A DNA stretch of 16,424 nucleotides from Candidatus Ratteibacteria bacterium (lineage in GTDB: Bacteria > Ratteibacteria > UBA8468 > B48-G9 > DTJG01), in assembly GCA_049971295.1 (NCBI GenBank), contig JBMFLH010000040.1:1-16424 (forward strand). The letters are read 5' to 3'. The first letter of the stretch is position 1. The number at the start of each line of letters is the position of its first letter. Below are positions 1 to 16,424 of the stretch, in pieces. Under the pieces are notes generated by a model. That model made no database searches, was not told the DNA's origin, and saw nothing but the letters and a program-made list of their open reading frames with translations. The translations under genes and the position numbers were made by a program.

Positions 1-19
1 TCAAATCCCTCACCCTCCG
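1..19 (+). tRNA. 3' end of a tRNA, probably tRNA-Ser (cut by the window start; CCA not encoded)
   Basis: TCAAAT (T-loop 55-60), CCCTC (3' T-stem), ACCCTCC (3' acceptor strand) and G discriminator give exact tRNA geometry. U70-C71-C72-G73 matches tRNA-Ser acceptor identity. A T-rich tract follows (20-32). The anticodon is outside the window. Confidence 0.7.
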
Positions 20-35
20 TTTTTTCTTCTTTGAA

Positions 36-283
36 AGGGATTTGAACTGGAGCGGTGCTGGTGCGAGGAAGAACGAGCACTGTATAGCACAAAGGGCGAG
101 AAGGTGAGCCCGTTGACCGAAGCGTAGTGTGCAAGACGATGTATAAGTCCGAGCAAGCGAGGACTTATGCGGCTGGTTGCCAGTGCGATGGAGAAAGAGC
201 ACTGATTGGCAAGCCTGCCGAGAAGGTGAGGCAGGCCGGATCGACCCGAGCCGTAGTGGGCCCGAGGGCGCTCAAATCCCTCA
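36..283 (+). repeat. GC-rich structured non-coding element (putative ncRNA or REP/MITE-like element) with terminal inverted repeats and an internal duplicated hairpin module
   Basis: AGGGATTTGA (36-45) is complementary to TCAAATCCCT (272-281). Hairpins at 55-90, 94-111, 141-170, 177-212 and 213-236, plus weaker ones at 113-134 and 241-265. CGAGAAGGTGAG is repeated at 97-108 and 219-230. Confidence 0.75.
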
Positions 284-525
284 TCGGTGACCTTCCCAAG
301 TTTTTTCTATCCTTGCTGGAGAGGATACATGTGATGGGTGTCTTTGAAGAAACCATTATCTTGAAGTTTTGCAACATGTTTTTGTTTTCGCTAACAAAAT
401 GGATGCTGAGGACTTTCCAAAATTTAATTTGACCAGGTCAAAAAAAACTGTAAACTATTCTTGAAATCGATGCGTAATCGTATGTTTTAGTACAATCCAT
501 ATATCATTCAGGCGAATAGAAATTT

Positions 526-1011
526 ATGAAAATTTTTCCTGAAAATTGGCGTGTTGCTTTACTGAGAACAACTTGCGTAATAATATTGTTGATTGTAACA
601 AGAATCTATTTTATCCAGTGGTTTCGTGCATTTGGCATGAGCATGGAACCCACAATAAAAGATGGTTCAATAGTCCTTGTTAATAAACTTGCTTACAGAT
701 TCCATTCTGTGAAAAGAGGCGATATTGTCATTTTCAGGACCTCGAATAGACCCTATGTTTATTTTATCAAAAGAGTAATTGCCTTTTCAGGAGAAATTGT
801 TGAGTTCAAAAATGGACAACTCTATATCAATGGACATGAAGTATCTGAGATCTATCTTGCCGAAAAAGGAAACTGGGATGTGAAACCATTTACTGTGAAA
901 CAACATCATATCTTTGTATGCGGAGATAATAGATTGACTGACTGGGATGCCCACTTTCATCCTCAAATTTCAACCAAAAATATTATTGGCAAAGCCATTG
1001 GTTACAGATGA
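526..1011 (+). CDS. lepB: signal peptidase I (S26 family)
   Basis: One N-terminal TM segment, GMSMEPT (catalytic Ser), RGDIVIF, FIKRVIA (catalytic Lys) and GDNR box. Confidence 0.92.
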   Translation: MKIFPENWRVALLRTTCVIILLIVTRIYFIQWFRAFGMSMEPTIKDGSIVLVNKLAYRFHSVKRGDIVIFRTSNRPYVYFIKRVIAFSGEIVEFKNGQLYINGHEVSEIYLAEKGNWDVKPFTVKQHHIFVCGDNRLTDWDAHFHPQISTKNIIGKAIGYR

Positions 1012-1466
1012 AAATAGCAAAATTAATAATCAGAGTGTTTTTGTTTCTGATACTAGCCACTACGGCAGGCATTGCTGTGAAATTGATATTTTTTCCTGAT
1101 GAAAATGCAAAAATTAAAAAGACCCTTTCAATGACAATAGAAGAACTTGAAAATAAACAAATAAATGAATTTATCAGGCACTTTACTCTTGATTACAGAG
1201 ACGGTTTTGATAACACCTATGGCACTCTTTACATCTTTTTGAAAAACAACATCAATATGTGCAAGTATCTTGATATAAATATAAGCCAGCTGGAAATTGA
1301 AAGGGAAAAATCACATGCAATAGTGAAATTTTTTGCCACCGCTTATATTGAAACTACCGATGGAGAACGATATAAAGAAGCTGGTAGATTTGTACTGAAA
1401 ATGCGCAAGGAAGATTTCAAATGGCGCATATACAGGCTTGACGAAATGGAATATGAGTTTGATTGA
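1008..1466 (+). CDS. membrane-anchored hypothetical protein, probable NTF2/SnoaL-like fold
   Basis: N-terminal hydrophobic anchor, helical start, beta-rich end finishing LKMRKEDFKWRI (typical NTF2-like last strand). ATGA overlap with the lepB stop. Confidence 0.65.
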   Translation: MKIAKLIIRVFLFLILATTAGIAVKLIFFPDENAKIKKTLSMTIEELENKQINEFIRHFTLDYRDGFDNTYGTLYIFLKNNINMCKYLDINISQLEIEREKSHAIVKFFATAYIETTDGERYKEAGRFVLKMRKEDFKWRIYRLDEMEYEFD

Positions 1467-1499
1467 AACATGGATTTTCCATCTCATCACACATACCAC

Positions 1500-1528
1500 T
1501 TGACAAACTAAATATAGTGTATTAGAAT
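1500..1528 (+). promoter_or_regulatory. sigma70-type promoter of the nrdR-nrdD operon
   Basis: TTGACA (1500-1505), 17-bp spacer, TAGAAT (1523-1528). Confidence 0.85.
1505..1520. promoter_or_regulatory. NrdR box 1
   Basis: AAACTAAATATAGTGT matches the consensus acaCwAtATaTwGtgt at 14/16 and lies in the promoter spacer. Confidence 0.85.
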
Positions 1529-1536
1529 ATGAAAAA

Positions 1537-1552
1537 ATACAATATATTGCGA
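1537..1552. promoter_or_regulatory. NrdR box 2
   Basis: ATACAATATATTGCGA keeps the CwAtATaTwG core. It starts 32 bp after box 1, the typical tandem NrdR box spacing, and abuts the nrdR ATG. Confidence 0.85.
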
Positions 1553-2031
1553 TGAAATGCCCATATTGCGGTTTCATGGAAGACCGTGTAATTGACTCGA
1601 GAGAAAGTGAGGATGGTTTGCAAATACGTAGAAGAAGGGAATGTTTGCGTTGTGAAAAAAGATTTACCACTTATGAAGAAATTGAAGAAAAACCATTGAT
1701 TGTAGTCAAAAAAGATGGAAGAAGAGAAAAATTCAATAGAGAAAAAGTTTTTAATGGAATCCAGCGAGCATGTGAAAAAAGGCCAATCAGTACAGAACAA
1801 ATTACAACGATTGTTGACGAACTTGAACAGGAATTGAAGCAGAGGTTTGAAAAAGAAGTGTCATCAAAGGATATTGGTGAAATGATTATTGAAAAACTTC
1901 GTAAACTTGATGAGGTTGCATATGTCCGTTTTGCTTCAGTATATAGACAGTTTAAAGATGTTTCAGAATTTCAAAAAGAAGTAGAAAACATAAAAGGGGC
2001 TTATCATGACCCAGGGAATAAACACCAGTAA
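1552..2031 (+). CDS. nrdR: transcriptional repressor NrdR
   Basis: MKCPYC...VIDSR...IRRRRECLRCEKRFTTYE zinc ribbon, ATP cone (VVKKDGRREKF) and LDEVAYVRFASVYRQF. Confidence 0.98.
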   Translation: MKCPYCGFMEDRVIDSRESEDGLQIRRRRECLRCEKRFTTYEEIEEKPLIVVKKDGRREKFNREKVFNGIQRACEKRPISTEQITTIVDELEQELKQRFEKEVSSKDIGEMIIEKLRKLDEVAYVRFASVYRQFKDVSEFQKEVENIKGAYHDPGNKHQ

Positions 2032-4363
2032 AATTGAATTCATTCAAAAAAGAGATGGCAGAATTGTTCCTTTTGAAAAGGCAAAAATAGCAGAAGCGAT
2101 TTTTAAAGCAGCACAGAGTGTTGGAGGCCAGGACAGGTATCTTGCTGAAGACCTTGCAGAAGCAGTCACGGTTTATCTGAACAAAGAATTTAAAGGGAAA
2201 ATTCCAACTGTTGAAGAAATTCAGGATATCGTGGAAAAGGTTTTGATAAAAACAGGACATGCGAAAACAGCCAAGGCATACATTCTTTACAGGGAGAAAA
2301 GAGCAAGAATAAGACAGATTAAGCAGGGAATCATTGAAAAAGCCATTCTTGAAGAACAACAGGAAATTGCAAAAATAAAGGAATCTACAGACCTGAGTCT
2401 TTTTGTAAGGACCAGTGGTGAGGATATCGTTTTATGGGATATTGAGAAAATTGTGGATTCACTGGTAAAAGAGACAGGTATTGAACGAAATGTTGCTACT
2501 TTTATAGCCACAGAGGTGAAAAAGGAGATTATCGCATCAAAGGTGAAAAATCTTACAGCTCCTTTAATCAGAGAGATGGTAAATGCTAAACTGGTTGAAT
2601 TTGGCATGGAAGAGGCAAGAAGAAAATATACCAGGCTTGGATTGCCATTGTATGATGTAAAAAACATTATTTTCAGTCCGAACAAAGAAAATGCAAATAT
2701 TCCTCATAATCCTGAAGCAACCAACCTGACATTGGCAGAGCAGATAAAAAAAGAGTTTGCACTACTTGAGGTTTTTTCTCCGGAAATTTCAGATGCACAT
2801 CTGAGTGGAGATTTACACCTGCATGACCTTGGATTTATTGATAGGCCATATTGTTCAGGGCAATCCCTTGAATACGTGAAAAAATTCGGGCTACATCTTC
2901 CCAACGCCCTTTCAATTGCAAAACCAGCAAAGCATCCTGAAACCCTTCTTGCGCACATGGTGAAATTTTCCGCTGCTCTTCAGGGACATTTCAATGGCGC
3001 AATTGGATGGGATGCTGTCAACATATTTTTCGCTCCATTCCTTGAAGGTGCATCTGACAAAGAAATGAGACAGCTGGCTCAAATGCTTATCTATGAATAC
3101 AGCCAGCAGGCAGTTGCAAGAGGTGGACAGGCAATTTTCAGCGATATCAATCTGTACTGGGAAATACCGGACCATTTCATTGATGTGCCTGCGATAGGTC
3201 CTGGGGGAAAAGAAACCAGGAAGAAATATGGGGAATATCAGCAAACCGCGCAAAGATTCGCAAAGGCGCTTTTTGAGGTTTACCTTGAAGGAGACGGCAT
3301 AGGGAGACCGTTTTTCTTTCCCAAGCCGCTTCTTCACATCACAAACAGATTTTTTCAAACACCTGGTCACGAGGAATTTCTTGAATTTGTCAGCCTTGTG
3401 GCAGCAGAAAAGGGCAATACCTATTTTGTTTTTGACAGGGATAATACCGCAAGAATCAGTGAATGTTGTAGATTGTCATTCAAGCTTGAAGCATCCGATA
3501 TAGAAGACGCTAAAACCCCATGGAAAATGAGGTTTTCAGCCCTGCAGAATGTAACATTGAATTTACCGAGGGTTGCATACAACTCCAATCACGATGATTC
3601 CAAACTTTTTCAAAATCTTGAGAACCTGATGAATCTTGCAGTCAAAGCTCATATGGCGAAGCGGCGCTTCATAGAGACACTTCTATCGTACGGTCAAAAC
3701 GGACCTCTTGCGCTTCTAACCATGAACCTTGACGGCGAACCATATTTGAGAATGCACAGAGTGACTCATCTGATAGGACTTCTTGGTCTCAATGAAATGG
3801 TTCAATATCACACAGGCAATCAACTGCATGAATCTGACGATGCCTTTAAGTTTGGGCTGAAGGTAGTGTCGTTCCTAAAAATTTTGTGTGACCGCAAGAC
3901 AAAAGAAACAGGATTGAGATTTGTACTGGAACAAACACCAGCAGAATCAACCGCACACCGACTTGCAAGATTGGATTATGAACACTTTCCTTCACAGAGT
4001 GCCCAGGTATTAAAAGGAACCATGCCGGATAAGGTTTATTACACAAATTCCACATATCTGAATATTTCTGAGCCACTATCTCCTATAGAAAGGGTTAAAA
4101 AAGAAGGAATTTTTCATCCTCTTATTGAAGCAGGCGCTCTTACTCACATATGGCTTGGTGAGAGTAAACCAGACGCAAAGGCACTATCAAACTTTGTCGT
4201 CAAGGTATTTCAGCATACGAAAAATGCTCAGATTGCTTTCAGTCCAGAATTTACCTCGTGTCTTGACTGTGGAAGGGTTTACAGAGGCATTTCAAAAGAA
4301 TGTCCATGGTGTTCCACGGTAAATAAAGGTGTAATAAAAATAAATGCACAACAAAACAGTTGA
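2006..4363 (+). CDS. nrdD: anaerobic (class III) ribonucleoside-triphosphate reductase, catalytic part lacking the C-terminal glycyl-radical domain
   Basis: Two N-terminal ATP cones, AHLSGDLHLHDL, RPYC (C283), SECCRL finger loop (C487/C488), NVTLNLPR, EQTPAES, YYTNS and a CLDC...CPWC zinc site. The stop comes before any RxxGY motif. Confidence 0.95.
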   Translation: MTQGINTSKIEFIQKRDGRIVPFEKAKIAEAIFKAAQSVGGQDRYLAEDLAEAVTVYLNKEFKGKIPTVEEIQDIVEKVLIKTGHAKTAKAYILYREKRARIRQIKQGIIEKAILEEQQEIAKIKESTDLSLFVRTSGEDIVLWDIEKIVDSLVKETGIERNVATFIATEVKKEIIASKVKNLTAPLIREMVNAKLVEFGMEEARRKYTRLGLPLYDVKNIIFSPNKENANIPHNPEATNLTLAEQIKKEFALLEVFSPEISDAHLSGDLHLHDLGFIDRPYCSGQSLEYVKKFGLHLPNALSIAKPAKHPETLLAHMVKFSAALQGHFNGAIGWDAVNIFFAPFLEGASDKEMRQLAQMLIYEYSQQAVARGGQAIFSDINLYWEIPDHFIDVPAIGPGGKETRKKYGEYQQTAQRFAKALFEVYLEGDGIGRPFFFPKPLLHITNRFFQTPGHEEFLEFVSLVAAEKGNTYFVFDRDNTARISECCRLSFKLEASDIEDAKTPWKMRFSALQNVTLNLPRVAYNSNHDDSKLFQNLENLMNLAVKAHMAKRRFIETLLSYGQNGPLALLTMNLDGEPYLRMHRVTHLIGLLGLNEMVQYHTGNQLHESDDAFKFGLKVVSFLKILCDRKTKETGLRFVLEQTPAESTAHRLARLDYEHFPSQSAQVLKGTMPDKVYYTNSTYLNISEPLSPIERVKKEGIFHPLIEAGALTHIWLGESKPDAKALSNFVVKVFQHTKNAQIAFSPEFTSCLDCGRVYRGISKECPWCSTVNKGVIKINAQQNS

Positions 4364-4392
4364 ACAATTTTTACACTTAATGAGGAGGGAAG

Positions 4393-4710
4393 ATGGAAAG
4401 AAGTAAATTTATCGAGCATCTGAAGAAGTATCCTCACCTTTACCAGGTTGAGGAAAAAAATGATGATGGTTATTCAGGGATTCTTGTTCAGGATAAGGAG
4501 TATAACACCCTAACATTTTTTACTGATGAAGCCATCAGAGAAGGAGAACTTGTTGAACTGTTGAAACAGACACACCAGGGGAAAAATGTTGAATGGATTA
4601 GCAGGGTCACAGGATACTTTTCAAAGATTAATTCCTGGAACAAGGGGAAACGAGAAGAATTTAAGGATAGATACAGGTCACGCAATATTGGCGCAGGTGT
4701 TAAAGAATAA
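4393..4710 (+). CDS. stand-alone NrdD glycyl-radical domain protein with an extra ~60-aa N-terminal region
   Basis: NVEWISRVTGYFSKINSWNKGKREEFKDR is the NrdD C-terminal glycyl-radical motif (Gly74, 4612-4614). Strong RBS GAGGAGG at 4382-4388. Confidence 0.9.
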   Translation: MERSKFIEHLKKYPHLYQVEEKNDDGYSGILVQDKEYNTLTFFTDEAIREGELVELLKQTHQGKNVEWISRVTGYFSKINSWNKGKREEFKDRYRSRNIGAGVKE

Positions 4711-5848
4711 TCATCAACCCGATAGCTGCGATAATACCGAGGCTTCCACCAAAGCCAAAAGCAACAGAGTAGCCAAATTTCTGCCATAAAATGCCTGTGA
4801 TAATGGAAGCCGGCAGTAATCCAATGCCTACAAGGGTTGCATGCAGGCCAAGCATGGATGCTTTTATATCTGAAGGAGCAATCTGGCTTACAAGAGACTT
4901 TTCAACGCCCTCTGTCAGCGCCATGTAAAATCCGTATAAACCAAGGGCGAGAAAATAAAAAGAAACTCCACCGGTTCCAGCGAAAAGCCAGTAGACAATA
5001 CCGTACACGAGATAACCGACAACAAGAACTGTTTTTTGCCCTATTAAATCAGAAATTCTGCCGCATGGCGTGGACAATGCAGCATACACCAGATTAAAAA
5101 TCAGATATGCCTCCAGGGTAGTAATCAATGAACCAGTATCTTTTTGAATTTTGAGCAGTAGAAACTGGTTAGAAGAATTACCAAGAGCAAAAACAAATGG
5201 AAAAACAAGAAACATTTTTAATTTACGAGGAAGGTTTCTGAAAGATAGAGAAATTTTCTGCTTGTTTGAGGACACACCTGGTTTATCTTTGATTGCAAAA
5301 AGTATAAACCAGCCAGTAATTGCCGGTATGATGGAAAGCAAGAAAATATTTCTATAAATCTGCGCATTGTAAAAATCAAAAGAAGTTTTTGAAACAATTA
5401 ACAAAACAATGAACACACCGGTAAATGCGCCAAGTGTATCAAGGGTTCTGTGAATTCCATAGGCATATCCTCTTTTGCTATGCTCCGAATAATCAGCAAT
5501 GAGAGCATCTCTTGGCGCTGTTCTTATACCCTTTCCTATTCTGTCAAAAAATCTGCCTGTAAAAACATATTGCCAGGATGTGGCAATCGCAAAAAATATT
5601 TTCCCTGCCCATGAAAACCCATACCCAAAAATTGCAAGAAACTTTCGTTTTTGAACCCTGTCTGAAATGTATCCAGAAAAAACCTTCAAAATACTCGCAG
5701 TACTTTCTGCCAGCCCTTCTATAACGCCCAGTACAGCAACACTTGCGCCAAGAACGCCTGTTACAAATATTGGTAGCAGAGGATAAACCATTTCAGTGCT
5801 TATATCCACAAAAAAACTAACCAGCCCAAGGATAAAAACCTGAATCAT
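4700..5848 (-). CDS. MFS transporter
   Basis: About 12 hydrophobic segments; motif A (GYISDRVQKRK, GRISDLIGQK); DRIGKGIRTAPRDALI. Confidence 0.92.
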   Translation of the reverse strand: MIQVFILGLVSFFVDISTEMVYPLLPIFVTGVLGASVAVLGVIEGLAESTASILKVFSGYISDRVQKRKFLAIFGYGFSWAGKIFFAIATSWQYVFTGRFFDRIGKGIRTAPRDALIADYSEHSKRGYAYGIHRTLDTLGAFTGVFIVLLIVSKTSFDFYNAQIYRNIFLLSIIPAITGWFILFAIKDKPGVSSNKQKISLSFRNLPRKLKMFLVFPFVFALGNSSNQFLLLKIQKDTGSLITTLEAYLIFNLVYAALSTPCGRISDLIGQKTVLVVGYLVYGIVYWLFAGTGGVSFYFLALGLYGFYMALTEGVEKSLVSQIAPSDIKASMLGLHATLVGIGLLPASIITGILWQKFGYSVAFGFGGSLGIIAAIGLMIIL

Positions 5849-8133
5849 TGCGGATTTTCCTTGTATTTTTTATAAATTTCAAACGCAAGCTGTTTATTTT
5901 TCACAAATGCTTCAACAATTTGTGGGTCAAAATCCTTCCCTGCAAGTTCACTGATTTTCTGAATAGATAATTCAAATGAAGATGCCTCTTTGTATATCCT
6001 TTTCGAACTGATAGCATCAAAAACGTCTGCCAGGGAGGCAATGCGACCATAAAGAGGAATTGCTGTACCCTTTAATCCATATGGATAACCAGTACCATCA
6101 AATTTTTCGTGATGGTATAGTGCAATGAGATATGCTGCCTGGAGAATAAAAGAATCAGAACCTTCAAGCATTTTTGCGCCTATGATGGTATGACTTTTAA
6201 TGATTTCTTTTTCTTCCTCTGTTAATGCCGATGGCTTCAATAGCACACTATCAGGTATCGCAATTTTGCCCAGGTCATGAAGCGGTACAGCGGACCTGAT
6301 TAATTCAACCTCAATTTTTGGAAGATTCATTTCAGTGGCTATCAACGCACAGTACTCGCTCACCCGTGAAATATGCATACCTGTTTCACGGTCTCTGTAT
6401 TCTATGGCAGTTGCCAATCTCAGAATTGTTTCAAGCTGAGATTTTTTGAGAGCGTCGTTCAGTTGTGTATTGAATAATGCAACCACAATCTGCAAACAGA
6501 ACGATGCAATCCATTGATAATCATTTTTTGTAAAAGCTTTCACTGAGGATACGGGTCCTGCTTTTTTATTTACAAAAATACCATATATGTTCATCATGGG
6601 TTCTTCAAGAATCTGCAAAACCAGTATATTTGAAAGGCCAAATGCTTTTAAATCTTCTGGAAGGTGCTTGTTGAATATTTTGACCCTGTCATTTTGAATC
6701 ATTTTCAATGCAGCATAAATCATGTCTTTGTTAATCCTGGTTTGTTCTGTGCCCACGAGAATGTTGATACTGGCTGTGCTTCTGTCCTGGCTGAATACGA
6801 CTCCATCAGAAATCCCGAGCAGAGAATTGATGGTTTTCAATGTAATGACGGGCGTCCTGTAAAAAAAAGTATCGTGTATCGTGGGTAAATAGACCCGTTT
6901 TTGCATCCCTGGCATTTCCTGAGGTTTAACAAGTGCTGCAATTTCCCTCTGAGTTGTTTCAAGAACAGTAAGAAGTTGGTGCCCTTTTGAAAGTTCCTTT
7001 TTTGCTTCAAAAAAATTCACTACAACGAAGGTGACATATGCAAATGTTGACGATACCAGACCTAAAACAGGGTCAAAAAAGACATTATTTTTAAAAAGAA
7101 TAAACGTTCCATATAACAATGCGAAAATACAAAGAATAAAAAACCTGGTGCCATTCCAGAAATAAGATGAAAAGGCAAACATCAAAACAAGCATAATGAG
7201 GAATGTAAATAGAATAACAATTTTCTGGTCTATAAACCAGATGTAATTTTCATTGAAAACAGTGTATAGTGCCTGCATTTGAACAAGAGCACCAAACTGG
7301 ACTCCAAATGGCGTTGGAATCAAATCAGCATTTTTTGAACCCATAATGGTATGACCGATAATTATGATTCTGTCTTTGAATGTTTCTGGAGAAAATCTGC
7401 CTTTCAGGACATCTTCCATTGTGTAGATTGAGCTAACAAGATTTGCAGGAGGAACATATCTGATTGCAAAACAACCTTCTCTATCAACAGGTATTGTGTC
7501 CTGTAATTTCCTGAAACCAGAAAATTTCGACACCTTAATGTGAGAGTTTTTATCTTGGATGCTCAATGCTTTTATGGCAACATGTGGATAAAGATGGCCT
7601 TTATAAAAAATAAACGCAGGACACTTCCGCACAATTGTATCAGAATCTGGAAAAACATTGATGTGGCCAATATGTTTTACTGCGGACTGAAAGTAAGGAT
7701 GATTTTCATTTAATGCGCTAACTGTATATCCTGTGTCAAATGCCTTGTTCTTATCAAGTTTATAAGGAGTAAAAACAGGAAGAACAATTTTGTCAGAATA
7801 GGCAGCGAAGGCATCTCTGAGTTGTTTATCCATTGTTTCTGATTGCACAGATGGAAAGAAAATGTCAGATACCACAAGCTTTGATTCACCAAGCAGGCGA
7901 ATTACATTTGCGTAATCAGCCCTATTGGGTTCATGTCCTATTTCAGAAACAAATTTTTCAGTGGCAGTAACAAGAACAATATCTGCATTCTTCGACGGTT
8001 CAGGAAAAACTCTTCTGATTAATAAATCATAGGCGAGATGTGTAAAACGATTGAAAACATTGATTGAGTATAGAAAACTCAAAATGCTGAAAATTATAAC
8101 TATTACAGCAGCAATCCGTTTTTTTGACATCAT
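5845..8133 (-). CDS. CHASE2 sensor / GAF-like / HD-GYP cyclic di-nucleotide phosphodiesterase
   Basis: N-terminal TM; CHASE2 hallmarks (DIVLV, DIFF, GHINVFPDSDTIVRK, FKDRIIIIG, DLIPTPFG...GALVQ) followed by three TMs. C-terminal RDRETGMHISRV, HDLGK, HHEKFDGTGYP and ADVFDA. Confidence 0.9.
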   Translation of the reverse strand: MMSKKRIAAVIVIIFSILSFLYSINVFNRFTHLAYDLLIRRVFPEPSKNADIVLVTATEKFVSEIGHEPNRADYANVIRLLGESKLVVSDIFFPSVQSETMDKQLRDAFAAYSDKIVLPVFTPYKLDKNKAFDTGYTVSALNENHPYFQSAVKHIGHINVFPDSDTIVRKCPAFIFYKGHLYPHVAIKALSIQDKNSHIKVSKFSGFRKLQDTIPVDREGCFAIRYVPPANLVSSIYTMEDVLKGRFSPETFKDRIIIIGHTIMGSKNADLIPTPFGVQFGALVQMQALYTVFNENYIWFIDQKIVILFTFLIMLVLMFAFSSYFWNGTRFFILCIFALLYGTFILFKNNVFFDPVLGLVSSTFAYVTFVVVNFFEAKKELSKGHQLLTVLETTQREIAALVKPQEMPGMQKRVYLPTIHDTFFYRTPVITLKTINSLLGISDGVVFSQDRSTASINILVGTEQTRINKDMIYAALKMIQNDRVKIFNKHLPEDLKAFGLSNILVLQILEEPMMNIYGIFVNKKAGPVSSVKAFTKNDYQWIASFCLQIVVALFNTQLNDALKKSQLETILRLATAIEYRDRETGMHISRVSEYCALIATEMNLPKIEVELIRSAVPLHDLGKIAIPDSVLLKPSALTEEEKEIIKSHTIIGAKMLEGSDSFILQAAYLIALYHHEKFDGTGYPYGLKGTAIPLYGRIASLADVFDAISSKRIYKEASSFELSIQKISELAGKDFDPQIVEAFVKNKQLAFEIYKKYKENPQ

Positions 8134-8141
8134 TCAGCCAC

Positions 8142-9065
8142 TCAGAATTTCACAATCTTTATTTTTTTGAGTGGCCTGACAGGCACGCTCCTGGTTTTTT
8201 CAGAAGTACTGTCTGGTTTCTGGCAGACAACTGTGATAGAAATCGTTTTGCCGGGTTTGATGATATCTTTCGTACCATCTGTTCTGTCTTCGCTTTGCAC
8301 ATTGCCTTCAGAAACTGAAACAGTCGTTATCGCCTGATTCGTGGTATTGTCATAGATATTATTCACAGTGAATTTTGTTCCGCTGACACCCGCGATAAGC
8401 CCGGGTGTAACAACTTCAAACCTTGAATCGCCCTGATGGTCAACAGTTAATGAACCACTTGCACCTTCAGGCACAAAAATGATGCTGTAGTGCTTATCAT
8501 CAGGACTGACAAAAGATCCACAGAGACCTACATTCAATGATGGGTCTACTGTGACTATTGTACCATCCACAAATTTATAAGTACCGCCCTGCTTGATTTG
8601 TCCTGGCAACATCCTTTCACCATTCCATGTAACTGGATTATTGGTCATAATGTTTGCAGCATACGAAAGAAAAGCACCAACTCCTTTTGTTCCATTGAAA
8701 TGTCGTGGACAGAAAAGATAAAGTTTGCTTGTATCTTCGTCATTAAACGAACGATTCACATAAAAGTTTCCATAACTATTTTTGTTCGGAAGATCTCCAG
8801 AAAGAACTTCTTTATCCTCAGGGCATTTGAAGGAATACTTATCCTTGATATAGTTTGGGAAAAGATTATAAAGCTGGGTGGGACTGTTTTTCCAGTCTGC
8901 CTGATAGTTTTCAATTGCCATAGAAATCTGACGAAGGTTATTAAGACAAACCATAGACCTGGAAAGTGCCCTTGACCTTGAAACAAGCCCTAATACCATG
9001 GCAGCGAGAGACACAATGATGAATGATATAATAATACCTTCAATTAGACTAAATCCTTTTTTCAT
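8142..9065 (-). CDS. type IV pilin-like (prepilin N-methylation, DUF1559-like) protein fused to a C-terminal FecR-like domain
   Basis: Class III signal MKKG|FSLIE plus hydrophobic helix; CLNNLRQI...Y, FKCPED...SY and CPRH motifs. C-terminal half FVDGTIVTV...RFEVVTPGLIAGVSGTKFTV...TTVSVSEGNV...IIKPG resembles FecR. Confidence 0.8.
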   Translation of the reverse strand: MKKGFSLIEGIIISFIIVSLAAMVLGLVSRSRALSRSMVCLNNLRQISMAIENYQADWKNSPTQLYNLFPNYIKDKYSFKCPEDKEVLSGDLPNKNSYGNFYVNRSFNDEDTSKLYLFCPRHFNGTKGVGAFLSYAANIMTNNPVTWNGERMLPGQIKQGGTYKFVDGTIVTVDPSLNVGLCGSFVSPDDKHYSIIFVPEGASGSLTVDHQGDSRFEVVTPGLIAGVSGTKFTVNNIYDNTTNQAITTVSVSEGNVQSEDRTDGTKDIIKPGKTISITVVCQKPDSTSEKTRSVPVRPLKKIKIVKF

Positions 9066-9637
9066 GTTCCCTCCTTGTTTGAATTTTTTTCAACCGGTAT
9101 CTGTTCTTTTTTGATTTTTTCCTGGAAACATTCTTCTAAATCTTTGAGGGCTAGATTTAAACTCATGTCCTGAACCTGAGTTCTATTCCAGATTTCAAGG
9201 ACTCTTTTGCTCGCCTGAACAAGATGCATGTGAGTAAGCCCAAAATTCCTCATTTCATCCATCAGCGTGCTGAGGCTGTCTCCTTTTCTCAGAGTGAATA
9301 CAGGGCTCTTTCCTTCCTGAAGTTCTTTCAAAATCTGCCTGATGCGATATACAGGTCCTGCTATACGGTGAGAAACAAGAAGCATTCCAAGCGTGGCAAG
9401 AATCGCAAGAAATATCGTGAGAAGTGTAATACGAATGGCGAATGTTTTGAATGTGACATCAAAGATATGCGTGAGATTTTTTTCATTGGCGGCAGTGAGA
9501 TAGTTAACAAGCAAAGACCAGACACTATTAAATGTTGCAAGACTGACAAATATACTGGTTAACACCATGAATAATAGAACATACAAGACTGCCCTGAGCT
9601 GAATTTCACGGTCTACCAGTATTCTTCTTCTTCCCAT
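9062..9637 (-). CDS. two-TM membrane protein with a HAMP-like domain and no output domain
   Basis: RRRILVDREIQ N-terminus, two TMs, SHRIAGPVYRI...LRKGDSL HAMP-like signature, short helical tail. RBS GGAG; ATGA overlap with the next gene. Confidence 0.75.
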   Translation of the reverse strand: MGRRRILVDREIQLRAVLYVLLFMVLTSIFVSLATFNSVWSLLVNYLTAANEKNLTHIFDVTFKTFAIRITLLTIFLAILATLGMLLVSHRIAGPVYRIRQILKELQEGKSPVFTLRKGDSLSTLMDEMRNFGLTHMHLVQASKRVLEIWNRTQVQDMSLNLALKDLEECFQEKIKKEQIPVEKNSNKEGT

Positions 9638-9669
9638 ATTTCTCCGGAAGTTTTTATACCTTTAGGGTA

Positions 9670-9698
9670 ATTATACCTGACATACTTTTGGCTGTCAA
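9670..9698 (-). promoter_or_regulatory. consensus sigma70 promoter for the HAMP-pilin/FecR-CHASE2/HD-GYP-MFS operon
   Basis: Minus strand TTGACA (9698-9693), 17 bp, TATAAT (9675-9670). The -35 overlaps the trxA stop codon. Confidence 0.85.
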
Positions 9699-10012
9699 CC
9701 CTCTACATAAGCCCTGATTTTTTCAAGCAATCCTGCCTTTCCGACAGCACCGATAATTTTCTGGTCCGGCTTGCCATTTTTAAAAATTATAAAGGTCGGG
9801 ATTGAAAAAATCTGAAATCGTGCCGCAATGTCAGGATTTTCATCAACATTGAGTTTCGCGACAACAATTTTCCCTTCCATTTCTTTAGCAAGCTCTTCAA
9901 CCACAGGCGCCATCATTCTGCATGGACCACACCAGTCAGCGTAAAAATCGACAAGCACCACAGCATTCTCTTTCAGCACAGCATCAAAATTCTCATCATT
10001 CAATACCTTCAT
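9695..10012 (-). CDS. trxA: thioredoxin
   Basis: [11 protein letters not shown] active site, SIPT cis-Pro motif, 105 aa, GGAGG RBS. Confidence 0.97.
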
Positions 10013-10075
10013 ATGTCCTCCATGTAAATTGTTCTTTTCGTTTAGATGCCATCATTGACAAAAGGGTTCAAGAAT

Positions 10076-11068
10076 TTAAAAAACATAACATAAAGGGTCT
10101 TGAGCAAAATAGTCGTTGTAAATACAATAGGCAAGCGCCCTGCAACCATAACATTGTTTGATTCTGCAAACACCACACATACCCTTCAAATTCTTCCTGC
10201 TGATGGTTCTGAAAGGATTTTTCTTCCAAATTTTTTCAAATGATTCAATTGATGCATTCCCAATATTCAAAACAAACCTTCTACAAGGAAATACATTTCC
10301 ATCGTGCATAATGGCGCAGCCATTTTTACCAACAATGCACGGCGCCCCAAACAATTCCCACCCGGCTTTTTTTCTCAATACCTTGAAGCCTCGATACTCT
10401 ATTACAAGCGCCAAATCATCAGGCATTCCGCACGAAACGAGAAGTTGTTTGACAGTTGATCGCCATGTCTCACCTACAAGAAAAAGATTATTCAGTTGTT
10501 TGCCTGCTCCCATCGGAAAAAATCTTTCTATGACAAATCCATCAAGATTGAAGCGAGAAACAAGATTGAATAGACCCGGGATTTGGTCTGAATTTGTTTC
10601 CAGCAATGTAAACATCAAAAGTTTTTCAAATCTGAATTGTGAAACCAGCTCCAGAATCTTCAAAAATTTTTCATAAGAAAATGGTCTGATGTTTTCAAAA
10701 CTTCGTTTTTCACTTCCTTCACAGGATATTTTTATCACTTTAATTTTTGAAAAACACGCTAATTGATTGAGGATTTTATCTGTTAGAATTGTTCCATTGG
10801 TAATAATACCACATTGAAATACATTGTTACAGTTTTCAAGCATCTCGATGATTTTCCAGAAATCAGGATGAAGGAAGGGTTCACCTCCAGTGATGTCGAC
10901 TGTTAGATAATATTTGTTTTTTTTCAAAAATTCAAGAAGTCCATCCAAAACTCTTTGAATTTGAGAAAATTGCAGATCATCCGACGCATTATATGATTCA
11001 TGATAACAATGCCTGCATCTCAAATTACAGAAATTTGTAATGTGCCATTGAATATGAAATGTTTTCAT
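10076..11068 (-). CDS. radical SAM protein with SPASM domain
   Basis: CNLRCRHC (CX3CX2C), TGGEP and ITNG; C-terminal PC...GNVFPC...CGVC...CYGCRA...DPLC cysteine pattern. Confidence 0.92.
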   Translation of the reverse strand: MKTFHIQWHITNFCNLRCRHCYHESYNASDDLQFSQIQRVLDGLLEFLKKNKYYLTVDITGGEPFLHPDFWKIIEMLENCNNVFQCGIITNGTILTDKILNQLACFSKIKVIKISCEGSEKRSFENIRPFSYEKFLKILELVSQFRFEKLLMFTLLETNSDQIPGLFNLVSRFNLDGFVIERFFPMGAGKQLNNLFLVGETWRSTVKQLLVSCGMPDDLALVIEYRGFKVLRKKAGWELFGAPCIVGKNGCAIMHDGNVFPCRRFVLNIGNASIESFEKIWKKNPFRTISRKNLKGMCGVCRIKQCYGCRALAYCIYNDYFAQDPLCYVF

Positions 11069-11111
11069 TGGTATATTTTACACTAAAATACGAATTTCCC
11101 AATCTCTTGAT

Positions 11112-11157
11112 TTTACTTTTTGAACTTGCTTTGTTAAAATAACAGACAAAAAAGGAG
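11112..11157 (+). promoter_or_regulatory. probable promoter and RBS of the ribulokinase gene
   Basis: TTTACT (11112-11117), 17 bp, TAAAAT (11135-11140) with extended TG at 11132-11133. AAGGAG RBS at 11152-11157. Confidence 0.55.
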
Positions 11158-11162
11158 CAGTT

Positions 11163-12842
11163 ATGAAGCGATACGCACTGGGCCTTGATTATGGAACAAA
11201 TTCTATGAGGGCAGTGATTGTCAATCTTCAGACAGCCAGAGAGATTATTGAACTGGTTGAAAATTACCCATCAGGTAAGGACGGAGTAATTGTTGACCAT
11301 AAAAATGCCCATCTTGCTCGGCAGAATCCCGCTGATTATTTATATTGTCTTGAAAAAATCGGAAGAAAACTTACAAAACTCATGAAGAGAAAGGGTATCA
11401 AGAGTGAAGAAGTGATTGGCATTGGTGTTGATACCACAGGCAGCACTCCCATACCAGTTGACGAAAATCTTGTTCCCCTTGCAATGAAAAAAGAATTCAG
11501 AAACAACAAGAATGCGATGGCGTGGTTGTGGAAAGACCATACTTCTGCGGATGAAGCTGAAGAAATTACAAATCTTGCAAAAAAAGTAAGACCAGAATAC
11601 CTCTCAAAAATTGGTGGCGTGTATTCTTCAGAGTGGTTTTTCTCAAAAATTCTTCATCTTGCAAGAACAGATAGAAAAGTTTTTGAGGCAAGCGCAAGTT
11701 TTGTGGAACTGTGTGATTTTATACCTGCCATACTTACTGGTTGTACCAGTTCTTCTCAAATTTTTAGAAGTATCTGCGCTGCTGGACATAAGGCAATGTA
11801 CAGCCAGCAGTGGGGTGGACTTCCAGACGAAGAATTTCTTGAAATGCTTGATCCTTCATTCAAAAACTTGAGAAGCAAGCTTTATCAGCAAGCATACCCT
11901 GCGGGTGTGAAGGCAGGTGGTCTTTCTAAATATTGGGCAAAAAAACTTGGTCTTTGCGAGGGAACGGCTGTAAGCGTTGGTGCCTTTGATGCTCACATGG
12001 GAGCAGTGGGCGCAGGAATAAGAGAAAATGTGCTTGTTAAAATCATTGGCACATCTACCTGTGACATCATGATTTTTCCAAAGGAGAAGAATCTCCCTGA
12101 TATCCCCGGGCTATGTGGAATTGTACCTGATTCTGTGGTTCCTGGATTCATTGGACTTGAAGCAGGTCAATCTGCTGTTGGAGATATTTTTTACTGGTTT
12201 CTGAAAACATTTCTTCCTGAAAAGAGAAAGAACATTTACGACTATTACAGCCGTCTCGCAAAAAATATTAAACCTGGCAGTTCCGGACTTCTTGCGTTAG
12301 ACTGGCATAATGGAAACAGGACAATTCTTGTTGACCAGAAACTCACAGGTCTTATTGTGGGATTAACTCTCAATACAAAGCCAGAAGAAGTTTACAGATC
12401 TCTTATTGAAGCCACGGGTTTTGGTGCAAGGATTATTATTGATAGACTTGATGAGTATGGGGTAAAGGCAGAATCAATTGTTGCCTGTGGAGGAATTGCT
12501 GAAAAGAATTCACTGTTGATGCAAATATATGCCGACATTACAGGAAAGGAAATCAAAATTGCGGCATCCAAACAAACATGCGCCCTTGGAGCAGCAATGT
12601 TTGGCGCAATTGCTGCAGGAAAGGAAAAATCTGGATTCTCAGACATAAGACAGGCGCAGGAAGCGTTATGCAGGTTCAAACCAATTTCATATATTCCCGG
12701 TGAAAAAAATCACGAAATTTACAATCAGATATACCAGGAATACAAAAAATTGCACGACGCATTTGGCCTTGCGTCATATCAGGGAAATCTTTACAGTGTG
12801 ATGAAAAATTTGCTGAAAATCAAATTCCATACAACAGGTTAA
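11163..12842 (+). CDS. araB: L-ribulokinase (FGGY family)
   Basis: LGLDYGTNS, GIGVDTTGSTP, WKDHT, YSSEWF, GAFDAHMGAVG, GTSTC, EAGQSAVGD and LDWHNGNRT. Confidence 0.93.
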   Translation: MKRYALGLDYGTNSMRAVIVNLQTAREIIELVENYPSGKDGVIVDHKNAHLARQNPADYLYCLEKIGRKLTKLMKRKGIKSEEVIGIGVDTTGSTPIPVDENLVPLAMKKEFRNNKNAMAWLWKDHTSADEAEEITNLAKKVRPEYLSKIGGVYSSEWFFSKILHLARTDRKVFEASASFVELCDFIPAILTGCTSSSQIFRSICAAGHKAMYSQQWGGLPDEEFLEMLDPSFKNLRSKLYQQAYPAGVKAGGLSKYWAKKLGLCEGTAVSVGAFDAHMGAVGAGIRENVLVKIIGTSTCDIMIFPKEKNLPDIPGLCGIVPDSVVPGFIGLEAGQSAVGDIFYWFLKTFLPEKRKNIYDYYSRLAKNIKPGSSGLLALDWHNGNRTILVDQKLTGLIVGLTLNTKPEEVYRSLIEATGFGARIIIDRLDEYGVKAESIVACGGIAEKNSLLMQIYADITGKEIKIAASKQTCALGAAMFGAIAAGKEKSGFSDIRQAQEALCRFKPISYIPGEKNHEIYNQIYQEYKKLHDAFGLASYQGNLYSVMKNLLKIKFHTTG

Positions 12843-12844
12843 CC

Positions 12845-13379
12845 ATGGATTTTATTGATTACCGACATTCTTACGTTCAAACCAGTGGGCCTCAAAATGC
12901 AGTGAGATTTATTATTGAACAACCCACAGAAATAAAAGACACTATTGCAGTTGTTCATTTTTCAGATATCAGACGCCTCACTTGCAAGAATTTTTTATAC
13001 TCGACAAAGGATATAATTGGAATGAATTTTCAATTGTAGTAAGTGATACATTCGGAAACATATTTTTTGAGGAGACAATCCTGTGCATAACAAAAACAGG
13101 AAAATTCTCACTGTAATGAGAGACGATAAAAGTGGGTTTCTCTGGTCAAACTATTTTTTTGATGATGGTAAAACATGGAACATAAAAGGTGAGATTATCT
13201 TATGTTCTGATGGTGCTCACGGAGATATTGGATACCCCGGTTCAATAGAGGTTGAAGACGGATGTATAATGACTGCGTTTTATACTCATACAGGTGCACC
13301 TTCTGACAGGAATAATAGAGATATTTTTACCCATATTTCTGGTACAAAGGTATATTTTTTTGTGAAATATAAAGTATAA
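12845..13379 (+). pseudogene. degraded sialidase/BNR (Asp-box) repeat glycoside hydrolase gene
   Basis: Pieces in three frames: ...FLYS (12845 frame); DKGYNWNEFSIVVSDTFGNIFFEETILCITKTGK (13003-13104); ILTVMR...DDGKTWNIKGEIILCSDGAHGDIGYPGSIEVEDGCIMTAFY (13083 frame). Joined, these give Asp-box and GDxGYP motifs. Confidence 0.75.
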
Positions 13380-13385
13380 AAATAT

Positions 13386-14306
13386 ATGAAAAATCAGGAA
13401 AAAGCGCGCATACGTCTTTATAGACTGTTGGGGAAACTACCGGATAGAAACAGGCAGGTTTCTGGAAGAGTGTTAAACACTCAAAAATGCGAAAACTTCA
13501 TATTGGAACAACTTGTTCTTGACCTTAATGGAATAGAACCAGTGCCCGCATATTTTGTAAAACCGATTTCTCCTGTTAAGAAATTTCCTGTCATTGTTTT
13601 TAATCACGCTCATGGAGGCAGGTACGAAGTTGGTAAGGATGAATTATTATTAAAACAAAATGCGCTTTCAGGGAAATCCTGGGCAGAGATTCTTACTTCA
13701 CAGGGTTTTGCTGTGTTAACGATTGATTGCTGGAATTTTGGAGATAGAAGTGGAAGGGATGAAAGTGCACTATTTAAAGAACTTTTATGGAAAGGAAGGG
13801 TTTTGTGGGGATTGATGGTGTTTGATACCATCAAGGCAATAGATTATCTGTTAACAAGAAACGATATTGACATAAATAAACTGGGCATGATGGGCATTTC
13901 TATGGGAAGTACGATGAGCTGGTGGGTTTCTGCCCTTGATACAAGAGTAAAAGTATGCGTGGACATCTGCTGTCTGACTGATTTTGAGGCATTGATAGAA
14001 ACAGGAAGACTGAATGGACATGGCATTTATTACTATGTTCCATCTTTACTTGAATATTTTGATACTTCTTCCATCAATGCTCTTATTGCTCCAAGACCCC
14101 ATCTTTCTCTGGCTGGAGAGTATGATCCGCTTACACCTGCAAAGGGACTTGATAAAATCGACAGAAATTTAAGAAAAGTTTATGCAGAATGGAATGCGGA
14201 TGAAAACTGGGAATTGAAAAGATATCCAGTGGGACACAGATTAACTGCTGAAATGGTATTTGATACATTAAAATTTTTCAAAAAACACCTTCTTAATCAG
14301 GTATGA
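13386..14306 (+). CDS. alpha/beta hydrolase (dienelactone hydrolase/esterase family, similar to Bacillus YtaP)
   Basis: FNHAHGG, GISMG nucleophile elbow, HGIYYYVPSL, IAPRP, GEYD (Asp) and VGH (His). Confidence 0.88.
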   Translation: MKNQEKARIRLYRLLGKLPDRNRQVSGRVLNTQKCENFILEQLVLDLNGIEPVPAYFVKPISPVKKFPVIVFNHAHGGRYEVGKDELLLKQNALSGKSWAEILTSQGFAVLTIDCWNFGDRSGRDESALFKELLWKGRVLWGLMVFDTIKAIDYLLTRNDIDINKLGMMGISMGSTMSWWVSALDTRVKVCVDICCLTDFEALIETGRLNGHGIYYYVPSLLEYFDTSSINALIAPRPHLSLAGEYDPLTPAKGLDKIDRNLRKVYAEWNADENWELKRYPVGHRLTAEMVFDTLKFFKKHLLNQV

Positions 14307-14481
14307 TGGTAGTTATGAAATTGAGTGCAATTTCCTTGTTCCAATGTATTCCTTCAAGAAAGTCCACTTACTCAATCCTGCTTTTCAATGGGAGAGGGTG
14401 TAGAAATAGTGAGATAAAGGAAAAAATGAACAACCAATTGAGGTTTTTGATATAACAAACCTGATAAAGGGGAGGAAAAAA

Positions 14482-14808
14482 ATGGAGATTATTTCGTTTG
14501 ACGATTTCAAGAAAATTGATATGAGGACAGGCAAAATTATTTCGGTTGACGACCATCCTGCTGCTGACAAACTTTATATTTTGCAGGTGGACCTTGGAGC
14601 AGAAAAAAGACAGATTGTTGCTGGTATTAAGCCCTATTACAGTAAAGAAGAACTTGTCGGTAAAACCATTATTATTGTCGCCAATTTACAGAGTCGCGCA
14701 ATACGCGGTGTTGAGAGTAACGGAATGCTTCTTGCAGGACTTGACGACACAACACTGGCAGTTCTCACTATTGACAGAAATCTGAAACCAGGTACAAAAA
14801 TTACGTGA
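14482..14808 (+). CDS. stand-alone tRNA-binding OB-fold protein (MetRS C-terminal/beta subunit, Trbp111/CsaA family)
   Basis: ISFDDFKKIDMRTGKI, HPAADKL, RQIVAGI, VANL...RGVESNGMLL, PGTKI. Strong GGGGAGG RBS. Confidence 0.92.
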   Translation: MEIISFDDFKKIDMRTGKIISVDDHPAADKLYILQVDLGAEKRQIVAGIKPYYSKEELVGKTIIIVANLQSRAIRGVESNGMLLAGLDDTTLAVLTIDRNLKPGTKIT

Positions 14809-14811
14809 ACA

Positions 14812-16206
14812 TTATATTATGGTTTGTTCTGATTTACCCTGAAATCTAAAAGAAAGACCGTGCTCTGTCTTTTCCCAGAAGTGGGGTTTTGTAAATAACT
14901 GAAAAAATCCTTTCCATGCACCTGCGCTGATTAGCACCCAGTATAACGGAGATATCAATGTCTCTGGAATCAGGTATCTGTAAGAACGGCGAAGGCATCC
15001 CAGCACATTTAGCAAAACAAAAATTCCATTGCTTATCAGCAGTACCCATGTAATCAGATCTGCTGTTGGATAGAAAAACCCAGAAAGAAATTTTCCTTCA
15101 CTGCGTACAAACCACATTCCTGTGATAATCCAGTATACTGGATTGAAAAGAAGTGTAATAAAAAGTCCTGCCACAGTAAGTTGAAAGCTGAAAAAATTAA
15201 TCAGTCCCATTCTTTTGATAAGAAAATATGGTCTTCGCATGTGCACACACCATGTCTGAATATAGCCCTTCACCCATCGTGAACGCTGCCTCAACCAGTT
15301 AGAAAGTTTGCTGTTGGCTTCTTCCCATGTGGTGCTATCAAGAACGCGTGTTCTGTACCCTTCCCTGAAAAGCCGTATCCCAAGATCACAATCTTCAGCA
15401 ACATTATATGGATCCCATCCGCCGACCTTTTTCAGGTATTCAGTTTTGAAATGATTGGATGTACCACCAAGTGGAATGGGCGCATTCAATCCATCAAGCC
15501 CGGGCAGATACAGGTCAAACCACATTGAATATTCAGAAGTAAACCATCTTGTAATTAAGTTTTGCCTTGGATTGTAATAGTTCAATTTTGCCTGAAGACA
15601 TGCTATGGATTGGTCATCAATCCGTCTGAACGCAATGACACTTTTTTTCAACTGGTCAGCATCAGGAATATCCTCTGCATCATATATCACAAGATATTCT
15701 CCGGTTGCTCTGGAAAGCCCGATATTGCATGCCTTTGGTTTTGTCCTCGGAAAAGAATCAGGGACAATAACAATATCAAAAAAATATGGAATTTTCATTT
15801 TGCTTAATGCTTCCTGCATTGTTTGATCTGTTTGTTCAACAAGTAGTTTCACATCAAGTTTGTCCTGTGGATAATCAATTTGATTGATTGCCGTAATCAG
15901 TTGTGAAAGGATGTTTGTTTCTCTGAACACAGGAAGAAGAATTGTGTAGACAGGAAGAGAATTTTCGTCAAGATTTTGTATTTCAGAACTATCAACGATG
16001 ATTTCCTGTTTCTGCATAAATCCCACAAGCACCATAAAAAACTTGTAAAGAATTGTCACAAGGTAGAAGACGCTTATGAGAAGATTTACAGTAATAAAGA
16101 AGGTTTTTCCATAATAGACAGAACAGCACAAACACACACCAAGCAAAATAATTCCTGTGCGCTTCTGTCTCTGGTCAAGAGTGATTCTGGCATCGTCTAT
16201 CATCAT
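14812..16206 (-). CDS. membrane GT2 glycosyltransferase (cellulose-synthase-like D,DxD,D,QxxRW)
   Basis: YTILLP, PRTKPKACN, YDAED, GGTSNHF, AEDCDLG, QRSRW, WEKTEHG; N- and C-terminal TMs. The start is uncertain: ATG at 16206/16203 is preferred over the TTG at 16263. Confidence 0.9.
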   Translation of the reverse strand: MMIDDARITLDQRQKRTGIILLGVCLCCSVYYGKTFFITVNLLISVFYLVTILYKFFMVLVGFMQKQEIIVDSSEIQNLDENSLPVYTILLPVFRETNILSQLITAINQIDYPQDKLDVKLLVEQTDQTMQEALSKMKIPYFFDIVIVPDSFPRTKPKACNIGLSRATGEYLVIYDAEDIPDADQLKKSVIAFRRIDDQSIACLQAKLNYYNPRQNLITRWFTSEYSMWFDLYLPGLDGLNAPIPLGGTSNHFKTEYLKKVGGWDPYNVAEDCDLGIRLFREGYRTRVLDSTTWEEANSKLSNWLRQRSRWVKGYIQTWCVHMRRPYFLIKRMGLINFFSFQLTVAGLFITLLFNPVYWIITGMWFVRSEGKFLSGFFYPTADLITWVLLISNGIFVLLNVLGCLRRSYRYLIPETLISPLYWVLISAGAWKGFFQLFTKPHFWEKTEHGLSFRFQGKSEQTII

Positions 16207-16339
16207 TTTTGCTAAAAATTTTCTTTTATAATAACACAGTTTGCAAAAATTAGACGCAGACAATATATTTCAGGATTAAATTTTGATTTATCATGACTTT
16301 TCTGTCAAAAGTTGAAAAATTTTTCACACATCAATGTGG

Positions 16340-16368
16340 TTGACACCAGTATAATACAAATGTAAAAT
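16340..16368 (+). promoter_or_regulatory. probable sigma70 promoter for a gene beyond the window end
   Basis: TTGACA (16340-16345), 17 bp, TAAAAT (16363-16368). Confidence 0.65.
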
Positions 16369-16424
16369 GTAATAACCTAAAATCCCGCCTTTTTTAATAA
16401 CTATGTAAAGCAATCCACCGCAAT

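What the first reader, a model, noticed from the sequence alone, without database searches (positions are those of the whole stretch)
1..283. Element ends mimic the tRNA T-arm: antisense copy at 36-47 and sense decoy at 272-283
Seen in sequence: TCAAATCCCTCA occurs at 1-12 (tRNA T-loop/T-stem) and again at 272-283, and AGGGATTTGA(AC) at 36-47 is complementary to both. The anti-T-arm can therefore pair with the distal copy (closing the multi-hairpin domain) or invade the tRNA T-arm. Inference, two models: (a) a folding switch in the pre-tRNA trailer that controls maturation of this CCA-less tRNA; (b) a tRNA-targeting miniature element whose insertion or propagation uses or duplicates the T-arm, as tRNA-targeting integrative elements duplicate tRNA 3' fragments. 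No integrase or transposase is present in the window.
Basis: partly seen in the sequence, partly recalled or inferred. Interest (0 to 1): 0.75.

Follow-up and report, generated by a model that had tools for sequence, protein, structure and literature searches.

The report
tRNA-linked repeat unit behind tRNA-Ser
This is one copy of a small gene-less repeat that sits behind many tRNA genes and carries a forward and a mirror copy of each tRNA's own tail; it is built like the long-unexplained tRNA-linked repeats of E. coli and looks like a tiny mobile DNA whose enzyme is still unknown.

Summary
The three T-arm copies are real, but window 1-19 is not the tRNA. It is a repeated 3' end lying one 127-bp unit behind tRNA-Ser(TGA) on the adjoining contig. 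Bases 1-271 are one unit of a family: tRNA tail from the T-loop, spacer, antisense T-arm, hairpin core, then the tail again. Its left-end motif occurs in 41 of 65 genomes of the phylum and in other phyla. The antisense arm matches its own tRNA at both variable T-loop bases in 230 of 249 units over 41 isoacceptors, and the repeat starts at C56 in 134 of 167. Cores are shared between tRNA loci within a genome, copy number varies, and empty alleles exist. E. coli's tRNA-linked repeats (RtT/TLR, no known function in the 2021 paper read) have the same design in another register, but Rfam's RtT model does not match this genome. Best reading: a non-autonomous element moving as folded single-stranded DNA, with the antisense arm as splint. 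No enzyme was found. The scan noted this design, and the RtT likeness, before on other DNA.

The parts
1..271 (+). One complete tRNA-linked repeat unit (second unit of a tandem array behind tRNA-Ser(TGA)), enlarged by two nested modules
   Evidence: 95.7% identical over 256 bp to the unit behind tRNA-Leu(TAG) on C18
1..19 (+). Second copy of the tRNA-Ser(TGA) 3' end, positions T55-G73 (not the gene itself)
   Evidence: identical to the tail of the tRNA on C28; 55-base contig overlap
20..35 (+). T-rich spacer ending in a tail that recurs behind other tRNAs (TTCTTTGAA)
36..47 (+). Antisense T-arm, reverse complement of tRNA positions 53-64; 36-45 can pair with 1-10 or 272-281
   Evidence: family covariation
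46..54 (+). Left junction: 6-base bulge (46-51; its first two letters complement the two target bases 5' of the inferred crossover) and GCG (52-54), which can pair with CGC at 269-271
   Evidence: alignment; register covariation; the GCG/CGC pairing is inferred, these columns barely vary
55..138 (+). Nested module M1 (two hairpins with tandem GA pairs), absent from the 127-bp basic unit; boundaries approximate
   Evidence: comparison with the C28 unit; occurs without a tRNA inside other palindromes in another family
139..172 (+). Core hairpin H1 (stem 142-150/161-169 closed by tandem GA)
177..241 (+). Nested module M2, paralog of M1 (74% over 53 bp); boundaries approximate
   Evidence: repeat family D1
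243..271 (+). Core hairpin H2 and right junction GAGGGCGC
   Evidence: 74 both-side against 3 one-side changes over 7 pairs in 57 units
272..283 (+). Third, truncated copy of the tRNA tail (positions 55-66)
   Evidence: longer in relatives (L002, L009)
526..1011 (+). Signal peptidase I gene, the conserved downstream neighbour (not part of the element)
   Evidence: PF10502, E 4.8e-37; the same gene follows the array in relatives

Best explanation
A non-autonomous, tRNA-linked repeat element (TLR/RtT-type design) that inserts into the T-loop of tRNA genes and rebuilds them. SHOWN: unit = tRNA tail from T55/C56, spacer, antisense T-arm, hairpin core; arms fitted to each host tRNA; sharp 5' and ragged 3' repeat boundary; tandem, truncated and empty alleles; cores swapped between loci. 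INFERRED: it acts as folded single-stranded DNA on the tRNA-sense strand. The antisense arm is a splint that holds the C56-C62 strand, while the next letters pair either with the two target bases 5' of the cut (AA with T54-T55, integration) or, past a 6-base bulge, with the core's own end (GCG with CGC, circle formation). One strand exchange followed by replication gives the observed layout. On arrival at a new tRNA the arm is rewritten by templated fold-back copying of the host strand. The enzyme works in trans and is unidentified (HUH-type or tyrosine-type chemistry would both fit; recalled analogies).
For: Arm matches host at both variable T-loop bases in 230 of 249 units; permutation controls on two overlapping subsets 142 of 154 against mean 38, and 113 of 121 against mean 29; non-tRNA pattern matches only 13 of 38. 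At G-T wobble pairs of the T-stem the arm has A, the exact complement of the 3' strand, in 42 of 50 cases and G in 2. Complementarity tails off over positions 63-68 like a copied tract. Repeat starts at position 56 in 134 of 167 whether or not CCA is encoded. When it starts one base earlier, the linker gains a C complementary to G53: 17 of 17 against 0 of 99. C62 targets 234 matches, other bases 3, against 37 of 45 tRNAs with C62 in this genome. Stem-GA...GA-stem motifs 70 against 7.9 shuffled, 0 on the other strand; CGNAG 154 against 87; C-GNRA-G 37 against 69. Cores at least 90% alike in 13 of 44 same-genome/different-tRNA pairs against 2 of 47 same-tRNA/different-genome pairs, while spacers follow the locus; an identical 80-base core behind Ser(TGA) and Arg(CCG). 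Empty tRNA-Tyr allele in this genome; 0 to 4 annotated RtT copies at E. coli tyrT among 40 listed records.
Against: No enzyme and no gene-bearing copy: none among 80 GTDB loci, 159 further matches or 20 fetched regions. No RT, serine recombinase, resolvase, Cas1 or DUF559 in this 92% complete genome; Y1 and IS110 transposases do not track the element (4 and 3 of 14 family genomes against 14 of 14). No circle or joint seen (three short contigs only). G-T content of core stem H1 (39 of 810) equals that of tRNA T-stems (30 of 645), so it does not favour DNA over RNA. The 17 shifted-register units are Ser(TGA)- and Leu-type arms of few lineages, and kin are not independent. The search pattern itself fixed positions 53-56, 58 and 60-62. 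E. coli TLRs are transcribed and processed (PMC8144298, PMC4986893, passages). A mobilome study of K-12 found raised coverage at tyrT but read the RNA-gene signals as heteroduplex artefacts without discordant reads (10.1101/2024.07.17.603846, passages).
Confidence: 0.5

Rival explanations
1. No dedicated enzyme. The arm arises and is perfected by replication template switching at the T-arm quasi-palindrome; cores spread by gene conversion or slippage between the short GAGCG and CGC ends; arrays grow and shrink by unequal crossing-over between the direct repeats.
For: Exact complement with a decaying tract length; within-genome homogenisation; a collapsed unit with no core (L148); no enzyme found.
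Against: Does not explain the fixed start at C56 (134 of 167), the one-base register shift of both ends together, the conserved compensatory hairpins, or arrival at 41 isoacceptors in several phyla.
Confidence: 0.2
2. A host RNA function: the unit is a trailer or small RNA cut out of the tRNA precursor; the repeated tail is a processing signal and the arm folds the released RNA or tunes maturation.
For: RtT RNAs are detected and the 5S-linked TLRs bind Hfq and CsrA; their authors propose the repeat is an RNase E signal (PMC8144298 Discussion, PMC4986893 passages). For this locus the best RNA fold keeps the cloverleaf and pairs the arm with the distal copy. Only the tRNA-sense strand carries the motifs.
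Against: Patchy, tandem, truncated and empty alleles; modules inserted into the repeated tail itself (L036, L065); no rescue by the distal copy across the family; RNA tetraloops not enriched; the rtT phenotype was retracted according to PMC8144298.
Confidence: 0.15
3. Minimal relics of ordinary integrase islands (attL/attR around a deleted island), the antisense arm being a recombinase half-site used on double-stranded DNA.
For: Mid-T-loop insertion with a 20-bp 3' repeat is described for Dehalococcoides ssrA islands (PMC3146451, passages); one restriction-modification islet ends in a partial core plus repeat (L033).
Against: Arm-to-target distance varies from about 15 to 42 bases, mostly 27-39, which suits a fold-back and not a duplex site; one core serves many tRNAs; no full-size parent in 259 loci or regions examined.
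Confidence: 0.15

Closest known systems
E. coli tRNA-linked repeats (TLRs), including the 178-bp tyrT-tyrV repeats / RtT RNA (rttR, Rfam RF00391)
   Same: Tandem units behind tRNA genes ending in a copy of the tRNA tail. In K-12 all 16 RtT-model matches lie behind tRNA-Tyr, -Pro, -Lys, -Ser or -Arg, each with a 5-10 base antisense stretch to its own tRNA and a hairpin core. Copy number varies between strains. PMC8144298 (2021) states that TLRs have no known function.
   Different: Repeat starts at 58 (10 of 16) or 59 (6 of 16) in E. coli, at 56 or 55 here. The RtT model finds nothing in this genome at E<=1, and a model of this family gives nothing better than E 0.99 on six E. coli loci (a weak model). 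The antisense arm and mobility are not mentioned in the passages I read.
tRNA/tmRNA-integrating islands with T-loop crossover (Dehalococcoides ssrA islands, serine recombinase DsiB)
   Same: [quoted passage not shown]
   Different: Those carry genes and target one RNA gene; no antisense arm in the passages read; no serine recombinase in this genome.
Folded single-strand substrates: integron attC, CTX-phage attP, IS200/IS605 ends and REP/RAYT (all recalled, not looked up)
   Same: Strand-specific hairpins with bulges, short guide pairing next to the cut, enzyme supplied in trans.
   Different: No such enzyme tracks the element or lies beside it; the duplex here is made of host tRNA sequence.
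Casposons of Aciduliprofundum boonei
   Same: Target includes the T-loop of a tRNA gene; a repeat is made on insertion (PMC5137440, passages).
   Different: Fixed 15-bp duplication overlapping only 5 bases of the tRNA, terminal inverted repeats and Cas1; no Cas1 here.

Membership tests
TLR class (E. coli definition) | Unit lies behind a tRNA or rRNA gene and ends in an 18-19 bp copy of that gene's 3' end | tested here: met
   Copy of positions 55-73 (19 bases) at 1-19; distal copy truncated to 12; family repeat mostly 56 to 73-77
TLR class (E. coli definition) | One to several units per locus, several loci per genome | tested here: met
   Two units here; a perfect arm of 9 or more bases behind 8 of 45 tRNAs of this genome; tandem arrays in relatives
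RtT (Rfam RF00391) | Scores against the RtT covariance model | tested here: not met
   0 matches in the genome at E<=1; none in window 1-600 at E<=10
RtT (Rfam RF00391) | Released as a discrete RNA from the tRNA precursor | not testable with these tools
   no RNA holder listed
Integrase-encoding tRNA islands | Own integrase and cargo between attL and attR | tested here: not met
   271-bp gene-less unit; no gene-bearing copy
Integrase-encoding tRNA islands | Sharp crossover inside the tRNA gene with restoration of its 3' end | tested here: met
   start at 56 in 134 of 167
REP/REPIN with RAYT | A Y1 transposase flanked by the repeats and co-occurring with them | tested here: not met
   0 of 30 Y1 loci hold a core; 4 of 14 against 14 of 14 family genomes
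Casposon | Cas1-solo, terminal inverted repeats, fixed-length duplication | tested here: not met
   no Cas1; ragged repeat end
Retroelement / SINE-like | Reverse transcriptase available; copy of the mature RNA end including added CCA | tested here: not met
   no RT match; repeat anchored at 56 with or without encoded CCA; the copy at window 1-19 carries no CCA
Folded single-strand DNA substrates (attC, CTX attP type) | One strand recombined as a folded substrate by a named recombinase | not testable with these tools
   only sequence signatures; G-T test inconclusive

The most novel reading that the evidence does not exclude
tRNA-linked repeats, from E. coli RtT to this family and archaeal copies, are one superfamily of minimal mobile DNAs that carry their own DNA splint-guide, rewrite that guide from the host tRNA each time they reach a new gene, and are moved by an as yet unknown trans-acting single-strand recombinase; nested modules exploit the same machinery.
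Probability: 0.3. Interest if true: 0.85.

Novelty: new variant of a known kind. Interest (0 to 1): 0.55.

Why it matters
tRNA-linked repeats were described in E. coli in 1978 and had no known function in the 2021 paper read. The family here supplies the variation that E. coli lacks: an arm refitted to 41 tRNA types, a fixed crossover, and a register shift that moves both ends together. That turns the old question into a direct test, also in laboratory E. coli. If the units move as folded DNA guided by their own antisense arm, an unknown recombinase that retargets by base pairing remains to be found. It also warns that RtT-type 'small RNA' annotations may mark mobile DNA.

Tried and rejected
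Rfam: no match of note for window 1-600, 14 diverse loci (only tRNA families) or 11 further loci (tRNA, 6S and weak hits); the weak sX4 hit rests on the tRNA itself. TwoAYGGAY: no match at gathering score; the preprint passages read do not link it to tRNA ends. Viral scans: 0 matches; 10 matches that, as far as shown, lie in reading frames and lack the repeat (output cut in the middle); 120 matches with only 22 complementary, none a unit; 16 matches to an E. coli-type motif, mostly prophage ends beside chromosomal repeat arrays. Plasmid and phage blastn of 25-283: no match. Candidate enzymes rejected: two XerC/D-like recombinases in housekeeping context (the label is my reading), Y1, IS110, RT, serine recombinases, Cas1, DUF559; the single GIY-YIG hit was not examined. 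Reads: no RNA holder listed; one DNA run gave three short contigs, the one over the element belonging to the Leu(TAG) locus. GC skew beside tRNAs showed no pattern. G-T content inconclusive. A ruler from the RNA 3' end rejected. Paper searches listed no description of the antisense arm or of mobility; the library lacks most subscription papers, Boesl and Kersten 1991 is not held, Rudd 1999 and Egan and Landy 1978 were seen only as cited, and I opened no supplements.

Full report
Observation. The 12-mer at 1-12 and 272-283 and its mirror at 36-45 are present and far above chance. The window begins at a contig start and holds no tRNA. Contig C28, read in reverse, ends in the window's first 55 bases; 55 is the length of all 14 end overlaps found in this assembly. 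C28 carries tRNA-Ser(TGA), a 127-bp unit and then that 55-mer. Relatives show tRNA, unit, longer unit in one contig (L005, L006, L043, L054) and a signal peptidase gene downstream (L002, L009). So 1-19 is the second copy of tRNA positions 55-73, 1-271 is the second unit of an array, and 272-283 is a truncated third copy.

Anatomy. A unit is: tRNA tail from T55 or C56, a T-rich spacer, an antisense T-arm, a short linker and GAGCG, hairpin H1, hairpin H2, and a right end such as GAGGGCGC. The window's unit has two extra paralogous modules (about 55-138 and 177-241). These come and go on their own: they also sit inside repeated tRNA tails (L036, L065) and, in another family, inside unrelated palindromes far from tRNAs. 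H2 is supported by 74 both-side against 3 one-side changes over 7 pairs in 57 units (57 of 67 candidate units were aligned). In 67 dereplicated cores, stems closed by tandem GA occur 70 times against 7.9 in shuffles and never on the other strand; CGNAG is enriched (154 against 87) and C-GNRA-G is not (37 against 69). That tandem GA and C-GNA-G are especially stable in DNA is recalled, not tested. G-T content did not separate DNA from RNA.

Spread. Behind 8 of this genome's 45 tRNAs a perfect arm of 9 or more bases follows; four more have imperfect arms by eye. The window's DNA matches 31 of 41 genomes. The left-end pattern gives 234 matches in 41 of 65 genomes of the phylum and none read backwards. 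A GTDB scan stopped at 119 loci; 73 of the first 80 lie at a tRNA, in records labelled Ratteibacteria, Omnitrophota, Desulfuromonadales, Planctomycetes, Spirochaetes, Ruminococcus and a Woesearchaeote. A metagenome scan stopped at 121.

The arm is fitted to its host. Of 294 distinct matches 249 are tRNA-linked, over 41 isoacceptors; 230 are exact complements at both free T-loop positions, 57 and 59. Permuting hosts gives a mean of 38 of 154 and 29 of 121 on two overlapping subsets where 142 and 113 match. Beyond the fixed pattern the complement continues to 63 in 210 of 249, to 64 in 129 of 210, to 65 in 83 of 129 and to 66 in 30 of 83 (expected 123, 57, 44, 22). At G-T wobble pairs the arm has A in 42 of 50 cases, so it mirrors the 3' strand and is no copy of the 5' strand. 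The repeat starts at 56 in 134 of 167 units, with or without encoded CCA, and ends raggedly from 73 on. All 17 units whose repeat starts at 55 have a three-letter linker starting with C, the complement of G53; none of 99 starting at 56 has (only units with a CGC-like right end were counted, and the 17 are few lineages). The window's unit is of this shifted type. In both registers the two letters after the duplex complement the two target bases 5' of the crossover, and a bulge of mostly six bases precedes GCG. Targets with a base other than C at 62 gave 3 matches, although 8 of 45 tRNAs here have one.

It behaves like mobile DNA. In the genus, cores at least 90% alike occur in 13 of 44 pairs from one genome at different tRNAs, 2 of 47 pairs at the same tRNA in different genomes and 18 of 437 others; spacers follow the locus (0.60 against 0.40 and 0.38) (41 units). 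The basic core is identical over 80 bases behind Ser(TGA) and Arg(CCG). The window's unit is 95.7% identical to the one behind Leu(TAG), whose arm differs at the base that fits that tRNA. tRNA-Tyr here has no unit, while six relatives, picked because they matched the pattern, have one to three between the same two tRNAs.

Enzyme. None was found: no gene-bearing unit in 80 loci, 159 matches and 20 regions; no RT, serine recombinase, resolvase, Cas1 or DUF559 in this 92% complete genome; Y1 and IS110 transposases in 4 and 3 of 14 family genomes against 14 of 14 for the element, and no core beside them; nothing in viral, phage or plasmid collections.

Mechanism. The simplest reading of the sharp start, the variable arm distance, the strand bias and the register shift is a folded single strand in which the arm is a splint: it holds C56-C62 and brings up either the chromosomal T54-T55 end or the core's own CGC end. 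One strand exchange and replication give tRNA, unit, displaced tail. Refitting is best explained by templated fold-back copying. These steps are inferred (0.5). Rivals: enzyme-free template switching with gene conversion (0.2), a host RNA role (0.15), relics of ordinary islands (0.15).

Known kin. The E. coli tyrT-tyrV repeats have the same plan: tail copy from 58, antisense to 59-68, hairpin core. All 16 RtT-model matches in K-12 lie behind Tyr, Pro, Lys, Ser or Arg tRNAs with host-matched antisense stretches; in 8 the arm runs on as GA-GAA, facing G57-A58 and then pairing 54-56, and in 2 it reads through the loop as here. Among 40 listed E. coli records the locus has 0 to 4 annotated RtT copies, none in 6. 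PMC8144298 (abstract, passages, first part of the Discussion) defines these tRNA-linked repeats, reports the rtT phenotype as retracted and gives them no known function. This family is not RtT by model. Other papers were seen as passages only: PMC3146451, PMC5137440, PMC4986893, PMC2965389, 10.1101/2024.07.17.603846, 10.64898/2026.09.22.753630. Ten searches listed no account of the arm or of mobility; the two original TLR papers were not seen. I reached the RtT link from recall and checked it before the scan's notes showed the same link in other genomes; notes had shown the same design elsewhere.

Verdict. Real, widespread, a new variant of a known but unexplained kind, with measurable clues to how it moves. 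Interest 0.55.

Noticed in passing
L012-L021: Module M1 occurs without any tRNA, inserted in the loop or arm of CCCTCTCCC...GGGAGAGG-type palindromes in another family of the phylum, many copies per genome: a second, nested mobile unit.
   Followed up: partly
L028, L030, L025, L400: A second class of unit at the same tRNA ends, with the repeat starting at 58 as in E. coli, ends GGGATGG...ACAATCCC and unrelated cores; it can share an array with the 56 class.
   Followed up: partly
L611:225-335 (E. coli rrnB terminator region): The 5S-linked repeat has no antisense stretch to the 5S tail but carries an internal hairpin CAAATCC / GGATTTGAAC like the T-arm and arm here, followed by an RtT-like core.
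   Followed up: partly
L033:15031-18680: A 3.3-kb islet behind tRNA-Ser(CGA) with an HTH regulator, a DNA methylase and two unassigned genes ends in a partial core and tRNA tail; its left end resembles the trailer of tRNA-Ser(GGA) on contig C112 of this genome.
   Followed up: partly
L148: A minimal 51-bp unit in which the core is gone and GAGCG runs straight into the repeated tail.
   Followed up: no
own genome, contigs C12, C28, C38, C46, C107: Several assembly breaks and an N gap fall inside these units, so unit counts in short-read genomes are lower bounds.
   Followed up: partly
L353:1228-1911: A lone 227-aa Y1 (IS200-like, RAYT-type) transposase gene without a nearby core of this family.
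   Followed up: partly
L427, L428: Two IS110-family transposase fragments at contig ends of this genome.
   Followed up: no
window 1552-4710: By sequence reading only: nrdR-like regulator, an anaerobic ribonucleotide reductase-like gene with an ATP-cone repeat that stops at 785 aa, and a short downstream ORF resembling the missing C-terminal part; not tested.
   Followed up: no
window 15929-15970: Two tandem 21-base copies inside the glycosyltransferase-like ORF (repeat family D6).
   Followed up: no

What the first reader, a model, noticed from the sequence alone, without database searches (positions are those of the whole stretch)
55..265. Duplicated three-hairpin module with GA-N6/8-GA capped loops and stem covariation, directly behind a tRNA
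Seen in sequence: modules 55-134 and 177-265 are diverged copies about 122 nt apart, flanking a 10-bp central hairpin (141-150/161-170, loop GA-GCAAGC-GA). H1 (55-90) and H1' (177-212) share the same geometry (6 bp, 4-nt 3' bulge, GTGC/GCAC, GA-N8-GA loop) while the lower stems differ (GTGCTG/TAGCAC vs TTGCCA/TGGCAA). H2 (94-111) and H2' (213-236) have an identical GAGAAGGTGA loop on unrelated but fully paired stems (GGGC/GCCC vs GCCTGCC/GGCAGGC). H3 and H3' share C-GA-NN-CGTAGT-G but are weaker. Five loops are closed by C-GA...GA-G. G-T wobbles (60/85, 142/169) favour folding of the + strand. Established: tandem sheared G-A pairs cap K-loops in RNA and stabilise ssDNA hairpins in REP-like elements. 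Inference: changed stems with conserved loops indicate selection on structure, as a multi-site protein-binding ncRNA co-transcribed with the tRNA or a non-autonomous element handled as ssDNA. I do not recognise it as a named family.
Basis: partly seen in the sequence, partly recalled or inferred. Interest (0 to 1): 0.85.

Follow-up and report, generated by a model that had tools for sequence, protein, structure and literature searches.

The report
tRNA-linked hairpin repeat array
The hairpins are real and conserved by structure, but they are stacked copies of a small repeated DNA module that fills the space behind many tRNA genes in one uncultivated bacterial phylum, laid out much like the poorly understood tRNA-linked repeats of E. 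coli.

Summary
Every hairpin pairs at the stated coordinates. The two halves are two copies (54-116 and 176-238) of one 63-nt two-hairpin module. Across 40 distinct copies, 14 of 19 base pairs show compensatory changes, and G.T pairs outnumber A.C pairs 66 to 12, so the tRNA-sense strand folds.

It is not a single ncRNA gene. It is one long unit of a multi-copy array behind tRNA-Ser(UGA). In this genus each unit is framed by an inverted copy of that tRNA's T loop and 3' T stem (36-46) and by a direct copy of the tRNA 3' end (272-283). The module occurs in 44 of 65 genomes of the phylum (Ratteibacteria-like), nests inside itself, and in one relative sits in frame inside an ABC-ATPase gene. It therefore behaves as a DNA insertion unit.

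Rfam has no match. I found no link to a RAYT-like gene, and no reverse transcriptase, TnpB, Cas1 or L7Ae was detected in this genome. The closest known layout is the E. coli tRNA-linked repeats, whose tyrT unit also carries an inverted and a direct tRNA-end copy. Earlier notes of this scan describe the same layout in Patescibacteria and archaea. The mechanism is unknown.

The parts
1..19 (+). Copy of the 3' end of tRNA-Ser(UGA), from T55 to the discriminator. It is most likely the repeat that closes the preceding short unit, not the gene itself.
   Evidence: [quoted passage not shown] Window 1-55 equals C28 1-55 on the minus strand at 100%. ARAGORN finds no complete tRNA in the window.
20..35 (+). 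A/T-rich spacer TTTTTTCTTCTTTGAA.
   Evidence: The same ..CTTCTTTGAAA spacer precedes the inverted copy behind several different tRNAs.
36..46 (+). Inverted copy ('antiT', AGGGATTTGAA) of tRNA positions 54-64, that is the T loop plus the 3' T stem.
   Evidence: It is the reverse complement of TTCAAATCCCT of tRNA-Ser(UGA). In 23 of 27 distinct tRNA-linked junctions there is an exact 9-15 nt inverted copy of the local tRNA ending at the complement of T54. Bases 36-45 pair 10 of 10 with 272-281.
47..54 (+). Conserved left junction CTGGAGCG.
   Evidence: The pattern GAA(N)TGGAGCG occurs in 12 of 12 genomes of the genus at 5-33 matches each, against 0-6 for the reversed control. GCG 52-54 pairs with CGC 269-271.
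54..116 (+). Module copy A. It consists of H1 (55-90: outer stem, 4-nt 3' bulge, inner stem, tandem G.A, one covarying pair, hexaloop) and H2 (91-114: 7-position stem with one A.G mismatch in this copy, tandem G.A, G.T pair, tetraloop).
   Evidence: The covariance model R1 hits at 86 bits. Covariation was counted and pairing.
115..137 (+). Linker GACCGAA, the H3 mini-hairpin (122-125/129-132, two G.T pairs) and the AAGAC tail of the module.
   Evidence: Pairing is shown. H3 stems vary with compensation between copies (GCAC/GTGC, GCCC/GGGC, GCGC/GCGC). H1-H2-H3 up to ..CAAGA is the unit inserted in the ABC-ATPase gene of G036.
138..173 (+). Central hairpin C (core 141-150/161-170, loop GAGCAAGCGA). 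It is part of the tRNA-linked frame unit.
   Evidence: It pairs 10 of 10. It is present in the short units behind other tRNAs. Identical variants are shared by different tRNA loci of one genome.
176..238 (+). Module copy B, consisting of H1' (177-212) and H2' (213-236).
   Evidence: The covariance model R1 hits at 75.5 bits. This insert is absent from the orthologous tRNA-Ser(UGA) unit of genome G009 and present in G008.
239..271 (+). P-GA-Q hairpin (P 245-247/266-268; Q degenerate in this copy) and the conserved right end GAGGGCGC (264-271).
   Evidence: Covariation in 19 other copies gives 114 of 114 cells paired, with 4 of 6 pairs compensatory. The direct tRNA copy is directly preceded by ..CGC in 17 of 20 units.
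272..283 (+). Truncated direct copy (TCAAATCCCTCA) of the tRNA-Ser(UGA) 3' part, starting at T55.
   Evidence: It is a 12-nt match to window 1-12. Relatives at the same tRNA-Ser/lepB locus carry the full copy through the discriminator.
301..327 (+). Probable decayed start of a further, older unit (TTTTTTCTATCCTTGCTGGAGAGGATA), that is a spacer plus junction without the inverted copy.
   Evidence: I compared it by eye with 20-54. Similar decayed spacer and inverted-copy remnants lie at the far end of other arrays. This is inference.
127..432 (+). It is not a gene.
   Evidence: It has no Pfam family. It runs across the element and unrelated flank. Copies differ by module-sized insertions and deletions, and stems change in compensating pairs.
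526..1011 (+). First gene after the array: signal peptidase I (lepB-like). It is context only.
   Evidence: Pfam Peptidase_S26, E 4.8e-37. The same gene follows the array in G001 and G008.

Best explanation
Window 20-283 is one long unit of a tRNA-linked repeat array behind tRNA-Ser(UGA). Its body is built from nested copies of a phylum-specific hairpin module: H1+H2 twice, plus H3, hairpin C and the P-GA-Q hairpin. These modules behave as small non-coding DNA insertion units of the REP/BIME or Rickettsia-palindromic-element kind. They fold on the tRNA-sense strand, they land at or in existing hairpins, and copies within one genome are kept alike. In this genus the landing frame is made from the tRNA itself: an inverted copy of positions 54-64 on the left and a direct copy from position 55/56 to the discriminator on the right. 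Arrays look intact next to the tRNA and decayed at the far end. Shown here: the structure and which strand folds, the multi-copy modular nature, the tRNA-specific inverted and direct copies, nesting, an in-frame insertion polymorphism in a gene, and the phylum-wide spread. Inferred: modules are handled as single-stranded DNA of the sense strand (the lagging-strand template or the non-template strand). New units enter at the T-loop position of the true tRNA copy, with duplication of the segment from C56 onwards. Arrays then change by unequal recombination and gene conversion. The inverted copy is kept matched to the tRNA by selection for the hairpin or by templated correction. The enzyme, if there is one, is unknown. 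By analogy with E. coli RttR, the unit is probably co-transcribed with the tRNA and trimmed to the copied tRNA end, possibly as a by-product.
For: Multi-copy and tRNA-linked. Of 45 tRNA genes in the genome, 9 are followed within 90 nt by the junction, and 5 more carry remnants or an unassembled gap followed by a tRNA-end copy. Across the genus I found 27 distinct junctions behind at least 13 tRNA types. Of these, 23 have an exact 9-15 nt inverted copy of their own tRNA. Twenty have a direct copy, and 18 of the 20 start 18-21 nt from the tRNA end. The inverted copy extends into the acceptor strand in one case (15 nt, tRNA-Val), so it complements the 3' strand and does not copy the 5' T stem. 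T-loop changes are matched in the inverted copy: tRNA-Arg(CCG) in G000 against G007, and tRNA-Leu(UAG) in G000 against G038 of another family with the same spacer. DNA-level insertion. Modules are nested in the H2 loop and in the P-GA-Q hairpin of other copies. H1'-H2' is present or absent at the orthologous tRNA-Ser locus. In G036 a hairpin plus H1-H2-H3 lies in frame in an oppD-like gene of 364 aa. Orthologs of 321-337 aa lack residues 121-160, and G030 shows the unfilled site. Copies lie at contig ends. Concerted evolution. Identical hairpin C occurs at three tRNA loci of G001 and at two of G000. Structure and strand are supported. Spread: 44 of 65 genomes of the phylum, in all five families, with up to 51 hits in one genome. 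Polarity: decayed spacer and inverted-copy remnants lie at the far end of arrays. The E. coli tyrT unit has the same layout, and the annotated 3' end of RttR is the end of the copied tRNA end.
Against: No mobilising enzyme was found. The single RAYT-like gene does not co-occur with the element: it is in 9 of 30 genomes with the element and in 5 of 11 without. In this 92%-complete genome there were no hits for RVT_1, TnpB or Cas1, and two IS110-like genes show no similarity to the element. Near-identical modules behind different tRNAs each carry copies of their own tRNA, which no known transposition or integration mechanism explains. The module scores 72-88 bits across a whole phylum with invariant loop bases, and that would also fit a functional RNA. 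All tRNA-linked copies are co-oriented with the tRNA, so RNA and sense-strand DNA cannot be told apart. The claim of in-frame genic insertion rests on one locus. No excision product, circle or recent insertion between strains was seen.
Confidence: 0.55

Rival explanations
1. Functional tRNA-trailer RNAs. Each unit would be a structured RNA co-transcribed with the tRNA and cut out by the tRNA 3'-end machinery, because it ends in a copy of the tRNA end paired to the inverted copy. The repeated C-GA...GA-G hairpins would be binding sites for one protein, giving a scaffold or sponge like E. coli RrA/B/F or 3'ETS-leuZ.
For: Covariation is strong, the tandem G.A pairs and loop bases are invariant, and the sense strand folds. 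The module is conserved across the phylum. Units are always co-oriented with the tRNA. The helix between the inverted copy and the T arm tolerates a T.G wobble (tRNA-Lys CUU in G000) and keeps a tandem G.A (CGAG against CGAG) behind tRNA-Lys(UUU) in three genomes, as a structural helix would. E. coli TLR RNAs are transcribed and processed, and three of them bind Hfq and CsrA (PMC8144298, passages read). The annotated RttR ends exactly at the copied tRNA end.
Against: The number, order and content of modules differ at orthologous loci. Modules nest inside each other, and one lies inside a coding frame. Of 73 evaluable modules, 44 are not in a tRNA frame. Terminal units decay. No L7Ae-family gene was found. 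No RNA data could be laid.
Confidence: 0.25
2. REP/REPIN-type elements moved as single-stranded hairpins by the genome's RAYT-like (IS200-like Y1 HUH) transposase.
For: The genome has one single-copy Y1_Tnp-family gene of 227 aa, next to a CCCTCACCC..GGGTGAG hairpin. The hairpins are strand-specific. Some H3 and P-Q loops contain GTAG.
Against: Homologs at E<=1e-5 occur in 14 of 41 relatives. In the genus, apart from G000 itself, only a weak match in G006 was found, although all 11 other genomes of the genus carry the element. The gene is in 9 of 30 genomes with the element and in 5 of 11 without. The gene is not flanked by the modules. GTAG is not conserved among copies.
Confidence: 0.07
3. 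Scars of integrase-borne elements (attL/attR repeats of a shrunken island or CIME) at a tRNA integration hot spot.
For: There is a direct repeat of the tRNA 3' end starting in the T loop, tandem arrays occur, and the tRNA stays intact.
Against: The same body sits behind at least 13 tRNA types, each with that tRNA's own repeat. No integrase lies next to any copy. The genome has two tyrosine recombinases elsewhere, of Xer-like size. An attachment site does not explain the inverted copy or the nesting.
Confidence: 0.05
4. The region encodes the 101-aa protein (127-432).
For: The frame is open.
Against: It has no Pfam family. The frame leaves the element for unrelated flank. Copies differ by module-sized insertions and deletions, and substitutions compensate in stems.
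Confidence: 0.01

Closest known systems
E. coli tRNA-linked repeats (TLRs: rtT/RttR units of the tyrT-tyrV operon; rrA/rrB/rrF behind 5S rRNA)
   Same: Both are units directly behind a tRNA gene on the same strand, one to several in tandem, each ending in an 18-21 nt copy of the upstream gene's 3' end that starts in the T loop. The E. coli description comes from PMC8144298, passages read. I also found a 10-nt inverted copy (GGGGAAGGAT, positions 59-68 of tRNA-Tyr) in each of the three E. coli tyrT units. Function and origin are unknown in both.
   Different: No sequence relationship is shown. Rfam has no match. A model of the short unit hits the E. coli units at only 8.9 bits, E 0.096. A local alignment is merely suggestive: score 32 against 19.95 +/- 3.4 in shuffles, with 1 of 300 shuffles as high. 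Here the body is a mosaic of a separate mobile two-hairpin module that also lives away from tRNAs, the copied end lacks CCA, and at least 14 tRNA loci per genome are affected.
REP/BIME mosaic elements and REPINs with RAYT transposases (recalled from memory)
   Same: Both are short, structured, high-copy, mostly intergenic repeats combined in mosaics. Both show strand-specific hairpins and within-genome homogeneity.
   Different: There is no cognate RAYT association, no conserved GTAG, and no REP doublet. The units carry target-derived inverted and direct copies, which REPs do not.
Rickettsia palindromic elements (RPE; recalled from memory)
   Same: Both are hairpin repeats of about 100-150 nt with no known transposase. 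They occur in intergenic DNA and RNA genes and are inserted in frame into protein-coding genes (for one case here).
   Different: The lineage and sequence are unrelated. Only one genic case was seen here. RPEs are not known to copy the end of a tRNA.
tRNA-gene integrating islands and their integrase-less remnants (recalled from memory)
   Same: Both show a direct repeat of the tRNA 3' part, an intact tRNA and tandem occupancy.
   Different: Here there is no integrase, the repeat is specific to each tRNA while the body is shared, and there is an extra inverted copy.

Membership tests
tRNA-linked repeats (TLR), by layout | Lies immediately downstream of a tRNA or rRNA gene, on the same strand | tested here: met
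   Nine of 45 tRNA genes of G000 have the junction within 90 nt, and 27 distinct junctions were found in the genus.
tRNA-linked repeats (TLR), by layout | The unit ends with an 18-19 bp copy of the 3' end of the upstream gene | tested here: met
   Twenty of 27 junctions show the copy, and 18 of the 20 start 18-21 nt from the tRNA end. The window's own terminal copy is cut to 12 nt.
tRNA-linked repeats (TLR), by layout | One to five tandem units per locus | tested here: met
   There are two units at tRNA-Ser(UGA) (C28 plus the window), at least two at tRNA-Arg(CCG), and three full units plus a terminal partial one at tRNA-Lys(UUU) of G005.
tRNA-linked repeats (TLR), by layout | Transcribed with the tRNA and processed to a discrete RNA | not testable with these tools
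   No run on record as RNA holds the stretch. For E. coli this is known only from annotation and from PMC8144298.
tRNA-linked repeats (TLR), by descent | Sequence or structure homology to the E. coli units or to Rfam's RtT family (the family name is recalled) | tested here: inconclusive
   Rfam has no match. Model R2 scores 8.9 bits, E 0.096, on the E. coli units. The local alignment z-score is about 3.6.
REP/REPIN with RAYT | A cognate single-copy RAYT gene co-occurs with the repeats and is flanked by them | tested here: not met
   The gene is in 9 of 30 genomes with the element and in 5 of 11 without. Its flanks hold another hairpin, not the module.
REP/REPIN with RAYT | Conserved 5' GTAG beside the hairpin (feature recalled from memory) | tested here: not met
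   GTAG occurs in the window's H3 and P-Q loops but is replaced in many copies, for example GCACGAAGTGC.
K-turn / K-loop RNA bound by L7Ae-family proteins | A 3-nt bulge followed directly by tandem G.A pairs (feature recalled from memory), and an L7Ae-family protein in the genome | tested here: not met
   The tandem G.A pairs lie 5 bp from the 4-nt bulge, inside the hairpin. PF01248 has no match in this 92%-complete genome.
Integrase attachment-site scar | One element-specific attachment sequence, with an integrase at one end or in full-length relatives | tested here: not met
   The repeats are those of each local tRNA, for at least 13 tRNA types. The two tyrosine recombinase genes lie on other contigs.
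Rickettsia palindromic element-like selfish hairpin DNA, by behaviour | In-frame insertion in conserved protein genes, polymorphic between relatives | tested here: met
   One locus shows it: the oppD-like gene of G036 compared with G045, G038, G030 and G031.
Any Rfam family | A match at the gathering score | tested here: not met
   There were 0 matches in the window. The best sub-threshold match on 1-340 scored 16.3 bits against a cut-off of 40.

The most novel reading that the evidence does not exclude
The units record an undescribed way of inserting DNA behind stable-RNA genes, one that copies the target. A small hairpin element would enter at the T-loop position and in the process write both an inverted and a direct copy of the last ~20 nt of the gene. 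The tRNA stays intact and the array grows from the tRNA side, rather like repeat duplication at a CRISPR leader. The same process would underlie the E. coli TLRs and the look-alike tRNA trailers that this scan noted in Patescibacteria and archaea. It would need either a new enzyme or a hairpin-driven template switch.
Probability: 0.2. Interest if true: 0.85.

Novelty: new variant of a known kind. Interest (0 to 1): 0.6.

Why it matters
tRNA-linked repeats were first described in E. coli in 1978 (Egan and Landy, as cited in PMC8144298), and that paper states they still have no known function. It gives no account of their origin either. This phylum offers a much richer case. Dozens of units per genome lie behind many tRNAs, the boundaries are clear, the structure is backed by covariation, units are gained and lost between species, and the body module also moves on its own. 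That makes two questions testable by comparison: how such trailers arise, and whether their RNAs do anything. On the practical side, these repeats break assemblies at tRNA genes, create spurious open frames, and can sit inside real genes in frame, so annotators should mask them.

Tried and rejected
- **Rfam:** the gathering scan of the window and the E<=10 scan of 1-340 gave nothing meaningful.
- **Expression:** no RNA holder was listed. Nine DNA metagenome runs held only small shares of the stretch, so I laid no reads.
- **Candidate enzymes in the own genome:**
  - RVT_1, TnpB (PF07282), Cas1 and L7Ae gave no hits.
  - An IS110-like gene is split over contigs C113 and C106, and a second lies on C102. 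Neither resembles the element.
  - The two tyrosine recombinases lie elsewhere.
- **RAYT co-occurrence:** tested, and no association found.
- **Orientation of non-tRNA copies relative to neighbouring ORFs:** the sample was too small and noisy to use.
- **Homology to the E. coli TLR:** not shown.
- **The 101-aa ORF:** no family.
- **Literature:** five full-text searches found no description of this family or of tRNA-trailer repeats in Ratteibacteria. I saw only listings and abstracts, except for PMC8144298, where I read passages.
- **Mechanisms considered and not supported:**
  - Classical attP/attB exchange would give hybrid tRNAs.
  - Reverse transcription from mature tRNA does not fit, because the copy has no CCA and no RT was found.
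  - Simple snap-back priming lacks the needed 3' microhomology.
  - Symmetric staggered cuts at two inverted T-loop sites give junctions 2 nt out of register and need a pre-existing inverted copy.
- **Which tRNA copy the inverted copy tracks:** 26 units were equal, 2 matched the upstream copy better and 0 the downstream copy, which is too few to decide.
Full report
**What is there.** Window 1-19 is the last 19 nt of tRNA-Ser(UGA). ARAGORN finds no whole tRNA in the window. The gene lies on contig C28, whose end overlaps window 1-55 at 100%. On C28 the tRNA is followed by a short unit and then by a second copy of its own 3' end, so window 1-19 is most likely that second copy.

The order of parts in the window is as follows:
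- an A/T spacer (20-35)
- AGGGATTTGAA (36-46), the reverse complement of the tRNA's T loop plus 3' T stem
- CTGGAGCG (47-54)
- H1 (55-90), H2 (91-114) and H3 (122-132)
- the central hairpin (141-150/161-170)
- H1' (177-212) and H2' (213-236)
- a last hairpin and the conserved end GAGGGCGC (264-271)
- TCAAATCCCTCA (272-283), a truncated direct copy of the tRNA 3' part

Bases 36-45 pair 10 of 10 with 272-281, and GCG 52-54 pairs with CGC 269-271, so the whole body is closed by a helix built from tRNA-derived sequence.

**Checking the observation.**
- I collected 40 distinct copies from this genome and relatives. On the structure 'outer stem, 4-nt bulge, inner stem, tandem G.A, one pair, hexaloop; then 7-bp stem, tandem G.A, G.U, tetraloop', 91.8% of 760 cells pair, against 76.5% in shuffles.
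- Of the 19 pairs, 14 change on both sides. None of 500 shuffles reaches the covariation score, and slid controls pair at 22-43%.
- The single pair above the tandem G.A in H1 shows all four Watson-Crick types.
- G.T cells number 66 against 12 A.C cells, so the strand of tRNA sense is the one that folds.
- A model built from these copies hits 54-116 at 86 bits and 176-238 at 75.5 bits.
In 19 other copies this pairs in 114 of 114 cells, with 4 of 6 pairs compensatory. The window's copy has a degenerate Q helix.

Rfam has no match at gathering scores and only noise at E<=10. The 101-aa frame has no family and runs out into unrelated flank.

**It is a repeat family tied to tRNA genes.**
- The element matches 12 places in its own genome, several at contig ends.
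- Of 45 tRNA genes, 9 are followed within 90 nt by the same junction: Ser-GCU, Leu-UAG, Ser-UGA, His, Arg-CCG, Lys-UUU, Lys-CUU, Val-GAC and Leu-UAA.
- Five more carry remnants, or in the case of Gln-CUG a run of N followed by a copy of the tRNA end.
- The layout is always: tRNA, A/T spacer of 13-19 nt in most copies, inverted copy of that tRNA's own positions 54 to about 64, (N)TGGAGCG, hairpin modules, ..GAGGGCGC, then a direct copy of that tRNA from position 55/56 to the discriminator.
- Over the genus I counted 27 distinct junctions behind at least 13 tRNA types. Of these, 23 have an exact 9-15 nt inverted copy, one has 6 nt, and three have mismatched ones.
- A direct copy is visible in 20 of the 27. 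Eighteen of the 20 start 18-21 nt from the tRNA end, and 17 of the 20 are directly preceded by ..CGC.
- One inverted copy runs 15 nt into the acceptor strand, so it complements the 3' strand and does not copy the 5' T stem.
- The inverted copy follows T-loop changes: TTCGACT with GTCGAA in G000 against TTCAACT with GTTGAA in G007 for tRNA-Arg(CCG), and the matching pair for tRNA-Leu(UAG) between two families that share the spacer TTGCACTCTTCTTTGAAA.
- Where the inverted copy is imperfect, it shows a T.G wobble or a tandem G.A (CGAG opposite CGAG behind tRNA-Lys(UUU), in three genomes).

**Modules behave as DNA insertions.**
- The short unit has a junction, hairpin C and the P-GA-Q hairpin. It exists without H1-H2-H3 and without H1'-H2'.
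- At the orthologous tRNA-Ser/lepB locus, species differ in the number of units and in the presence of H1'-H2'.
- Modules are found nested in the H2 loop (after GGTG) and in the P-GA-Q hairpin of other copies.
- Of 73 evaluable module copies from a scan of one genome per species, 29 sit in tRNA frames and 44 do not. Many of the copies I read outside tRNA frames lie beside C-rich/G-rich hairpin repeats.
- In G036 such a hairpin plus H1-H2-H3 lies in frame in an oppD-like ABC-ATPase gene of 364 aa. Orthologs of 321-337 aa lack residues 121-160. G030 shows the hairpin without the module, and G031 carries a different small insert.
- Identical hairpin-C variants are shared by different tRNA loci of one genome: three loci in G001 and two in G000. 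This points to gene conversion or recent spread.
- Far ends of arrays carry decayed spacer and inverted-copy remnants, while units next to the tRNA are intact (window 301-327, by eye).

**Distribution.**
- BLAST finds the element in 30 of 41 relatives, including all 14 other genomes of its family.
- The module model finds it in 44 of 65 genomes of the phylum, in all five families, with up to 51 hits per genome.
- In the species-wide scan the record titles are mostly MAGs labelled Ratteibacteria, Omnitrophota or TA06, with a few other labels. Earlier notes of this scan call the organism Ratteibacteria-like.

**What moves it.** This remains unknown.
- The one RAYT-like gene has homologs in 14 of 41 relatives. 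In the genus, apart from G000 itself, only a weak match in G006 was found. It occurs in 9 of 30 genomes with the element and in 5 of 11 without.
- RVT_1, TnpB, Cas1 and L7Ae were not found in this 92%-complete genome.
- Two IS110-like genes and two tyrosine recombinases lie elsewhere and show no link to the element.
- Ordinary site-specific exchange in the T loop would create hybrid tRNAs. The copied end lacks CCA, which argues against copying from mature tRNA.

My working model is inference. I propose sense-strand single-stranded handling of hairpin modules that land at existing hairpins. New units would enter at the T-loop position of the true tRNA copy, with duplication of the segment that follows. 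Unequal recombination and conversion would then reshape the arrays. The inverted copy would be kept matched either by selection for the helix or by templated correction of the imperfect palindrome, a mechanism I recall from E. coli work.

**Closest known.**
- PMC8144298 (passages read) states that E. coli has 22 TLRs at ten loci, with one to five per locus. Each has 18-19 bp at its 3' end identical to the end of the upstream tRNA or rRNA gene. They have no known function, although RrA/B/F are processed and bind Hfq and CsrA.
- I read the tyrT-tyrV locus. Each 178-nt unit ends in AATCCTTCCCCCACCACCA and also contains GGGGAAGGAT, an inverted copy of tRNA-Tyr positions 59-68. The annotated sRNA RttR ends exactly at the end of the copied tRNA end.
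- The layout is therefore the same as here, inverted copy included.
- Descent from a common element is not shown.
- Other notes of this scan describe inverted-plus-direct tRNA-end copies around hairpin elements in Patescibacteria, DPANN-type archaea and haloarchaea. I did not re-test those.

**Verdict.** The thing is a new, phylum-specific variant of the tRNA-linked repeat layout, and its body is a mobile two-hairpin module. I favour selfish or neutral structured DNA that is probably co-transcribed with the tRNA (0.55) over a dedicated functional RNA (0.25). The unexplained part is how each unit comes to carry both an inverted and a direct copy of its own tRNA's end, and that is what makes it worth following.

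Noticed in passing
L026 1121-2212 (= L248, genome G036); compared with L249-L252: An oppD-like ABC-ATPase gene carries, in frame and without stop codons, a C/G-rich hairpin plus an H1-H2-H3 module, about 40 extra residues in all. Orthologs in the same genus lack the module. One ortholog has only the hairpin, and another has a different small insert at the same spot.
   Followed up: yes
L256 (E. coli K-12 tyrT-tyrV-rttR region): Each 178-nt tRNA-linked repeat unit holds a 10-nt inverted copy (GGGGAAGGAT) of tRNA-Tyr positions 59-68 as well as the known 19-nt direct copy. The annotated 3' end of RttR is the last base of that direct copy. The paper passages I read mention only the direct repeat.
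   Followed up: partly
G000 contig C12, just after tRNA-Gln(CUG) (about 29830-29960): A run of N directly after the tRNA is followed by a copy of the tRNA's 3' end from the T loop on (CAAATCCTAGTCCCCCAG). This is probably another unit that is unassembled or masked.
   Followed up: no
L021, L089, L090, L190 and other loci of family f2: There are tandem arrays of a second repeat of about 50 nt (GGGTGAGGGG, a C-rich arm, a short loop, GGGGAGAGGG). The H1-H2-H3 module sits at a fixed point between GGGGAGAGGG and GGGTGAGGGG. Simple hairpins of the form C-run, TTTGAAAA-like loop, G-run are also common in these genomes.
   Followed up: no
G000 C9:17173-17853 (L029 1228-1911, minus strand): A single-copy IS200-like Y1 (RAYT-like) gene of 227 aa is followed by a CCCTCACCC..GGGTGAG hairpin. 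Homologs are patchy among relatives and do not track the tRNA-linked element.
   Followed up: yes
G000 C113 end / C106 start, and C102: Two different IS110-family transposase genes are present. One is split across two contigs by the assembly.
   Followed up: partly
G000 C68 (tRNA-Lys UUU), L039 (G005), L130: The inverted copy behind tRNA-Lys(UUU) reads ..GGACGAGAA instead of the expected ..GGACTCGAA in three genomes. Opposite the T loop this gives a tandem G.A (CGAG/CGAG), the same motif that closes every module loop.
   Followed up: partly
G000 tRNA list: None of the 8 tRNA genes that encode their CCA end carries the element, against 14 of the 37 that do not. A CCA-bearing tRNA-Asp in G010 does carry it, so this is at most a tendency.
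   Followed up: no
window 526-4363: Downstream genes are ordinary: signal peptidase I, a small unknown protein, NrdR, and the anaerobic ribonucleotide reductase NrdD.
   Followed up: partly
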